The notes under the pieces are model-generated. The model did not search any database. It had not been told where the DNA came from and saw nothing but the letters and a program-made list of their open reading frames with translations. From contig CBDBDQ010000005.1 in the NCBI GenBank assembly GCA_965203905.1, positions 5,024,001 to 5,088,000 of the forward strand: 64,000 nt of DNA, given 5' to 3'. The number at the start of each line of letters is the position of its first letter. Position 1 is the stretch's first letter. The position numbers were made by a program, and so were the translations under genes. This stretch comes from Spirochaetia bacterium. GTDB lineage: Bacteria; Spirochaetota; Spirochaetia; SZUA-6; Bin103. Shown here piece after piece: positions 1-64,000 of the stretch.

Positions 1-3000
1 GACTGACCACGCCGAACGCGTCGACGAAGGTGCGATACTCGCGCTCGCCGCCGCGCCGCACCCAGATCCCACCGAGCCCACCCGCATCGCCCCCGGCCAG
101 CCCCGCGGCTCCCTCCTTCACGTGATCCATCATCATGCTGACGGTGATCTCCGGCGCCGCGACCCGGAGCTCGCGCCGGGTGCCCAGGCCGCCGCGTCGC
201 GTTCCCGGGCCGCCGGAATCCGGATTGAGGCCGTAGCCCAGCACCACGAACGGGAACATCGTCTCGAAGATCTCGACCGGCGTATTGCGGCAGTTGCCGT
301 GAATGTGGTTCTGGGCGCTGTTGCCGTCGGTACGCCAGCGCCCGCCCCAGCCGCTCGCTTCGAAGTGGTAGTGCGCGTAGGCGGAGCCGGTGCGCGGATG
401 CGCGCCGCCGAACAGGAAGTTGCACGACGTGGCGCCCTCGGAAGCCATGACCCGCTCCGGCACGGCCCTACTCAGCGCGCGCAGAATGACGCCGACGATG
501 CGCGGCTGGCCTTCCGTGTTCCCACCCACCGATGGGCCGGGGTAGCGCACGTTCACCACGGACCCGGGGGGCGCGATGATCTCTATGGGCCGGTAGCATC
601 CCGAGTTGCGCGGGATGTGGCTGCCCACGAGTTGCAGGACGGCGTTGTAGGTGGCGGAGGCGGTGGCGCCAAAGGTGGCGTTGATGGGACCCTGTGCCTG
701 GGCGTCGGTGCCCGTGTAGTCGACCAGGAGCTGACCGTCCTGCACCACGACGGTGGCCCTGATGGTATACGGCCCGTCGCTGATGCCGTCATCTTCCATC
801 TGCTCCTCGGCCGTGTACTCGCCGTCGGCGATGCCGCGGAGCTCGGCGCGCATCAGGCGCTCCGAATAGGCGATGAGCTGTTCCGTGGCGCGCAGCACCC
901 GCCTGGTGCCGTAGTGCTGCAGCAGCTCCAGACAGCGGCGCTCGCCAACGTTCAAGGCGCCGAGCATGGCGTGAAAGTCGCCCCACGTGTTGCGCGGCGT
1001 TCGGTGGTTGGCGAGGATGATCCGCCACACCTCCCGGACGTACTCCCCGGCGCGCATCAGCTTGACCGGGGGCAGCCGCAGCCCTTCCTGGAACACCTCC
1101 GTGGCATCGCTGGCGAACGAGCCGACCACCTTGGCGCCGATCTCCGCCACGTGCCCGATCACGGCCACGAACATCACCAGTCGCCCGCCGTCGAAGACCG
1201 GCTTCAGCATCAGGTGCTCCGGCATGTGACACCCGCCCCGGTACGGGTCGTTGTGCACCACCACGTCGCCGGGCGCGAAGCTGTCGAGGCCCAGCTCCTC
1301 GATCGTCCAGCGCACCGCATGCGGAATGGCGCCGAGTTGCGCCGGGCAGAACTCGCCCTGGGCGATCATCTCACCCTGCGCATCGAAGACGGCGCACGAA
1401 AGGTCCTTCGACTCGCTGAAGATGGGGGAGTACGCCGTACGCATCATGGCCGTCCCCATCTCGCGGGTGATGTTCACCAGCCGGTGGTCGATGACCGACA
1501 TGGTGATGGCGTCGACCGGAGCATTCTCCGCGCCAGGGCCGGTGCTCCCGCTGCCCGTCGCGGCGGAGCTCTCCGGCGCGGTGATCCGGCAGATGCCTTC
1601 GGCGGTGACCGACAGCCGGTGGTCCGGGAGCAGGTAGATGGTGGAGTCCGGCTCCTCGATGACTGCTGGTCCGCCGATGGTAGTGCCGGCGCGCAGGTCG
1701 GCGCGACGGTAGATCGGGCACTCGATCCGGGCGCGGGGGGTGCCGAGGCAGACCCGTCTCATGCCACGCGGCGCCGGCGCCGCACCCGGCTCCAGCTTGG
1801 GCAGCGCCAGCCCTGCGCTTTGGCCAAGAGCTGTGACGTTGAAGTGGATGATCTCGATGGTCTCGTCGGGGAAGTGGTGACCGTAGAACCGGCGGTGCGA
1901 CTCGTGGAAACGATCGAGCAGCAACGCAAACATGTCACCGGTGATCGGTCCCGCCGGCACGGGGACATCGCGCTCGTAGTTCTGCCCCGCATAGCGCATG
2001 CCGATGGCGCGCAGCAGCCGCGGAGTGCCGGCGAACCCCTGGCCGGCGAGCTCCTCGGCGGCTTCAGCCGTGAGTCGCTGCAGCGTCGCGTCGATGGCCG
2101 CCGCGTCGGCGTCGTCCGAGCGATAGTACCTGCTCCAGCGCCGGTCGACCCGGGTGTCGGCCGCCAGCGCGCCGAATGCCGACGTGAGTCCCGGATGCGG
2201 CGGCACGATGACCTCGCGGATGCCGAGCGCAGCCGCGACCTCGCAGCCGTGGAGTGGCCCGGCACCGCCGAAGGCGACCAGCGCCAGCTCGCGGGGATCC
2301 ACGCCGCGGTCGAGGGTCAACACCCGAATGGCGTTCGCCATGTGCTCGTTGGCGAGGGTGATGATCGCGAGAGCGGTCTCCTCCGCGGTCATGCCGAGGC
2401 GCACCGCCAGCGTGTCCAGTCTGGCCTGCGCCAGATCCGGATGTAGCTCCATGTAGCCACCAAGGAAATACGCGGGGTCGAGCCGCCCGAGCAGCAGGTT
2501 GGCGTCGGTGACGGTGACCTCTTCGCCCCCGAGCCCGTAGCAGACCGGTCCGGGGGCGGCGCCGGCGCTGTGCGGGCCGACCCTGAGCATGCCGCCCTGG
2601 TCGATCCAGGCGATCGAGCCGCCGCCGGCGCCGATGGTGTGCAGGTCGACGCACGGCGCCGACACCGGAATGCTGAAGTCCAGCTCGTAGTCGGTGGTGT
2701 AGCCGATTTCGCCTCCAACGATCAGCGAGACGTCGGTGCTGGTGCCGCCCATGTCGAAGGTGACGACGTTGGCGCATCCCGCCAGCTCGGCGAAGTAGCG
2801 GCCTCCGATCACGCCACCGGACAGGCCCGAGAGCATGGTGTGGGCCGGTTGCCGCTTTGCCGCCTCCGCCCGCATCTGCCCGCCGTTGGACTTCATCACC
2901 GTTACGGCGCCCTGGAAGCCCTGCGCGTGGAGACCCCGCTCCAGCCCGCCGATCATCGCTTCCAGGCGCGGCCGCAGGTAGGCGTCGATGATGGTCGTGC

Positions 3001-3616
3001 TGGCACGCTCGTACTCGCGCCAGAGCGGCGAGATGTCGCTCGACACCGAGACCGGGACGCCCGGGAGCCGCTCCCGCAGCAACCGCGCCAGCGCGCGCTC
3101 GTGGACGGGATTCGCGTACGAGAAGAGGAGATTGACGGCGATGGCGACCCCGGCAACCGCGCACTCCAGCCGCTGCTCGACGGCGGCGGCCACGCCCTCC
3201 AGCTCGCCATCGGTGAGCGGACGCAGCACCGTGCCGTCGCTGGTGACGCGCTCGTCCACGCCGAGACAGTCGCGGCGCGCGACGAACGGCTGCGGCTTCA
3301 GCCACTGCAGGTCGTACGGGTCCTTCTTGTCGATGCGCTGGATGTAGGGGATGTCCTCGAAGCCGGCGGTGGTCAGATAGATGACCCGGGCACCGGAGCG
3401 CTGGAGCACGGCATTGGTGCCGACCGTGGTCCCGAGCACCAGCAGCGCCACCTGCTGGACCGGAACCTCGAGACGCGACAGCACGTCGAGCACCGCCTCC
3501 CCCGGGTCGTGCGGGGTCGATGGCCGCTTGGCGAACTGTAGCGCGCCCGTGCTCTCGTCCCGCGCCACCAGGTCGGTGAAGGTGCCCCCGGTATCGACCC
3601 CGACTCGCGAGCTCAT
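1..3616 (-). CDS. Fused hydantoinase A/hydantoinase B (5-oxoprolinase-like) protein, 3' end outside window
   Basis: Manual translation from ATG 3616: MSSRVGVDTGGTFTDL (HyuA N-term), FDMGGTSTD, then in frame ...VDAITMSVIDHRLVNITREMGTAMMRTAYSPIFSESKDLSCAVFD (HyuB N-term). Absent from the ORF track, consistent with running off the edge. Confidence 0.88.
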   Translation of the reverse strand, partial: MSSRVGVDTGGTFTDLVARDESTGALQFAKRPSTPHDPGEAVLDVLSRLEVPVQQVALLVLGTTVGTNAVLQRSGARVIYLTTAGFEDIPYIQRIDKKDPYDLQWLKPQPFVARRDCLGVDERVTSDGTVLRPLTDGELEGVAAAVEQRLECAVAGVAIAVNLLFSYANPVHERALARLLRERLPGVPVSVSSDISPLWREYERASTTIIDAYLRPRLEAMIGGLERGLHAQGFQGAVTVMKSNGGQMRAEAAKRQPAHTMLSGLSGGVIGGRYFAELAGCANVVTFDMGGTSTDVSLIVGGEIGYTTDYELDFSIPVSAPCVDLHTIGAGGGSIAWIDQGGMLRVGPHSAGAAPGPVCYGLGGEEVTVTDANLLLGRLDPAYFLGGYMELHPDLAQARLDTLAVRLGMTAEETALAIITLANEHMANAIRVLTLDRGVDPRELALVAFGGAGPLHGCEVAAALGIREVIVPPHPGLTSAFGALAADTRVDRRWSRYYRSDDADAAAIDATLQRLTAEAAEELAGQGFAGTPRLLRAIGMRYAGQNYERDVPVPAGPITGDMFALLLDRFHESHRRFYGHHFPDETIEIIHFNVTALGQSAGLALPKLEPGAAPAPRGMRRVCLGTPRARIECPIYRRADLRAGTTIGGPAVIEEPDSTIYLLPDHRLSVTAEGICRITAPESSAATGSGSTGPGAENAPVDAITMSVIDHRLVNITREMGTAMMRTAYSPIFSESKDLSCAVFDAQGEMIAQGEFCPAQLGAIPHAVRWTIEELGLDSFAPGDVVVHNDPYRGGCHMPEHLMLKPVFDGGRLVMFVAVIGHVAEIGAKVVGSFASDATEVFQEGLRLPPVKLMRAGEYVREVWRIILANHRTPRNTWGDFHAMLGALNVGERRCLELLQHYGTRRVLRATEQLIAYSERLMRAELRGIADGEYTAEEQMEDDGISDGPYTIRATVVVQDGQLLVDYTGTDAQAQGPINATFGATASATYNAVLQLVGSHIPRNSGCYRPIEIIAPPGSVVNVRYPGPSVGGNTEGQPRIVGVILRALSRAVPERVMASEGATSCNFLFGGAHPRTGSAYAHYHFEASGWGGRWRTDGNSAQNHIHGNCRNTPVEIFETMFPFVVLGYGLNPDSGGPGTRRGGLGTRRELRVAAPEITVSMMMDHVKEGAAGLAGGDAGGLGGIWVRRGGEREYRTFVDAFGVVS

Positions 3617-3864
3617 GGCGGCGAGTGGTCGTCGCCGGCGCCCGTGCGAGCGCCTGCTTCAACTGCTCCCCGCCCGTAGCGGGGCAGCCAGTACTCGCGG
3701 TACAGGCTGGCACACGCCGGCTTGCAGAACACCGGCCGCTGCCCATCCGACCCGCCGTCCGGCACCCACATGCGCCGGGCGATCATCCGCCCGCAGAGCT
3801 GGCAGTGGATGATCCTGGTCTCGTACCAGGGCGCCGCGATCGTCTGCCAACTGCCCTCCGCCAT
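3613..3864 (-). CDS. Small Cys-rich putative zinc-binding protein
   Basis: 83 aa with CQLCG...FCKPAC; stop overlaps the hydantoinase ATG (ATGA coupling). Confidence 0.65.
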   Translation of the reverse strand: MAEGSWQTIAAPWYETRIIHCQLCGRMIARRMWVPDGGSDGQRPVFCKPACASLYREYWLPRYGRGAVEAGARTGAGDDHSPP

Positions 3865-3901
3865 CTCAGGCAGTCAGGTTACGTCGCAGGCACGCGCACC
3901 A

Positions 3902-4897
3902 TCAACAGAGCGGGCCGTCGAGATTCCCGTCCCCGATCTCCACCTGCTCCAGGTGACTACTCCCGCATATGCCACCCTCCGGCGATACCGCTCGCTTGAC
4001 CTCTGATCCGTCGCTGGAGAGAAGCGGATGATAGAACTCCGCAATCTCCTCGCATCGTTCAGAGGCATAGTGGAATATGAGCGCTCTGCGCCATTGGTCG
4101 GCTGTGGTGTTGGGATAGCTTCCGTGGATGACCTGACCATTGAAGAACAGCACATCTCCCGGATCCATCTCCGCGGTTACCGGTTTGATATCATCCGGAA
4201 GCTTGAGACTCGCGCCGGAACCCCCCACGCCAAAGAGGTCACGTCGGTCCTCGTACTCGGCATCACACAAAAGCGGAAGCGGACCACTTCCCGGCACGAC
4301 ACTCAATGCACCGGTGTCAGAGTCGCATCTGTCCATGGCGATCCATGCCGCCATACAGGTCCCTGGCCGGACCGCCAGCGGATTGTTGTCCTGGTGCAGG
4401 CCCTGACCACGAGCTCCGGGTGGCTTGAAGTAGAACATGCTCTGCGCTGCAAGCGGCTCCTCTCCGGTGACAGCCCTGAGGAGATCCCAGATCCTCTGAT
4501 CAAGCAGATACTCGAGACATACCCTTCCGAGTTCGGAATCCGCCCTGTGCGGGTGGAGCATTCTCGGGTAGCGGAGCAATGGGTCATCTTCGTTTCCATT
4601 CTCCTGCTGCATCCATGGAGACCACGCTGCAGTCTCGCTGACACCGGGAACAGGTCCACGGTCGGCGGCGTCCATGACAACCGAAAGTATCGACTCCACC
4701 TCAGCCTGCGAAATGAGATTTCGGACGACTCCCACCCCCGACGAGCGGAAGGCGTTGAGCTCGTGTTGTGACGGTTTGAGTCCAAGCTCGGTAATCTGAT
4801 TGGACTGGTTCACCGTGCCGGTCGCTCTTCCTGCCACATCGCCTCCGCGCGAACAATAACGAGTCGAGTGTAGCCGGTCGGTTGACCCTAAAGTCAA
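3902..4897 (-). CDS. Phytanoyl-CoA dioxygenase (PhyH) family protein; real start likely downstream (~4816-4840)
   Basis: QSMFYFKPPGARGQGLHQDN, AAWIAMD, GDVLFFNGQVIHGSYPN...RR motifs. Confidence 0.9.
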   Translation of the reverse strand: MTLGSTDRLHSTRYCSRGGDVAGRATGTVNQSNQITELGLKPSQHELNAFRSSGVGVVRNLISQAEVESILSVVMDAADRGPVPGVSETAAWSPWMQQENGNEDDPLLRYPRMLHPHRADSELGRVCLEYLLDQRIWDLLRAVTGEEPLAAQSMFYFKPPGARGQGLHQDNNPLAVRPGTCMAAWIAMDRCDSDTGALSVVPGSGPLPLLCDAEYEDRRDLFGVGGSGASLKLPDDIKPVTAEMDPGDVLFFNGQVIHGSYPNTTADQWRRALIFHYASERCEEIAEFYHPLLSSDGSEVKRAVSPEGGICGSSHLEQVEIGDGNLDGPLC

Positions 4898-5220
4898 TCG
4901 CGGGTATCGCGGTCGGCGATGCCGGACAGTTCGACCGGGGGCCGGTCGGGGAATCTCGCGATGAGCGAGAGGCGTCCGCCCCTCGCCTCCACCGTCCTGC
5001 GCAGCGTCGAGAGCAACAGGTCGCTGCGCTGCTCCAGCCGCGAGACACCGTCCTGGCTGATACCGAGTTCTCGCGCGACGCTGACCTGGGTGAGATGCCG
5101 GGCCTTGCGCAGCTCGCGCAGCGTCATCTCTTCGGCGATGAGTTCGGCGGTGCGATCTTCGATCTTGCGCCGTCGGGCGGGGTCGAGGCCAGCCATCATG
5201 TCGTCAAGGCTCACGGTCAT
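4894..5220 (-). CDS. XRE-family HTH antitoxin (HigA-like)
   Basis: MTVSLDDMMAGLDPARRRKIE...LRELRKARHLTQVSVARELGISQDGVSRLEQRSDLLLSTLR. Confidence 0.88.
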   Translation of the reverse strand: MTVSLDDMMAGLDPARRRKIEDRTAELIAEEMTLRELRKARHLTQVSVARELGISQDGVSRLEQRSDLLLSTLRRTVEARGGRLSLIARFPDRPPVELSGIADRDTRD

Positions 5221-5322
5221 CACGATCCTCCTGCATTGGCGAGTTGGGCGAGGTGCCGGTCGAACCGCTCGTCGGCCTTGCGGATGAGCGCACGCGTCGT
5301 GGAACTCTACCGACCAGCTCAT
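5217..5322 (-). pseudogene. RelE/HigB-type toxin remnant with large internal deletion
   Basis: N-term MSWSVEFHDA joined out of frame to C-term ALIRKADERFDRHLAQL*, directly upstream of the antitoxin. Confidence 0.75.
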
Positions 5323-5332
5323 CCACGACACA

Positions 5333-5361
5333 GTATGTTGTCACAGGCATATGAAGTCAAG
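5333..5361 (-). promoter_or_regulatory. Sigma70-type promoter of the TA operon
   Basis: Minus strand TTGACT-17 nt-CATACT just upstream of the toxin remnant. Confidence 0.6.
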
Positions 5362-5519
5362 GCCATGCCACACACGTTTCACTGAGGACGGTTGTCCGGT
5401 CAGTCAGTCCGCGTTCGCCACGCCGCCTCTCTGGGCCTATCAACCCGTCGTACGCCGCCTACTGTCGCGATGGCGGCCACACACAACAGCTTGCCGGGCC
5501 GAACCCAGTAAGGATCCTG

Positions 5520-6710
5520 CTACATTATGCGTTCGGCGAGGAACAGCGCTCGGTCGGTAGCTTCGAGGATCGTGGCGACCTGGTAACAGTCGCCCAGGAG
5601 GTGGACATTGGCCCGGCCCGCGAGCTGGTCGGCCAGCGAGCGCTCGCACACCACTCCGGTGGCCATCACCAGCTCGCCCTCGGGAAGCTCGGTCGCCGAA
5701 CCATCGACGACGGTTACGTCCCTGACGCGTTCTCGCTCCACGCCCACTACGCGGGTACCGGTGCGTACATCGACCTGGTGGCGCTCGAGCTGCTCCTCGA
5801 AGTACTCCCGAAACGAGTGCGTCTCCCGCGCAGCGATAGTGCCGCTCTCCTCCACCAACGTTACCCGGTGGCCACGCTGGGCGAGGTGGACCGCCACCTC
5901 GCTTCCCGTGGAGCCGCCGCCGACAACCGTTACCGGCTTCCGCAGCTCGACCGCGCCGCTGAACACGTCCTCATACGTGATGAGCTCTGCGCCTTCGCTC
6001 TCGAAGGGCACGTGCGGCCTGGCTCCGGTCGCCAGGACCAGCACCTCCGGATCGAGCACCTCGACGAACTCCGCGGACACGCGGGTGCCGAGCCCCACCT
6101 CCAGGCCCCGCGTCTCGACCTGCTTCTCGTAGTAGGCGAGCAGCCAGCCCAACTCGCGCTTGAACTCCGGGGTCCGGCAGAACACGAGCTGGCCCCCGAT
6201 GCGCGGAGCCGCCTCCAGCACCCGCACGTCGTGGCCCTTTTCCTTGGCCATGAGGGCGAAGCTCAAGCCGGCGGGGCCGGCCCCGACCACCAGCACGCTC
6301 CGTTTGCGTGCGACGACCGTGCTCGTCGCCAGCAGCTTCTCGCGCCCGAGGTACGGGTTGACGTTGCAGCGCACGTCCAGGTCCTGATCGATCCGCTCGA
6401 TGCAGCCGTAGTTGCAGCCGATGCAGGGGAGGATCTCCTCTTCCTTCCCCTGTTGCACCTTGTTGGGCCACTCCGGGTCGGCGAGGAGCGCCCTGCCGAG
6501 CGACACGAAGTCGGCCTGGCCTTCCGCGATCACGCGCTCGGCCAGCTCGGGAGTCTTGATCCTGCCCACGGCAATCACCGGTATGCCGACGGCCTGCTTC
6601 ACGACCTGGATATCGGCGAGCAGGTTGCCTTGCGGCGCCATCGTCGGCGGGAAGATCAGCGATCCTGACTCGTAGGTACCGGCCGAGGTGTTGATGACGT
6701 CTGCCTTCAC
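5520..6710 (-). pseudogene. NADH:flavin oxidoreductase (OYE/2,4-dienoyl-CoA reductase-like), 5'-truncated
   Basis: IPVIAVGRI, GRALLADPEW, CIGCNYGC, GAGPAG, GGGSTG; most of the N-terminal TIM barrel is missing. Confidence 0.8.
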
Positions 6711-7092
6711 GTCCAAGGGGCTGTTCATCAGCGGCGAATGGGTCGGCGCTCATTCGCGAGAGACCATTACCAGCGTCAACCCTGCGTCAGTCCTATGGCG
6801 TGGTGGCCAAGATCAATCCGTTCAACGACCCCTTTCGCTTCTGCGCCGAAATGTCGGGGCCTGCGCTGGTCGCCGGCAATACGGTGGTGATCAAGGGACC
6901 GAAACAAGCGCCGTTGTCCAGCCTGAAGTTGCGAAGCTATGCCGGGGGGTATTCCCGCCCGCGGTGGTGAACATCGTGACCGGCGGCGGCGGGACTCAAG
7001 GAGGGCGACTATGTTCGATCGTGTGACCCCGCAGATGCGGATCGGCAGCGAGGAGATCTTTGGTCCGGTCATGGCGGTCATGAGCTGGTCCG
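6706..7092 (+). pseudogene. Aldehyde dehydrogenase remnant (deleted and frameshifted)
   Basis: Fragments LFISGEWV...VNPA, PALVAGNTVVIK, VVNIVTGGG, EEIFGPVMAV in different frames. Confidence 0.75.
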
Positions 7093-8025
7093 CTAGCCCA
7101 CGGCCCAGATCGCGGATGCTGCCGCAGAGAGGACAAACGATATGAGCGGCGCGAAGATCCACCCTATACTGAAGTTGAGCAACATGCGAGCCTTGAGGTT
7201 TTGTAATCCCCGCAGAATCCCGACGCCGAGTATCGCGCCGATTAGGGCCTGGCTGGTACTCACCGGTACTCCTATGACGGCGAAAATGTGAACCGTAGCA
7301 GCCATTGATGAAACCGCTATGAATGCCGTGAACGCGTCGAGCCGCATCAGTCTTTTCCCTACGGACTCCATCACACGACGGCTGAACGTGATCACGCCGA
7401 GGCCAATCGCACCGCCTCCGATCACGGCCAGATGGAAGTCGTTCAACCCTGGGATAACGCCGGAGTAGATTCCGGTAGCGTTGGCAACATTGTTTGCGCC
7501 GAGGGCGTATGAACCGTAGGTTCCCACAACGACCAACCCCGTCCAGAGCAACTTATCCCGAGTCAGGATCCCCATCCGCACGTGACGAGATACCCAGCGC
7601 AGGACGATGAAAAAGAGTACAGCGAAGAACATCGAGCCTAATGGAGTGGCAAGCCAAGAAATCGCGACTTTGGCGAGACCGCTCGTAGAGAGGTTGCGGG
7701 TGGCGATGCCGATGCCGATAATCGCGCCGACAACGGCTTGTGAGGTGCTGATCGGGAGACCGAACATTGTCATCATCGTGATCGTAATCGCCGCCGATAC
7801 CGATACGATGATGAGCGTGGTCACCGTCTGTTCCGTCAGTCCGCTGAGAGTATGGATGCCTGCCTGACCTTGCAGCGCGGCACCGGCAAGCACCGCCAGC
7901 GCGCACAGAACGGACGCTCTTCTGAAGCTGATGACTCTGGACCCGACCGCGGTACCGAAGAAATTCGCCGCGTCGTTGGCGCCGAGAGCCCAACCAAGAT
8001 AGACGCCGCCGGCGAGAGCCAGCAC
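7093..8025 (-). CDS. pit: PiT-family inorganic phosphate transporter
   Basis: GANDAANFFGTAVGS and GANNVAN repeats, PISTSQAVVGAI; hydrophobic. Confidence 0.9.
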   Translation of the reverse strand: MLALAGGVYLGWALGANDAANFFGTAVGSRVISFRRASVLCALAVLAGAALQGQAGIHTLSGLTEQTVTTLIIVSVSAAITITMMTMFGLPISTSQAVVGAIIGIGIATRNLSTSGLAKVAISWLATPLGSMFFAVLFFIVLRWVSRHVRMGILTRDKLLWTGLVVVGTYGSYALGANNVANATGIYSGVIPGLNDFHLAVIGGGAIGLGVITFSRRVMESVGKRLMRLDAFTAFIAVSSMAATVHIFAVIGVPVSTSQALIGAILGVGILRGLQNLKARMLLNFSIGWIFAPLISFVLSAAASAIWAVG

Positions 8026-8673
8026 TCAAACACTCCTCTTGGCGACCATTATCCTGATTCTGTCACCGACGCTTTCCGATCGGTCGGCGACGCCGCCGAT
8101 TCTGTCAACGAGATCTCTCAGCAGAATCTTCTGCAGATCAGGCATGTCAGAGGAAAAGATGCGGTCGATCAAGTCAGATTCGATGCGATCGGCTTCGCTT
8201 TCCAGCTTGTCGATTTTTCCCACCGTAATCGACGCATCGATGAAGTTGTTGAAGAGCTGGGATACACCTTCGAGCATCGTCAAGACGCACTTGGTGCAAA
8301 CCGACACCAGCTCGGTGATTTGGTCGCAGATCTCAGGCGGCAGCGATATGTGTTGGTTCAGGATCATTCTCACGGCAGACTCTGCGCAATTCGGTACGCG
8401 ATCCATAGATTCAATCAGACCGAGGATATCACCACGCGATTCCGGGAATAACGCGCGGCTGTACATCAAGTTCTCGAGCTCGCGGCGAATGTCGTCGGCC
8501 CGCCCCTCGGCGAGATGAACGCTGTCGAAACTCCTTTGCACCTTTTGTCGATCAAAACAGGTACAACACTCGCCGAAGGTTGTCTTAAACCGCTCGACGC
8601 ACAGCGAGATCTGTTCGCAGTATGATGCGATCTGCTCTTGCACCGCCCGCTGCTTGCTCTGCAATCTACTCAT
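8026..8673 (-). CDS. DUF47/PhoU-like phosphate transport regulator
   Basis: AEGRADDIRR, LESEADRIE, ADRSESVGD; abuts pit. Confidence 0.88.
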   Translation of the reverse strand: MSRLQSKQRAVQEQIASYCEQISLCVERFKTTFGECCTCFDRQKVQRSFDSVHLAEGRADDIRRELENLMYSRALFPESRGDILGLIESMDRVPNCAESAVRMILNQHISLPPEICDQITELVSVCTKCVLTMLEGVSQLFNNFIDASITVGKIDKLESEADRIESDLIDRIFSSDMPDLQKILLRDLVDRIGGVADRSESVGDRIRIMVAKRSV

Positions 8674-8859
8674 TCGAGTGTCCCCATCGGCGGTCGGCCG
8701 AGGTCGGGCTCAATTGCTGTCTGGCGCTCATATGGCTCCCGCATCGCATCCTATATCCTACCGAGTCACGTGTTGCTTGCCTATAGCGTTACCACGTTTA
8801 GGTCTGGCGTGGACAAGGTCGACAGCGCGCCGACCGGTCTCGCATCATGAGCCGCTTGA

Positions 8860-9727
8860 TGCCGGCGGCCGTGAACATAGTTCGACCCAAGACAATACGC
8901 CCACGTACGACTGCCATTCCTGGAGGCATCCACACTGCCGCCATGGCCCAGGACGGCGCTGTGCGTGCTGCCCCGGAGGTAAAGAGGAACTTGAACACGA
9001 TCCGGGGCGGTACCGGCGAGTCGGACGCGGGATGGCGGCGCATGCGCCGGTGATACATGTCGTAGTGAAAGCAGCAGAAGCTGCCTGCAGGCACCACCAT
9101 CGGTTCCTCGCGCACAGACGGATCGAGGGCCCCGATCGTCGCGCAGCAAGCGGTCGCGGGCCGCCAGATCGGCCCCCTGCATCGCGCCCTCCGGGTCGTC
9201 GATCTGGTCGTGGCGGATTGGCTGAGCGGGGGGCCGGGCGCTGCCATCGCCGTCCGCGGGGAGCGCGTAGTACTGCGATCCCGGTGCGATCGCCGTCGGT
9301 CCCATCTCCAGGGTGACCGCCGCGGGGTAGTACATGCACAGCAACCAGCGCGGCCGGTGATGACGCACCCTCTGCACGCCCCAGTAACTGTCGCGGTGCC
9401 AGCCCTGGTCGAACGGCACCGCTCCCGCCGCTTCCGGCGCGCCGGACTCGACATACGCCGCGGAATGTGGATGGCGGAGGTAGCCGCGCCCCAACAGATC
9501 CTTGAGGGCGCCGCGCACCGTGGCGCTGTCGAGCAACCTCGCGCAGCTCCGGCATTGCGGCGTCCAGATCGTCGCTCAGGCCGCTCTGTGGTTGGCGCTC
9601 CAGGGCGGCGCGATAGACGTTCTCGTGAAAGCCCTCACCGAGCTCCTCCAAGCCGAACCAGGAAGCCGTCGAGGATGAACCGTTGCACCTGGGCGTCGGT
9701 GAGGAGCCTTATCTCGCGGTCACTCAT
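8860..9727 (-). pseudogene. PhyH-family dioxygenase pseudogene (frameshifts, 3' truncation)
   Basis: LLTDAQVQRFILDGF, DQGWHRDSYW, YYPAAVTLEMGPT, HYDMYHR spread over three frames. Confidence 0.75.
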
Positions 9728-10046
9728 ATTCCGGCCTCACCATAACCGAACCGCTCTCTGGCCTCGCGTCGACCGCTACAGCCACCTCCGTGGCGAGGTG
9801 CGGTCGCTGTTCGAGGCACTGAAGCGCTTCCAGGCGCATTCCGCTACATGGTGGTCGCCAGGTGCGCCACGATCCGGCGCCCAGGTCTTCTCCGCCGCCT
9901 GACCGACGGACCGACCGGCGGACATTGACGGAGGCGTCCGACTTCGCCAACTATTTTCCGCGAAGGACGGGAGGCTCTACGACGGCTCCCCGCGGGTCGT
10001 CGAGGATCGGTGATCCGACCAGCGCCGCCTCCTTCGGAGGACCGCC

Positions 10047-10292
10047 ATGGCACGTCACGACGCGATAGAGGGTAGTTCGACAGTGACCGTCCACGTGTAT
10101 CGTGCTGAGGAAGGCGGGTTTTGGGCTGAGATGCCCGATTATCCGGGGTGTTACACCCAGGGCGAGACCATGGACGAGCTTGAAGAGAATGTCCGTGAAG
10201 CCGTCCAGTGCTACCTCGATGCGGGGTATGCCGACCAGTCAGCGATCGAAAAGGCAGAAGAGGAGCCGGAGATCCTACAGGTCTCCTTGTGA
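10047..10292 (+). CDS. hicB: HicB-family antitoxin
   Basis: AEEGGFWAEMPDYPGCYTQGETMDELEENVREAVQCYL. Confidence 0.9.
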   Translation: MARHDAIEGSSTVTVHVYRAEEGGFWAEMPDYPGCYTQGETMDELEENVREAVQCYLDAGYADQSAIEKAEEEPEILQVSL

Positions 10293-10330
10293 AGGCGATT
10301 TCAGGCCGGAGGCTTGTACGGATCCTCCAA
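10289..10330 (+). pseudogene. HicA toxin 5' remnant
   Basis: GTG overlapping the hicB stop gives MKAISGRRLVRILQ (typical HicA start), then cut off. Confidence 0.65.
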
Positions 10331-11137
10331 TCAATATTCGATGAATCGCTCGGCGGAAGTGAGGTAGTGTCGAGGTAACCCTCTATCAACTGCCAGGGAA
10401 AGAAGGTAGGCCCACTCGAAGGCATGACCGATGTCAATCCGACCTCCATCTGCGGCCGGGAGCTCCCGCCAGTCCGCGTCGTAGAGCTCCGGTAATCTAT
10501 GATCTGATGCCCGTACCAGTTTCGTCAGAACGAAATCGGCCACTTGCTTCGCCTCGCGGTACCCTTCCTGTTCTCCGCTCATGTCGCCCAGGGCCACGAG
10601 TGCCTCGAAGAGATGCATCAGCGGATTCTGTGATTTGATCTTGCCATCCTCTTGGAAGTCCCGGGTCAAGCTCAGCTTGAAGCCTCCATGATCATCCTGG
10701 AAGTGCTCCTTGAGTATTGCTACCGTCTCGCTGGCAGCGTGCTGTGGAGCTGGATTCCCGGTAATGCGCGCTGCATGCGAAAGCCCGAATATGGCGAACG
10801 CATGTCCTTAAGTATTTTTTTGGGAATCGAGTACCTGGCCATCGCGCCTGCAGGTACTGAACCAACCTCCATACTGATTGTCCCAGAAGTTTCCCAACAG
10901 AAACCGGATGCCCTTTTCTACCGCCTGCAAGTACTCGTCGTCCTGGGTCAGTTCATAGCCGATGCAGAAGTTGTACAAGAGCCTGGACTGAGAGACGAGA
11001 GTAGCATAGTCCTGCCCGAGCGGATTCCACTTTCGATCAAAGTGTGGCAGGAAACAGCCGGTCTCGGTGACCGCATGCTGAAGCCAGTGTGGAAGTATAT
11101 CTTCGAGAAGATGCTGCTGAAACCACTTCAGGTCCAA
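10331..11137 (-). pseudogene. AGE/N-acylglucosamine 2-epimerase family pseudogene
   Basis: ILPHWLQH, LVSQSRLLYNF, QNPLMHLFEAL, IDIGHAFEWAYLL; split and 3'-truncated. Confidence 0.8.
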
Positions 11138-11548
11138 TGCTGGCCCTCCGATACGTGTTGGCGTGTTCCTACGTCACCGGGAACAGAACTGTCAAGTCAG
11201 CGATCCGGGGCTGAGTTCGCGACACACGCTGGCACACGACGAAGGGCGGGTGACGACACGGGGCACCGTGTGCGAATTCCTCGGCCCCTGTGGGGACGTT
11301 CGCTGACGATATCGGGATTGTCTTCCTGGAGGGGTTAAAGTGAGGCTTCTCGACGACGCGGATCTCAGGGCATACGCTCGACGCGACTGGGGGCCGCCGG
11401 CCCGGCTCGGTCGAGCTCGCGACACGATGTCCGGGCTCGAAGCTGTTCGCTGTTCCGCTCATCGACTTCATCGCCGTGCGGCACACGCCATCTGCAAGCC
11501 TCCACCGTGGCAAGAGGCCATCACGCCGGTCGGTGCCCACTACGCCAT

Positions 11549-12806
11549 CAGGACTATCCCACGCTAACGCGAAAGCCGGCTGCAAGTCGTTGCTTCCGTT
11601 GCCCTCGGACCGACGCTCAACCCCCAACTCGCACCCCGGCGAGCGCGGATCACGTGACCCCGTCTGGCGGCGGTCCGTACTCCCGATGCCGGAAGCGGTT
11701 GTGGGCAGCACAATGAAGCCTGAGATTACCCGGCTCGGCGCTGCCGCCGAGCGCGAAGGGAACGATGTGGTCGAGCTGCAGCAGGAAGCGCGACCCGCAG
11801 CGCCGCCCAGTGTGCGGATCGACGTAACTGCAGCAGCCACCGTCGCGGCGCCACACCTCGCGCCGCACTGGTGCCGGAATGTAGCGGGATCGACGCGCCC
11901 GGTGGGGCGGCTGCGCGCTGCCTCCGGACGGGCCGGCTGCCGCCGCCTGCGGCCGCGAACGGCCGTCGAGTAGCGCCGCTCCTGTCCGCTTCGCCGCCCC
12001 TGTCCGCTTCGCTGGCGAAGGAGCGCTGCGACCACGATCCACCGCTACCAGCGCGGTCGGCATGCTCTGGTCTGCCGGCGGCGTCGGTCGTGGCGCCGGT
12101 GCGGTGGCGTGGGACCCACGATCGGCCACCGACTTCGGCGCCGAAGCAGCGGAGCCGGGCGCCGCCGTCGCTGGCTTGGCACGCACCGGGGATGCTGCCC
12201 GCGCAAGTCTCGCGCCCCGACGGCGGCGCGGACAGCGCCGAGGTGCCGGCGCCGCCATTCCCGCGCGCGGGTTCCTCTGCGGATAGCGCTGCTGGCGCCG
12301 GGGTACTGCCACCGGCGCTCGTGCCCTCCGGCGGCGTCGACTCTCCGGGTTGCTCTTGCGCGTCCCGCTTCGCCGGCGAAGCCGCCCCGCCTGCCGGCCC
12401 TTGCTGCGCCCTCGGCGCCGGTGCCTGGCCCGCGCTTGCCTCCCGGCGCCCACCTCGGCGCCCGCGCGGCGGCCGCCCCGGGTCGTAGCGCTGCAGGCCG
12501 TCCTGCACCAGCCGCTCGACGAGCTGCCCCAGCGTCAGGTGCGGGTCCACGTGCGACAGCAGTGCCCGTAGCTGCTCGATCCCGCACTGACAGGCAGATT
12601 CGATCACCACCTTCAGCTCCCAGCGGCCGTCCCCCAGCGCCCGCATGCGATCGGCCGGCCGCGCCAGCTCGGGAGCCACACCGGCCAACAACTGCTTCAC
12701 CTCGCGGGTGCTCTTGCCGCTCGCCTGCGCCACCAACTCCTGCCGCTGCGCCGCGTCCAACGCCGGCACCGCTCGCGCCGGCGCCGCTGCCGCGGTCCCC
12801 GAAGCC
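11549..12806 (-). mobile_element. HNH element copy 1 (5'-truncated, frameshifted ~12190)
   Basis: End repeat CAGGACTATCCCACGCT at 11549; trailer and HNH domain (RYIPAPVRREVWRRDGGCC...LDHIVPFALGG...NLRLHCAAHN) match the other copies; similarity stops at ~12806. Confidence 0.88.
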
Positions 12807-12869
12807 GCATCTCTCCAGCGAGCGACACTCCCACCGACACGTCTGCGCAGGAGAAAACCTCGACACTAG

Positions 12870-13130
12870 GTGGAGTGGAGAGTACTCCGAGAATGGAAGA
12901 TGATTCCGTCATGGGAGGTCAACCCTCCCGGATACCTGCTGCGGGAGGCGCGGGAAACCGCGGGATTTACGCAACGGAGCCTTGCGACCCGGCTCGGTTG
13001 CACGCAGCAGGCTGTCGCTAGAGCCGAACGATTCGACAGCAATCCGACACTTGAATTCGCACGCGCCTGGGCGGATGCCCTCGGCCTTGACCTCGTACTG
13101 GAGTTCAATCGTGCACGAGCTTCCGTCATC
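12870..13130 (+). CDS. XRE-family HTH protein (3' end fused to unrelated DNA)
   Basis: LLREARETAGFTQRSLATRLGCTQQAVARAE...PTL. Confidence 0.65.
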
Positions 13131-13420
13131 CCTTGTGGAGCCGATCATCACGCTTCTCACGAGGTACTTCTGGACGAACGGGTAGATGGCGAGCACCGGA
13201 ACGCTGGCGACGATGATGAGGGAGAACTTGAGCAGCTCGCGCTGATTCCAGTCCTGGACAGAGGACTCCCGGTCGAGCAGACCCTCGCTGACGAGCCGAT
13301 TCAAGTAGCGCAGCCCGTCACGCCACTCAGGGGTCGTGAAAGCCGCGGAGACCGTACCGTCGTCCCGGATGAGTCTGTCTTCGCCGTCGTTGTAGACAAA
13401 GGGATTCATCAGAAAGCCGT
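13130..13420 (-). pseudogene. Joined fragments of a sugar ABC solute-binding protein and a carbohydrate permease C-terminus
   Basis: FTTPEWRDGLRYLNRLVSEGLLD fused to [31 protein letters not shown]. Confidence 0.7.
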
Positions 13421-13459
13421 CGACGTACGAGTGCCATCCGTTCTGGGTAACCGCCGAGA

Positions 13460-13819
13460 TCAGGCTGGCAAGGACAGGCTACGCCTGGCGGTGGTCCGTA
13501 CTGCAGTTGCATGGCGCACCGCCTCCCGCGCTGACGGCTTGTCAGCGGACTCGCCGGGGTAACGGACCGCGACGGCGTACACGTTGAGGATCTCAAGGTG
13601 CGGGCGAGCGTCGTCCCAGGCCCCCGCGTGCGGCAGGAGCAGGTCCAGGAGGGCAATCAGGTTATGGGTCCTGCCAAACGGGATGGATTGCTCTTGGAGG
13701 ATAGCCTTCAGGTATTTCTCAGCGCATTGCTGCGCGTGGAAGCAAGCGGCCTCGTAGTTGGGGTTCTTCCTTGCCCGCAACTCGCGACCAGCGGTGGCGA
13801 AGTCACCCTCGGGATTCAT
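13460..13819 (-). CDS. HEPN domain protein
   Basis: ACFHAQQCAEKYLKA, RTHNL, AVRYPG. Confidence 0.88.
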   Translation of the reverse strand: MNPEGDFATAGRELRARKNPNYEAACFHAQQCAEKYLKAILQEQSIPFGRTHNLIALLDLLLPHAGAWDDARPHLEILNVYAVAVRYPGESADKPSAREAVRHATAVRTTARRSLSLPA

Positions 13820-14123
13820 AGAGCACTTCCCCCCGCTTCACGACCTCCTTGAGGAAAAAGTCGTTCCACTGGAGGCGCTGGCGCATCTCCTGTGGAGTCC
13901 TCACGACGAGGTCGACCGGGATTCTCGACCTCACTCGGCGCACGATTTCGATGGCCTGCGCGACACCGCTGCCGCTGTGCTCCATGATCACGAGCAGGTC
14001 AACGTCCGAGTCCTCCGAAGGCGTGCCGTAGGCGTGAGAGCCGAACAGAATGACCTTTTCGGGTCTGAACTCCGCACCGATGCGCTGCGCGACGGCGTGG
14101 ATCTCTGTTCTGGTCACGCGCAC
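13803..14123 (-). CDS. Minimal nucleotidyltransferase (MNT antitoxin)
   Basis: VILFGSHAYGTPSEDSDVDLLVI; overlaps HEPN. Confidence 0.9.
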   Translation of the reverse strand: MRVTRTEIHAVAQRIGAEFRPEKVILFGSHAYGTPSEDSDVDLLVIMEHSGSGVAQAIEIVRRVRSRIPVDLVVRTPQEMRQRLQWNDFFLKEVVKRGEVLYESRG

Positions 14124-14275
14124 GCTGGCATCCTACCACGCCGCGGGCGTAGTAAGCCCACAACCCGGCGGGTGCCGTCGGTCGGCACGACTTCGACGCC
14201 GTCGGCGCCTGAGCGCACCGCGCGCGTGCGCCACGCGCCGGAGTGCCGGTACCGGTTCGGGCGATGGCACCTCGC

Positions 14276-15115
14276 TCAGTCGTGCAGGCTGCGAACGTAG
14301 GCCAGGTTGCGGCGCATTCCCTCGCCCGGCTCGGGCAGCTCCGGGTGCCAGTACTTCTCGTACTCGTCGGCTATCCACCCGTCGTAGCCCACCTTCTCGA
14401 GAGCGGCAAACACCTCAGGCCACGGCACTGACCCCTCACCCATCAGGCGTGCTTTGCGTTGATTCCTTCCCTCGAGGTTCCAATCGACGAGCCAGTCCTT
14501 GTAGTGGACGTGCCGCAGGTAAGGGGCGCACAGGTTCACCGCCTCGGCCGGGCTCTCGGCGCGGGCCCAGTAGATCCAGGCGTAGTCGAACAGGATGCCT
14601 ACGTTCTCCAGGCCCACCATCTCTACCATCCTGACGGTGTCCGCGGCAGAGAGCGTGAGGCAGCCACCGTGGGTCTCCACGCACACGGTGATGCCGTGCC
14701 GGGCAGCAGCCCGGCCGATCTCCCGGATTCCCGATGCCGTACGCTCCCAGTCCTGCTCCAGCGTGTAGCCCGCGGGCACCGGATCGAGACCGCCGTACAC
14801 CCGGATCATCGGCGCCTCGAGTCGGGCGGCCACCTCCACCACCCGCAGCATATGCGCCAGCTCTGCCGCGCGGCGGTCGGTCACGAAGTCCTTGAAGTAG
14901 GCGGTGAGGCAGACGATGCGGACGCCGGTATCCCTGGACCACTCCCTTGCCAGGGCGAGGTACTCGTCATCTACGGTGGTAGTATCGAGCTGCCCGTCCT
15001 TGGAGCAGCGCACCTCGATTCCTTCGTAGCCGATCTCGGCAAACAGCTTCATCGCCCCCAGCAGGTTCAGGTCGGGGGTCCCCATGGTGTGACCGGCTGC
15101 CTTCAGCATCTTCAT
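14276..15115 (-). CDS. Sugar phosphate isomerase/epimerase (xylose isomerase-like TIM barrel)
   Basis: GYEGIE, VETH, HVHYKD, GEGSVPW, GYDGWIADEYE. Confidence 0.88.
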   Translation of the reverse strand: MKMLKAAGHTMGTPDLNLLGAMKLFAEIGYEGIEVRCSKDGQLDTTTVDDEYLALAREWSRDTGVRIVCLTAYFKDFVTDRRAAELAHMLRVVEVAARLEAPMIRVYGGLDPVPAGYTLEQDWERTASGIREIGRAAARHGITVCVETHGGCLTLSAADTVRMVEMVGLENVGILFDYAWIYWARAESPAEAVNLCAPYLRHVHYKDWLVDWNLEGRNQRKARLMGEGSVPWPEVFAALEKVGYDGWIADEYEKYWHPELPEPGEGMRRNLAYVRSLHD

Positions 15116-16152
15116 CGCATCGCCTCCTGCACCTGGTGTTGTATCTGATCGATGGTGGGCACCGCGTCGCCGGGGCTTGCATCTTTGCTGGTAGGCCCGT
15201 TCCGGGTGGGCCCACCCCCCACCCGGAAGGCGGTCTCTACCAGACTGGTGGTGACGAACCCCTCCAGGCCGTCGGCCGACAGCACCTGTGGCGGCCGGCC
15301 ATCGAGCACCAGGCGGATCAACTCGTCCAACTCGGCCTGGAAAGAATCAATGCTCTCCGGCACCTCCACCACCTCGCACCCGGTGGTGTGCACGACGATG
15401 CGGTCGGGGCGCTCTACCCGGACGTAGCCTTCGGTACCGATGAAGGTCAGCACCGTGTCCCGAAACTGGAAGCCGATGCCCTCGGCGTAGTTTGCCGTAT
15501 GCGAACCGACCACGCCGTCACCCCAGTCGATGACCATGCTGAAGCCGTCCTCCCGCTCCCAGCCCTTGCGAAACGACAACGCAGCGTGGCGGACGCGGCG
15601 TGGGGTCAGGCCGGTGATTGCCGTCACCAGGTCCAGTTCGTGGACGCTCAGCTCGTACATCGCCCCCGCCCGACCCAGCCAGGCGAGCTTCTCGGCCTTG
15701 CCGGTGATGGGCTGCACCTTGGTAGTGATCACCGACAGCAGCGGCCCGGCGCGTTTCACCAGCTCCGCGGCGCGCCGGAAGATCGGGTCGTAGCGCATCT
15801 TGAAGCCCACCATCAGTGGCGTGCCTGATCGGCGCGAGGTCAGTACCAGCTGTGCCGCCTCCCGCTCCGTCATCGCCAGGGGCTTCTCGCAGAGCACGGC
15901 TATTCCACGCTGGAGCAAGGCTTTGGTTACGGCGAAGTGGCTCGCAGGTGGCGTGGTGAGGCTGGCTGCCGACAGCCCTTCGGGCAATGCGTCGATCGAG
16001 GTCAGCGGCTCACCGCCGAACTCGGCGGCCAACGCCGCGGCGCGCTCCTCCTGCAGATCCACGAAGAAGCGGCGCGAGATGCGCCGGTCAGCGGCAAGGG
16101 CACGGGCGTGATTGCGGCCGATCGGGCCACACCCGACGATGGCGTATTGCAT
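15112..16152 (-). CDS. Gfo/Idh/MocA oxidoreductase
   Basis: AIVGCGPIG, VLCEKPLA. Confidence 0.9.
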   Translation of the reverse strand: MQYAIVGCGPIGRNHARALAADRRISRRFFVDLQEERAAALAAEFGGEPLTSIDALPEGLSAASLTTPPASHFAVTKALLQRGIAVLCEKPLAMTEREAAQLVLTSRRSGTPLMVGFKMRYDPIFRRAAELVKRAGPLLSVITTKVQPITGKAEKLAWLGRAGAMYELSVHELDLVTAITGLTPRRVRHAALSFRKGWEREDGFSMVIDWGDGVVGSHTANYAEGIGFQFRDTVLTFIGTEGYVRVERPDRIVVHTTGCEVVEVPESIDSFQAELDELIRLVLDGRPPQVLSADGLEGFVTTSLVETAFRVGGGPTRNGPTSKDASPGDAVPTIDQIQHQVQEAMR

Positions 16153-16159
16153 GGTGGTA

Positions 16160-17284
16160 TCAGTGGTATGGATCGGCGGCGTCTCGCAGTCCGTCGCCGA
16201 CGAAGTTGAAACAGATCACGGTGACGATGACCATCAACACTGGAATCATCAGCCACGGGTACAGCGCAACGGTGGATGCGTTCTGCGCCTCCTTGAGCAG
16301 CACGCCCCAACTGGTGACCGGCGGGCGCAGCCCCAGTCCCAGGAAGCTGAGGCTGGTCTCGCCCAGGATCATCGCCGGAATGGACAGCGTCAGCGATACG
16401 ATGATGTAGCTGAGGAATCCCGGAATCAGGTGGCGGACAATGACGGCAAAGCCCGAGGCGCCGCACACCCGGGAGGCGAGGACGAAGTCCTCCTCCCGCA
16501 GCGAGAGCAGCTTGCCGCGCACCACCCGCGCCAGTCCGGTCCAACCGATCAGCGAGAGAATGATCGTGATTGCCAGGTACACGCGCAGCGGCGGCCAGGT
16601 GGATGGCACCGCAGCGCTCAGGCCCAGCCACAGTGGGATGGTGGGGATGGAGCGCAGCATCTCGATGAGCCGCTGGACGGCGTTGTCGACACCACCTCCG
16701 AGGTAGCCGGAGACCCCGCCCAACAGCACACCGACCACCAGGCTCAGCGCCACTCCCACCAGGCCGATGCTCAACGACACGCGCGAGCCGTACAGGATGC
16801 GGGTGAACATGTCGCGCCCCAGCCGATCGGTGCCGAGCAGGTAGACACCGCCCTCGGCAACGCCGAACAGGTGCCGGTCGGAGTGGATGAAGCCCCACAT
16901 CTCGTACGCTTCACCCCGGACGAACAGCCGCAGTGGCAGTTTCTTCGCCCGATCTATCGTATAGCCCTTGCGCAGCGTCTCGGGGTCGATCTCCAGCTCA
17001 TAACCGTACACGAACAGCCCCGGTCGCCCCTGCTGCCAGTCCATCAGCCGGATTCGCTGCGGCGGCGCGTACACGTGGCCCAGGTCCCTGGTCTCGAGAC
17101 CGTACGGAGAGAGAAACTCGCAGAAGATCCCCGCCAGGTAGATGACGATCAACGCCAGCAGGCTGATTCGGGCAACGACGTGGCGCCGGAACTTGCGCCC
17201 CATGAGGGTCCACTGCGAAGCGACATAGTAGTCGTCGGCCCCCTGGACGGTGGTCGCGGCGGTAGCGGCGACGGGCGACGTCAT
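16160..17284 (-). CDS. ABC permease (DppC/OppC family)
   Basis: LLGTDRLGRD, SLSIGLVG, ETSLSFLGLG, GDGLRDAADP. Confidence 0.92.
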   Translation of the reverse strand: MTSPVAATAATTVQGADDYYVASQWTLMGRKFRRHVVARISLLALIVIYLAGIFCEFLSPYGLETRDLGHVYAPPQRIRLMDWQQGRPGLFVYGYELEIDPETLRKGYTIDRAKKLPLRLFVRGEAYEMWGFIHSDRHLFGVAEGGVYLLGTDRLGRDMFTRILYGSRVSLSIGLVGVALSLVVGVLLGGVSGYLGGGVDNAVQRLIEMLRSIPTIPLWLGLSAAVPSTWPPLRVYLAITIILSLIGWTGLARVVRGKLLSLREEDFVLASRVCGASGFAVIVRHLIPGFLSYIIVSLTLSIPAMILGETSLSFLGLGLRPPVTSWGVLLKEAQNASTVALYPWLMIPVLMVIVTVICFNFVGDGLRDAADPYH

Positions 17285-18270
17285 CGGCCGCCGAACCGGA
17301 TGCGTGGATCCACCCACGCCAGCATGAGGTCGGAGACGAAGGTGCCGATCACCGTGAGGGCCGCCAGCAGCAGGATGAAGCTGCCGGCCAGGTACATGTC
17401 CTGGCTGATCAGGGCCTTCAGCAACAAGGAGCCGGTGGTGGGCAGGCTCAGCACCACGGCGGTGATGGTGGCGCCGGAGATGGTTTGCGGCAGAATGTAG
17501 CCCGCCGTGCTGAGGATCGGATTCAGCGCCAGGCGCACCGGATAGCGGAACAGCAGGCGGCGCTCTGCGAGGCCCTTGGCGCGGGCGGTGATCACGTACT
17601 GCTTGCGGAGCTCGTCCAGCAGCGAGGCGCGCATTACGCGGATAAGCTGCGCCGTGCCGGCGGTGCCGATCACGATCACCGGCACCAGCAGGTGCTTCAG
17701 CATGTCGAAGACCCGCGCCAGGCTCCAGGCGGCATTGGCGAATTCGGGCGAGAACAGGCCGCCGATGGACAGTCCGAACGTGTAATACAGGAAGAACATC
17801 AACACCAGGGCCAGCAGGAAGTTGGGCGTGGCCAGCCCCAGGAACCCGAAAAAGGTGAACAGGTAGTCCCCGGCCGCGTATTGGTGCGTGGCCGAGTACA
17901 CTCCGATGGGGACGGCGACCAGATAGGTGAACAGGATGCTGGCGGTGGAGACGACGATGGTGAGCAGCAGTCGCTCGCCGATCAGGTCTCGCACCGGCAT
18001 GTCCCACTCGAAGGACTGCCCGAAGTCCCCAACGAACACGCCACGCATCCACTTCAGGTACTGAATGACGAGCGGCTGGTCCAGCCCATAGCGGGCCCGC
18101 AACTCATCGATCACCGACTGATCTATCAGATCTCCCGACAGCCGGAGTTGCGACACGTAGGAGTTCAGGAAGTCCCCCGGCGGCGCCTGGATGATGGCGA
18201 ACGCTACCAGCGAGATGAACAGCAGCGTCGGGATCATGAGGAGAAGCCGCTTGACGACGAACTGGGACAT
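17281..18270 (-). CDS. ABC permease (DppB/OppB family)
   Basis: APPGD, GDFGQS, TARAKGL, DPRIR. Confidence 0.92.
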   Translation of the reverse strand: MSQFVVKRLLLMIPTLLFISLVAFAIIQAPPGDFLNSYVSQLRLSGDLIDQSVIDELRARYGLDQPLVIQYLKWMRGVFVGDFGQSFEWDMPVRDLIGERLLLTIVVSTASILFTYLVAVPIGVYSATHQYAAGDYLFTFFGFLGLATPNFLLALVLMFFLYYTFGLSIGGLFSPEFANAAWSLARVFDMLKHLLVPVIVIGTAGTAQLIRVMRASLLDELRKQYVITARAKGLAERRLLFRYPVRLALNPILSTAGYILPQTISGATITAVVLSLPTTGSLLLKALISQDMYLAGSFILLLAALTVIGTFVSDLMLAWVDPRIRFGGR

Positions 18271-18346
18271 GCTAACCCCGGCGAGCCGGTGGCTGCCAGG
18301 ACTCTGCACGAGCCCCGGCGGCCACCGCTATCCCATGCGAGCCGGT

Positions 18347-20287
18347 TTATTCGCGAATGAAGAATTGCGCCGACACGGCGTTCCCGGTGGCCCGGGTCAC
18401 GTTGTCGTGCAGCACGTTCTCGGGAACATTGCGCAGTCGATTGCTCGCGATGACCAGTTGGCGCACCTCACCGACCGTGCCGATCATGAACACGTTCTGC
18501 TGGTGGATCTCCACCATCCGCCGGGCCAGGCGATCCTGCTCCTCCTTGTCGGCGGTGCTCTTGATCGCCTCCCACAGGTCGATCAGCTCGCGCACGTCAC
18601 CAGTTGGCTCTTCGCCGGATCTGCCGCCGCTGGTATACCACTCGGTGTACGCGGCTCCGCCCCACTGGATCGACATCGGCACGAAGCGGATCGGTGAAGC
18701 CACCAGGTTGGCGATGGAGTCCATGAACCACATGCTCATCTGCAGCTCGTTGCCGGTGGCCTTGGAATCCCACAGCGCCCGGTCAATGGTGCGGATGGCA
18801 ACGCGGATGCCCAAATCGTTCTCCCACCAGCCTTTCACCAGGTTCACCGTGTCATCCCAGGGGCCGAATACCGATGCGTACTCTATGTTCAGCACCAGTG
18901 GCTCTCCGTCGGATCGCAGCCGGAAACCGTTGGCGTCGCGGTTGACCAGGCCGACCTGATCGAGCAGCTGGTTGGCGCGGTCCGGGTCGTAGTCGATGTA
19001 GGAGTTGGCCCACTGTTCCGAGTAGTACTTGGAGTTCCGCGTCAGTGATGCCTGGCGTGGAGTGGCCTGATCGGACCAGATGAGCTGGTTGATCTCGTCC
19101 CGCTTGATGCCGAGTGAGAGTGCGAAGCGGAACTCCGGAGTTTCGAACAACTTGCGCAACACCGGATCCTTCACCGTCAGGTTGGGAAAGAAGTAGGGAT
19201 CGGCGCCGACGGTGGTGTCCCACTGCAGCACCCGGTAGTCGCCCTGACTGCGATTCTCCATGAACAGCGTGAAGTCCTTGAACAGCACATGGCGCACCTG
19301 GAAGTCCAACTCGCCACTGACCGCTTTCAAGGGGATGATGTCGATGCTCTCCACCAGCACGTTGGTAAGGTTGTCGATGTAGGGAAGCTGATTGCCCGCG
19401 GAGTCCACCTTCCAGAAGTACGGATTGCGCTCCATGACGAAGCGCGGCTGGGAGAAGTCGTTCACCGCCTTCCACGCGTATACCGTCGGTACCTCCTGCT
19501 TCAGGAAGTCCTCGTCGGCCCAACGCAGCTTGAAGAGCTCGGGCCAGCCGTTCACTCCTGCCTCCGAGGCCAGCTTGCTCAGCTCCGCCGCCGGCGTGTA
19601 GCTGGCGTGGAACTGCTTCAGGTAGTGGCTGGGCTGATAGTAACGGCCGTAGTACGAGAGCGAGATCGCCTCCAGGAAGTTGCCGTACGGCTCGGCAAAC
19701 GTGAACGTCACCGTGTGGTCGTCCACCTTCTCGGCCACCACCGGCTGGCCAACGGTGACGATGTGCGACGGCGGACTGGGGCGCAGGTCGGTGTTCAGCA
19801 GGATGTCGTTCACGGCGAACATGACGTCGTCGGCCGTGAAGGGCTCGCCATCCGACCACTTCATTCCCGGCCGGGTGCGTAACGTATACACCCTGGCGTC
19901 GGGAGAGATCTCGAAGCTGTCGAGGACGTTGGCCTCGACCTGGGACGCATCCTGGGCGAACTGGACGATTCCCTCGCCGATCAGTTTGCGCATGCCCCAG
20001 CGGTCGCCGATGCCCAGCCACGCGCGCACCATCTCGCCACCGTAGCTGCCGATCTCCTCGGCGGGCTGGATGACCATCGGGTCCGCCGGTAGCCGCTCTG
20101 CCAGGGGTGGCAGCTCGCCGTTGGCCACCAGTGCGGCAAGCATCGGTGCCTGCTGGTCGGACGCACTCGCAGCGGCGGTTGTTGTCTCGCCCGCTGCACT
20201 GCCGGACGGCTCCGTGGTGCCGCCGGCCCATGCCGGCGAGCTCAAGACCAGCAGCGCCAGCAGCGAAACAGCCAATGCCGTTCTCAT
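18347..20287 (-). CDS. ABC solute-binding protein, family 5
   Basis: Signal peptide, GELPPLAERLP, KWSDGEPFTADD, RNPYFWKVD..GNQLPYID. Confidence 0.92.
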   Translation of the reverse strand: MRTALAVSLLALLVLSSPAWAGGTTEPSGSAAGETTTAAASASDQQAPMLAALVANGELPPLAERLPADPMVIQPAEEIGSYGGEMVRAWLGIGDRWGMRKLIGEGIVQFAQDASQVEANVLDSFEISPDARVYTLRTRPGMKWSDGEPFTADDVMFAVNDILLNTDLRPSPPSHIVTVGQPVVAEKVDDHTVTFTFAEPYGNFLEAISLSYYGRYYQPSHYLKQFHASYTPAAELSKLASEAGVNGWPELFKLRWADEDFLKQEVPTVYAWKAVNDFSQPRFVMERNPYFWKVDSAGNQLPYIDNLTNVLVESIDIIPLKAVSGELDFQVRHVLFKDFTLFMENRSQGDYRVLQWDTTVGADPYFFPNLTVKDPVLRKLFETPEFRFALSLGIKRDEINQLIWSDQATPRQASLTRNSKYYSEQWANSYIDYDPDRANQLLDQVGLVNRDANGFRLRSDGEPLVLNIEYASVFGPWDDTVNLVKGWWENDLGIRVAIRTIDRALWDSKATGNELQMSMWFMDSIANLVASPIRFVPMSIQWGGAAYTEWYTSGGRSGEEPTGDVRELIDLWEAIKSTADKEEQDRLARRMVEIHQQNVFMIGTVGEVRQLVIASNRLRNVPENVLHDNVTRATGNAVSAQFFIRE

Positions 20288-20503
20288 GTGGACCTCCTCG
20301 CGTGCACGTGACGTACCGGCCCGCGCCAGCACGTACAACGTATCACGTGAATTATTTACACGATCTTGGATCTTAGCGGCGGGCTTTGGCAAGCCGTCGA
20401 GCCAGGGATATACGTTGCTCTCGAATGAATCGCGGACCCGCCGATAGCCGGAACGGTTCGACTCGGCGGATCCTCTGCCTCGATCAGGGCCTCTTCGAGA
20501 TGC

Positions 20504-20908
20504 TCAAGTTCCCGCGTCACGATCAGCGGCGGCAAGAATCCGGCGACGCGCCTCCGGCCACGGGACGGTCTTGGCTATCCCATCATCCAACCGGTGCAGC
20601 CGCCGCAGAATCTCGACCGACCACGCCGCTTTGCCATCGTCGTCGACCTGTTGGTCGAGGCTCTCGATCAACTGCCCAGCGAGCGCGGCACGTTCTTCGG
20701 CAGAGAGCCCGACCGCAGCTGCCGCAAACCTGAACGACTGCCGGATATCCTCGATCTCGAGATCGGGGTATTCATCCATGATCCGGGTATCGGGCATCCC
20801 CTGGGCGACGAGGCCGACGACCGTGGTCACCGGGATGCGCAAACCCCGAATACACGGCACTCCGCCCATCTGCGCCGGATTGATGCTGATTCGTTCAAAT
20901 TGCTTCAA
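20504..20908 (-). CDS. Chimeric DUF433 + addiction-module antitoxin
   Basis: RISINPAQMGGVPCIRGLRIPV...YPDLEIEDI (DUF433) in frame with LSAEERAALAGQLIESLD...AWSVEILRR...VPWPEARRRI; TTG start after GAGGAG. Confidence 0.7.
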   Translation of the reverse strand: MKQFERISINPAQMGGVPCIRGLRIPVTTVVGLVAQGMPDTRIMDEYPDLEIEDIRQSFRFAAAAVGLSAEERAALAGQLIESLDQQVDDDGKAAWSVEILRRLHRLDDGIAKTVPWPEARRRILAAADRDAGT

Positions 20909-21086
20909 GGTACTCTCCTCACATCCCGGAATCGAGACGACCTGCGCCGCAAGGCACGTCGCTGTGCCCATCTTTTACCCGCTCGCCTACTATATGAACT
21001 GAGCCGCGTGGCCGCGAGGATCTTGCCAACATTGGCGGTGCGTGGCCGACTGTCAACTGGCCTGGGGACGCTGGTATGGAGAGGCG

Positions 21087-24000
21087 ATGGTAGACGACAC
21101 ACAGTGGTATCCCCTGACAGTTCCGTCGAGCTGGAAGGGGCATCGTAATTGGGAAGATCATCCGACGCTCAGCGGCCATACCGGCTTTGCGTGGTACCGC
21201 TGCTTCGTCCGGGTGCCGGCAGAGTGGCGCGACCAGCCCTGCCGGCTCTACCTCGGCTACATCTCCGAGTGCGATGAAACGTTTGTCAACGGGGTGAGGG
21301 TCGGCGCCACCGGGTCGTTCCCGCCCCACCGCGAATCGGGAATCCCCGCGCTGCGCGACTACCCGGTGCTGCCGGGGAGCATCCGGTTCGGGACGGGGAA
21401 CCTGATCGCCGTACGGGTGTACTGCTCGGGACGGGAGGACAGCGGCGGCGGCCTCATCGGCGTTCAGTACGGCATGTCCGACTTCCGGTACCGAGAGTAC
21501 CGGTTCCAGCCCGACACCGGCGCAGCCCCCGTTGCTTACGACCGGGGCCGCTGGCTCGGCGAGCCGGGGCGGGAGCTCACCCTGTCGTGCGCCCGCGGCG
21601 CGCTGTCCCTGGAAGGGCAGTGGCAGGTGCGGCGCGGCGACGACCCGAGCTGGGCGCAGTGGCCCGCGCAGTCGCCGTCGGCACGCGACCGGATGGCCGC
21701 CGAGTACGGCCGTTCCGTGCGCCAACCGGTGGGAGCGGCCACCGAGATCTTCAGCGGCACGGCGCGGCCACCCGAGGGGCCGCGCACGATCTGGTTTCGC
21801 ACTCCCGGCCGCAATTGGTTCGAGGCGCTGCCGGTCGGCAACGGCCGCCTCGGTGTAATGGTCTTCGGTATCCCGGGGCGTGAGCGGCTCCAGCTCAGCG
21901 AGGAGACGGTCTGGGCCGGCAGGCCTGCCGAAACCGATCGCTCGGCGGCGTATGCGGCCTTTGCGGCGACGCGCGAGCACCTCTTTGCGGAACGCTACGC
22001 GGAGGCGCACCGGGTCTACGCGGAGTCGTTCCTGGCGCCGAATGAAACCCGCAGTTTCCAGACCCTCGGAACCCTGCACCTGGAGGTGGAGACGGCCGCC
22101 TCGGTGACCGACTACCGGCGCGAGCTGGACCTCGGCACCGCCATCGCCGGGGTGCAGTACCGTATCGAAGAGACCACCTTCACCCGGGAAGTCTTCGCCA
22201 GCGCGGTCGACGACCTCGTCGTGGTGCGGCTGGCGTGCGACCACGGTCCGTCAATCAACGCCCAGGTGTGGATGGAGCGGATCGACCCGACCACCGATGC
22301 TCCGGCGGTGGGTACGGAGACGCTGGTGGAGGACGGCTGCCTGGTGCAGCGCGGTCACGCCATTCACGCGCCTGAGCAGACCGACGCCTGGGGCAAGCGC
22401 CCCGATCTCTTCCCGGTGGACGAGAACCGCGGCGTTCGCTTTGAAGTCCGGGCGCTGCCGGTTGTCGCAACCAGTGATGCCACCGCGGCCCGGGTCACGG
22501 TGGAGGGCGGCCGGATCCGGATCGAGGATGCTGGCGCGGTAACGCTCCTGGTGGCGGTCGGGACCGACGCACGCGGTGCGGATCCTGCAGCCCAGGCCCG
22601 CGCGGCGCTGCGCAGGGCTGCGGGGAAGGGGTACGCGGCGATCCGGGAGGACCACGTCGAGGACTATCGGCGGCTCTTCGATCGGATGCAGTGGCAGCTT
22701 GGCGGACCCGCGCGGACCGAACGCGAGCCCACGGCGCTGGCCGCTGCGGAATCACCCCTCGCGACGCGGGTTTCCCCGCGCCACGCAACGCCGCCGGCAG
22801 CCGCCGATGAGCTCCTGGCGGCCGCCCGGTCCGTTGCGCTCGACCTGGCCCTGGTGCAGCTCTTCGTCGACTACAGCCGGTACCTGATGATCAGCGCCTC
22901 CCGCCCGGGGTGTTATCCGCTCAACAACTCCGGTATCTGGACCCGGTTCCTGACGGCGCCCTGGGACAGCGACTTCCACCTCGACATGGACCTGTTCATG
23001 CGCTACTGGGGGGTCGAGGTCTGCAACCTCCCGGAGTGCCACGAGCCGGTGTTCGACCTGATCGGGCGCTTGCGGGAACGAGGCCGCAGGACCGCGCGCG
23101 AGCTGTACCGGGCGCGGGGCTTCACGGCACACTGCATCACCGACGGCTGGTTCTACACCGACGCGGTGGGGGGCCTGTGGTACGGCGCCTTCTTCTGCAG
23201 CCTGGCCTGGCTCTGCTCCCACCTCTGGGAGCACTACCTGTTCAGTGAGGATCGCGCGTTCCTGCGCGAGACGGCGTGGCCGCTGCTGTGGGAGGCGGCC
23301 CAGTTCTACCTGGACGTGCTGGTGGAGGAACCGCGGACCGGGGCGCTGGTGTCGGGCCCCTCGGTCTCACCGGAGAACTTCTACGTCACGCCCGCCGGCC
23401 GGGATGAGACCGCGGTGCTCGGCCCACCGACCAGTTACGAGGCGGTGGCGCCGTACGTGGCGCAGGGCAAGGTCGGGACGCTGGACATGGGTCCGGCCAT
23501 GGACCGCGAGCTGATTTACGACCTCTTCAGCAACCTGTTGCAGGCGGCCGAGCTGCTGGAGGTCGACGATGATGTCGTGGGCGAGGTCAGGAGCGCGGTC
23601 GGACGCCTCGCCCGGCCCCGGATCGGAAGCGACGGCCGCATCATGGAGTGGAGCCGCGACTTCGGCGAGCTGGAGCCCGGGCACCGGCACCTGGGGCACC
23701 TGTGGGACCTGTACCCCGGTTGCCGGATCACCCCGGAGGGAACGCCGGCACAGGCGGAAGCGGCACGCAGGGTACTGGAGGAGCGCTGGCGGCATTCGCG
23801 GCGACTCGGTCAGACGGCCTGGTCCAGCGTGTGGAACGCGCTGCTGTGGTGTCGTCTGCGGGAGCCGGAGCGCGCCTGGGCGAATCTGGCCGAGATGTTC
23901 CGGATTGGCATTCTTCCCAACTTTTTTTCCACCGAGCCGCCGATGGTGTTGGATGCCGTCTTTGGAGGATGTGCCGTCGTCGCCGAGATGCTGCTGCAGA

Positions 24001-24359
24001 GCCATGACGGCGTGCTGCATCTGTTGCCGGCGCTGCCGGCCGCCCTCGATGCCGGGCGGGTGAGCGGCCTGCGCGCGCGAGGAGGTTTCGAGGTCACCAT
24101 CGAGTGGCGACGGGGCTCGCTGGTCGCAGCGACGATCATCTCGGTGCGGGGCAACCGCTGCCGGGTACGTGCGGCGCGCCCCGTCACGGTTCGCGCCGGG
24201 GAGAGCGACCGTGTGCTTGCCGGTGCCGGCGACACCGTGGCGTTTGTGACCGAGCCGGGAAGCCGGTACGTCGTGGTGCCGGCCGGCGATCCCGTGGCCG
24301 GCGGCCCGAAGCTGCCCGGATCGGCAGCATCGACCGAAACCCACCCGTCAGGCCAGTGA
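21087..24359 (+). CDS. GH95 alpha-L-fucosidase-like glycoside hydrolase with N-terminal jelly-roll domain
   Basis: EALPVGNGRLG, YRRELDL, SPEN, HRHLGHLWDLYPG, LLPALP, GLRARGG; N-terminal GFAWYR...DETFVNG. Confidence 0.88.
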   Translation: MVDDTQWYPLTVPSSWKGHRNWEDHPTLSGHTGFAWYRCFVRVPAEWRDQPCRLYLGYISECDETFVNGVRVGATGSFPPHRESGIPALRDYPVLPGSIRFGTGNLIAVRVYCSGREDSGGGLIGVQYGMSDFRYREYRFQPDTGAAPVAYDRGRWLGEPGRELTLSCARGALSLEGQWQVRRGDDPSWAQWPAQSPSARDRMAAEYGRSVRQPVGAATEIFSGTARPPEGPRTIWFRTPGRNWFEALPVGNGRLGVMVFGIPGRERLQLSEETVWAGRPAETDRSAAYAAFAATREHLFAERYAEAHRVYAESFLAPNETRSFQTLGTLHLEVETAASVTDYRRELDLGTAIAGVQYRIEETTFTREVFASAVDDLVVVRLACDHGPSINAQVWMERIDPTTDAPAVGTETLVEDGCLVQRGHAIHAPEQTDAWGKRPDLFPVDENRGVRFEVRALPVVATSDATAARVTVEGGRIRIEDAGAVTLLVAVGTDARGADPAAQARAALRRAAGKGYAAIREDHVEDYRRLFDRMQWQLGGPARTEREPTALAAAESPLATRVSPRHATPPAAADELLAAARSVALDLALVQLFVDYSRYLMISASRPGCYPLNNSGIWTRFLTAPWDSDFHLDMDLFMRYWGVEVCNLPECHEPVFDLIGRLRERGRRTARELYRARGFTAHCITDGWFYTDAVGGLWYGAFFCSLAWLCSHLWEHYLFSEDRAFLRETAWPLLWEAAQFYLDVLVEEPRTGALVSGPSVSPENFYVTPAGRDETAVLGPPTSYEAVAPYVAQGKVGTLDMGPAMDRELIYDLFSNLLQAAELLEVDDDVVGEVRSAVGRLARPRIGSDGRIMEWSRDFGELEPGHRHLGHLWDLYPGCRITPEGTPAQAEAARRVLEERWRHSRRLGQTAWSSVWNALLWCRLREPERAWANLAEMFRIGILPNFFSTEPPMVLDAVFGGCAVVAEMLLQSHDGVLHLLPALPAALDAGRVSGLRARGGFEVTIEWRRGSLVAATIISVRGNRCRVRAARPVTVRAGESDRVLAGAGDTVAFVTEPGSRYVVVPAGDPVAGGPKLPGSAASTETHPSGQ

Positions 24360-24424
24360 TCCTTCCGGACCTGAGGCTCCGCGCGTAGCAGTCGCGCTCA
24401 ATATGGTCCTGGAAGCCGCTTCAG

Positions 24425-26560
24425 GAGGACTACCCCTCGCTACGCGACAAGCCGGCTGCAGTCGTTACGACCGTCGCCATCGGACCGACGCCCAACCGCC
24501 CAATTCGCACCCTGGCGAGCGCCGATCACTTGGGCCCGTCTGGCGGCGGTCCGTACTCCCGATGCCGGAAACGGTGGTGGGCAGCACAGCGAACGCGGAG
24601 ATTTCCCGGCTCTGCGCTGCCGCCGAGCGCAAAGGGAACGATGTGGTCGAGCTGCAGCAGAAAGCGGGAGCCGCAGCGCCGCCCGCTGTGCGGATCGACG
24701 TAACTGCAGCAGCCGCGGTCGCGGCGCCACACCTCACGCCGCACGGCTGCCGGAATGTACCGGGATCGACGCGCCCGGTGGGGCGCCTGCGCGCTGCCTC
24801 CGGACGTGCCGGCAGCCCGGCTCGTCCGCGAACGGCCATCGGTCTGCGCCGCTCCTGCCCGTTTCGCTGGCGAAGGAGCGTTGCGACCGCGATCCGCTGC
24901 TGCCGTCGCGGTCGGCATGCCCTGGTCTACCGGCGGCGTCGGCCGTGGCGTCGGTACGGTGGCGTGGGACCCGCGATCTGCCACCGACTTCGCTGCCGAA
25001 GCAGCGGTGCCGGGCTCAGTCGCCGATGGCTTGGTACTCACCGGGGTGGTGCTGGCGCAAGTCTCGCGCCCCGATGGCGGCGCGGACAACGCTGCCGGCG
25101 TCGAGGTGGTGGCGCCGCCAATCCCGCGTGCGGGTTCCTCTGCGGACAGCGCTGCCGGCGCCGGGGTGCTGCCACCGGCGCTCGTGCCCGCCGGCGTCGG
25201 CGGCACTCCGGGTTGCTGTTGCGCGTCTCGCTTCGCTGGCGAAGCCGCCCCGACTGCCGGCTCTTCCTGCGCCTTCGGCTCCGGCGCCTGGCCCGCGCTT
25301 GCCTCCCGGTGCCCACCTCTGCGCCCGCGCGGCGGCCGCCCCGGGTCGTAGCGCTGCAGGCCGTCCTGCACCAGCCGCTCCACCAGCTGCCCCAGCGTCA
25401 GGTGCGGGTCCACGTGCGACAGCAGTGCCCGTAGCTGCTCGATCCCGCGCTGACACGCGGCGTCGATCACCACCTTCAGCTCCCAGCGGCCCTCGCCCAG
25501 CGCCCGCAGGCGATCGGCCGGCCGCGCCAGCTCGGGAGCCACCCCGGCCAACAACTGCTTCACCTCGCGGGTGCTCTTGCCGCTCGCCTGCGCCACCAGC
25601 TCCTGCCGCTGCGCCGCGTCCAGCGCCGGCACCGGTCGCGCCGGCGCCGCTGCCGCGGTCCCCGAAGCCCCAGCCTCCGGTGCCGGCCCCGTGGCGCCCG
25701 GCAGCAGCTCCGGTGCCGCGGATGCCGAGCCGGGGTCCGCGGCGGCGGTCGCCGTGCGCTGCAGGAGATCGAAGGTGTTCTGCAACTGCGCCGCCGCGCT
25801 CAGGGAGAGCGAGCCGTCCTGCAGCCGCTCGCGTGACCCGGCGGTATCGGAGCACAGGCGCATGGCTTTGATACGGCGCCAGGCGGCGCCTTCGCTGTAG
25901 CCCAGTTCGCGTACCGCGTAGTCGAACAGGCTGGAGAACCCGAGGCGCAGGTGCAGGTGGCGGGCGTGGATCTCGCGCAGGTGGTCGAGGACGGCGAGCT
26001 GCAGCGCCTGCTCGTGCAGGACGAGGGACCTGGTGTGCGCCAGCAGCACTTGGTCGGGGAGCCCGGAGAGCGAGGAGGAGAAGCCGGTTGCGGTCGCGGT
26101 ATCCATGGCGTAAATATAAGCATGGCTGAGAAATGCCCGGTTTCTGCGAGTCCCGGGACGGGCACCTGGGAGGGTGCAGGCGGGCGCTGGCGGGGTGCTG
26201 ACGGGCCTGCGCGGCGTGGGGGGATGTTCGAAGGGTCGGAGGGGCCGGAACGTGCGGCAGGGGGCCGTTACGAGCAGCGCCAAACCCGTCAAGTGCTGAG
26301 CGCATTTTTTTGGCACTTTTCGCAGAATCCTGCGAGTCCTGCACCTCAGCGCCGACGTGGCAACAATGCAGCGGCGGAGACCGGCGTCGCGGGTCCCCGG
26401 CGCCCCGCTCATTTCTGGACATCTCGTACAGCGAACGAACCATGCACCCTGAGGGCGGCGACCTGGCAGGCGCCGGGGCCACCATCGTCGCTCGGCCACT
26501 ACCTTCCAGAAGATCCCTGCCACACAGGATGCAGACGGCGTTCAGCATGGGATGGTCTTG
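24425..26560 (-). mobile_element. HNH element copy 2 (complete)
   Basis: Ends GAGGACTACCCCTCGCT / AGCATGGGATGGTCTTG; leader and trailer shared with copies 3 and 4. Confidence 0.85.
24526..26106 (-). CDS. HNH endonuclease with DUF222-like helical N-domain (526 aa)
   Basis: LHLRLGFSSLFDYAVRELGYSEGAAWRRIKAMRL; C-terminal CC..RCG..LDHIVPFALGG..NLRVRCAAHH. Confidence 0.9.
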   Translation of the reverse strand: MDTATATGFSSSLSGLPDQVLLAHTRSLVLHEQALQLAVLDHLREIHARHLHLRLGFSSLFDYAVRELGYSEGAAWRRIKAMRLCSDTAGSRERLQDGSLSLSAAAQLQNTFDLLQRTATAAADPGSASAAPELLPGATGPAPEAGASGTAAAAPARPVPALDAAQRQELVAQASGKSTREVKQLLAGVAPELARPADRLRALGEGRWELKVVIDAACQRGIEQLRALLSHVDPHLTLGQLVERLVQDGLQRYDPGRPPRGRRGGHREASAGQAPEPKAQEEPAVGAASPAKRDAQQQPGVPPTPAGTSAGGSTPAPAALSAEEPARGIGGATTSTPAALSAPPSGRETCASTTPVSTKPSATEPGTAASAAKSVADRGSHATVPTPRPTPPVDQGMPTATAAADRGRNAPSPAKRAGAAQTDGRSRTSRAAGTSGGSAQAPHRARRSRYIPAAVRREVWRRDRGCCSYVDPHSGRRCGSRFLLQLDHIVPFALGGSAEPGNLRVRCAAHHRFRHREYGPPPDGPK

Positions 26561-26828
26561 GGCGCTTCTTCAAGATTGCCTGTTGACGGCGCTCCCGCGT
26601 GTTGGCTATGCTAGATTTCGGGTTTCTTGTCGCATAGGGCTTGGAATGGCCGACATCCGACGTGGGAAGGTGGCACAAAAGGTGACGAAAGAATCGCACG
26701 CGGGAGATACGATCCGTCAGCGCGATGTCGCCTGCCGGGGACCGCCCGCAGATCGAAAACCGAGCCACCGGCCTAGGTAGACAGTTCACTGAAAGAAGCA
26801 AGGGGAATGAAAGGACGAAGGAAGAACC

Positions 26829-28865
26829 ATGAAACCATTGGTGCTTATTCTGGCGGGCTTGATCCTGACCTCGCTTGCGGCCTTCGCAAGCCCCGCCGCC
26901 GAGTCAGAGCCGGAGCCTGCTGCAGCCGTCGCAGAGGTCGGCCCCACGATGCCGAAGTTGGATCCGGGGCAGTACAACCTCGCAGACTATGAGGCACAGA
27001 CCGGGACCAAGATAACCACGTTCCAGGAATCGCCGATGCTGGCAGGAGCCGGCTTACCCGCGGTGCAGGAGCGCCTGCCCCAGAACCCGCTGGTTGTGGA
27101 GACCTGGGAGGCGAACGGCAGGTACGGCGGTACCCTTACCTGGATGGAACACACTCCCGACTTCGACGAGTACCTGCGGCGTCTGAACGACGCGCTGCTC
27201 ATCGAGATCAAGCCCGGCCGCTCCCATCACCGCTGGAGTTACATCGGTGCGGAGTTGCAGCCAAGCGTGCTGGAGTCCTGGGAGATGTCCGCTGACCGCA
27301 GGACCTTCACGATGACCATCCGCAAGGGCTTGCGATGGTCGGACGGCGTCGAGGTGACCTCGGAAGACATACGCTACACGGTCGAGGACATCCGCCTCAA
27401 TACAGAGCTGTCTCCATCGCAACCGAGATTCTTCGTGTTTGGTGGTGGAGTAACCGATTTCGAGGTGGTGGACAAGTACACCAGCAAGCTCACCTTTGCC
27501 AATCCCTTTGGTCTGTTTCCCTGGCACTGCACCAGATTGTCATGGCACGAAATGATCAGGCCCAGCCACTACCTGAAGCAGTTCCATACCGCGCACACGG
27601 ACATCGACGAAATCGTCCCGACGATGGAGGAGATGGGGTTCAAGAAGGATGAGTGGGCACGGTTCTATCAGACCATCGACCTGATGGGCGGCGATGCGGG
27701 GACCCGCATACCGACGCGCTATCCCACCATGTTCGAGTTTCCGACGCTGGATCCGTGGCTGAACGTGTCCCAGCCGACTCCCGGCGAGTTCATCCTGGAG
27801 CGGAATCCCTACTACTTCAAGGTTGACTCCGAAGGGCGGCAACTTCCCTACATCGACAAGCTGCACCGCGTCATAGTCACGAACCCGGAGGTGACCGCCG
27901 CCAAGGTGATTGCCGGCGAGACCGACATCCAATACAACCACATCAAGATGTCCGACTTCCCGCTGTTCAAGGAAAATGAGGAGAAGGGAGGCTACAAGGC
28001 GCTTCTGCTGCCAGCCTGGCAGGACCTGGTTCTGATGTACTTCCCGTACCTGACGCCGATAAAAGATCCGGTGATCATGGAGCTCATGGGCGACAAGCGG
28101 TTTCGTCAGGCGGTCAGCCTTGCGATCGACCGCAACGAGATCAAGAAGTCGGTGTTTCTGGACTTCGGACGGATTGCGCAGTTCGCTCCGCCCAAGGGCT
28201 CGGCAGTGTGGGAAGAGTACATGGAGAAGGCCTATGCCGAGCTCGACGTGGAGGAGGCGAACCGACTCCTGGATGAGATCGGGCTGCAGTGGGATGACAA
28301 GCGGGAATACCGGCTACGGCCCAATGGGGACCGCTTGACAATCCCATACCTCTACTACGAAGTCGCCTCGGCGAGCACCCCGGGCGCCGAGCTGTTTTCG
28401 GAGTTCATGAAGGAAATCGGTATCGACTCCCCGGTGAAACTGGTAGACGGGTCGTTGTACTGGACCAGCAACAAGTCCGGTGAGCCGCATTTTGGCGGTG
28501 GCTTCAGTATTGCGGCTCAGGAAATGACCTTCTGGACTGCAATGGCCAGGGTGACGGCGTTCTTCTGGGAGACCTGGTACAACACGGGGGGAGAGCAAGG
28601 AGAGGTGCCGCCGCCCGAGTTCAGGGAGCTTTACGACCTCAAGAAGATCATTGTGGCCAACACCAGTGAGGCCGAGTTTCAGGCAGCGGTCAAGCAGGCC
28701 TGGGAGAGCCAGGCTGAGAACGTGTGGATCATTGGAACCGTGGCGGACGTGCCTGCACCGTTGGTCTTCAATGAGAACCTCGGTAACATTGCGATCATAG
28801 AGGAGTTTGGTTGGCCTAACATCATGGCTGGAGAATTCGCCGAGCAGTGGTACTGGAAACAGTAA
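26829..28865 (+). CDS. ABC solute-binding protein, family 5
   Basis: Signal peptide, RWSDG, RNPYYFKVD..GRQLPYID. Confidence 0.92.
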   Translation: MKPLVLILAGLILTSLAAFASPAAESEPEPAAAVAEVGPTMPKLDPGQYNLADYEAQTGTKITTFQESPMLAGAGLPAVQERLPQNPLVVETWEANGRYGGTLTWMEHTPDFDEYLRRLNDALLIEIKPGRSHHRWSYIGAELQPSVLESWEMSADRRTFTMTIRKGLRWSDGVEVTSEDIRYTVEDIRLNTELSPSQPRFFVFGGGVTDFEVVDKYTSKLTFANPFGLFPWHCTRLSWHEMIRPSHYLKQFHTAHTDIDEIVPTMEEMGFKKDEWARFYQTIDLMGGDAGTRIPTRYPTMFEFPTLDPWLNVSQPTPGEFILERNPYYFKVDSEGRQLPYIDKLHRVIVTNPEVTAAKVIAGETDIQYNHIKMSDFPLFKENEEKGGYKALLLPAWQDLVLMYFPYLTPIKDPVIMELMGDKRFRQAVSLAIDRNEIKKSVFLDFGRIAQFAPPKGSAVWEEYMEKAYAELDVEEANRLLDEIGLQWDDKREYRLRPNGDRLTIPYLYYEVASASTPGAELFSEFMKEIGIDSPVKLVDGSLYWTSNKSGEPHFGGGFSIAAQEMTFWTAMARVTAFFWETWYNTGGEQGEVPPPEFRELYDLKKIIVANTSEAEFQAAVKQAWESQAENVWIIGTVADVPAPLVFNENLGNIAIIEEFGWPNIMAGEFAEQWYWKQ

Positions 28866-28878
28866 CGCTATCCCAACC

Positions 28879-29020
28879 CTAGCAGCCCGTGGTGGAACCC
28901 GGCGTCGCACCGAGAGCGGCGAGGCGCCCGGCTGGCAAGGCGCGACGAACGAGGAGCAACGCAGCCAGCCGGGATGGATCGTCGCTCGAATGCAGCCGGA
29001 GTTTCGCCACGGGCTGCTAG
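28879..29020. mobile_element. ~140-bp MITE-like inverted-repeat element bounded by CTAG
   Basis: CTAGCAGCCCGTGG...CCACGGGCTGCTAG perfect 14-bp IR extending imperfectly; internal IR CCCGGCTGGC/GCCAGCCGGG. Confidence 0.7.
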
Positions 29021-29099
29021 ATTGCACGGAGAGCCGGGTGCAGCACCGGCTCTCCTTGGTCTCGACTCGCGGCCACACACCGAGCGCCAACAGTTACCT

Positions 29100-30095
29100 G
29101 TGATCAGCTATATTGCCCGCCGCTTCATCTACATGCTCATCATGCTGGCGGCCATGTCTCTGGTCGCCTACGTTATCATCCAGCTTCCTCCCGGCGATTA
29201 TGTGACCATGCTGATCAGCAAGCTGGAAGCTACCGGGGTGGGTGCCGACGAATCCCAGATCGAAATGCTCAGACGCATGTACGGCCTGGACCTGCCGCCC
29301 TACCTCAGGTATCTGAAGTGGGTGGGGAACATGCTTCGAGGCGACTTTGGACGGTCGATGCATTGGCTGAGACCGGTGAGTGAGCTGATCGGAGAGCGGC
29401 TCATGCTGACCGTCATGTTGACCGTCCTTACCACCGCTTTCAGCTTCATTGTCGCGATTCCGATCGGCATCTACTCGGCGACCCATCAGTACTCCTTTGG
29501 GGACTATACGTTCATGGTCATTGGGTTCACCGGGCTGGCGACACCCAACTTCCTGCTCGCATTGATGCTCATGATCCTCTTCAACAATGCCTTTGGTATC
29601 AGCATCGGGGGCCTGTTCAGCTCCGAGTACTCAGCGGCTCCGTGGAGCTTCGGCAAGGTCATCGACATGCTCAAGCATCTACCGGTACCCATCATTATCG
29701 TTGGCACCAGCGGGACCGCCGGCCTGATCCGAGTATTTCGGGGCATGCTCCTGGACGAGTTGCGCAAGCATTACGTCATTACGGCGCGCGCCAAGGGACT
29801 GGCCGAACGAACGATTCTGTTCCGATATCCGGTGCGCGTGGCACTGAACCCGGTCGTCAGCACGATCGGCTGGCTGCTGCCCGCGATCGTGTCAGGGAAC
29901 ACGATTGTGGCCCTGGTGCTCAGCCTTCCTACCGTTGGGCCGTTGATGTATCAGGCTCTGTTGGTCGAGGACATGTTTCTTGCCGGAACCATCGTCATGT
30001 TCCTGAGCTTCCTGACCATAATCGGCACCTTCGTGTCTGATTTCATGCTCGTCGTTGTCGATCCCCGGATCAGGTTCGAGCGGGTGGGCAGTTGA
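29100..30095 (+). CDS. ABC permease (DppB family)
   Basis: LPPGD, GDFGRS, TARAKGL, DPRIR. Confidence 0.92.
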   Translation: MISYIARRFIYMLIMLAAMSLVAYVIIQLPPGDYVTMLISKLEATGVGADESQIEMLRRMYGLDLPPYLRYLKWVGNMLRGDFGRSMHWLRPVSELIGERLMLTVMLTVLTTAFSFIVAIPIGIYSATHQYSFGDYTFMVIGFTGLATPNFLLALMLMILFNNAFGISIGGLFSSEYSAAPWSFGKVIDMLKHLPVPIIIVGTSGTAGLIRVFRGMLLDELRKHYVITARAKGLAERTILFRYPVRVALNPVVSTIGWLLPAIVSGNTIVALVLSLPTVGPLMYQALLVEDMFLAGTIVMFLSFLTIIGTFVSDFMLVVVDPRIRFERVGS

Positions 30096-31234
30096 AACAG
30101 ACCACGACCGTGCCGCGGGCAGCGGCGTTCGACCAGCGCCGCTCCGAGGATGAGCAGTATTTCGTGGCCTCCCAGTGGCGGCTGATGTGGCGCAAGTTCA
30201 GGCAACACAAGCTGGCGATGGTGGGCTCAGTCACCATAGTGTTCCTGTTCTTCGTGGGGGTATTGTTGCCCGAGTTCTTCTCCACCCAGAATCCGATGGA
30301 GCGGAACTCAGATTTCCTTTATTGCCCTCCACAGAGGATCCGATTCCTCGATCAGGGTGCGTTGCAGTTGAGACCGTTCGTGTACGGCCTGACGCGCCAG
30401 CGCAACCCGGTGACATTCGGCATGGAGTACAGCGTCGACACCACCCGGAAGTTCCCGATCAGGTTCTTTCATCGGGGTGATCCCTACAAGCTCTGGGGCC
30501 TGTTTCCGGCCGACGTGCACCTGATCGGGATTGACGAGGAACCCGTGTTCTACCTGTTCGGTACCGACAAGCTGGGCAGGGATCTCTTTTCCCGCGTCCT
30601 CTACGCGGCCCGGATATCACTCTCGGTCGGCTTCGTTGGCGTGCTCATCAGCTTCATTCTGGGATGCATCCTCGGTGGCATTTCCGGTTTCTTTGGTGGC
30701 AAGGTGGATATGCTGATCCAGCGCATCATCGAGTTTCTGATATCGCTCCCGACGATTCCCATCTGGATGGGGCTTGCCGCCGCTGTCCCACTGGAGTGGC
30801 CCGCGGTCCGGGTGTACTTCATCATCACCGTAATCCTCTCCATCGTCGGCTGGGCCGGACTCGCACGCGTGGTCCGCGGCAAGATCCTGTCGCTGCGAGA
30901 AGAGGACTATGTTCGGGCGGCGGTAATCTCCGGATCCGGCGATATGGCGGTCATCCTGAGGCACCTGTTGCCCGCCTTCCTCAGCTACCTGATAGTACAC
31001 CTCACGTTGGCGATACCCGGGATGATTCTGGGGGAAACGTCGCTCAGCTTCCTGGGACTCGGGCTGCGGCCGCCGGTGATCAGTTGGGGCGTGCTGCTGA
31101 ACGAGGCACAAAACGTCAAGGCTATCTACACGGACGTCTGGCTATTGATTCCCGGTGGCTTCGTCATGGTTACGGTGCTCGCGTTCAACTTCCTCGGTGA
31201 CGGCCTGCGCGACGCGGCCGACCCCTACCGCTAA
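30092..31234 (+). CDS. ABC permease (DppC family)
   Basis: FGTDKLGRD, ETSLSFLGLG, GDGLRDAADP. Confidence 0.92.
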   Translation: MKQTTTVPRAAAFDQRRSEDEQYFVASQWRLMWRKFRQHKLAMVGSVTIVFLFFVGVLLPEFFSTQNPMERNSDFLYCPPQRIRFLDQGALQLRPFVYGLTRQRNPVTFGMEYSVDTTRKFPIRFFHRGDPYKLWGLFPADVHLIGIDEEPVFYLFGTDKLGRDLFSRVLYAARISLSVGFVGVLISFILGCILGGISGFFGGKVDMLIQRIIEFLISLPTIPIWMGLAAAVPLEWPAVRVYFIITVILSIVGWAGLARVVRGKILSLREEDYVRAAVISGSGDMAVILRHLLPAFLSYLIVHLTLAIPGMILGETSLSFLGLGLRPPVISWGVLLNEAQNVKAIYTDVWLLIPGGFVMVTVLAFNFLGDGLRDAADPYR

Positions 31235-31237
31235 AAG

Positions 31238-32332
31238 CTAAAGGAACTTCAAGCAAACAGGGGCTGGCACCTGGACGCTGCAGCCGGTATACACTGGCAG
31301 GCCTGAATCCGGATCCAGGGCGAATACATTTATGCAGTCTGAAAAATGGTTTCCCGCCAGCAGGAATCTTCCTGTCGGATCCAGGGTGAAACCGCGCGGA
31401 GCCTTGCCCCCGGTATGCTCATGGCCCTTGGCTTGAAGCTCGCCCTTTATCGGGTCAAACGAGAAGATGGCAATGCTGTCATGGCCCCGGTTGGAGCAGT
31501 ACAGGTAGCGGCCCGAGGGGGCAACGTGGATATCCGCACAGTGGTTGGTCTCGTCGAAACCTTCCGGAAGGGTGGATATGTGCTGCACCGGCGTCAGCTT
31601 TCCGGCCACCTGGTCCCACGAGCACAGGGTTGCCGAGGAGTCCTGCTCGTTGACGGCAAAGAGCCAGCGCCCGTCGGGTGAGAAGCACGTGTGCCGCGGT
31701 CCGGAACCGGTAGCAAGTTGCGCCCACGGATCGTGGCGCTCCAGCTTTCCGTGCTCAGGCTGGAGGCGGTACACGTGGATTCTGTCGGTGCCGACGTTGG
31801 CGCCCAGCACGAACCGGTTGGATGGATCGGAGATGATGCTGTGTACGCGTGGCTTCTCCTGCTCCATCGGAATGCGGCCGGTACCTTCGAGCAGGTGGAA
31901 GTCGGACACCTCCTCAAGCTGCCCGTCGGGTGCGGTCGGGAGAACGCAGATGCTGCCGCCGTTTCTGGCAGGATCGAAGAAGTTCGTCGCAAGCACGAAC
32001 CGTCCCGTTGCATCCAGCGAGAGGTAGCAGGGGCCGGGCCCCCCCGTGGGCTTCTGGTTCAGGGTTCTCAGTGCGCCATCCCCCGGATCGATGGCGAACG
32101 CCGTGATCGCTCCGCTGGCCTTGCCTGCCACGTCGTTCACCTCGTTCACGGCGTAGAGGATTTTCCTCGACGGGGCCAAGGCCAGGTACGTCGGATTGTC
32201 CGCGGCGTAAAGGGCGCCGGTGAGACTGAGCTCTCCGGAAACCGTATCGAAGCGGGCGGTGTAGATGCCTTCACTGGCGGTATCCCGAGTGAAGGTTCCT
32301 ATGAACAGGATATGCTCACTATCTTTCGCCAT
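31238..32332 (-). CDS. Lactonase (6-phosphogluconolactonase/Pgl family)
   Basis: LYAVNE, GSGPRH, SNRGHDSIA, GKAPRGF beta-propeller motifs. Confidence 0.9.
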   Translation of the reverse strand: MAKDSEHILFIGTFTRDTASEGIYTARFDTVSGELSLTGALYAADNPTYLALAPSRKILYAVNEVNDVAGKASGAITAFAIDPGDGALRTLNQKPTGGPGPCYLSLDATGRFVLATNFFDPARNGGSICVLPTAPDGQLEEVSDFHLLEGTGRIPMEQEKPRVHSIISDPSNRFVLGANVGTDRIHVYRLQPEHGKLERHDPWAQLATGSGPRHTCFSPDGRWLFAVNEQDSSATLCSWDQVAGKLTPVQHISTLPEGFDETNHCADIHVAPSGRYLYCSNRGHDSIAIFSFDPIKGELQAKGHEHTGGKAPRGFTLDPTGRFLLAGNHFSDCINVFALDPDSGLPVYTGCSVQVPAPVCLKFL

Positions 32333-32358
32333 GCACTCTCTCCTCAGATTGCTCGCCG

Positions 32359-33642
32359 TCAGATGCCTGGATACTCCAGCAAGGCCTCCGTGCCCTGCAA
32401 GATGATGCCGTCATGGCCTTGCGCTTCAGCGAACTGCATCAGTCGTTGCACCGTCTCCTTCGGCCAGGTGCCCGCCTTGATCACCGGGTACGAAGGAATC
32501 GAGCCATCGTTATACCGGCGTGCCCGCTGCATCTCCAGGGCCACGACGTCATACAACTTCTCGAAGCGCATCTCGAGGTCCACCGTGCCCACCCCCAAGC
32601 CAGCCAGGGTTTGCGGCAGATCCAGGTGATCGTAGCCGAACAACCGATAGACGAGCTGCAACGCATCGGTCTCGTTCAATCCGGGGTTCCACTGGCAGAG
32701 CAGGTCGGCATAGCTGGCAAAGGTCGCCAGGATGAAGATCTCCACGTGCGAGATGAGCGGACTGGTATAGCCGGACCAGCTCAGAAAATCGCGATAGTTG
32801 TGGCCTACCAACAGCGAGAAGCTGGGCGGAAAGGTATCGGTTCCAAAGACGACCTCCCGTCCCGCAGCTTCATGTACCGCGTCCCTGAAGCGGCGCAGTT
32901 GATCGCTGATCACCCGTGCCCGAAACTCGAACCAGTCGGTCAGGCCGGCGTCGATGCCCAGCCGCTGCGACAGGTCGACCAGCCCCCATCCGTCCCCGTT
33001 GGCCATCCGCACCGTCGCGGCGTCCAGATGATGGAGCCGATCCCAAAAGGCCAGGGCACTGGTACGCATGCGCGTGAAGTCGTAGCCCTGCTCGCGGGCC
33101 ACCGCCTGACAGCGCGCGCAGGCGCAACCGAACAGATTGTGCAGGAACGAAGGCGCCGTGTAGCGGCAGTGCGAGAGGTTGAGCCCCTCGACATCGTAGT
33201 TGGCGATCATTTCGGCATAGGCTGAACGCAGCCATTCGTTCAATCCTTCGTGATTGGGACAGAATGCGATGAGGTGCTGCTCCAGGCCGTAACGCAGCTT
33301 GGGAACTGCGCTGATCGGCTGTCCGTGCATATCCTGCATGCACATGGCCGGATGCCGGCCCGCGTCGTCGTGCCACCCCCAGCCACGTATCCAGACCTGC
33401 AGTCCCTTGTCGTGGGCGATATCGAGGGCGCGCCGCAAGTCGGCGTCGTCGTCCTCGCCGGGTGTCGGCACCGTCGCTTCCTGGCCAGGCGGCATGGGAT
33501 TCCTGGCGCGCGTCTCGGGTGAAAAGGTATAGCCCGCCATCAGCACGTGGTTCAGGCCCACGGTGTCGATCAGGGCATCGAAGTAGCCCGGATGTTGCAG
33601 CACGATCCGCGGTTCCGTATACAGTCCGACGAGTTTCGCCAT
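32359..33642 (-). CDS. Hypothetical protein, possibly GH-like TIM barrel
   Basis: 427 aa, coding-like; CPN, YDVEGLNLSHCRY, CACARC resemble GH10-like/DUF187 proteins. Confidence 0.65.
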   Translation of the reverse strand: MAKLVGLYTEPRIVLQHPGYFDALIDTVGLNHVLMAGYTFSPETRARNPMPPGQEATVPTPGEDDDADLRRALDIAHDKGLQVWIRGWGWHDDAGRHPAMCMQDMHGQPISAVPKLRYGLEQHLIAFCPNHEGLNEWLRSAYAEMIANYDVEGLNLSHCRYTAPSFLHNLFGCACARCQAVAREQGYDFTRMRTSALAFWDRLHHLDAATVRMANGDGWGLVDLSQRLGIDAGLTDWFEFRARVISDQLRRFRDAVHEAAGREVVFGTDTFPPSFSLLVGHNYRDFLSWSGYTSPLISHVEIFILATFASYADLLCQWNPGLNETDALQLVYRLFGYDHLDLPQTLAGLGVGTVDLEMRFEKLYDVVALEMQRARRYNDGSIPSYPVIKAGTWPKETVQRLMQFAEAQGHDGIILQGTEALLEYPGI

Positions 33643-33660
33643 CTGCTGTCCCTCCGCCGA

Positions 33661-35733
33661 CTACTCGGCGATGTAGAATTGAACGGGGGTTGCCTGAATC
33701 CAGAGCATGCTCTCGAAGGCGAACGGGAGCACTTCGGGGACGTTGCGCACGCGGTTGTTGACGATGATCGGCCGCACCACGTACGCCACGGTGCCGATCG
33801 CCGGCAGCAGCTCCGCCTGCAGCGCCCACCGCTCTGCGCCCAGCCGGTTGAACTCCTCGTCGTCGGTGGCGTTGGGCCACCCCCAGCCGGTGCGGATGAA
33901 TTTCTCCCACTCCTCCGGAGGTGCCTCGCCCGCGGGTGGTTCCTTGCCCTGGCGGCCTTGTTGCACCCAGAGCTCGTGTTGCCACCACCTATTCCAGTTC
34001 TCGGCGTAAGCCTTGAGGGTGCCGAAACCCGGATTGGAGGCCAGGCGGTTGGGGTTGTAGTCGCCGGCCACGCCCGCGTGCACGTCGAGCTGGTTGGCAG
34101 CCCTGAGCTCGGCGTAGAGCTCTTCGGAGACCATCTTGAGATCGACGCGCACGCCGACCTCCTGCCAGTAGTCCCGTACCAGCTCGCTGATGTTGAAACC
34201 CATCGGCCCGATCACCGACGAGGAACTGGTGCTCATCGACAGCGCAAACGAGCTGCCGTCCGGTCCCTCGCGGACGCCATCGCCGTCGGTATCACGCAAC
34301 CCGATCTCGTCCAGCATCGCCCGCGCCCGCGCCGGGTCGTAGTCGGCAAACGCCGTGGCCCACGCCGGATCGTAGAACCCCGCTCCCGCGGCCACCGTGA
34401 ACTGCTGCGGCGTTGCCAGCCCGTTGAACGCGAACTCGTTGATCTCCTCACGGTTGATGGCCAGCGACATGGCGTGGCGGAACCGCTTGTCGAGGAAGAC
34501 CTGCCGCTTCACCGGATCTTCATGATTGAGGTTGAACATGTAGATCATCCGCGCCGTCTTGAGATCCTGCCACTCGCGCAACGTGTAGTCGCCGATCGAC
34601 TCGTTCTCCTTGTAGAGCGCGAAGTCGGCCGGATCGGGGAGCCGGCCTCCCAGATCGACGCTGCCCTGCATCATGCTGAGAATGGCGACCTCGCTCTGCG
34701 CGAAGTAGCTCATGGTGAGGTTGTCGATATAGGGTAGCTGGTTGCCGGCGGTGTCCACGGCCCAGAAATAGGGGTTGCGCACCCGCGTAATGCCCTTCGA
34801 GTCGCGGTCGGACATGTACCACGGGCCCATCTCCGGCTGGATGTACTTGCGCCGTGGATCGAAGTTGAGCCGATCGTCGAAGTGCTTGATCCAGTCGTCG
34901 TAGCCTTCCTCCGCTGCCAGCTTCTCGGCGTCCGGGTTGAACTTGGGATGGAACTGCTGGAGAAAGTGGACCGGAGCGTAGAAGCGGCCCTGGCGCGAGC
35001 GCGTATACGCCATGAGGACGCTCAGCTTGGGCTGGGTGAGGGCGACGGGAAAGGAGATGCGCAGCGTGTAGTCGCCGAGCGCCTCGAACCTGGCGAGCTC
35101 GCCGCCCAGGGTGAACTGGCCGCGGTTGAAGTTCCTGATCTCCGGATCCTGCATCGTGTGCTCGTACACCCACATCGTGTCGTGCACGGTAAACGGCTCA
35201 CCGTCCGACCAGCGCGCGCCCTCCCGGTAGGAAATCGTGACGACGCGGTTGTCGTCCGAGACCTCGATGCCCCTTGCCAGGTAGGGGATGATGAGGTTGG
35301 AAGTGGGATCGGGCCGGAACATGAAGGCATGTTGCCCGCGGTACATGTCGCCCCAGTCCCCCGGTGACAGCCGGGCCACGCGCAGCGTGCCGCCGTATTG
35401 GCCCACCTCCGAGAACGGGGCGATCACCAGCGGATCGTCGGGCAGCCGGTCCTCCACGGGCGGCAGCTCCCCGGCTGCCACCATCTCCGCCAGCATCGGA
35501 GCTTCGTCGAACGCCGTGATACCGAGCTGTGATGCGGTGGGAGTCTCCAACCAGTTCTGCGGCCAGGTATAGCGACCGGCAACCAGCACCATGTCTGCGG
35601 CTGCCGTGGTGGCCGTGGCAGCCGTGCCTTCCGTAGCGCGCGGTGCGTCCGCGTCGCCCGCGGCAAACAGGAGCGGAGCGACAGCGCTCATGAGCGCGAC
35701 GACAATCGTGACCGAGAGACTTCTCGTTTTCAT
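33661..35733 (-). CDS. ABC solute-binding protein, family 5
   Basis: GELPPVEDRLP, RWSDGEPFT, RNPYFWAVD..GNQLPYID. Confidence 0.92.
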   Translation of the reverse strand: MKTRSLSVTIVVALMSAVAPLLFAAGDADAPRATEGTAATATTAAADMVLVAGRYTWPQNWLETPTASQLGITAFDEAPMLAEMVAAGELPPVEDRLPDDPLVIAPFSEVGQYGGTLRVARLSPGDWGDMYRGQHAFMFRPDPTSNLIIPYLARGIEVSDDNRVVTISYREGARWSDGEPFTVHDTMWVYEHTMQDPEIRNFNRGQFTLGGELARFEALGDYTLRISFPVALTQPKLSVLMAYTRSRQGRFYAPVHFLQQFHPKFNPDAEKLAAEEGYDDWIKHFDDRLNFDPRRKYIQPEMGPWYMSDRDSKGITRVRNPYFWAVDTAGNQLPYIDNLTMSYFAQSEVAILSMMQGSVDLGGRLPDPADFALYKENESIGDYTLREWQDLKTARMIYMFNLNHEDPVKRQVFLDKRFRHAMSLAINREEINEFAFNGLATPQQFTVAAGAGFYDPAWATAFADYDPARARAMLDEIGLRDTDGDGVREGPDGSSFALSMSTSSSSVIGPMGFNISELVRDYWQEVGVRVDLKMVSEELYAELRAANQLDVHAGVAGDYNPNRLASNPGFGTLKAYAENWNRWWQHELWVQQGRQGKEPPAGEAPPEEWEKFIRTGWGWPNATDDEEFNRLGAERWALQAELLPAIGTVAYVVRPIIVNNRVRNVPEVLPFAFESMLWIQATPVQFYIAE

Positions 35734-35886
35734 CCGAGACCTCCGTGCGAGCGAATTGGCCCGTCAGGCCTGGCGTGCCCGGTGCAAAGCTCCGATGTTC
35801 GGCTCAGGGCCGGATCACCGAGCGTACCGCACCGTCGACCGCACCGCAACTGCACCGCAACCGCTCCGGGTGCGACCGGTGCGACC

Positions 35887-37987
35887 TAGGGCCATCCCAT
35901 GCTGAACGACGTCTGAGTCCTGTGTGGGGCCGAGCCGCGGTGACGGCCCCGGCGGCAGCGCCTGCCGGATCGCCGCCTTCAGGGTGTGTGGTTTCGTTCG
36001 CTGCACGATGTGTCCAGGAATGAGCGGGTAGCCGCCCACCGCAACGCCGGTCTCCACCGATGCGTTGCTGCCACGTCGGCGCCGCGGGGCAGGATTCTGC
36101 AAAAAGTGTCAAAAAAAGCTCGCTGAGCACTTGACGGGTTTGGCGCCGCTCGTGACGGCCCCCAGCCGCACGTTCCGGCCCCTCCGACCCTTCGAGCATC
36201 CCGCCACGCCCTCCAGGCCCGTCAGCACCCCGCCAGCGCCGGCCTGCACCCTTTCCGGTGCCGGTCCGGGACTCGCCGAAACCGTCCATTTCTCAGCCAT
36301 GATTATATTTACGCCATGGCTACCGCGACCCCTACCGGCTTCTCCTCCTCGCTCTCCGGGCTCCCCGACCAGGTGCTGCTGGCGCACACCAGGTCCCTCG
36401 TCCTGCATGAGCAGGCGCTGCAGCTCGCCGTCCTCGACCACCTGCGCGAGATCCACGCCCGCCACCTGCACCTGCGCCTCGGGTTCTCCAGCCTTTTCGA
36501 CTACGCGGTACGCGAACTGGGCTACAGCGAAGGTGCCGCGTGGCGCCGTATCAAAGCCATGCGCCTGTGCTCCGATACCGCCGGGTCACGCGAGCGGCTG
36601 CAGGACGGCTCGCTCTCCCTGAGCGCGGCGGCGCAGTTGCAGAACACCTTCGATCTCCTGCAGCGCACGGCCACCACCGCCGCGGACTCCGGCTCCGCAC
36701 CCGCGGCACCGGAGCTGCTGCCGGGCGGCACGGGGCCGGCGCTGGAGGCGGGGGCTTCGGGGGCCGTGGCAGCGGCGTCGGCGCGAGCGGTGCCGGCGTT
36801 GGACGCGGCGCAGCGGCAGGAGCTGGTGGCGCAGGCGAGCGGCAAGAGCACCCGCGAGGTGAAGCAGTTGTTGGCCGGTGTGGCTCCCGAGCTGGCGCCG
36901 CCGGCCGATCGCATGCGGGCGCTGGGGGACGGCCGCTGGGAGCTGAAGGTGGTGATCGACGCCGCCTGTCAGTGCGGGATCGAGCAGCTACGGGGACTGC
37001 TGTCGCACGTGGACCCGCACCTGACGCTGGGGCAGCTGGTGGAGCGGCTGGTGCAGGACGGCCTGCAGCGCTACGACCCGGGGCGGCCGCCGCGCGGGCG
37101 CAGAGGTGGGCGCCGGGAGGCAAGCGCGGGCCAGGCGCTGGAGCCGAAGGCGCAGGAAGAGCCGGCGGGCGGGGCGACTTCGCCGGCGAAGCGGGGCGCG
37201 CAAGAGCAACCCGGAGCGCCGCCGCCGGAGGGCACGAGCGCCGGTGGCAGCACCCCGGCGCCGGCAGAGGAACTCGCGTGCGGGATTGGCGGCGCCGGCA
37301 CCTTGGCGGTGGCAGCGCTGCCCGCGCCGCCGGCGGGGCGCGAGACTTGCGCGGGCAGCACCCCGGTGCGTGCCATGCCAGCGGCGGCGGCGCCCGACAC
37401 CGCTACTTCGGCGGCGAAGTCGGTGGCAGACCGTGGATCCCACGGCACCGCACCGACGCCACGGCGGACGGCGCCGGCAGACCAGGGCAAGCCGACCGCG
37501 CAGGCAGCGGCGGATCGCGGCCGCAGCGCTCCTTCGCCAGCGAAGCGGGCAGGGGCGGCGCAGCTCGATGGCCGTTCGCGGCCGCCGCCGGCACCAGCCG
37601 GCCGCTCCGGAGGCAGCGCGCAGCCGCCCCACCGGGCGCGGCGATCGCGGTACATTCCGGCACCAGTGCGGCGCGCGGTGTGGCGCCGCGACCGCGGCTG
37701 CTGCAGTTACGTCGATCCGCACAGCGGGCGGCGCTGCGGCTCCCGCTTCCTGCTGGAGCTCGACCACATCGTTCCCTTCGCGCTCGGCGGCAGCGCTGAG
37801 CCGCGAAACTTGAGGTTACATTGCGCTGCCCACCATCGCTTCCGGCATCGGGAGTATGGACCGCCGCCGGACGGGACCACATGATCGGTGCTCGTCGGGG
37901 GTTCGAGTTGGGCGGTCGGGTGTCGGTCCGAGGGCAGCGGGAGCAACGACCTACATCCGGCTTGTCGCGCAGCGTGGGATAGTCCTG
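35887..37987 (+). mobile_element. HNH element copy 3 (complete)
   Basis: Ends TAGGGCCATCCCATGCT / AGCGTGGGATAGTCCTG. Confidence 0.88.
36316..37884 (+). CDS. HNH endonuclease with DUF222-like helical N-domain (522 aa)
   Basis: N- and C-domains near-identical to copies 2 and 4. Confidence 0.9.
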   Translation: MATATPTGFSSSLSGLPDQVLLAHTRSLVLHEQALQLAVLDHLREIHARHLHLRLGFSSLFDYAVRELGYSEGAAWRRIKAMRLCSDTAGSRERLQDGSLSLSAAAQLQNTFDLLQRTATTAADSGSAPAAPELLPGGTGPALEAGASGAVAAASARAVPALDAAQRQELVAQASGKSTREVKQLLAGVAPELAPPADRMRALGDGRWELKVVIDAACQCGIEQLRGLLSHVDPHLTLGQLVERLVQDGLQRYDPGRPPRGRRGGRREASAGQALEPKAQEEPAGGATSPAKRGAQEQPGAPPPEGTSAGGSTPAPAEELACGIGGAGTLAVAALPAPPAGRETCAGSTPVRAMPAAAAPDTATSAAKSVADRGSHGTAPTPRRTAPADQGKPTAQAAADRGRSAPSPAKRAGAAQLDGRSRPPPAPAGRSGGSAQPPHRARRSRYIPAPVRRAVWRRDRGCCSYVDPHSGRRCGSRFLLELDHIVPFALGGSAEPRNLRLHCAAHHRFRHREYGPPPDGTT

Positions 37988-38062
37988 GGTACGCAATGAC
38001 TGGCCGCGGAGGTAGGCAGCGGCACCATGGTGGCATGCGGGTCGCGAGCGTAATCGCCACAC

Positions 38063-38389
38063 TCACGCGCCTGTACCAGTCGCGTAGGGGGTTACGAGAT
38101 CGAGCCTTGAGCCCAAGCGATCCTCTTCACTCTCGAGGTCGTGCTGATTTTGCAGGCCCATCCAAAACGCGGCGCTGTTCCCGAAGAAGCGGGCGAACAG
38201 CAGCGCCGTCTCCGCGGTGATCGCGCGCTGCCCGTGTACGATGGCATGAATGCGACGAGGGTCGACGCCAATAGCCTTGGCCAACCGGTACTGGGTGATG
38301 TTCATCGGCGACAGAAATTCCTCAGCGAGGATCTCTCCGGGATGAATCGGTGGAAGTTTCGGTTTTGTATTTTCTTCTTCTCTCGCCAT
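38063..38389 (-). CDS. higA: HigA-family antitoxin (orphan)
   Basis: PIHPGEILAEEFL, RAITAETALLFARFFG, FWMGLQ. Confidence 0.9.
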   Translation of the reverse strand: MAREEENTKPKLPPIHPGEILAEEFLSPMNITQYRLAKAIGVDPRRIHAIVHGQRAITAETALLFARFFGNSAAFWMGLQNQHDLESEEDRLGSRLDLVTPYATGTGA

Positions 38390-38391
38390 AT

Positions 38392-39762
38392 CTATAGTCC
38401 AATTCGTGCCGCCAGATAGCGGGCGCCCTTGCCATCGCCGGCCTGCCGGGTCCACGCGGCCAGCAGGTTCCGGTGGTCGCGCAGCACCCGCTCGTGAGCC
38501 GGGGCCCCGGCCAGATTCACCGTTTCCAGGGGATCTTCGCGCAGGTCGCACAACAGCTCCTCCGACACCCCGTCATGGTGCAGGACGCAATACTTGTAGC
38601 GGTCGCTGCGCAGCATCCTGCCCGCCACCGTCTCGCTCACGACGTAGTCACGCCACCGCGCAGGCTCCTCGCCCAACGCCAGCCGCGCAAAGCTGCGTCC
38701 GGCAAGCCCCTCGGGAGCAGCGACCCCGGCGAGATCGCACAGGGTCGGCAGCAGGTCGATGCAGTTGTTGACCAGGTGCCTCTCGTCCACGCGGCCGGCG
38801 GGCACCCGGCCGGGCCAGCGCACGAGCAACGGCACGTGGACGGCTGCCTCGTAGAACGACCGCTTCATCGTCAGGCGATGCTCGCCGTCGTGGTCGCCAT
38901 GATCGCTGGTGAAGATCACCACCGTGTCCCGCTCCAGCCCCGACTCCCGCAGCGCATCCAGGACGATGCCGATCTGCCGGTCGACGTCGCCCATGAACGA
39001 GCGGTACGCGCCGCGGTAGAGCCGCCACTCCTCGTCGGTCCAGGCCTGAGAGCTGCGGCCGAAGCGGCGGTTCAGGCCCAGCTCCAGCGAAGACTCGTCA
39101 CCCAGCGTGCCGTCGCGGAACGCTGCGATCCAGCGCGGCTCGTCGCGGGTGGGGGCGAAGTTGGCGGGCAACGGCGGGCACCGGTCCAGCGTCAGCTCGC
39201 CGCTGGAGAACTTCCCGGTCTCGCGGTCTACCACCCGACAGATGTCATGAGGATTGATGAACGAGGCCCACAGGAAGAACGGAGCTCCTTGGCGTCTGCC
39301 CTTGCCGCGCTCCAGGAGAAAGTCTCCGGCACGCAGCGCCAGCTCCTCCCGCGAGTTGTCGATGAGACAGCGGAACCCGAACCGCTGCTCGGCTTCGCGG
39401 TTGAACATCGGCAGGCCCTCGACGTGCAGCTTGCCGCCGTAGACCGTTTCGTAGTCGGCCGCCTGCAGACACGACCCCATGGTGGGCGTGGACACCCAGT
39501 CAGCGATGGCGGGGAGCGCCTCCCCGGTGCTCTGGCGGTTGGTCTCCAGACCGCCGAACCGGTGCGGCATATCCCCGCTGAGCAGGCTGTAGCGAGCCGG
39601 CACGCACACCGGGTTGGCGACGTAGGTCAGACCGAAGCTGGTGCCCTCGCGCGCCAGGCGGTCAAGCGCCGGCGTCCGGACGTAGCGGTCACCGGCGTGG
39701 CCGGTCAGCCGGTGGTGCTGCTGGTCGGTGGTGATGAGCAGGATATTGGGGCGCTGAGCCAT
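38392..39762 (-). CDS. Sulfatase
   Basis: PNILLITTDQ, CVPAR (CxPxR), GKLH, FTSDHG. Confidence 0.92.
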   Translation of the reverse strand: MAQRPNILLITTDQQHHRLTGHAGDRYVRTPALDRLAREGTSFGLTYVANPVCVPARYSLLSGDMPHRFGGLETNRQSTGEALPAIADWVSTPTMGSCLQAADYETVYGGKLHVEGLPMFNREAEQRFGFRCLIDNSREELALRAGDFLLERGKGRRQGAPFFLWASFINPHDICRVVDRETGKFSSGELTLDRCPPLPANFAPTRDEPRWIAAFRDGTLGDESSLELGLNRRFGRSSQAWTDEEWRLYRGAYRSFMGDVDRQIGIVLDALRESGLERDTVVIFTSDHGDHDGEHRLTMKRSFYEAAVHVPLLVRWPGRVPAGRVDERHLVNNCIDLLPTLCDLAGVAAPEGLAGRSFARLALGEEPARWRDYVVSETVAGRMLRSDRYKYCVLHHDGVSEELLCDLREDPLETVNLAGAPAHERVLRDHRNLLAAWTRQAGDGKGARYLAARIGL

Positions 39763-39789
39763 GCGGGTCTCCAAAGTGGTCGCGCGCCT

Positions 39790-40995
39790 TCAGTTGGCAT
39801 ACGGGTCGGCCGCATCGCGCAGCCCGTCTCCGACGAAGTTGAACGCGAGCACGGTGACGATAACGAACAGGCCGGGGATCATCAGCCATGGTGCCAGTGC
39901 CAGCGTGTGGATGTTCTGCGCCGCTTTCAGCAGCACGCCCCAGCTTATGGCCGGCGCCTGCATGCCCAGCCCGAGGAAGCTGAGGGCGGTCTCGGCCAGA
40001 ATCATGCCGGGGATCGTGAGGGTGAGGGCGGCGATGATGTGACTCAGGAACGACGGCACCATGTGGACGAAGATGGTGGCGATGTCGCCGCGACCGGCCA
40101 GGCGCGCGGCCACCACGAAATCGTCCTCCCGCAGCGCCAGGAACTTGCCCCGGACCACGCGCGCCAGCGTCGTCCACCCGAGCAACGACAGGATCACGGT
40201 GATGGCGAGGTAGGTCTGCACCACCGGCCAGCCGATGGGTAGCGCGGCGCTCAGCCCCATCCAGAGCGGCAGGCTGGGGATGGAGATCAGGATATCGATG
40301 CCGCGATTCACCACCTCGTCCAGCGGGCCGCCGAAATACCCCGCCAGCCCTCCGATCAGGATGCCGAGAAAGAAGCTGATGGCCACCCCCACCAGCCCGA
40401 TGGAGAGGGAGATCTGCGCTCCGTACAGGGTGCGGGCGAGCACGTCGCGGCCCAATGCGTCGGCCCCGAACAGGTGCACCGGCACGCCTTCGACCCCGGT
40501 GCCGAACAGGTGGACCTGCATCGGAAACAGGCCGAACAGCTTGTACTCGTGCCCGGGAACGAACAGCCGGATCGGGTAGGGCTGCGAGCGATCCTCCGTG
40601 TAGACGTTCTTGTAGGTCTCGCGGTTCTTCTCACTCTGCAAGGCGTAGACGAAGGGCCGCCGCAAGCGGCCGTCGTGGAACAGGTGCACCCGCATCGGTG
40701 GCGCCTCGCGATAGGCAACGTTGCGCTGCGTGGGGTCGTGCGGGCTCAGAAAGTTCGAGAACAGCGCCGCCAGGTACATCAGCACCAGCACTACCGAGCC
40801 GAGGATCGCCAGCCGGTGCTTGAGGAACCGGCGCCGCATCAACGCCCACTGCGAGGCGAAGTCGCGGGTGGCGGCCGGCCCGTCGGCGCCCGCGGCGAGC
40901 GGTCGTTCGGTCGGGGGGAAGGGCCGCTTCAAGTGCAGCCTGACCTCGCGTCCGCCCTCGGTGGCCGTGGGATCGCCGCGCTCGGCCATCGTCAC
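39790..40995 (-). CDS. ABC permease (DppC family)
   Basis: FGADALGRD, ETALSFLGLG, GDGLRDAADP. Confidence 0.92.
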   Translation of the reverse strand: MTMAERGDPTATEGGREVRLHLKRPFPPTERPLAAGADGPAATRDFASQWALMRRRFLKHRLAILGSVVLVLMYLAALFSNFLSPHDPTQRNVAYREAPPMRVHLFHDGRLRRPFVYALQSEKNRETYKNVYTEDRSQPYPIRLFVPGHEYKLFGLFPMQVHLFGTGVEGVPVHLFGADALGRDVLARTLYGAQISLSIGLVGVAISFFLGILIGGLAGYFGGPLDEVVNRGIDILISIPSLPLWMGLSAALPIGWPVVQTYLAITVILSLLGWTTLARVVRGKFLALREDDFVVAARLAGRGDIATIFVHMVPSFLSHIIAALTLTIPGMILAETALSFLGLGMQAPAISWGVLLKAAQNIHTLALAPWLMIPGLFVIVTVLAFNFVGDGLRDAADPYAN

Positions 40996-41990
40996 GCCGC
41001 CGCCTGCTTCTCGTAGCGGATCCGCGGATCCAGCAGCACCAGCAGGATGTCCGAGAGCAGCGTTCCCACCACGGTCAGAATGCTCAACAGCATGATGAAG
41101 CTGCCGGCCAGGAACATGTCCTGGGACAGCAGGGCACCGATCAGGAACGGCCCGGTGGTGGGCAGGTTGAGCACGATGGCGGTGATGGTGGCGCCGGAGA
41201 TCAGCGTCGGCAGCGTCCAGCCGACGGTGCTGATGAAGGGGTTGAGGGCCACGCGCACCGGGTACTTCATGATCAGGGTAGTCTCGGCCAACCCCTTGGC
41301 GCGCGCCGTGATGACGTACTGCTTGCGCAGCTCATCCAGCAGGTTGGCGCGCATGATCCGCACCAGCCCGGCGGTGCCCGCGGTGCCCAGCACCACCGTC
41401 GGCACCCACAGGTGCTCCAGCAGGTCGAGGACCTTGGCCAACGACCAGGGCGCCTCCCGGTACTCGACGGAAAACAGACCGCCGATGTCGAGCCCGAGAT
41501 AGCGAAACGCCACGTACATCAGGATGAGGGCGAGCAGGAAGTTGGGCGTGGCGAGCCCGATGTAGCTGAGGAACGTCGCCGCGTAGTCGCCCACCGAGTA
41601 CTGGCGCACGGCGGAGTAGATGCCCACCGGAAAGGCGACGATCCACACGAACAGCAGCGACGACAGGGAGATCACGAAGGTCAGGGCAATCCGCTCTCCC
41701 ACCAGCTCGCTCACCGGCGCGTTGTAGATGAAGGAGCGGCCCATGTTGCCGCGCACGAAGTTGCCGATCCACTTGAAGTACTGGCCCAGGAACGGCTGGT
41801 CGAGGCCAAACTCCTCCTTCAGCTCTTCGACCATATCGTCGTTGACCTCGAACCCCTCCGCCTCCAGCGCGAGAATGTACGTGGTCAGATAGTCGCCGGG
41901 AGGGAGCTGGATGATGGCGAACGAGACGAAGGAGATGACGACTAGGGCGATGAGCATATTCACGAGCCGTCGTACGAGATACTGTTTCAT
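40992..41990 (-). CDS. ABC permease (DppB family)
   Basis: LPPGD, TARAKGL, DPRIR. Confidence 0.92.
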   Translation of the reverse strand: MKQYLVRRLVNMLIALVVISFVSFAIIQLPPGDYLTTYILALEAEGFEVNDDMVEELKEEFGLDQPFLGQYFKWIGNFVRGNMGRSFIYNAPVSELVGERIALTFVISLSSLLFVWIVAFPVGIYSAVRQYSVGDYAATFLSYIGLATPNFLLALILMYVAFRYLGLDIGGLFSVEYREAPWSLAKVLDLLEHLWVPTVVLGTAGTAGLVRIMRANLLDELRKQYVITARAKGLAETTLIMKYPVRVALNPFISTVGWTLPTLISGATITAIVLNLPTTGPFLIGALLSQDMFLAGSFIMLLSILTVVGTLLSDILLVLLDPRIRYEKQAAA

Positions 41991-42168
41991 CTTGCCAGCC
42001 TGCCCGAACAGCATGGTGCGCGATACCGGTGCGCTGTCAACCACGCACGGCCCTACGTCGGCATCCCGAGCACACAGCCGCAACTGGTACCGCGCTCGCA
42101 GGAGTTCCAACTAGCTTGACTCAGGCCCTGGGGGGGCGATAATTGTGGCCCCGAGGAGGGCTTGCTGC

Positions 42169-44232
42169 ATGACGAGGACTATCGTTGCGCTACTGATGGC
42201 GCCGTTGTTGACGTGCGGTGCACTGGTTTTCGCAGGTGCCGCCACTGAGGAGACGGCAACGGACACTGCCACTGTCGGCTCCGGAGCCGGAGCATGTGAG
42301 AAGGTGTTGGTGGGCGGTCTCTACACCTGGTGCAAGAACTGGCTGGAGACGCCAACCGCGTCAGAGCTCGGCATCACCCAGTTCAACGAGGCGCCCACCC
42401 TCGCCGCGCTGGTGGGGAGTGGGGAGTTGCCGCCGGTGGAGGAACGTCTGCCCGAGGACCCACTGGTCATCGCCACGTACGACGAGGTGGGAGAGTACGG
42501 AGGCACGCTGCGCGTGGCCCGCACCGGCCCCGGCGACTACGGTGATTTGCTTCGCGGCGCCAAGGGATGGTTGTTCCGAGCGGATCCCAGCACCAGCAAG
42601 GTCCTTCCGCACCTGGCGAAGGGATGGGAGATTTCGAGTGACCTCCGGTCGCTGACGATTCAGCTTCGCGAGGGTGTCAAATGGTCCGACGGTGTGCCCT
42701 TCACGGCCGACGACATCATGTTCCTGTACACCTACGGCTTCGCCGACCCCGACGTGCAGGATAGCTGGCGCCGTGGATGGGTGTTCGACGGGGAGCTGTC
42801 GCGGTTCGAGAAGATCGACGACTACACCGTACGGATCAACTTTCCCCGGCCGGTATCACCGGTCATCGTGAAGTCCAACCTCAACTGGTTTCGGTCGCGC
42901 CAGGAGTTTCTGTTCACCGCCGCGCACCACATGCAGAGGTTCCACAAGGCGTTCAACCCCAACGTGGAGGCACTTGCCAAAGAGGAAGGCTACGAGAACT
43001 GGGTGCAGCTATGGAATGCGGCAGTCGAGATACAGCCACGGCAGCGGTACACGCAGCCGGAGACCGGGCCGTGGGTCATGGAGAGCCGCGACTCGGCGGG
43101 CAAGAATATGGTGCGCAATCCCTACTTCTGGGCCATCGATCAGGAGGGCAACCAGCTACCCTACGTAGACGGCTTCCATGCCGAGTTTTTCTCGGATCCA
43201 CAAGTCGCCATCCTGAGCATGATGCAGGGGACGATCGACATCGGCGGACGCCTGATGAACCCCGCGGACTTCCCACTCTACAAGGAGAACGAGGGTATCG
43301 GCGGCTACCGCGTGCGGGAGTGGCAGGACACGAAGACAGCGCGCGTAACGTACGCCTTCAATCTCAACCACGACGACCCGGTGAAGGGACCGATCTTCCT
43401 GGACAAGCGATTCCGGCAGGCGATGTCGTTGGCCATGAATCGCGACGAGATCAACGAGTTCGCCTTCCAGGGTCTGGCCATTCCGCAACAGTTCACGGTG
43501 GACTCGGGAGCGGAGTTCTACGATCCGGCCTGGGCTCAGGCTTACGCCGACTACGATCCGGACCGAGCGATGCAGCTGCTCGAAGAGATGGGCATAAGCG
43601 ATCGCGACGGTGACGGCTGGCGTGAGGCTCCGGGTGGTGAGCAATTCGTCATCGACATGAACGTCCGTACCGACTCGGTGCTGGGCACCATGGGCTTCAG
43701 CACGAGCGAATTGGTGCGAGACTACTGGCAGGAAGTGGGCGTCAAGGTCAACTACAAGCAGATCTCCGACGAGCTCAATCAACAGCTGACGAACTCCAAT
43801 CAGCTCGACCTGGTAGTGTGGGTTGCGGGGAGCTATCTCCCGACCAGGCTGGCACCCCAACGATTCGGGACCGGCTCGTCAGGCTACGCCGTTCACTGGA
43901 ATGACTGGCTCGATCATGAGATCTGGATCGCGGCAGGCAGGCAGGGCGAAGAGCCGCCACAGGGCCAGGAACCGCCGGCCGAGTGGAAGCGCTACATTCA
44001 GGATCGCATCGATTGGAACAGCGCTGCCAGTGACGCCGAATTCAACCGCCTCGGCCGGGAGGTGTTTGCCCAACATGCGGACCTGCTGCCGGTGATCGGG
44101 ACCGTGGCGAAGGTGCTGCGCCCCATCATTATCAATGACCGCGTGCGCAACGTTCCCGACACCTTGCCGTTTGCCTTCGAGACGCTGCTCTGGACCCAGC
44201 CGACACCGATGCAGTGGTTCATCCGCGAGTAG
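42169..44232 (+). CDS. ABC solute-binding protein, family 5 (paralog of 33661-35733)
   Basis: NWLETPTAS.LGIT, KWSDGVPFTADD, RNPYFWAID. Confidence 0.92.
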   Translation: MTRTIVALLMAPLLTCGALVFAGAATEETATDTATVGSGAGACEKVLVGGLYTWCKNWLETPTASELGITQFNEAPTLAALVGSGELPPVEERLPEDPLVIATYDEVGEYGGTLRVARTGPGDYGDLLRGAKGWLFRADPSTSKVLPHLAKGWEISSDLRSLTIQLREGVKWSDGVPFTADDIMFLYTYGFADPDVQDSWRRGWVFDGELSRFEKIDDYTVRINFPRPVSPVIVKSNLNWFRSRQEFLFTAAHHMQRFHKAFNPNVEALAKEEGYENWVQLWNAAVEIQPRQRYTQPETGPWVMESRDSAGKNMVRNPYFWAIDQEGNQLPYVDGFHAEFFSDPQVAILSMMQGTIDIGGRLMNPADFPLYKENEGIGGYRVREWQDTKTARVTYAFNLNHDDPVKGPIFLDKRFRQAMSLAMNRDEINEFAFQGLAIPQQFTVDSGAEFYDPAWAQAYADYDPDRAMQLLEEMGISDRDGDGWREAPGGEQFVIDMNVRTDSVLGTMGFSTSELVRDYWQEVGVKVNYKQISDELNQQLTNSNQLDLVVWVAGSYLPTRLAPQRFGTGSSGYAVHWNDWLDHEIWIAAGRQGEEPPQGQEPPAEWKRYIQDRIDWNSAASDAEFNRLGREVFAQHADLLPVIGTVAKVLRPIIINDRVRNVPDTLPFAFETLLWTQPTPMQWFIRE

Positions 44233-44288
44233 GGTAGGTCCACCGGTGCCGCGCGGCCGATCTCGTGAGCGTACGTAAGGAGCAACCT

Positions 44289-45254
44289 ATGCCTGGTCTC
44301 AGTGAGAGTCAGATCGTTCAGTTCACCGATGAGGGGTATCTGGCGCTCGAGGACGTGCTTGACCCGCGACAGGATCTCGATCCGGTGGTCGAAGAATACA
44401 CGGTCATCATGGATCGGCTGGCAAGAGATCTGTTCGCCGCCGGCCGGATCTCCTCCACCTACTCGGATCTGCCGTTTGCCGAACGGCTCACCGGGATCCA
44501 GTTCGAGACCGGCGAGAGCTACACCCAGCATTTCGATATCGCGCTACCCAAACGGGGTGTCGCGGAACAGACACCGATTTCTGTCGGTCCGGCAGTCTTC
44601 AATCTGCTCCGCAACGAAACGCTGCTCGACATCGTCGAGTCACTCATCGGACCTGACATCTTCGCCAACCCCATTCAACATGTCCGGCTGAAGCAGCCGG
44701 TCGACAGCGCGCCCGGCGCTCCGGCAACTGAGAGCGCCGGGGCTGCTCCCGACTGGTTTCATCAGGACAACGCCTTCATGATGCCCGAGGCTGACGCTAC
44801 CGAAATGGTCACCGTGTGGCTTCCCCTGGTGGACGCAAGTGTGGAGAACGGCTGCCTCGCCGTGGTTCCGTTCAGCCACCGTGACGGGCTCATGCTGCAC
44901 TGTAATCCCGGCGTGACGATCCCGGCACAACACACCCTCGTCGACGAAGCCGTGCCGGTGCCGTTGCGGCGGGGAGGTGTGCTGCTGATGCATCGCTTGA
45001 TGCATCACGGCCCGCTGCCCAACCACAGTGACACGGTTCGCTGGAGTTTCGATCTGCGCTACAACCCCGCCGGCCAGCCGAGCGGCCGAGAGGTACAGCC
45101 GGGCTTTATTGCGCGCAGCCGGGCGCGGCCGGAGACCGAGATCCGCGACCCCGAAGAATGGGCGGCGCTCTGGCACCGGACCCGTGCCAGCTTGGCCGGG
45201 CAGCCTGATCCCGTCTACGAACGCTGGTCCTCCGACGAACCAGGATGCGCCTGA
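44289..45254 (+). CDS. PhyH-family dioxygenase
   Basis: FHQDN, VTVWLPLVDASVENGCL, HHGPLPN..VRWSFDLRY. Confidence 0.9.
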   Translation: MPGLSESQIVQFTDEGYLALEDVLDPRQDLDPVVEEYTVIMDRLARDLFAAGRISSTYSDLPFAERLTGIQFETGESYTQHFDIALPKRGVAEQTPISVGPAVFNLLRNETLLDIVESLIGPDIFANPIQHVRLKQPVDSAPGAPATESAGAAPDWFHQDNAFMMPEADATEMVTVWLPLVDASVENGCLAVVPFSHRDGLMLHCNPGVTIPAQHTLVDEAVPVPLRRGGVLLMHRLMHHGPLPNHSDTVRWSFDLRYNPAGQPSGREVQPGFIARSRARPETEIRDPEEWAALWHRTRASLAGQPDPVYERWSSDEPGCA

Positions 45255-45276
45255 GATTGGATGTCGAGTCGCACAG

Positions 45277-45362
45277 CTATCCCTTCAGTGCGCCTATCAT
45301 GACGCCCTTCACGAAATAGCGCTGCGCGAAAGGATAGATCAGCAGCACCGGTACGCTCGCCA
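45277..45362 (-). pseudogene. Carbohydrate ABC permease C-terminal fragment
   Basis: [26 protein letters not shown]. Confidence 0.7.
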
Positions 45363-45492
45363 CGATGCGGTGATGCGGCAGCAGCAACCCTTCGTGGACA
45401 GCGCTCGCTGGCTTCCGTCGCAACCCAGTGACTCGATCTGGAGTGTCTCGCGCCGACTCACCACGGCAGGTGCTCCGGGCACGCCGCGTCGT

Positions 45493-47196
45493 TCATGCCT
45501 CCTCATCCTCCCCACGTTGGCCCTCCTCGACGGCGAGAAATCCGGCTTCCCAGGACGGATTGTTGGGACGCGGTGCTTTTTCCACGTTGCGGTAGTGCCT
45601 GGTCTGGGTCTTCCACACCGGCGCAGGACCATCGGCGGCTTCGGTGCTGGCTCTACCCGGCACATCGCTGCGGTGGGTGATAATCTCATTCCAGCGGGCG
45701 TTCTGGCGGTCGCGTTCGAGGCGACCGTCGGGATCGGGCAGAGTGAAGGTATAGGAGTAAAGCTTTGCGTTCTTGAGGTAGAACTTGGCGAGTATGCCAC
45801 CGCGGTAGTCCTCACGTAGCTCCAGCGGAGAGCGGCCGGGCTTCCACGTTACCTGCTGATTCTTGCCATTGGCCGTTATCGGGACACAATCACTCCGCAT
45901 AAAATTCGGAATCGGTACGCCATAAGGGCTAAGCAGCTCAACCTCGACTGAGCCGCCACCGGCATCGGCGTTCACCACTATTTCCTGAGGTGGCCCCCAG
46001 GGCTTCGCGACAAAGAAGCCTTCGCTGCTTCCAGCGTCGAAGGAGACCCAGTGATCCTCCGGCATCTTTGCCAGAAAACAGTTGGAGGAGCCGCGCGCAT
46101 CGCCACGAGATTGCGCCAGGTACTCTTCCTGGGACCAGGAAGTGTGGAGGTAGGAGTTGGCGTGATAGTAAATCCAGGTGTCGCCGTTGAGCACTACAGG
46201 ACCGTTCCTGGCAGGAAAAATTATCCTGTCCCGGTCTCCCTCCTTGCCCGCGGGAACGACGGGTGACCGATCCGCCGGCCGTGACCACTCTCGTCCATCT
46301 CGACTGTACGCAAGTTGCACTTCGAGCGCACCTACTTGCTCGAATGTTACACTCTCCGGTGGTGGGTAATATACGCTGTGCAGTTCTGCTCCCGGGAGAA
46401 AATACATCGTCCCCAACATGCCCAGACAGAAATCCTCGTAGAAGAACGGCGCCAGTCCATGCAGATTGTACATCTCGGGAGGATCGTGTTCATCCGGGAC
46501 CAGGACACGGCCCCGGTCCACCCAGTCGATCAGGTCATGACTCTCATACAGAGAGAGGTCACGAGGGACATTCGGCACGCGCCGGGTGAACAGCAGGTAC
46601 TTGCGCCGGTCGCGGTCATAGATCAGTCCCCAGAGGTCGTCGCTGACACCACGCAGCACCGGGTTGACGTGCTTGGGCCGTTCCCAGCGGATGCCATCGT
46701 GGGAGTAGGCCAGGCACAAGGGTACATGATAACCCGCCCAGCGGTCTTCCCTGCTTTCCACGTCGAAAATCATCTTGTAGCGGCGCGCGGGGATGTCACT
46801 GGGATCGTCGATGATGTTGTAGTTGAGGGAGAGCATCTCCGGGAATATGTAGTTGTTCTGCTTGGAGCCGTTTATCTCCACCAGATTGAGGATGGGCTTC
46901 TCCCAGTGGATGCCGTCGGTGCTGGTAGCATAGGCGGTCTTTCTTCCGCGCTCCCAGTATTCGCCCGGTCGAATACCGGTAACGACATACCACATCTTGA
47001 AGAGCTTCTCGTCATGATCATAAATTACGTTGATATAGTTGAGAGAATCGGACTTGTCCACATCCCACGGGGCGTCGAGTTTGACGACGGGTTCGGGGTG
47101 TTTCTCCGCCCGATTTACCTTGCGCTGAAGATTGTGTGTCTCCAGTAGATCGAGATCGTCGATTACGAGAAACTTGTACCGGCAAACATCATTCAT
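45493..47196 (-). CDS. Hypothetical five-bladed beta-propeller glycosidase-like protein
   Basis: FKMWY, YATSTDGIHWEKP, SHDGIRW, SRDGREW Asp-box-like repeats. Confidence 0.7.
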   Translation of the reverse strand: MNDVCRYKFLVIDDLDLLETHNLQRKVNRAEKHPEPVVKLDAPWDVDKSDSLNYINVIYDHDEKLFKMWYVVTGIRPGEYWERGRKTAYATSTDGIHWEKPILNLVEINGSKQNNYIFPEMLSLNYNIIDDPSDIPARRYKMIFDVESREDRWAGYHVPLCLAYSHDGIRWERPKHVNPVLRGVSDDLWGLIYDRDRRKYLLFTRRVPNVPRDLSLYESHDLIDWVDRGRVLVPDEHDPPEMYNLHGLAPFFYEDFCLGMLGTMYFLPGAELHSVYYPPPESVTFEQVGALEVQLAYSRDGREWSRPADRSPVVPAGKEGDRDRIIFPARNGPVVLNGDTWIYYHANSYLHTSWSQEEYLAQSRGDARGSSNCFLAKMPEDHWVSFDAGSSEGFFVAKPWGPPQEIVVNADAGGGSVEVELLSPYGVPIPNFMRSDCVPITANGKNQQVTWKPGRSPLELREDYRGGILAKFYLKNAKLYSYTFTLPDPDGRLERDRQNARWNEIITHRSDVPGRASTEAADGPAPVWKTQTRHYRNVEKAPRPNNPSWEAGFLAVEEGQRGEDEEA

Positions 47197-47228
47197 AGAC
47201 TGCTCCTTGAGGTCTGGGCACAGTAAGG

Positions 47229-47645
47229 TCAGAGGATCTCGATGCGTCGTTCGCTACAGACGGAACTGAAGTCGCGGAGGTTGAACGTCAGCATGGCGTC
47301 TACCCTTATGTTGGGATCAGTGATGACGGAGTGCAGTATTGCGTCTACCAGGCTCAACGGATGTCCTGCTTTGGCACGCGCAATCACATCTTCGTAAGCT
47401 GCGTCGCGATAGGGGGAATCGTCGACAAACTCTGTCTCGGGAGCGTTGGCCAAGCGTTCAAACTGAGCAACCTTGTCCGGATCGCGGACCAGCCGTGTAT
47501 TGATCGTCTCGTACAATATGGGCCAGGGCAGAACGGCAGGGAACAGGTCCAACCAATACTGTCTATCAAGCGCCTCGGAATGATAAGGATCACGTGGTTC
47601 TACGAGTGCGAAGAAGAACCCAGAATCGATCAGTATTCGCTGCAT
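47229..47645 (-). CDS. PIN-domain (VapC-like) nuclease
   Basis: ILIDSGFFFAL..RDPYH, ILYET, LSLVD, TFNLRDF. Confidence 0.8.
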   Translation of the reverse strand: MQRILIDSGFFFALVEPRDPYHSEALDRQYWLDLFPAVLPWPILYETINTRLVRDPDKVAQFERLANAPETEFVDDSPYRDAAYEDVIARAKAGHPLSLVDAILHSVITDPNIRVDAMLTFNLRDFSSVCSERRIEIL

Positions 47646-47965
47646 TACTCGTCATCATCACCGTAATCGTCGTCAAGAGTACCGTAGCCATCCCAGGGAG
47701 AACGCTTGCGTCTTCCGAAGATATATTTCCCTTTTGATTTCCCGTTTTCTTTGTAAATCACGTAGATGCGTGACTGTTTACTTAAAGAAATGGTCCTTTC
47801 GATCTCATTCTTCAGGCACTCAACCAAGTCACCGTCGTAGGTGAAATGGAGGGTGGCTACGCTGCTCCCGCACTCCTCGGCACCGTTGTCATCGAGCCAA
47901 GTATACAAGGAGCTGTAATCTCCTCGTACCCCCAGATCAAATGATAACCAGATTCGCGCTGTCAT
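47645..47965 (-). CDS. Small hypothetical protein coupled to PIN gene
   Basis: 106 aa; TAATG stop/start overlap; upstream TCGACA-17-TAGACT promoter. Confidence 0.75.
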   Translation of the reverse strand: MTARIWLSFDLGVRGDYSSLYTWLDDNGAEECGSSVATLHFTYDGDLVECLKNEIERTISLSKQSRIYVIYKENGKSKGKYIFGRRKRSPWDGYGTLDDDYGDDDE

Positions 47966-48022
47966 GGTCGTTGGGAGTCTAGCACGGCACTGGGACCGTG
48001 TCGAGACCTGAGCTTGATGTGA

Positions 48023-48268
48023 CAGGACTGTCCCACGCTACGCGACCAGCCGGCTGCAAGTCGCTGCTCGCGCTGCCCCGGACGACACCCGACTACCCAA
48101 CTCGCACCCTGGCGAGCGTCGATCAGGTGACCTCGTCTGGCGACGATCCGTACTACCGGCTCATTCCTGGACACGTCGTACAGCGAACGAACCCACGCAC
48201 CTGAAGGCGACCTTGGAACATCCCTTGCCCATACGGGATGCAGACGTCGTTCAGCATGGTATGGCCTG
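48023..48268 (-). mobile_element. 246-bp MITE: internal-deletion derivative of the HNH element
   Basis: Trailer end (CAGGACTGTCCCACGCT...last HNH codons) joined at ~48154 to the first ~115 nt of the leader (...AGCATGGTATGGCCTG). Confidence 0.85.
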
Positions 48269-48309
48269 GCACGGTCCCCCAACGGGCCCTTGAACGACGC
48301 CACCGGCAG

Positions 48310-49035
48310 TCGCTGAGCCCGGTCCGTAAAAGCGCGGGCGACGGCGCGCGGATGGGCGCGCTGATCACGCCGGTGGGGCGGTGGCTGGCGCCGTATCAGC
48401 CGGCGCAGCGTTACCACCTGCTTGACCTGCAGCGGGTGGCGGCGGAGGATCTGCCCTACCGCAACCTGCTGCGCGCGGTGGTGCGGCTGGAGCAGAGCCG
48501 GTCGTGGGAGGACGTCAAGCGGGTGATGGGGGCGTTGCAGCGCTGGTTGCCGAAGCGTGGCGCGGAGGAGTTGCGGCGCGGGTTCGTGGATTGGATACGG
48601 CAGATTGCCGAACCGCTGGCGCCGGCGGGAGCGGTGGTGCCGGAGATACGGACGCTGGAGGAGGCGGGAATGTCGTTGGTGGAACGAGTCGCCGAGTGGC
48701 CCAAGCAGTGGCTCCAGGAAGGCCGCGAACAAGGCCTTGCGGAAGGCCGTGCACAGGGCGTTGCGGAAGGCCGTAAACAAGGCCGCGCCCAAGGCGTTGC
48801 GGAAGGCCGTGAACAAGGCCGTGAACAGGGCCTTACCCAGGGGTTCGACCAGCAGCGGACACTGCTGTGCCGGCTGGCGGCGGCGCGCTTCGATGCCGAC
48901 ACCGCCGCCCGCCTGGCCGACCTGCTGGCACCGGTCGCCGACCCGGAACGGCTGGCCGAGGTCGGTGACTGGCTGGTGCGCTGCGACACCGCCGCCAAGT
49001 TCCTCGCCCGCTTCGATCCCGCCTCGCGGGGCTGA
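48310..49035 (+). pseudogene. Rpn/YhgA-like protein C-terminal fragment with intact internal small ORF (48670-49035)
   Basis: YQPAQRYHLLD, LEQSRS, MSLVERVAEW..EGREQG repeats; nuclease domain missing; GGAGGAGG before ATG 48670. Confidence 0.75.
48718..48832 (+). repeat. 12/24-bp coding tandem repeats (EGRxQG)
   Basis: GAAGGCCG(C/T)G(A/C)ACA(A/G)GGC units, typical of Rpn C-termini. Confidence 0.8.
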
Positions 49036-49045
49036 CGTCCGCGGT

Positions 49046-51160
49046 CAGGACGCTCCCACGCTACGCGACAAGCCCGCTGCAAGTCGCTGCTCGCGCTGCC
49101 CCGGACCGACACCCGACCACTCAACTCGCACCCCGGCGAGCGTCGATCACGTGGCCCCGTCTGGCGACGATCCGTAGTCCCGATGCCGGAGACGGTGGTG
49201 AGCAGCGCAATGTAGCCTGAGATTACCCGGCTCGGCGCTGCCGCCAAGCGCGAAGGGAACGATGTGGTCGAGCTCCAGCAGGAAGCGGGAGCCGCAGCGC
49301 CGGCCGCTGTGCGGATCGACGTAACTGCAGCAGCCGCCGTCGCGGAGCCACACCTCGCGCCGCACGGGTGCCGGAATGTAGCGGGATCGGCGTGCCCGGT
49401 GGGGCGGCCGCGCGCTGCCTGCGGAGGGGCCGGCTGCTGCCGGCCGCGGCGGCGCTCGGCCATCGGCCTGCACCGCCGCCGCTACCCGCTGCGCCGCCCC
49501 TGCCCGCTTCGCTGGCGAAGGAGCGCTGCGACCGCGATCCGCCGCTGCCTGGGCGGTCGGCATGCCCTGGTCTGGCGGCCGTGACGCCGGTACCGTGCCG
49601 CGGGACCCACGATCTGCCACCGACTTCGCTGGCGAAGCAACGGCGCCGGGCGCCGCCACCGCTGGCCGGGCACTCACCGGGGTGCTGCTGCCCCAAGTCT
49701 CGCGCCCCGCCGGCGCCACGGACAGCGCTGCCAGCGCCGCGGTGCCGGCGCCGCCATTCCCGCGCGCGGGTTCCTCTGCGGACAGCGCTGCCGGCGCCGG
49801 GGTGCTGCCACCAGCGCTCGTGCCCTCCGGCGTCGGCGACACTCCGGGTTGCTGTTGCGCGCCCCGCTTCGCCGGCGAAGTCGCACCGCCGGCCGGCCCT
49901 TCCTGCGCCTTCGGCTCCGGCGCCGGGCCCGCGCTTGCCTCGCGGCGCCCACCCTTGCGCCCGCGTGGCGGTCGCCCGGGGTCGTAGCGCTGCAGACCGT
50001 CCTGCACCAGCCGCTCCACGAGCTGCCCCAGCGTCAGGTGCGGGTCCACGTGCGACAGCAGTGCCCGTAGCTGCTCGATCCCGAGCTGACAGGCAGAGTC
50101 GATCGCCACCTTCAGCTCCCAGCGGCCGTCGCCCAGTGCCCGCATGCGATCGGCCGGCCGCGCCACCTCGGGAGCCACCCCGGCCAACAACTGCTTCACC
50201 TCGCGGGTGCTCTTGCCGCTCGCCTGCGCCACCAGCTCCTGCCGCTGCGTCGCCCCCAGCGCCGGCACCGGGCTCAGTGGCGTCGCTGCCGCGGCCCCGG
50301 AAGCCCCAGCTTCCGGAGTCGTCTCTGCACCGCGCAGGAGCAGCTCCGGTGCCGCGGGTGCCGAGCCGGGGTCCGCGGCACCGGTCGCCGTGCGCTGCAG
50401 GAGATCGAAGGTGTTCTGCAACTGCGCCGCCGCGCTCAGGGTGAGCGAGCCGTCCTGCAGCCGCTCGCGGGTCCCGGCGGTCTCGGAGCACAGGCGCATC
50501 GCCTTTATGCGGCGCCAGGCGGCGCCTTCGCTATAGCCCAGTTCGCCCACCGCGTAGTCGAACAGGCTGGAGAACCCGAGGCGCAGGTGCAGGTGGCGCG
50601 CCTGGATCTCGCGCAGGTGGTCGAGGACGGCGAGTTGCAGCGCCTGCTCGTGCAGGACGAGGGACCTGGTATGCGCCAGCAGCACCTGGTCGGGGAGCCC
50701 GGAGAGCGAGGAGGAGAAGCCGGGAGCGCTTACGGTAGGCATGGCGTAAATATAATCATGGATGAGAAATGGCCGGTTACGGCAAGTCCCGGAACCGGCG
50801 CCGGGAAGGGTGCAGGCCGGCGCTGGCGGGTGCTGGCGGGCCTGGAGGGCGTGACGGGATGTTCGAAGGGTCGGAGGGGCCGGAATGTGCGGCAGCGGGC
50901 CGTCACGAGCAGCGCCAAACCCGTCAAGTGCCCAGCGCACTTTTTTTTGGCACTTTGCAGAATCCTGCACCCTGGCGGCGACGTGGCAGCAACGCAGCGG
51001 CGGAGATCGGCGTTGCGGGTGGGCGGCAACGGCTCATACTTGGACATGTCGTACAGCGAACGACCCACGCACCCTGAGGCGGCGATCTGGCAGGGGCCGG
51101 CCATCACCGCAGTTCGGCCACACACGGGATTCAGACGTCGTTCAGCATGGGATGGCCCTG
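49046..51160 (-). mobile_element. HNH element copy 4 (complete)
   Basis: Ends CAGGACGCTCCCACGCT / AGCATGGGATGGCCCTG. Confidence 0.88.
49147..50742 (-). CDS. HNH endonuclease with DUF222-like helical N-domain (531 aa)
   Basis: Same domains as copies 2 and 3. Confidence 0.9.
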   Translation of the reverse strand: MPTVSAPGFSSSLSGLPDQVLLAHTRSLVLHEQALQLAVLDHLREIQARHLHLRLGFSSLFDYAVGELGYSEGAAWRRIKAMRLCSETAGTRERLQDGSLTLSAAAQLQNTFDLLQRTATGAADPGSAPAAPELLLRGAETTPEAGASGAAAATPLSPVPALGATQRQELVAQASGKSTREVKQLLAGVAPEVARPADRMRALGDGRWELKVAIDSACQLGIEQLRALLSHVDPHLTLGQLVERLVQDGLQRYDPGRPPRGRKGGRREASAGPAPEPKAQEGPAGGATSPAKRGAQQQPGVSPTPEGTSAGGSTPAPAALSAEEPARGNGGAGTAALAALSVAPAGRETWGSSTPVSARPAVAAPGAVASPAKSVADRGSRGTVPASRPPDQGMPTAQAAADRGRSAPSPAKRAGAAQRVAAAVQADGRAPPRPAAAGPSAGSARPPHRARRSRYIPAPVRREVWLRDGGCCSYVDPHSGRRCGSRFLLELDHIVPFALGGSAEPGNLRLHCAAHHRLRHRDYGSSPDGAT

Positions 51161-51254
51161 TTGATGTGACGACGAACCTGCCCACGTCCGACATGGGGGA
51201 GACAGTCGGTGCAAGCTGGCACTGGCGAACTGATAACGATCCTGGCGTAGTACA

Positions 51255-52095
51255 GGGACGCAACGCGATGCCGTCGCGGCGCTGGCGGTCGTGACCGCCG
51301 TACAGGAGCGTGGCGCGATCGGTGGCAACGCTGGTGTGCCGGCACCACCAGCGCAGGCCGGCGGCCAGTTCCGGCGCCACGGTCTGCGCCAACTTGATCT
51401 CGACCGGGTGCGGCGTTCCGGCATGCTCGATCACCAGATCGACCTCGTGGCCGGTACGGTCGCGCCAGAAGTACAGTGGCGGCTGCAGCCGGTGGTGGCG
51501 ATACGCCTTGATCACCTCGCCGACGAGGTAGTTCTCGAACTACGACCCGCGCAGGGGGTGGGTGACCAACTGCCGTTCATCGCTGACGCCGAGCAGGTGG
51601 CAGGCGAGGCCGGTGTCGACGAAGTAGACCTTGGGGCTCTTCACCAGGCGCTTGTTGTAGTTGCGATGATAGGGCCGTAGCAGGTGGATCACGAAGCTGG
51701 TAGCCAGGACCGATGTCCAGCGCCGCGCGGTGTCCACCGCCACCCCGCAGTCGTTGGCCAGGGACGCGCATCAACAGGAGGTTCTGCGATCCCGTCAGGA
51801 TGTAGTTCCCGGTGTGCTCGGGGTGGTCGACGGCGACCTGGATCGCCGAGGGCAGATCGGGGACGCGCTGCACCTCGTCGATGATCACCGGCGGCCGATA
51901 GCGGTCCAGGAAGCCGTGCGGATCCTCACGCGCAAAGCGGCGCGACTCGGTGTCCTCAAGGGTTACGTAATCGAACGCCGGAAAGGCCGCCCGTGCCAGC
52001 GTGGTCTTGCCCGATTGGCGCGGGCCGGTGAGCGTGACGACCGGATAGTAGCCCACGTCACGAGCCAGGTACGTATGCAGCGTGCGCCGCAGCAT
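51255..52095 (-). pseudogene. AAA_14/DUF4143 ATP-binding protein, deleted and frameshifted
   Basis: TGPRQSGKTT, IIDEVQR, ILTGSQ, KSPKVYFVDTGL, FWRDRTGHEVD..VEIK. Confidence 0.85.
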
Positions 52096-52192
52096 AGGTG
52101 TCAGATTTACGATCCAAAGCAAATTTGACAAATCGTGATGCACCTGGAGTTGCGCGGTGCGGAGTGTTCCGATAGAGTTGGTCGTTGGAACC

Positions 52193-53368
52193 ATGGCCGC
52201 TGTCCGCCAACCGCTGAACGAGGTAACCCGCTCGATGCGCGTGCGCTGGTATCGCAGTCCGATCGAGCCACAGGTGCTGCGGCGCCTGATGCAGCGCAGC
52301 GACCTGCAGGGCTGGCTGCAAGCGGGGGGCAATCTGGCGCTGTTGGCCGCCACCGCGACGCTCACCTGGTACCTGTTCCTGCAGCAGGCGTGGGTCGGCT
52401 TCGCGCTGGCGCTCTATCTCCATTGCACGGTCGGCAGCTTCCTCAGCGCCGCCTGTCACGAGCTGGACCACGGCACCGTGTTCAAGACCAAGCGGCTCAA
52501 CCGCATCTTCCTGCGCGTTTACTCGTTGCTGGCATGGTTCAACTTTCATGACTACGCTCTCAGCCACACCTACCACCACCGCTACACGCTGCATCCGGAC
52601 GGCGATCGCGAGGTAGTGCTGCCGCAGTCGCCGACGCTGCGCTGGCTGTACGTGCTGCAATTGCTGACGATCAACATCACCGGCGGGCCGATGTGTCGCG
52701 GCTTGTGGCCGATCCTCCGCTACACCGTGACCGCAGCGCTCGGGTTGCCGATGAGGGCGGACACGGTCGGCGATACCGAGCCGGTCGGCGTGCGCGCCCA
52801 GGAATGGATCGTAGCCCTGTACCAGGCGCACCCGGAAGAGCGGCGCAAGTCGATTCGCTGGGCGCAGATCCTGCTGCTGTTCCACGGCGCGGTGCTGGTG
52901 GTGGCGATCGCCTCCGGGCTGTGGCTGTTGCCGGTGCTGATCAGCCTGCCGGCGGCGGTAGCCAACTGGTGGCGCTACCTGGTGTTCATGCCGATGCACT
53001 GCGGCCTGCGCGACAATGTCGCCGACTTCCGCAAGTGCGTGCGCAGCATCAAGATCGACCCGGTCTCATCGTTCCTGTACTGGCGCATGAACTGGCACAT
53101 GGAGCATCACATGTACGCCGGCGTGCCGTGCTACAACCTGCGCCGGCTCAGCCGCACGATCGCCGCCGACTGCCCCCCGCCGCGCACCCTTATCGGCGCC
53201 TGGCGCGAAATGCGCGTCGCCTGGGTGCGCCAGCGCACGGATCCCGACTACCAGTACGACACGCCGGTGCCGACCCCGGCGCACACCGCGGCTGCAAACG
53301 GTACCCGCACCGACGACGCGCTCGGTGGCTCCATCGGCGACCTGGCGCCGGTCGTGCTCGAGCGATAG
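52193..53368 (+). CDS. Fatty acid desaturase family protein
   Basis: His boxes HELDH, HTYHH, HMEHH. Confidence 0.88.
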   Translation: MAAVRQPLNEVTRSMRVRWYRSPIEPQVLRRLMQRSDLQGWLQAGGNLALLAATATLTWYLFLQQAWVGFALALYLHCTVGSFLSAACHELDHGTVFKTKRLNRIFLRVYSLLAWFNFHDYALSHTYHHRYTLHPDGDREVVLPQSPTLRWLYVLQLLTINITGGPMCRGLWPILRYTVTAALGLPMRADTVGDTEPVGVRAQEWIVALYQAHPEERRKSIRWAQILLLFHGAVLVVAIASGLWLLPVLISLPAAVANWWRYLVFMPMHCGLRDNVADFRKCVRSIKIDPVSSFLYWRMNWHMEHHMYAGVPCYNLRRLSRTIAADCPPPRTLIGAWREMRVAWVRQRTDPDYQYDTPVPTPAHTAAANGTRTDDALGGSIGDLAPVVLER

Positions 53369-53386
53369 TCAAGTACGGATCGCCCA

Positions 53387-54385
53387 TCATTCCGCCCAGA
53401 ACGGCACGTACTCGCGATATTTCGGCGGCGCTTCAGGCAGGCGGATGGCAACCAGACCCGCCTTCACGGCCTCTCCGATCAGACGCGACGCGATCGCCCG
53501 GTTCTTTTCGTCGATTCCGAACCGCTCACGAATCGACCTGTTGGTCATGCTGTGGCGTTGTACGTACCTCAGGCAGGCATGCAGATAGCAGGCACGCTCA
53601 CGTTCCGTCTTGTCCATTTCAGCGAGGTTCTTTCGGGAGAACAACACCACCCGCGTGAAGTTGGGAGGGGTCTCGAACAGCGGTGCGGGCAGGTGGTAGC
53701 GTTCGATCGCGGCCACCACCTTGTCAATCCCGCTGCCACGCTCCTCGCAAATCCGGAACCGACGCATGAGCGATGCAAGCACCTCGTTGCGTGATCGCGG
53801 CGGCCTATCGGGAAAGCGCTGGGTATCCACCAGCGGCTCGCCCGGGTTCGTGATCTCGATGCGATCCGGGAATATCTCCACCATCGGTCCGGCGCCAGTT
53901 GCGAGAAAATCCTGGTGGATCAGGGCATTCGCCACCAGTTCACGTACCGCAATTTCGGGGAACGCCGGCACCGTGTGGCGCAAGGCCTGACCAATGACCT
54001 CTGTCGCCGGCAGCCGGGCATTGATGTAGGCGAGCAGGCTCTCGAAGCCGCCAGCGTAGCCTCGCGAGGCTTCGGATTCCTTCAGCGTTTCGGTGCGTCC
54101 TGCACGCCGGTACTCGATCACCCGAACGGCCTTCCGTTGCAGGGACCGAAAGTCGCCCAGGTTCCTGGCGAGCAGCACGGCCCCCACATTGGTGATGTCG
54201 AACCCACCTGCCGCGCAAGGAGCGATCAGCCGATCCGTCTGCAGCACGTCAAGGATCGCCGTGTGGCCGTCCGGCAAAGCTACGTCCAGGAGCTCGAAGT
54301 AGGCAGGGTAGTCGAGCTTGCGCAGCACATTTTCGGCGCTCATCCGCTCTGCGGCGATGCCATCTTCGAAACTGCGAGTCACCAC
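53387..54385 (-). pseudogene. ATP-binding protein (RecG-C/HATPase_c_4), N-terminal domain missing
   Basis: RELVANALIHQD, DRIEITNPG, RN..LA, EERGSG. Confidence 0.75.
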
Positions 54386-54431
54386 GTTCCCCGTGCCGGT
54401 GTCACGAGCCGCCAGAACCGACGATTCCTTC

Positions 54432-56381
54432 TCATCGATCCACGAGCCAGGCCAGGTTGAACGAGTAGTGGTTGCTGCTGCTGATGAGTTGGATGCGGCC
54501 GTCGGCGGACTGGCAGGCGGTGAGATAGCCGTTCACCTCGGCGTTTCCGGGGCCCATCAGGCAGGGGACTCCATCCATCGCTTCGATGACGCGGTCGGGT
54601 CCGCCGTCGCTGACCAAGCGGCGAAACGGCCAGGTCTCGCCGTCGTCGAAGGATAGCGCGCAGTACATGCCGCAAACTGCCCTGCGGCCGCCGGCGTCGA
54701 CGACGGTGAAGGCGCCATCCGACTCCGCCACTGCATTGGCGAAGGAGATGAGGAGAATCGGATCGGTGCCGGCGCTGCAGGTTCCTCGCAGGCGCTTGAG
54801 CACCAGCCGCTGTGAGCCGCCGATGGGGAGAAACGGACTGGCGGAGTAGTTCCACGTCTTGCCGCGGTCCGCGGAAACGCTCATCGCCAGGGTCCCGTCC
54901 ACCTCGTCGCCGCGTCCGAAGGCCAGCAGCCGGCCGTCGGCGAGCTCCACCGCCGATGCATGGATCCCGGCGATGGTGCCGCCGGCATCCCGCCACGTCT
55001 CGCCGCCGTCGGCGCTCATCCACAGGGCGGTGCCGCCGTCGCCGATGCTGACCGCGTCGCACGGCAGCACCAGGGTTCCGTCGCGGAGCGTGAACGCCGC
55101 CGCGATCGGCATCTGGCGCGGGCCGTGCTCGCCGCTGATGAACCTGGCCCGGCTCCAGGTGGCGCCGCTGTCGTCGGAGGTGCGCAGGATGGTCCGCAGC
55201 GGCCCCCAGGTGGCGGCGGCTGACATGCCGTTGAAGTGGTACATCCGTGCTCCGTCGCAGAGCAGGGCCGGCGCGTGGTCGTTGCGGTCGGGGGCGTCCC
55301 AGAACACCGATGCTGGCTCCCAGGAGTCGGTTCCGGCGCGCAGACGGCTGGCCAGAATGCCCAGTTCGCGGCCGGGTTCCTCGACGCAGCTATACCAGAT
55401 GGCCAGGAGGTCGCCGTTGGGACACTGGCAGATCGCCGGATCGTGGTTGTGGGTGCTGAACAGGGGCCCGTAGGAACGGGGAGGTAGGTGCACGTAGCGG
55501 GCCGGCCCGCGGAACAACGGCGCATCGTCGGTACCTGACGCCTCGGCGGGTACGGTAGTCTGTCGAACGTTGTTGGCGTGCAACTCCACCGGCGCCTTGC
55601 GAGCCGGTCTCGGCGGCACCGGACGATCGGCGCACACGACCCGGAACCCGATCAGCCAGTTGCGTTCTTCCGGCAGCGCCGCCGCACGGTTGGCGGACCG
55701 GAGATAGTAGGTCTCGGTCGAGTGGCTGCCGCCGCGGGTGACCCGGAAATCGCCATCGGGTGGACCGGTGGGGTCGCTGGCGTCGCGGTCGAGGTACGGG
55801 CCGTACCAGTCCAGGCACCACTCCTCGACGTTGCCGTGCATGTCGCACAAGCCCCACGGGTTGGGGGGCGTGCGGCCGACGTGCAGCGGGACGACGTTGT
55901 CGCCGGTGGTGCGCGACGGGTCGGGAAACCAGGTGCGGCGCTGGTTCTTTGCCACCCCCGGCGGCGGTGCATCTCCGCTGGAGAACGGTGTCGAGGATCC
56001 GGCCCGGCACGCGTACTCCCACTCCGCCTCGGTGGGCAGGCGGAATCCGGCGCCCTCGCGCTCGGACAGCCAGCGGCAGTAGGCGGCGGCGTCATCCCAG
56101 CTCACGAACACCACCGCTTCGTCGTCATCACTTGAGAACCCCAGCTTGCCGCGCAGTTCCCGGTGCGCCGGGTCGAACATCTCGTACTGGGCGTTGGTCA
56201 CCTGGCACTCCGCCAGGTAGAACGGCCTGGTGACGGTAACCCGGTGCACGGGCACCTCGTCGAAGTCGCCGTAGCGGAAGCAGGAGGGTGACAGCAGGGC
56301 GTCGGGCAGCGCCCGGTCGTTTCCCATCAGGAACGAACCGGCAGCGACGCGCCGCAGCCGCATGCCCGTCGTAGTGATCAT
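54432..56381 (-). CDS. SUMF1/FGE-like domain fused to BNR-repeat sialidase-like domain
   Basis: FRLPTEAEWEYACR, PNPWGLCDMHGNVEEW, GFRVV; SDDSGATW, SADGGETW, SADRGKTW, SFDDGETW. Confidence 0.88.
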   Translation of the reverse strand: MITTTGMRLRRVAAGSFLMGNDRALPDALLSPSCFRYGDFDEVPVHRVTVTRPFYLAECQVTNAQYEMFDPAHRELRGKLGFSSDDDEAVVFVSWDDAAAYCRWLSEREGAGFRLPTEAEWEYACRAGSSTPFSSGDAPPPGVAKNQRRTWFPDPSRTTGDNVVPLHVGRTPPNPWGLCDMHGNVEEWCLDWYGPYLDRDASDPTGPPDGDFRVTRGGSHSTETYYLRSANRAAALPEERNWLIGFRVVCADRPVPPRPARKAPVELHANNVRQTTVPAEASGTDDAPLFRGPARYVHLPPRSYGPLFSTHNHDPAICQCPNGDLLAIWYSCVEEPGRELGILASRLRAGTDSWEPASVFWDAPDRNDHAPALLCDGARMYHFNGMSAAATWGPLRTILRTSDDSGATWSRARFISGEHGPRQMPIAAAFTLRDGTLVLPCDAVSIGDGGTALWMSADGGETWRDAGGTIAGIHASAVELADGRLLAFGRGDEVDGTLAMSVSADRGKTWNYSASPFLPIGGSQRLVLKRLRGTCSAGTDPILLISFANAVAESDGAFTVVDAGGRRAVCGMYCALSFDDGETWPFRRLVSDGGPDRVIEAMDGVPCLMGPGNAEVNGYLTACQSADGRIQLISSSNHYSFNLAWLVDR

Positions 56382-56508
56382 GGTAAGCCCTCCAAGGTCG
56401 ACTGATTCTGACGAACTGGTGACGAAGTATGACCGCACCAGGTCGGCGCGCCAATACCCAACTTGATCGACGCTGTATTCTCGACTACGATCCAGTCGAA
56501 GGCGTTCC

Positions 56509-56739
56509 ATGAGTGAAACGGGCGATGGTTCTGTAGAACTTGGTAGAGTGGTTTCTCGTAACCCCGAAATTCATAGCGGGGACTTGGTATTCGCGGCGAC
56601 TCGCGTGCCGGTAGATACGCTTGTCGACTATCTCAAGGGCGATCATTCCGTTGAAGAATTCCTGAGGGATTTTCCGACCGTCGAGCGGTGGCAGGTGGAG
56701 TCGTACCTTGAACTCTCACCTGACGGCATTGAAAACTGA
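56509..56739 (+). CDS. DUF433 antitoxin-like protein
   Basis: SRNPEIHSG..VFAATRVPV..EEFLRDFPTV. Confidence 0.85.
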   Translation: MSETGDGSVELGRVVSRNPEIHSGDLVFAATRVPVDTLVDYLKGDHSVEEFLRDFPTVERWQVESYLELSPDGIEN

Positions 56740-56757
56740 GACTCTGACCGTCATCGA

Positions 56758-57004
56758 GTGAGGGTACTGCTCGACGAGGATATTCCGATCAGACTCAGGC
56801 TTCACTTCCAGGCGAACGTCGAAGTCGAAACGGTCGAGTACCGAGGATGGAAGGGCCTGAAGAATGGTGCATTGCTACGCGCTGCTCAGGATCACTTCGA
56901 TCTACTCGTAACAACAGAACAACCTGCCCAATCAGCAGCCTCTTGAGCGGTTTGACCTTGCGGTCGTGATCTTGCCTGAGGATCTATCCTCCCGAGTAAC
57001 ATGA
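56758..57004 (+). pseudogene. DUF5615 PIN-like toxin, frameshifted and truncated
   Basis: MRVLLDEDIP..GWKGLKNGALL..FDLLVT, then NLPNQQ..LAVVIL in another frame. Confidence 0.75.
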
Positions 57005-57101
57005 GATCGGTCTACGGCGACCTGATCCGGACCGGGTACGACACCCGCGGGATCGTTGGCACCGGTATCATCGCCCGCGCCGTTGCGGGTAGGCTGCGCC
57101 C

Positions 57102-58520
57102 ATGAGCAGCCGTCGACCCAACATCGTGTTCGTGTTCTCGGACCAGCAGCGCTACAGCGCCCTCGGCGCCAACGGCAACCCGGTGGTACGTACCCCCGTG
57201 CTCGACCGGATGGCAGGCGAGGGCATGGTCTGCGACAATATGTTCTCGAACCATCCGCTGTGCTCGCCGTACCGGGCCATTCTCCTCACCGGCCAGTTCG
57301 GCTGGCGCAACGGCGTGATCGACAACGAGTACCGGCCGCGGCGCGACATTCCCACCCTGCCGGGAACCTTGCGCGAGCACGGCTACGGCACCGCTCACGT
57401 GGGCACCTTCCACCTCGGCAAGGGACCGTATACCGAGGAAGGCAGGTACGGGATCGACTACCTGGCCGCGGTCGGCATCGGCCGCGGGTACTTCGACCAG
57501 GGCTACTACGAGAACGAGCGTGGGCCGGTCACCTTCCCGGGCTGGGGGCCGACCGTCGAGACGGACTTGGCGATCCGCTACCTGGAGCGCCACCGCGAGG
57601 AGCGGCCGGACGACCCGTTCGCCCTGTTCCTGTCGTGGCGGCCCCCGCACTGGCCGTACGAGCAGTTTCCCGATTCCATCGAGCGCTACGATCCGGCCAC
57701 GGTCGACCTGCCGGCCAACGTGCCCGATGCCCTGGCCGACCACGCCCGCCGCGAGCTGGCCGACTACTATTCCTGCTGCACCGGGCTCGACGTGGAGATG
57801 GGCCGCCTGCTGGCCGCTCTCGACCGCCTGCAGGTCGCGGACGACACCATCGTCTGCTACACCTCGGACCACGGCGACCACATCCGCGCCCACGGCTACG
57901 GCAAGCCGAACGAGACTTGGCTGCACCACACCCGCCGCGCCTCCAAGGCCACCCCGTACGAGGATTCCGCCCACGTGCCGTTCGTCGTTCGCTGGCCGGG
58001 CAACACCCCGCCGGGCACGCGCAGCGACGCCTTCATGGGCGCCATCGACATCGTGCCGAGCCTGCTCGGCGCGTGCGGCGTGCCGTTGCCGGCCGGCCTG
58101 CAGGGCCGCGACCTGTCGCCGGTGTGGCGCGGGCGGCCGGTACCTGCGGACCCGCCGCACGCCCCGGGCGCCAGCGAATCGGTGTACCTGATGAACATGG
58201 CCAACGGCTGGCCCAACCGCTACGGCTGGGTGGGGCGCTGGCGCGCCGTGCGCACCGCGCGCTACACCTATGCCCGCTGGTACGCCAACGAGCGCAGTCC
58301 CTGGCTGTTCGACCGCCGGGAAGACCCGCTGGAGATGGACAACCTCGTGTACTCGGCGCCCGCGCGCCCGGTCGTGCAGGAGATGGAGGAGCGCCTGCAC
58401 CGCTGGATGGAGGCCACCGGCGACCCGTTCGAGCACGGCGCCCGCGGTCCGCGCGGTTTCGTCGAGGTGGGCCAGCAGTGGGCGGACTCGGACAAGTGGG
58501 CGGAGTGGGGGACGAGCTGA
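57102..58520 (+). CDS. Sulfatase
   Basis: PNIVFVFSDQQR, CSPYR, PPHWPY, TSDHG. Confidence 0.92.
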   Translation: MSSRRPNIVFVFSDQQRYSALGANGNPVVRTPVLDRMAGEGMVCDNMFSNHPLCSPYRAILLTGQFGWRNGVIDNEYRPRRDIPTLPGTLREHGYGTAHVGTFHLGKGPYTEEGRYGIDYLAAVGIGRGYFDQGYYENERGPVTFPGWGPTVETDLAIRYLERHREERPDDPFALFLSWRPPHWPYEQFPDSIERYDPATVDLPANVPDALADHARRELADYYSCCTGLDVEMGRLLAALDRLQVADDTIVCYTSDHGDHIRAHGYGKPNETWLHHTRRASKATPYEDSAHVPFVVRWPGNTPPGTRSDAFMGAIDIVPSLLGACGVPLPAGLQGRDLSPVWRGRPVPADPPHAPGASESVYLMNMANGWPNRYGWVGRWRAVRTARYTYARWYANERSPWLFDRREDPLEMDNLVYSAPARPVVQEMEERLHRWMEATGDPFEHGARGPRGFVEVGQQWADSDKWAEWGTS

Positions 58521-58572
58521 CGCGATGCCCGCCGGGCATCGTCTGCCACCGCAACGGTGGAACCCCGACCGC

Positions 58573-59400
58573 TCACATCCCCCACACCGTGATCCGGTGC
58601 TGGTCATCGGTGCGTTCGGCGCGGCGGAAGATCTTGTCCTCCCACCGCTTGCCTGCGCCGCGGTCGAAGATGACCAGGTGGCCCGCCTGCGCCGCGCACC
58701 GGTCCATGTAGTCGGCGGTCTGCAGCAACCCCTCGCGGACCGTGCGCTCCAGGCTCCCGTGCAGCACCTTGCACTCGATGACGAATCTGCCCGCGGCGTG
58801 CGGTCCCGCGCCACCGGGTCGCGGCCAGATGATCAGCAGATCGGTGCGCCCCCGCCCGAGGCCGTACTCGCGCTCCATGCGCCCGCCGCTGTTCACGATC
58901 CGTTGCAGGAACGCCTGCAGCAGGAGCTGCGGACCCGCCTCGGCGTAGTCGAAGCGCGCCACCCCCCGCTTCGCGGCCCTGCGGGGCTCGGAGTGCTCGC
59001 GGAAGAACCCCTGGAAGTCGGCCAGCAGCTTGTCCAGGTCGAGGCCGCCGTCGGCGTCCACGTACCACACCGGATCCTGCAGCAGCTTCTCCTGGACTGC
59101 GTAGGTGAGCTCTCGGGGAACCACCTCGGCGTAGATAGGATTGGCCATGCGCGGCAGCCTGTCACGGGCAACGAGGCCGAGGTCGCGCACGTACTCCAGG
59201 TCGCGGGTCGACGAGTGGTCCACGCTGGCCCCACTCAGCAGCGGCTCGATCACGCGCCGCACGCGCGCCTCCTTGAGCTTGTCGGTTGAGCTGCTCCTGC
59301 GCGTCGAGGATCGCGTCGTTGGATGAACATGTCCGCGGCTCAACGCCGGGGACGACCACGGCACCGCCGAACATGTAGAGACTGTCAACGAATCCCGCAT
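58573..59400 (-). pseudogene. AAA-ATPase/PD-(D/E)xK protein C-terminal fragment
   Basis: ANPIYAEVVPREL, LQAFLQRIVNSGG..EREYGLGRGRTDL, VIECK; ATPase part missing. Confidence 0.75.
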
Positions 59401-59466
59401 GGCTTCGCTGAGCTAACCGGAGCCTACACGGTCAGGGTGTAAGAAGCGCACGCCCTGCCCGCCACC

Positions 59467-59494
59467 TTGACTGTACCCTTAACCTGGGTACACT
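59467..59494 (+). promoter_or_regulatory. TA promoter with overlapping operator palindrome
   Basis: TTGACT-16-TACACT; IR TGTACCC-7-GGGTACA. Confidence 0.7.
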
Positions 59495-59776
59495 GTGTCA
59501 GTGGAAGTCCAGCTGTCCAAGGCTGCGAGGAAGCAACTTGCCAAGGTTCCGCAACATATCGTCCGAAAGTTCGCCCTCTGGCGCGACCTGGTCCGTTTTG
59601 AAGGGCTCGCCGCAGCTCGGGCAGTCCCAGGCTTCAGGGATCACCCCCTCCACGCTGACTGGCGGGGGTACAGGGCCGTCCGGCTCAGCGACGCTTACCG
59701 AGCCATCTATATCGTGCACAGCGCAGGGTCTGTCGAGACCGTCTACGTCGAAGAGGTAAACAAGCATGACTACTAA
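59495..59776 (+). CDS. RelE/HigB-family toxin (start possibly GTG 59501)
   Basis: DHPLHADWRGYRAVRLSDAYRAIY..EEVNKHDY. Confidence 0.85.
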   Translation: MSVEVQLSKAARKQLAKVPQHIVRKFALWRDLVRFEGLAAARAVPGFRDHPLHADWRGYRAVRLSDAYRAIYIVHSAGSVETVYVEEVNKHDY

Positions 59777-60086
59777 ACGCGGACACACCGAGTCGGACAC
59801 CGCATACATCGAGAACTTGATTGGAGGCCCCTTGAGCCTCGGGGGCGCCTTGGGGGCAATCCGCGAAAGTGAAGGCGAAAGCCTCGCCCAGTTCGCGCAG
59901 CGGCTGGGTGTTTCCCGTACGCACCTCTCGGATATCGAGCATGGAAGGCGTTCTTTGAGTCTGGAGCGCGCCGCACAGTTCGCAGCCGCCCTGGGTCATA
60001 ACCAAGCGCAGTTCGTACGCCTGGCTCTCCAAGATCAAGTGCGCGAGGCAGGACTGAAGCTCCGTGTCGCCGTTCACGCCGGGTAG
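59766..60086 (+). CDS. XRE HTH antitoxin
   Basis: FAQRLGVSRTHLSDIEHGRR. Confidence 0.88.
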   Translation: MTTKRGHTESDTAYIENLIGGPLSLGGALGAIRESEGESLAQFAQRLGVSRTHLSDIEHGRRSLSLERAAQFAAALGHNQAQFVRLALQDQVREAGLKLRVAVHAG

Positions 60087-60539
60087 AGCGGCTTCCGGCG
60101 AATGCTGCCGAATAGTCGCTCGCAGCTGACGGGGCTGATAGCGTCTTGCGTCAACGAGTTTCTCTTTCGGTTGGCGCCGTCGCGGCGTCCGCGGTAGCCG
60201 CTTCAACCTGCTTCATCGGTGCCATGACGCGACCCGACCGACTGCCGTCGAGACGCACGTAGGCGGCTGATCTCTTCCGCAGAGAGTGGGCCTGCGATAC
60301 CTTCACCTGTTCCCCGCCGGGTGTGCCGGCGTCCGATGTGGTCCTCCGCGCACCTGGCGCGGTCCGCCGCACGCCATCGAAGCCGGCCCGCGACGCGAGC
60401 CGCGTGCACGATCGCGGCCATCGCTGTCGAGTTGCGCTGCCGGTGGCCGGCTGTCTCTATTACAAGGGGCCTTCGACACGGCAGATGAGATCGTCAGTAG
60501 GGATAGGCGTGTAAGCACACATACGCTTATGATGGTTGC

Positions 60540-60764
60540 ATGAGTACAACTCGATGGTCGCTGGTGGTCTCCGAAGCAACTGACCGCGCCCTGCGTACCT
60601 TCCTTGCGAGTCGGGGACTGAAGAAAGGGCATCTCTCGCAGTTTGTCGAGGACGCCGTGAGAGAAAAGCTGTTCGATCTGACCGTCGCAGAAGTCAAAGA
60701 GCGAAACGCGGGACAAACCGATGCTGTCATGCAGGCCGTCGAGGAGGCTCTCGAGCGAGCGTGA
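60540..60764 (+). CDS. Ribbon-helix-helix antitoxin-like protein
   Basis: RWSLVVSEATDRALRTFLA..LSQFVEDAV. Confidence 0.8.
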   Translation: MSTTRWSLVVSEATDRALRTFLASRGLKKGHLSQFVEDAVREKLFDLTVAEVKERNAGQTDAVMQAVEEALERA

Positions 60765-60767
60765 GGG

Positions 60768-61176
60768 GTGCGTGTTGTGCTCGACACCGGAATCCTCGTT
60801 GCCGCTCTGATCACACGGGACACGCCCCCAGACCAACTGTACCAGCTGTGGCGCAAGCGACGGTTCACGCTGATCACGTCCGAGCCGCAGTTAAGCGAGT
60901 TCCGGCGCGTCACTCGTTACCCGAAGCTACGTCGGTTCCTGAAAGCTCACGAAGCGCTGACTCCTGCGCGGGGTGCGTACGCGAGCTGTTGTTGTCCCAG
61001 GGCTGCCACAGATCGATCTTGTCGACGACCCCGACGACAATCTCGTGCTTGCCACTGCTCTCGCCGGCGAGGCTGACTATCTGGTCACCGGAGATCGGCG
61101 TCACCTACTGCACCTGAAGAAGGTGCAGCACACGAGGATCTTGACGGCACGTGAGCTCACAGAGTTGCTCAACTGA
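60768..61176 (+). pseudogene. PIN-family toxin, frameshifted ~60965
   Basis: MRVVLDTGILVAAL...; DPDDNLVLATALAGEADYLVTGD in a second frame. Confidence 0.8.
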
Positions 61177-61525
61177 CCGTTCCCGACGAACGGGACCGGC
61201 CGATGGCCATTCCAAGTTCTCGATCCCATCCCTGGCCTTACACCAGGCGGCGACTTGGCCCAACTCGAACGCCCCGTGCATCGGCTTCGCTGACCGGCCA
61301 GGTCAGCTCGAAGTGGCGCCTGGGCACCGCATTGTCGCCGCATCATCGGGCACCGCAGACCGACGGCGGGCAAACGCCAGCCAACCGCGAGCTGACGCGC
61401 GCGAGTCGATTGCCGGTCGGTGTGGTCGGAGCCAGGATCGGGCGCACGCCGGTTGGGGGCCCCAAAAAAGAAACCCTTCGTCTCGTTCGCGTTGGCCACT
61501 GGGAGCTCGTGAAGGTCCCGATGGA

Positions 61526-61819
61526 TCAAGCACCCTTTCTGCGCAGATGAATCTCGGGGACTGCTTCGAGCGCATCGGCCAGACGCCGGAGAAACGATAA
61601 CGATAGATTGCGGTAATTGCCCGATTCGACTCGGGCGATTGCGGGTTGAGATGTACCGACTCGTTCTGCGAGCTCCTTTTGCGTGAGGTTCAATCTCTTG
61701 CGCAGCGCAATGATCTCCGTGGCCAAGGTGAACTCCTCCTCTAGCGCCTCATACTCCCGCCTGAAGTTGGGGTCCCTAAGCTGCTCGTTCAGCAAATCCT
61801 GGTACCTGGTTGCCTTCAT
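61526..61819 (-). CDS. XRE HTH antitoxin
   Basis: LTQKELAERVGTSQPAIARVESG. Confidence 0.9.
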   Translation of the reverse strand: MKATRYQDLLNEQLRDPNFRREYEALEEEFTLATEIIALRKRLNLTQKELAERVGTSQPAIARVESGNYRNLSLSFLRRLADALEAVPEIHLRRKGA

Positions 61820-62151
61820 TGCTCGCTGGCCTCCTCGTACTGTCTCTTCAGTCTCATGGCTCTGTCGATCTCACTGCGACTGGTCCGGTGAGCCTTCTTG
61901 ACGTAGCCGGAAGTCACGACGTAGACCCTTTGTCCCTTGTGGAAGTAGAACAGTCTGCATGTGTTCGATCCTATCTGCGACCTGAGCTCGTGCAAGTCGC
62001 ACCCAGACAGCTTGCGTGCGTGCGGCATCGGAAGATGAGGCCCGAATCGCTCCAGAAGCTGGATGCAGCGAAAGGCCTTCGCTCGAAGCTTTGTCTCGAG
62101 CTTCCGTAGGAAGTCCTCCGCTGGCTGAAGCACGATGACTTCATAATCCAC
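61816..62151 (-). CDS. RelE/ParE (Gp49/DUF891-like) toxin
   Basis: PHARKL..LHELR..RLFYF..GYVKK..EIDRA. Confidence 0.88.
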   Translation of the reverse strand: MDYEVIVLQPAEDFLRKLETKLRAKAFRCIQLLERFGPHLPMPHARKLSGCDLHELRSQIGSNTCRLFYFHKGQRVYVVTSGYVKKAHRTSRSEIDRAMRLKRQYEEASEQ

Positions 62152-62157
62152 TGAGTG

Positions 62158-62186
62158 TGTATACCACTATTGATATTGCCAGTCAA
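62158..62186 (-). promoter_or_regulatory. Sigma70 promoter, probably leaderless
   Basis: TTGACT-17-TATACA, 6 nt before the GTG. Confidence 0.65.
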
Positions 62187-62344
62187 GGAACCCCGCCGCG
62201 GCGTTGCGAGCGATAGGCCTCGGACTGCCTCCGGACTTACCCAGCTGGGGCGGAATGCTCAGCCCCGAGCGGCGGGCAGGGCCACCGAGGTGAACGCTCG
62301 CCGGAACGGACGGCACACTGCGGCTTGGCCGTGGACCACGGGAC

Positions 62345-62450
62345 ACTTCCCGCCAGGTATTCGAGAACGTCGTAGACCGTGATGCGATCTCTCGAATGCA
62401 CGGTCTGCCGAACGCGGGACCAGATCAACGATTATGTGATCCAGGAGATC
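62345..62450 (-). pseudogene. DUF433 remnant
   Basis: LLDHIIVD...RPCIR...RITVYDVLEYLAG with frameshifts. Confidence 0.55.
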
Positions 62451-62949
62451 CTGATGGCATCTCAGGATATTTGAGATGGGGATTGGTGAACACGGCCACA
62501 TGGGGATCCCTGTTGTCGGTCCAGGCCGAGATCAGCTTCATGTTCCCCGGACGCCTTCACCTCGGCACCGCCAACACTGAGCATAGTCTCGCGCTTCGAG
62601 CGAGCGTCACTCTTGCGGACGTCGCCGCCTAGGCGACCTCCTTGCCTCTCAGAAGGGGCCTTGGCGCATGGTCCGAATCGGCCAATGGGCCCTTTTGCCG
62701 GACCCCGGGTGTCGCCATTGTGCTGATGTCGCGGGCGCACTGCTAGTGACGGTTGGCCGGTGGTGCCAGCGTGGATGGTGGCGGCGTGAGAGGTAGCGCT
62801 GCCACGTCGTGCCGCCGCTTCATCGGCCGCGGCAGAGTTCGTAATCGGTGCTGTTCCCGTGCGGTGGATCTGAAACCTCAGAGCGGTCAACGTTCTTCTT
62901 CCACCAACACCGAGATTGCCTTATCCTCGTATCAAGGGAGCCAGCACAG

Positions 62950-63177
62950 ATGCGTAGCCTCTCCGGCTTGGTTATCCAGGACTCAGAGATCATGTCAGGA
63001 ACGCCCGTATTCGCCGGCACACGGGTACCCGTCCAGAGTCTGTGGGACCATCTCGAAGCCGGCGACAGCCTGGACAAGTTCCTCGATTCCTTCCCCTCGG
63101 TGTCCCGCCGGCAGGCCAAGGAAGTGCTCGAGCTTGCCGGCGAACTGCTCATAGACCGTGCACATTCTGCTCGATGA
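62950..63177 (+). CDS. DUF433 antitoxin-like protein
   Basis: DSEIMSGTPVFAGTRVPVQSL..FLDSFPSV. Confidence 0.88.
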   Translation: MRSLSGLVIQDSEIMSGTPVFAGTRVPVQSLWDHLEAGDSLDKFLDSFPSVSRRQAKEVLELAGELLIDRAHSAR

Positions 63178-63477
63178 GTCGGTCCCGCGTCAGTTTGCTC
63201 GGCTCCTGGAAGGCCATGAGGTGCAGACCGTGCCGCGGAGGGCTGGGCAGGCGTCCGCAACGGCGAGCTGCTCCGCAGGGCTGCGACCGAGTTCGATGTG
63301 TTCGTCACCGTTGACCAGAACCTCCAACACCAGCAAAACCTCGGCCGGTTTCCGGTCGCCGTCGCCGTCCTCGTTGTCCATGACAACCGAATCGAAACCC
63401 TGGAACCTCTCGCCCCTCTCCTTCTGAGCGTCCTTCCATCGCTCCAGGCGGGCCGGGCCACCGAAATCACTCCGTAG
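63158..63477 (+). pseudogene. DUF5615 PIN-like toxin, frameshifted ~63240
   Basis: MHILLDESVPR..GHEVQTV; GWAGVRNGELL..FDVFVTVDQNLQHQQNL in a second frame. Confidence 0.8.
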
Positions 63478-64000
63478 TCTCGGCCATCGCCTTCACCCGT
63501 TGCGCTTGCTCGCCACACCAGCCCATCGCCTCAAACCGCCGCCCGCCAAACCCGCCCATTGCCCGATTCGGACCGGGCGCCAAGGCCCCTTCGACAAGCG
63601 GAGTGCAGACCAACCTCGGCCTGCTCTTCGTAGTGATGCGCCATCCTTCCTCGGTCTCCTGTCGCGGCAGAGGACGACGCCGACTGACGTTTCAGCCAGC
63701 GTCGCTCGGCCGCGAGCGCCATTGGTCTCCGATGGCCCGCACTGTCCGGTCACGGGGCCCACGAACGGACGACCCGTCAGTCGTGAACCGATGAGAGACG
63801 TACGAGAGATCAGCGTCGAGATCGGTGCGGGTGCCGGTCGCCCGGCGGAGTACCTGGGCGCGCTTCTCCGAGCCAGCTCTACGGGACCACCTGACTCGGT
63901 ACACTTCGCCGACTCGGTCTGCCGTGCCCAGGCGCCGCTTCGAGCTGACCGGCCAGGTCACGCCCATCCCCAGCCCGGCGCTCGTCGACCTGGTCGGCCG

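What the first reader, a model, noticed from the sequence alone, without database searches (positions are those of the whole stretch)
35887..37987. Multicopy transposase-less ~2.1-kb element carrying only an HNH endonuclease, bounded by 17-bp terminal inverted repeats
Seen: full copies at 24425-26560(-), 35887-37987(+) and 49046-51160(-), plus a truncated one at 11549-12806(-). Similarity between copies ends at the same points, ~430 nt upstream and ~100 nt downstream of the ORF. The two ends are inverted repeats of each other (CAGGGCCATCCCATGCT vs CAGGACTATCCCACGCT, 14/17). The only gene is a helical N-domain + Pro/Ala linker + HNH protein; no DDE, Y1 or serine recombinase is present. Known: DUF222-like/HNH genes occur as dispersed repeats with unclear mobility; CAGGG-starting ends with 8-10-bp duplications are, as I recall, typical of ISAs1-family IS. 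Inference: a distinct mobile class in which a nuclease rides between IS-like ends, moved in trans or by its own protein.
Basis: partly seen in the sequence, partly recalled or inferred. Interest (0 to 1): 0.88.

Follow-up and report, generated by a model that had tools for sequence, protein, structure and literature searches.

The report
Transposase-less ISAs1-derived cassette carrying HNH
The repeated 2.1-kb element is real, but it is most likely a passenger-carrying, transposase-less offshoot of an ordinary ISAs1-family insertion sequence that is moved by that sequence's transposase, not a new kind of mobile element.

Summary
The window has three full copies and one truncated copy of a ~2.1-kb element with sharp shared ends, imperfect terminal inverted repeats (CAGGGCCATCCCATGCT / CAGGACTATCCCACGCT) and one gene, a helical-N-domain + disordered linker + HNH protein. 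Genome-wide there are 59 loci (37 near-full; 32 of 37 with intact ORFs). 15 of 25 end pairs have 8-10-bp (mostly 9-bp) target duplications, against 0 of 25 in shifted controls.

The "distinct mobile class" reading is not supported. A 2,164-bp ISAs1-family insertion sequence (DruA-like + DDE_Tnp_1_assoc + DDE_Tnp_1) with near-identical termini (CAGGGCGATCCCATGCT) and 9-bp duplications is intact in two same-genus genomes. The window's genome keeps only a 3' remnant. The same termini also flank 140-bp MITEs and cassettes with other cargo (classic DUF222-HNH, Transposase_31/YhgA-like).

In another same-genus genome, this HNH gene family sits between the ends of an ISKra4-family IS. So the element is a mobile-insertion-cassette-type, non-autonomous ISAs1 derivative, moved in trans (inferred, not shown).

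What stays interesting is that nuclease genes are repeatedly carried by transposase-less derivatives of two DDE IS families, and the HNH domains are under purifying selection.

The parts
35887..37987 (+). Copy A: full non-autonomous ISAs1-type cassette (2,101 bp)
   Evidence: Sharp conservation boundaries; termini as below; target duplication decayed.
35887..35908 (+). Left terminus ('A-type' end, TAGGGCCATCCCATGCTGAACG; first base mutated from C)
   Evidence: Matches the IRL of the G002 ISAs1-family IS (CAGGGCGATCCCATGCTGAGG) over about the first 20 nt.
37966..37987 (-). Right terminus ('B-type' end, read inward CAGGACTATCCCACGCTGCGCG)
   Evidence: Inverted repeat of the left end (14/17). The same B-type end is found on MITEs and on other cargo cassettes in relatives. 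Contigs of run X3 diverge at 37987/37988.
36316..37884 (+). Cargo gene: 522-aa protein with a helical N-domain (aa ~10-125, 160-247), a disordered Pro/Ala-rich linker (249-444) and an HNH nuclease domain (445-513)
   Evidence: Pfam HNH. AlphaFold2 model. Foldseek gives only HNH hits and weak ParB/SopB-like hits. dN/dS is 0.19-0.25 in the domains and 0.9-1.2 in the linkers. D483, H484, N498 and the Cys residues are invariant or nearly so.
36117..36316 (+). Strongly conserved non-coding stretch upstream of the ATG. It includes the motif CCATGATTATATTTACGCCATG (36297-36318), which is shared with the distant HNH family of G001
   Evidence: 92-97% column conservation. The 22-nt motif is the only nucleotide similarity between the two families' upstream regions. 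No Rfam hit and no clear RNA-structure signal. Reading it as a -10 box plus leaderless start is my inference; the consensus promoter scan found nothing.
24425..26560 (-). Copy B: full cassette, intact 526-aa ORF
49046..51160 (-). Copy C: full cassette, intact 531-aa ORF
48023..48268 (-). 246-bp internally deleted mini-copy with both termini. Together with copy C it forms a 3,138-bp composite flanked by the 9-bp duplication TTGATGTGA
11549..12820 (-). Copy D: 5'-truncated copy (element positions ~854-2101) that keeps the right terminus

Best explanation
The element is a non-autonomous, passenger-carrying derivative of an ISAs1-family insertion sequence. This is the kind of unit called a mobile insertion cassette: two IS termini, no transposase, a cargo gene, and a target-site duplication.

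Its ~20-bp termini are the binding and cleavage sites of an ISAs1-family DDE transposase supplied in trans by a 2.16-kb IS with the same termini. That enzyme makes 9-bp staggered target cuts, which gives the 9-bp duplications.

In the window's genome the autonomous IS is gone (one 3' remnant remains). The 59 HNH loci are therefore relics of earlier amplification, not a currently active family.

The HNH protein is cargo, not the transposase. It is nevertheless a functional gene (intact in 32 of 37 near-full copies, purifying selection on its folded domains), and its own role is unknown.

Shown: anatomy, copy number, duplications, shared termini with a bona fide ISAs1-family IS in same-genus genomes, other cargo and MITEs on the same termini, selection on the cargo.
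Inferred: that the ISAs1 transposase actually mobilised these cassettes.
For: 1. Termini and duplications. 25 end pairs; 15 with 8-10-bp (mostly 9-bp) duplications at >=85% match, against 0 of 25 in five shifted controls.

2. Cognate IS. Model NF033564 (ISAs1 transposase) hits G002 (8), G005 (5) and G007 (1). Four G002 hits and one G005 hit (150-152 bits, cut-off 70) lie in 2,164/2,170-bp elements with termini CAGGGCGATCCCATGCTGAGG / CAAGGCGATCCCATGCTTCGG. Their 8-10-bp (mostly 9-bp) duplications are GGCGTGGGT, ATGTTGGGA, GCCGCCGAG, GCCGGCGGC and CAGGCGCA. The four G002 copies are 99.8-99.95% identical. The 603-aa protein has DruA, DDE_Tnp_1_assoc and DDE_Tnp_1 domains.

3. Remnant in the window's genome. 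It has no ISAs1 transposase over cut-off, but it has an 84.7%-identical remnant of the last 420 bp of that IS at C5:4213322-4213730.

4. Other cargo on the same termini (similarity limited to 19-36 terminal bp):
- a 1,290-bp cassette with a Transposase_31/YhgA-like gene in this genome;
- 140-bp MITEs with duplications in G009 and G015;
- a 1,400-bp cassette and 2,227-2,231-bp cassettes with a classic DUF222+HNH gene in G005 and G007. The latter are 96.9-97.8% identical within G005, which does have the IS.

5. Parallel case. In same-genus genome G001 (= G011), HNH genes of this family (44-63% identity) lie between termini GCGCAYTTCCAAWWTGTWGGTA with 8-10-bp duplications. A 1,519-bp ISKra4-family IS (NF033572, 214.6 bits, cut-off 205) has the same termini, at least 8 copies and 9-bp duplications.

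6. The HNH protein model has no RNase-H-like fold.

7. Literature. Passages seen: ISAs1 has 14-22-bp IRs starting CAGGG and a 10-bp DR (PMC11946415). A mic element is IR-bracketed, lacks a transposase, has a target duplication, and MIC231 is mobilised in trans by the IS231A transposase (PMC3913671).
Against: - Trans-mobilisation was not observed, and no intact cognate IS exists in the window's genome.
- The cognate IS was demonstrated in only 2 of the 6 genomes with 5 or more terminus hits. G009 (51 hits; 88% complete, 340 contigs) and G015 (5 hits; 95% complete) gave no ISAs1 hit. G007 gave only a contig-edge fragment.
- The cassette's B-type end differs from the IS's IRR at 4 of 17 positions, and no autonomous IS with a B-type end was found.
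- A mere passenger would not be expected to stay intact in 32 of 37 copies with dN/dS ~0.2-0.4 even for copy-specific changes. The cargo must matter, and I cannot say how.
- No empty site was found in relatives; flank genes are only 66-80% identical and synteny is not conserved.
Confidence: 0.8

Rival explanations
1. The HNH protein is the element's own transposase. That would make this an autonomous IS of a new, HNH-based class, with the helical N-domain binding the termini and the HNH domain cutting.
For: - The gene is the only ORF in the element and is intact in 32 of 37 near-full copies.
- Its domains are under purifying selection.
- Distant subfamilies of the protein come with different termini, which could look like co-evolution of protein and ends.
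- The N-domain shows weak ParB/SopB-like (DNA-binding) structural hits.
Against: - In both cases the termini equal those of a DDE IS: ISAs1-family in G002/G005, ISKra4-family in G001.
- The same termini bracket unrelated cargo and cargo-less MITEs.
- 9-bp duplications are what those DDE IS make themselves.
- With 32 intact genes there are still no recent copies in this genome; median pairwise identity is 89% and the maximum is 96.8%.
- From general knowledge, not tested here: no HNH enzyme is known to catalyse strand transfer.
Confidence: 0.04
2. The Transposase_31/YhgA-like (Rpn-type PD-(D/E)XK) protein, carried by sister cassettes with the same termini, is the real trans-acting transposase for the whole terminus family.
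For: - A 1,290-bp element with the same termini carries this gene in the window's genome, with two further copies.
- The family's Pfam description is 'putative transposase, YhgA-like'.
Against: - A bona fide DDE transposase with these termini exists.
- The YhgA-like cassettes here are few and old: 88% identity between copies, decayed duplication.
- The 1,400-bp cassette in G005 carries a different protein with no Pfam hit.
- From general knowledge, not tested here: no transposition has been shown for this family.
Confidence: 0.03
3. The copies are assembly artefacts or plain segmental duplications, not a mobile element.
For: A 99%-identical duplicate of the left flank plus the first ~620 nt of copy A lies on a separate 107-kb contig (C3:99793-101597). 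That one duplicate could be an assembly or duplication effect.
Against: - Copies are 83-97% identical, have different flanks, the same sharp ends and their own target duplications.
- Contigs of four public runs from three studies show single-copy-level flanks and a high-depth interior. One of these runs may be the sample the genome came from.
Confidence: 0.01

Closest known systems
Mobile insertion cassettes (MIC231 / IS231 of Bacillus cereus; qnr-carrying mic elements)
   Same: Bracketed by the inverted repeats of an IS, with no transposase, a passenger gene instead, a target-site duplication, and mobilisation in trans by the cognate IS transposase. Definition and the MIC231 example come from passages read in PMC3913671.
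   Different: - The vehicle is ISAs1-family (and ISKra4-family in a same-genus genome), not IS231/IS4.
- The cargo is a nuclease, not a metabolic or resistance gene.
- Copy number is very high (59 loci).
- Trans-mobilisation is inferred here, not demonstrated.
ISAs1 family of insertion sequences
   Same: Termini start CAGGG and are ~17-22 bp long, with 8-10-bp target duplications (family features from a passage in PMC11946415; ISArsp11 example in PMC6305408). The cassette's termini nearly equal those of a 2,164-bp IS whose protein passes the NCBIfam ISAs1 model and carries DDE_Tnp_1_assoc + DDE_Tnp_1.
   Different: - The window element has no transposase.
- The duplication is mostly 9 bp, against the 10 bp quoted in the two papers.
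- The cognate IS is longer than the ~1.3-kb example (ISArsp11, 1,306 bp) because its transposase has an extra N-terminal DruA-like domain.
ISC / IscB and TnpB elements (non-autonomous IS200/IS605-type transposons carrying a nuclease)
   Same: A nuclease gene sits inside transposon ends without the transposase and is moved in trans (abstract of PMC4810608 seen in a search listing). The HNH domain is weakly similar to the IscB HNH (18 bits against a cut-off of 175).
   Different: - No RuvC domain.
- No Rfam RNA and no RNA-structure signal upstream.
- The ends are DDE-type TIRs with duplications, not IS200/IS605 hairpin ends.
- Any helper role of the nuclease is speculation here.
REP13E12 / DUF222-HNH dispersed repeats of mycobacteria and other actinobacteria
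   Same: Multicopy genes with a helical N-domain + HNH architecture and unclear mobility (listed as a repetitive element in a passage of PMC10589994). A classic DUF222+HNH gene rides on the same termini in G005.
   Different: The window protein does not hit DUF222: 0 of 33 family members, and hhalign aligns only the HNH part. Only 2 of 10 distant N-domain relatives hit DUF222, below cut-off. Whether REP13E12 repeats have IS ends was not examined.

Membership tests
ISAs1 family (as a non-autonomous derivative) | Terminal inverted repeats of 14-22 bp starting CAGGG | tested here: met
   CAGGGCCATCCCATGCT / CAGGACTATCCCACGCT on 25 pairs. The family feature is from a passage in PMC11946415. The B-type end starts CAGGA.
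ISAs1 family (as a non-autonomous derivative) | Target-site duplication of 8-10 bp | tested here: met
   15 of 25 pairs at >=85% match, mostly 9 bp, against 0 of 25 in shifted controls.
ISAs1 family (as a non-autonomous derivative) | Encodes an ISAs1-type DDE transposase (DDE_Tnp_1_assoc + DDE_Tnp_1) | tested here: not met
   The element's only gene is HNH, so it is not an autonomous family member.
ISAs1 family (as a non-autonomous derivative) | Termini shared with an autonomous IS of the family | tested here: met
   2,164-bp IS in G002 (4 copies) and 2,170-bp IS in G005: NF033564 at 150-152 bits (cut-off 70); PF13808 and PF01609 present; IRL CAGGGCGATCCCATGCT.
Mobile insertion cassette (MIC) | Bracketed by IRs, no transposase inside, passenger gene, target duplication | tested here: met
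   definition from a passage in PMC3913671.
Mobile insertion cassette (MIC) | Mobilised in trans by the cognate IS transposase | not testable with these tools
   Inferred from shared termini, equal duplication length, MITEs and several cargo types. Needs a transposition assay.
DUF222-HNH (REP13E12-type) proteins | DUF222 (PF02720) N-terminal domain | tested here: not met
   No hit at E<=1 in 33 of 33 members. hhalign against a DUF222-HNH protein aligns only the HNH part. 2 of 10 distant relatives hit below cut-off, so a remote relation is possible.
DUF222-HNH (REP13E12-type) proteins | C-terminal HNH nuclease domain | tested here: met
   PF01844 in 30 of 33 members; the DH...N...H and Cys residues are conserved.
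IscB / OMEGA RNA-guided nucleases | RuvC domain split by HNH, plus an adjacent structured guide RNA | tested here: not met
   NF040563 scores 18 bits against a cut-off of 175, HNH part only. No Rfam family. Alifold z = -2.5 / -1.4 for the conserved upstream 220 nt.
Free-standing homing endonuclease gene | Insertion at one conserved target sequence or gene | tested here: not met
   Flanks and duplicated target 9-mers differ from copy to copy.

The most novel reading that the evidence does not exclude
The nuclease is not a random passenger. Transposase-less derivatives of two unrelated DDE IS families (ISAs1 and ISKra4) have repeatedly recruited nucleases: this HNH family, a classic DUF222-HNH, and a YhgA-like PD-(D/E)XK. 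The proposal is that the nuclease promotes the cassette's own persistence or spread, for example by cutting empty or excised sites so that repair copies the cassette back. That would be a protein-guided counterpart of what TnpB/IscB do for IS200/IS605 elements. It would also give the long-enigmatic helical-domain-HNH dispersed repeats (REP13E12-like) both a vehicle and a job.
Probability: 0.15. Interest if true: 0.75.

Novelty: new member of a known kind. Interest (0 to 1): 0.4.

Why it matters
It turns an apparent new HNH-based mobile class into an explained case: a mobile-insertion-cassette-type offshoot of an ISAs1-family IS, with its likely helper identified in sister genomes.

Two points are of wider use:
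- Dispersed helical-domain-HNH gene repeats, whose mobility has been unclear, can spread as cargo between borrowed IS ends. They do so on at least two IS families within one genus.
- The cargo is kept functional in dozens of copies even where the helper IS has died out. This raises a testable question: do such nucleases serve the cassette (retention or homing) or the host?

For annotation: these loci should not be called transposases. Their 17-22-bp ends mark ISAs1-type non-autonomous elements.

Tried and rejected
- **Guide or structured RNA in the 430-nt upstream region.** No Rfam match at E<=1. RNAalifold on 37 copies of 36100-36320 gave z = -2.5 (+) and -1.4 (-) against column shuffles. The other sub-regions kept only 2-8 rows after gap filtering and are uninformative. 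Rejected for lack of signal, not disproved.
- **Sigma-70 promoter scan of 35800-38100.** 0 sites. My '-10 box plus leaderless start' reading of 36297-36318 is therefore only an inference from its conservation in two families.
- **ISKra4 as the helper for the window element.** The window's genome has five 2,921-bp ISKra4 copies and one of 1.56 kb. Their termini (GGGTGCGGCTCTTTT..., GGGGTGCATTCC...) differ from the cassette's. ISKra4 IS of G002 and G005 also have GGGTGC-type ends. Rejected for family 1. ISKra4 is the likely vehicle for the G001 family and is linked to subfamily 2.
- **The ~2.6-kb insertions in two HNH copies as a possible resident transposase.** They are an unrelated IS66-like IS (6 copies, ~100% identical) that landed there.
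- **Empty-site search in 10 same-genus genomes with window 34700-39200.** Flank genes are only 66-80% identical and not colinear, so no empty or occupied orthologous site could be called.
- **A clean 'single old burst, then in-situ decay' model.** The pairwise identity distribution is narrow, but most variants are shared between copies and singletons are few. Pre-insertion diversity or gene conversion cannot be excluded, and I do not claim a burst date.
- **MmeI-like gene remnant.** It is present upstream of the HNH gene in G001 elements but was not found in the window element.
- **Public runs.** No contig bridged either junction by the tool's 31-letter rule, and none joined the flanks across the element. 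This says nothing about empty sites.
- **Literature.** Searches found no paper describing an HNH-only gene between ISAs1 or ISKra4 ends or an HNH transposase with TIRs and duplications. Only open-access full texts and bioRxiv were searched. ISfinder/TnPedia and supplements could not be consulted.
Full report
**Observation**

The window holds three full copies and one truncated copy of a ~2.1-kb repeat. Aligned with 400-nt flanks, similarity begins at TAGGGCCATCCCATGCTG (35887) and ends at ...GCGTGGGATAGTCCTG (37987). A column-conservation profile over 37 near-full genomic copies drops from about 0.9 to about 0.4 at exactly these points. The only sizeable conserved ORF is 36316-37884 (522 aa). 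Its only Pfam hits are HNH models; PF01844 passes its cut-off (E=1.6e-4). NCBIfam gives only an 18-bit match of the HNH part to IscB.

**Genome-wide picture**

The window is G000:C5:5024001-5088000 in a 7.99-Mb, 66% GC, 5-contig genome.
- blastn finds 59 loci at >=80% identity, of which 37 are near-full.
- 32 of the 37 keep one open frame from the N-domain motif through the HNH motif.
- A terminus motif search gives 25 distinct inward-facing end pairs. 15 have 8-10-bp (mostly 9-bp) flanking direct repeats at >=85% match, and 10 of those are perfect. Five shifted controls each gave 0 of 25.
- The element proper is CAGG...CCTG.
- Pairwise identity of the 37 copies is 83-97% (median 89%). Only one pair exceeds 95%.

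**The cargo protein**

Nei-Gojobori dN/dS over 496 pairs:

| Region (aa) | dN/dS, all pairs | dN/dS, copy-specific single-base changes |
|---|---|---|
| 1-120 (N-domain part 1) | 0.19 | 0.33 |
| 121-165 (variable) | 1.22 | 0.73 |
| 166-262 (N-domain part 2) | 0.21 | 0.20 |
| 263-450 (linker) | 0.91 | 0.89 |
| 451-522 (HNH) | 0.25 | 0.37 |

The singleton counts are small.

An AlphaFold2 model built on 33 sequences is confident for a helical N-domain (10-125, 160-247) and for the HNH domain (445-513). It is disordered across 249-444. Foldseek against the PDB finds nothing at E<=0.001. Its best weak hits are HNH nucleases (McrA, Cap5, colicin/pyocin DNases, Gme HNH, IscB/Cas9 HNH), plus weak ParB/SopB-like hits for the helical part. 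Nothing in it is RNase-H-like.

The N-domain is not DUF222 by Pfam: 0 of 33 members hit it. hhalign against a classic DUF222-HNH protein aligns only the HNH part. Two of ten distant N-domain relatives hit DUF222 below cut-off. The N-domain family is large: 6,698 50%-identity clusters at E<=1e-3 and 1,999 at E<=1e-10.

**Who owns the ends?**

*Other cargo on the same termini.* Scanning the genome for the terminus motif revealed other elements with the same ends. A 1,290-bp unit (C5:5515052-5516341) carries a Transposase_31/YhgA-like gene (E=9e-16), with further copies elsewhere.

*Relatives.* The pattern CAGGRCYATCCCAYGCTG (<=1 mismatch) occurs in 14 of 41 genomes searched. The reversed-pattern control gave one hit in all. 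The size classes are:
- 140-bp MITEs in G009 and G015, with duplications (for example GTCTCGCTC);
- a 1,400-bp cassette in G005 (duplication GCGAGGAGG; 355-aa ORF with no Pfam hit);
- 2,227-2,231-bp cassettes in G005 and G007 carrying a classic DUF222 (E=3e-21) + HNH gene.

*The ISAs1-family IS.* The NCBIfam ISAs1 transposase model finds nothing over cut-off in the window's genome (PF13808 also negative). It hits G002 (8), G005 (5) and G007 (1). Four G002 hits and one G005 hit lie inside 2,164/2,170-bp elements:
- Termini are CAGGGCGATCCCATGCTGAGG and CAAGGCGATCCCATGCTTCGG.
- Target duplications are 8-10 bp, mostly 9 bp.
- The four G002 copies are 99.8-99.95% identical.
- The 603-aa protein has DruA-like, DDE_Tnp_1_assoc and DDE_Tnp_1 domains.

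The window's genome retains an 84.7%-identical fragment of the last 420 bp of this IS. Across all these elements, similarity is confined to the terminal 19-36 bp. That is what is expected if the shared part is the transposase's recognition site.

In G005, which has the IS, the DUF222-HNH cassettes are 96.9-97.8% identical, and one has a perfect AGGGGTAGC duplication. They are therefore younger than the copies in the window's genome.

**A second, independent vehicle**

Relatives of the HNH protein at 44-63% identity are multicopy in other 'MAG: Spirochaetia bacterium' records. About 32 of the 42 loci come from one record, G001. G001 is the same record as same-genus genome G011.

Those copies end in GCGCAYTTCCAAWWTGTWGGTA-type inverted repeats with 8-10-bp duplications. 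Of the 7 end pairs caught by a strict pattern among the 42 loci, 4 had at most one mismatch. The same termini bracket a 1,519-bp IS in at least 8 copies. Its 467-aa protein passes the ISKra4 model (214.6 bits, cut-off 205). Three fetched copies (one with an internal deletion) are 98-99% identical, with 9-bp duplications.

In the window's genome, a diverged HNH subfamily (72-76% nucleotide identity, about 11 copies) lies in a different repeat. That repeat ends in the IRR of a 1.56-kb ISKra4-type IS and abuts ISKra4 transposase fragments.

So the same gene family travels on ISAs1 ends in one species and on ISKra4 ends in another. This argues that the HNH protein does not itself specify the ends.

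**Mechanism**

The best-supported reading is a mobile-insertion-cassette-type, non-autonomous ISAs1 derivative. Its termini are bound and cut by an ISAs1-family DDE transposase supplied in trans. Integration uses 9-bp staggered target cuts. The helper was later lost from this genome, leaving decaying relics. An unrelated IS66-like IS with identical copies has since inserted into two of them.

The definitions come from read passages. ISAs1 has IRs of 14-22 bp starting CAGGG and a 10-bp DR (PMC11946415), with ISArsp11 as an example (PMC6305408). Mic elements and the trans-mobilisation of MIC231 by the IS231A transposase are described in PMC3913671.

Mobilisation itself is inferred.

**What remains unexplained**

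- Why the cargo is kept intact and under purifying selection in 32 copies.
- Why the 200 nt before the ATG is as conserved as the coding domains without any RNA-structure signal.
- Why nucleases of several kinds recur as cargo on these cassettes.

The boldest reading still allowed is that the nuclease helps the cassette persist or home. I put this at about 15%.

**Novelty and score**

My four literature searches found no description of an HNH-only gene between ISAs1 or ISKra4 ends. The category itself (IR-bounded passenger cassette moved in trans) is known. I file the element as a new member of a known kind, with interest 0.4. It is a tidy explanation of an apparently exotic element, with a modestly surprising pattern of recurring nuclease cargo.

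Noticed in passing
window 48023-51160: A 246-bp internally deleted mini-copy (48023-48268), 777 bp of other DNA and full copy C together are flanked by a perfect 9-bp duplication (TTGATGTGA). Neither part has its own duplication. This looks like a composite that transposed using the outer ends of two cassettes.
   Followed up: partly
G000:C5:3697240-3699172, 4835787-4837802, 5227441-5229446 and about 8 more (outside the window): A second HNH subfamily (72-76% nucleotide identity, same architecture) lies in a ~1.9-2.0-kb repeat with different ends. Its right end equals the IRR of a 1.56-kb ISKra4-type IS (C5:2122480-2124039), and ISKra4 transposase fragments (model positions ~331-382) abut it.
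   Followed up: partly
G000:C5:5005554-5008474 and 4 more copies (just upstream of the window's genomic start): A 2,921-bp ISKra4-family IS with two ORFs (320 and 537 aa), 99-100% identical copies, termini GGGTGCGGCTCTTTT... and 9-bp duplications. It is recently active, and one copy sits inside a subfamily-2 HNH repeat.
   Followed up: partly
G000:C5:4668268-4670873, 7577416-7580005 and 4 more: A 2.59-kb IS66-like IS (542-aa transposase-like ORF plus a 337-aa upstream ORF; family name by eye, not scanned) with 6 near-identical copies. Two of them inserted within ~40 bp of the HNH start codon in two different cassettes.
   Followed up: partly
L072 (G002:C1:4695600-4699500), protein aa 27-183: The ISAs1-family transposase that owns the termini has an N-terminal DruA-like domain (PF14236, 84.8 bits; the Druantia protein family) fused in front of DDE_Tnp_1_assoc and DDE_Tnp_1. 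The 337-aa ORF of the IS66-like IS shows a similar sequence motif by eye.
   Followed up: no
L007 1697-2881 and the upstream parts of the G001 HNH elements (L005-L036, ~2650-2900): In G001 the HNH gene is preceded by the 3' part of an MmeI-type restriction-modification gene (MmeI_TRD, 34.9 bits, cut-off 27). The IR-bounded copies carry variously deleted remnants of it, which suggests the cargo was captured together with a piece of its former neighbour.
   Followed up: partly
G000:C3:99793-101597 versus window 34700-36504: A 107-kb separate contig carries a 99%-identical duplicate of copy A's left flank plus the first ~620 nt of the element. This is either a recent segmental duplication or an assembly alternative.
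   Followed up: no
window 36117-36316: The non-coding 200 nt before the ATG is 92-97% conserved across 37 copies, as much as the coding domains. It has no Rfam hit, no alifold signal and no consensus promoter.
   Followed up: partly

Follow-up and report, generated by a model that had tools for sequence, protein, structure and literature searches.

A single 9-bp target duplication encloses a deleted element copy, Rpn-derived DNA and a full HNH-encoding element in a Spirochaetia genome

Described systems nearest to the locus

In Tn5, Tn9 and Tn10, two IS copies bracket a passenger and their outermost ends act together through DDE transposases; in Tn5 and Tn10, one 9-bp target duplication surrounds the whole unit and the inner ends have none. 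IS26 also relies on a DDE enzyme, which works by a replicative or targeted-conservative mechanism. Members of the ISAs1 family (ISfinder) have ends that begin with CAGG, make target duplications of 8–10 bp and encode a DDE transposase. The HNH nuclease of intron maturases cuts the bottom strand 9–10 nt from the insertion site, and the Mycobacterium tuberculosis phage phiRv1 integrates in REP13E12. The REP13E12 genes of M. tuberculosis are described as multi-copy and recombination-prone (PMC13157036).

Rpn genes are a further point of reference. According to Zhong et al., rpn genes are not transposases and have neither inverted repeats nor target duplications, and they spread horizontally without recognisable transposon ends (PMC10400941). 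The RpnS antitoxin of E. coli is described there as separately translated from the variable C-terminal part, which carries four-residue repeats (PMC10400941).

The locus described here, found in the window (the whole 64-kb stretch of DNA that was analysed), resembles Tn5, Tn9 and Tn10 in having two copies of the same family around a cargo and a single duplication of the length typical of the family, at the outer ends only. It differs from them in that it contains no DDE gene, in that one of the flanking copies is a 246-bp deletion derivative, and in that movement as a unit is something we infer from its structure. It is similarly comparable to IS26 pseudo-compound transposons and cointegrates, in which direct copies flank a cargo and the duplication lies at the outer junctions only, and, as for IS26-type structures, recombination between copies contributes; in contrast to the HNH family, however, IS26 has a DDE enzyme and a known mechanism. 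The CAGG ends and 8–10-bp duplications of the family suggest a resemblance to ISAs1 at the level of end motifs, but ISAs1 encodes a DDE transposase and the HNH element does not.

A target duplication at the outer ends of the block

The block (48023–51160) occupies an intergenic site. In it, a deleted element copy on the left and a full one on the right, both in the same orientation, are separated by about 0.8 kb of Rpn-derived DNA. Its parts, with the left (L1, L2) and right (R1, R2) element ends and their terminal inverted repeats (TIRs), are as follows.

48014..48022, no strand assigned: TTGATGTGA, 9-bp target duplication, left copy; adjoins L1 on its outer side
48023..48268, + strand: internally deleted element copy ('MITE'), 246 bp; L1 best matches L2, at 90.5% identity
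About 48023–48159: L1, with its TIR at 48023–48039
About 48157–48268: R1, with its terminus at 48252–48268, ±1 bp
48269..49045, + strand: passenger DNA, an Rpn/YhgA-like gene remnant, 777 bp
49046..51160, + strand: full-length element ('copy 4'), 2115 bp
49046–49182: L2, with its TIR at 49046–49062
49147..50742, − strand: the element's single gene, 531 aa
51030–51160: R2, with its TIR at 51144–51160
51161..51169, no strand assigned: TTGATGTGA, 9-bp target duplication, right copy; adjoins R2 on its outer side

The outer ends form a proper left/right inverted pair, L1 reading CAGGACTGTCCCACGCT and the reverse complement of R2 reading CAGGGCCATCCCATGCT, with one mismatch to the 17-mer in L1 and none in R2. 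In the 246-bp copy the deletion junction falls at a CG/CGG microhomology, and the right terminus has a one-base ambiguity (48268 or 48269) because that end lost one C. The label 'MITE', given to this copy in the first-pass annotation, is overstated: it is the only short unit joining a left and a right end genome-wide, has no duplication of its own, and is a one-off internal-deletion derivative, not a member of a multi-copy family.

Both copies of TTGATGTGA abut the outer termini (L1 at 48023, R2 at 51160) at zero offset, which confirms the coordinates of the perfect 9-bp repeat reported in the first-pass annotation. They are the only two occurrences in the window, both on the + strand; shuffled windows contained 0.18 matches on average, and 2 of 100 shuffles reached two. 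Counted over both strands, the genome contains it 19 times where 13.4 occurrences are expected, which means that it is no repeated motif. The termini had been set independently of TTGATGTGA, from genome-wide alignments of 42 left and 38 right ends. Base composition gives TTGATGTGA a probability of about 8e-7 (8.4e-7) at a fixed place and a match of any 9-mer one of 9.4e-6, and the genome holds only 33 facing terminus pairs at most 20 kb apart. Taken alone, the deletion derivative is flanked by TTGATGTGA and CACGGTCCC (0 of 9 positions matching) and copy 4 by GTCCGCGGT and TTGATGTGA (2 of 9), in agreement with the earlier observation that the inner ends have no common flank. Neither the short nor the full copy has its own duplication, and the two together with the Rpn fragment thus share a single bracket.

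The same ends recur across a family that numbers about 45 copies in the 8-Mb genome of this Spirochaetia bacterium. The members are ~2.1 kb long and have imperfect 17-bp terminal inverted repeats (CAGGrCnATCCCAyGCT), the left end beginning CAGGACTATCCCACGC and the right end finishing CATGGGATGGCCCTG. In the aligned ends, similarity drops at one sharp column, beyond which the flanks are unrelated. Flank tabulation, which the first-pass annotation had proposed, was run genome-wide and revealed that, of 31 left/right pairs, 13 are flanked by exact repeats of at least 8 bp (9 bp long in seven pairs, 8 bp in four and 10 bp in two), compared with 3 of 930 mismatched controls; the other 18 pairs have no exact repeat of that length. 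An all-against-all flank test yielded 18 matches against 1.6 expected, 15 of them at good termini, with the 3.1-kb unit among these. Further clean duplications in the family are AGCGCCCGT, AAGCGAGAAG, AAGGCTCAC, GCGCGGTGG and GCATCGCCAT. The flanks of the other copies differ from each other, so TTGATGTGA is not part of the element consensus, the possibility that the earlier reading had named against itself. The ends are therefore real transposon ends, as had been claimed, of a family that makes 8–10-bp, mostly 9-bp, target duplications, and TTGATGTGA is a genuine target-site duplication made by this IS-like transposon family. A search within the genome for paralogous empty sites of 35 units gave 0 spanning matches.

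Two sister subfamilies in related genomes have the same architecture. In one relative (G004), all five complete copies carry perfect 23-bp repeats, and four of the five have exact 8–9-bp flank repeats, the fifth matching at 7 of 8 positions. In the third family, exact 8-bp repeats flank three of the five copies with both ends defined, and one more matches at 7 of 8. For two of the four G004 insertions tested, the flanks adjoin without the element in two other species (G006 and G001), empty sites that hold at the level of gene neighbourhood, base-level alignment being lost in intergenic DNA. All three protein subfamilies differ from one another in the sequence of their terminal repeats, as they should if each protein recognises the ends of its own element. 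A blind scan of 80 loci from relatives for TIRs with target duplications, which had low power, found 8 of 80 against 4 of 80 and 2 of 80 in controls.

The element's gene and its passenger

The 531-aa protein combines a DNA-binding domain (residues ~1–265), with a ParB/KorB-like HTH and an RHH-like part, a low-complexity, disordered linker (residues ~266–450) and an HNH nuclease (residues 482–521). Apart from one hairpin, the model of the N-terminal region is helical; it best matches ParB/KorB HTH (Z 7.0) and RHH (Z ~5) domains. The HNH region matches PF01844 at 22.4 bits against a cut-off of 21.4, and its motif is kept in 23 of the 30 ORFs picked. At the three codon positions, the N-terminal domain shows a variability of 0.034/0.019/0.066 and the HNH domain one of 0.065/0.032/0.136; variability is flat in the linker, and the antisense ORF has the wrong pattern. 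The HNH gene is the element's only gene under selection, and no other frame is selected.

The first-pass annotation had ascribed the insertion to a DDE-like mechanism. This part of its reading finds no support, as the only selected gene encodes an HNH nuclease with a helical DNA-binding N-terminus, and no DDE/RNase-H signal was detected in the protein by Pfam, NCBIfam or structure search. Across the genome, none of the stretches bounded by such ends contains a DDE gene, and a search for a conventional transposase with these ends returned orphan TIR-like matches lacking partner ends and a transposase. Foldseek against PDB gave no match at E ≤ 0.001, tblastn against plasmids gave none, and PADLOC matched neither the HNH protein nor the cargo ORF. 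For a guide-RNA-like component, the non-coding ends had no Rfam match at E up to 1, and the right end showed no RNA fold signal (z = +0.77). Our literature search found no element with TIRs and target duplications whose gene joins an HTH/RHH-like part to HNH. HNH-type nucleases are not known to catalyse strand transfer.

The domain order, helical N-terminal domain then C-terminal HNH, is that of the DUF222-HNH (REP13E12) proteins, and, as in REP13E12, the gene is an attachment site for integrating elements: the HNH gene harbours ~67-kb islands that carry a P4-type integrase, with a 17-bp core repeat. Membership of Pfam DUF222 (PF02720) was considered and rejected, with no match even at E up to 10. 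A six-frame search of the genome for DUF222 returned nine other genes and none of the element copies, and these nine true DUF222 genes have no common inverted ends. Relatives of the element's N-terminal domain run into the thousands, with 6,799 cluster representatives. Among distant relatives, 3 of 24 score 19–22 bits against DUF222, below the cut-off of 24.4. Our literature search turned up no account of 13E12 repeats with inverted repeats or target duplications.

The HNH domain itself is nearest to the HNH of group II intron maturases (En) and to IscB of IS200/IS605: its best solved match is the group II intron maturase HNH 6ME0 (E = 9e-4), and NCBIfam gives a weak IscB match of 17 bits in the HNH region only. 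Unlike maturases and IscB, the element protein has no reverse transcriptase and no RuvC, and IS200/IS605 elements and introns, in contrast to the HNH family, have neither inverted repeats nor target duplications.

The passenger derives from an Rpn gene, with the variable C-terminal part and its four-residue repeats. Its full-length paralog (314 aa, L017:13817-14761(-)) matches Pfam Transposase_31 at E = 1e-21, which bears out the earlier description of the cargo as an Rpn fragment. The cargo ORF (48238–49035) begins inside R1 and aligns to paralog residues 132–314, and no Transposase_31 match was found in it; the cargo is thus a C-terminal remnant. It retains 81 bp of the region upstream of the paralog and, from the C-terminal side, some 60% of the coding region with its tail of four-residue repeats, and is missing ~420 bp with the start and the PD-(D/E)XK nuclease core. 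The retained part corresponds to the C-terminal region that forms the antitoxin (PMC10400941), and for this reason the passenger may be more than inert DNA.

The left boundary of the cargo (GCACGG) adjoins the same element family in the same orientation at C5:1.246 Mb as well, which indicates that the cargo travelled linked to an element before. The recurrence covers the left element/cargo junction only, and the Rpn gene at that second locus is not directly followed by an element, so no intact donor arrangement survives. Furthermore, a 1.29-kb unit with a different Rpn gene carries the same 17-bp repeats, and three copies have a common boundary exactly at the repeat. In this genome, unlike the reported rpn genes, one Rpn subfamily sits between the 17-bp repeats of the HNH element, and its role is best read as that of a passenger.

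Origin of the block and its meaning

On the evidence of the termini, of duplications throughout the family and of one bracket around two components that have none of their own, we favour, at a probability of roughly 0.55, the reading that the block moved here as one compound transposon via its outermost ends, L1 and R2. The transposition machinery would have taken these outer ends and skipped the inner R1 and L2, so that the block would move as a unit. The enzyme would be the element's own protein, whose N-terminal HTH/RHH-like module may bind the repeats and whose C-terminal HNH nuclease may cut, with the target presumably opened with a stagger of ~9 bp.

Insertion as one piece, as proposed in the first-pass annotation, stands as the most economical reading; on the other side, the search for an empty allele or a second copy of the unit found neither. 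No empty allele of the site was found in 41 related genomes. The left flank is present in G004 alone (84% identity up to 48013), where an element of a different subfamily follows it and the right-flank gene is inverted at a distance of 9 kb. Contigs of four public runs contain both outer junctions, in occupied form only, and no skip joint across the unit is among the 15 joints listed of 51 for these runs. Exact-pattern scans of two sets of metagenome contigs and one of genome contigs gave 0 matches, and within the genome the complete unit does not recur between different flanks.

The most serious rival, which we rate clearly lower than compound transposition, is that a full element inserted first and made the TTGATGTGA duplication, and that the R1-cargo-L2 segment entered it later by homologous recombination or gene conversion. 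The source would be another locus with two elements flanking Rpn DNA, or an excised circle bearing one element end and cargo that crossed over within the left end, with no transposase acting on a compound unit. Compared window by window, the family copies are mosaics whose best relative changes from one window to the next, which indicates frequent recombination between copies and makes DNA recombined into a resident element a contender. Precedent for later entry comes from five oversized units bracketed by target duplications (12.3, 68.9 and 69.7 kb, and two of ~4.5 kb), which we dissected as possible compound carriers of cargo and rejected as such, each being a single resident element with a later insertion. 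In the 68.9-kb and 69.7-kb units the insertions are integrase-borne islands, located at one att core; a different insertion is found in the 12.3-kb unit, and the two smaller ones are as follows.

C5:7575718-7580434: oversized unit with a nested 2592-bp IS66-family element
C5:4667874-4672278: oversized unit with a nested 2592-bp IS66-family element

These cases keep entry of DNA into a resident element a live rival. In its favour, too, L1 and L2 are more closely related to one another than to any other copy and have derived sites in common, as homology-driven exchange needs, and the locus of the Rpn paralog is a segmentally duplicated, recombining cluster of these elements. On the other hand, later entry needs the same element-cargo-element donor as compound transposition, and two crossovers or a circle besides; no such donor survives, the identity between copies of only about 80–90% makes them a poor recombination substrate, and the differences between L1 and L2 show no crossover pattern.

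The kinship of L1 and L2 would also suit a circular or replicon-borne element with Rpn DNA that attacked the target replicatively, leaving the cargo between two directly oriented elements and one copy of the duplication at each outer junction, like IS26/Tn3 cointegrates, after which the left copy lost its interior. The direct orientation of the copies and the restriction of the duplication to the outer junctions agree with such an event, which we nevertheless regard as improbable. Against it, the two right ends are not each other's nearest kin, R1 being most similar to the right end at C5:414611 and R2 to that at C5:7057939 (95%). A 156.7-kb stretch between two full direct copies with matching outer 9-mers GGCGGGAGG could be a second example, but is ambiguous since similar G-rich flanks recur at other copies. 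Finally, the two 9-mers might match by accident or belong to the element or to a repeated target, and the 2 of 100 shuffled windows with two matches show that a pair can arise somewhere in the window by chance. With the exact outer termini met at zero offset, the low match probabilities over 33 candidate pairs and the unlike flanks of other copies, we give this explanation almost no weight; the presence of both junctions in contigs of four independent runs also means that the structure is not an assembly artefact.

Compound transposons are textbook structures. Here a probable one is built from a family that fits no described transposase class, unusual because its sole gene encodes a DNA-binding HNH nuclease and not a known transposase. 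The locus shows that the ends of this element can enclose foreign DNA, derived from Rpn genes. We tentatively propose, at a little short of even odds, that the HNH protein is the transposase of an undescribed prokaryotic IS class with TIRs and target duplications, distantly related to DUF222-HNH '13E12' proteins, which would recognise its own 17–25-bp repeats, cut the ends, open the target with an 8–10-bp stagger and mobilise foreign DNA lying between two ends. If this is true, the foreign DNA mobilised would be the Rpn fragment at this locus and, at another place in the genome, a whole Rpn gene, a His-Me-finger enzyme would join the short list of transposase chemistries, and the multi-copy DUF222/HNH genes of many bacteria would gain a testable explanation.

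The 9-bp bracket of the unit at 48023–51160

The block between positions 48023 and 51160 combines a short copy of the HNH element, a stretch derived from an Rpn/YhgA-like gene (Pfam Transposase_31) and a full copy of the element, as listed below, where L and R denote left and right ends.

Features of the unit and its borders
48014–48022, left copy of the 9-bp duplication TTGATGTGA
48023–48268, short copy: left end L1 (~137 bp) joined directly to right end R1 (~112 bp), with CG/CGG microhomology at the joint
48269–49045, cargo from an Rpn/YhgA-like gene, aligning with a 314-aa paralogue over residues 132–314 and 81 bp of its upstream DNA
49046–51160, full element (L2 to R2, copy 4), 2115 bp, single gene
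49147–50742, minus strand, HNH gene, 531 aa
51161–51169, right copy of the 9-bp duplication TTGATGTGA

The short copy is an internal-deletion derivative of a full element. The paralogue of the cargo (C5:1245319–1246260; C5 and C3 are contigs of this genome) matches Transposase_31 at 1e-21, and relative to it the cargo is short of ~420 bp, start codon and nuclease core included.

TTGATGTGA is present only twice in the window, and both copies touch the outer termini with zero offset, these termini having been set independently of the 9-mer from genome-wide end alignments. The inner flanks match at 0/9 positions for the short copy alone and 2/9 for the full copy alone. Since the flanks of other copies are unrelated, TTGATGTGA is not element sequence, and since both outer junctions occur in contigs of four public runs from four studies, misassembly does not explain the arrangement. 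TTGATGTGA is a real target duplication, and the first-pass annotation was right that it lies directly outside the outer ends and that the inner ends share no flanks.

Ends and target duplications of the element family

Used as BLAST queries, the two ends of the full copy yielded 47 left-end and 47 right-end matches in the 7.99-Mb genome (66% G+C), and in alignments of 42 left and 38 right ends, flanks included, similarity stops at one sharp column. Left ends start with CAGGACTATCCCACGCT and right ends finish with AGCATGGGATGGCCCTG; the terminal inverted repeat is 17 bp long and imperfect (CAGGrCnATCCCAyGCT). Exact flank repeats of at least 8 bp were found in 13 of 31 left/right pairs (9 bp in seven, 8 bp in four and 10 bp in two), compared with 3 of 930 mismatched control pairs, and some further pairs agree at 8/9 or 7/9 positions. 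The remaining 18 pairs lack an exact repeat; with copies only ~80–90% alike, this is an old family here, in which some decay and rearrangement are to be expected. An all-against-all flank comparison of 421 loosely defined termini gave 18 matches against 1.6 expected, 15 of them at good termini, the 48023–51160 unit included. The HNH element family thus generates target duplications; its ends are genuine transposon ends, as the first-pass annotation had claimed.

The window holds further full copies at 24425–26560 (plus strand) and 35887–37987 (minus strand), neither with an exact flank repeat, and a left end only at 11549. Contig C3 (107 kb) repeats C5 element copies with their flanks (C3:28092 resembles C5:2967977, and C3:100410 resembles C5:5059887); it could represent a variant strain, or else a region duplicated in the assembly.

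A genome of the same genus, G004, carries a different subfamily, whose copies are 98–99% identical to each other. In each of the five complete copies examined the 23-bp repeats (GGGTGsGAACGCsGAAAGCGGTA) are perfect; four have the flank repeats TTATGTGGA, TAATGTTG, CTCGGTGC and GCGTCGGA, and the fifth matches at 7/8. Of four G004 insertions tested, two have flanks that lie 50–202 bp apart in the related genome G006 and 56–107 bp apart in G001, with the element absent; these empty sites hold at the level of gene neighbourhood, base-level alignment being lost in the divergent intergenic DNA. A third family, on chromosomes of other Spirochaetia MAGs, has a repeat of roughly 25 bp (GGGTCTTCAGGAAT...), and among five copies with both ends defined, three have exact 8-bp repeats, one a 7/8 match and one none. 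A blind scan of 80 loci from relatives, which had little power, gave 8/80 against 4/80 and 2/80 in controls.

Left of the unit lies a low-G+C module (47229–47965, minus strand) with two small ORFs of 138 and 106 aa without a family match. Its counterpart in G004 (G004:C6:1194901–1195680) is 84% identical and also directly adjoins an HNH element, of the other subfamily, in a differing wider neighbourhood. The right-flank gene (51577–52365, minus strand), multi-copy within the genus, encodes an AAA_14 ATPase with a match (7.6e-34) to PDC-S01, a PADLOC candidate defence family.

Passenger DNA and the origin of the block

A 1290-bp unit at C5:5515052–5516341 holds a complete Rpn gene between two perfect 17-mers, and its three copies (the others at C5:3261700 and C5:6957520) have in common a boundary exactly at the repeat; its flanks match at 6/9. 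The gene differs from that of the cargo, being 35–38% identical to the paralogue. The unit lends independent support to the view that HNH-element ends can enclose foreign DNA. With the Rpn remnant in the block, it upholds the earlier claim that these ends can carry passengers. Zhong et al. 2023 (PMC10400941) describe rpn genes as lacking inverted repeats or target duplications and as unlikely transposases, whereas this one is bounded by HNH-element 17-bp repeats. In the same source the C-terminal part, variable and with repeats of four residues, is said to be translated separately to give an antitoxin; as the cargo comprises this part, it could still be active.

Other oversized units are bracketed as well. 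Two of ~4.5 kb are single elements with a nested 2592-bp IS66-family element (L007:2012–4523; six 100%-identical copies, for example C5:4668269–4670860), which makes an 8-bp duplication of its own, GGAAGGCA, and carries a DruA-like (Druantia) gene as passenger. Two of the six IS66-family copies sit just upstream of HNH-element start codons. The 68.9- and 69.7-kb units are single elements split at an identical internal position by islands of ~67 kb within their HNH genes (C5:1893371–1962267 and C5:4748141–4817856, outside the window; L033:1584–2762). Both island junctions carry a copy of a 17-bp core, GCGTAGTCGAACAGGCT, which encodes SLFDYA, the most conserved motif of the HNH family; the first gene within the islands is a P4-type tyrosine integrase. 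The multi-copy HNH gene therefore serves as an attachment site. A 12.3-kb unit is also a split single element, and such split or nested units add clean 9–10-bp duplications to the family tally. Between two full direct copies 156.7 kb apart, the outer 9-mers match, but similar G-rich flanks recur elsewhere and the pair is ambiguous. The split and nested units show that a bracket around extra DNA in this genome usually reflects DNA inserted later into an element already in place, which is the main caveat to the one-piece insertion proposed in the first-pass annotation.

The left boundary of the cargo (GCACGG) recurs at the paralogue locus, a segmentally duplicated cluster (C5:1231500–1249000, L017), where it adjoins HNH-element interior after four extra bases (interior, ATAG, GCACGG); the element there has the same orientation and is truncated from the right side. 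This makes the element/cargo junction older than both loci and means that Rpn DNA has travelled in linkage with an element. In appearance the L017 junction fits either the joint of a tandem duplication or a scar left by repair of a break at the right terminus of the element. No left end directly follows the Rpn gene there, so an intact donor does not survive. Also in this cluster are three HNH elements whose left flanks are identical, together with the full-length Rpn gene, AAA-ATPase/PDDEXK_9 genes and one Uma2-like ORF.

We favour, at a probability of roughly 0.55, compound transposition of the unit via L1 and R2, in which one event would have acted on a pre-existing element–cargo–element arrangement. 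This accounts for both the exact bracket and the missing inner duplications; insertion in one piece is likely but not established. The block would then work like the compound transposons Tn5 and Tn10, an IS26-type structure being the alternative likeness. Entry of R1–cargo–L2 into a resident element by recombination or gene conversion is a possible though less probable route; it fits the habits of this genome but needs the same donor and two exchanges between diverged copies. L1 and L2 are mutual best matches (90.5%) with common derived sites; R1 and R2 are each closer to other right ends. Copy 4 is pieced together mosaic-fashion from many members of the family, so copies often exchange sequence, and the kinship of L1 and L2 favours none of the models. 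A cointegrate-type replicative product appears unlikely. Chance is highly improbable: the probability of a match is 8.4e-7 for the A+T-rich TTGATGTGA at a fixed place and 9.4e-6 for any 9-mer, with only 33 facing terminus pairs less than 20 kb apart genome-wide.

The HNH protein and its possible role

Across 26 aligned copies, third codon positions are 3–4 times more variable than second positions in both protein domains, the linker has no codon periodicity and a long antisense ORF has the wrong pattern, so the element has a single real gene. Pfam detects HNH only (residues 482–521, 22.4 bits against a 21.4 cut-off), and NCBIfam gives only a weak IscB-like match covering the same region. Of the solved sequences, a group II intron maturase comes nearest, with its HNH (En) domain (6ME0, E = 9e-4). 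The motif C...C...DH...N...C..HH is kept in 23 of 30 ORFs picked from copies, the other seven being frameshifted or mis-picked. By its N-terminal 265 residues the protein is part of a large family, counting 6,799 cluster representatives at E up to 1e-3, in which 3 of 24 distant members have sub-threshold DUF222 matches; one neighbouring Atlas cluster has DUF222 on 23% of members. An AlphaFold model from a 41-sequence alignment (pLDDT 85, pTM 0.70) is helical with one hairpin. Its best matches, all weak, are to ParB/KorB/SopB HTH DNA-binding domains (residues 31–191; Z 7.0, rmsd 3.2 over 99 residues) and, at residues 205–259, to ribbon-helix-helix proteins (Z about 5). Foldseek returned no match at E up to 0.001. 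With HNH alone in Pfam and NCBIfam, and no RNase-H fold among the structure matches, the 'DDE-like' label should be dropped; the defining trait of DDE insertion sequences, a DDE transposase, was not found in the element.

A genome-wide 17-mer scan found paired ends solely around the HNH gene and one Rpn subfamily, and no conventional transposase with such ends; orphan matches without partner ends look like chance, because a reversed control motif gives 10 matches. Terminal repeats differ among the three protein subfamilies, as expected if each protein reads its own ends, which argues against an unrelated mobilising enzyme without excluding one. A limited literature search, no proof of absence in print, found no element with terminal inverted repeats, target duplications and an HNH protein as sole gene; the casposons, ISC/IscB elements, KolobokP (a DDD/E transposase plus His-Me finger) and others that it found all have a separate recombinase.

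The DUF222–HNH '13E12' genes of actinobacteria resemble the HNH element in the order of domains, in copy number and in serving as integration sites, REP13E12 being the attachment site for phage phiRv1 in M. tuberculosis. Also shared is a proneness to recombination, described for them in PMC13157036. The HNH element differs from them in that the Pfam DUF222 model does not detect its protein family. Nine other genes of this genome do exceed that cut-off (552–671-aa frames at C5:1180481, 7322239, 764801, 2630590, 4926923, 6710315, 6906958, 7490078 and 5311993); the stretch homologous among them extends from a TTGACA-like box as far as the stop codon, and inverted ends are not recognisable. The larger interest is the HNH element family itself.
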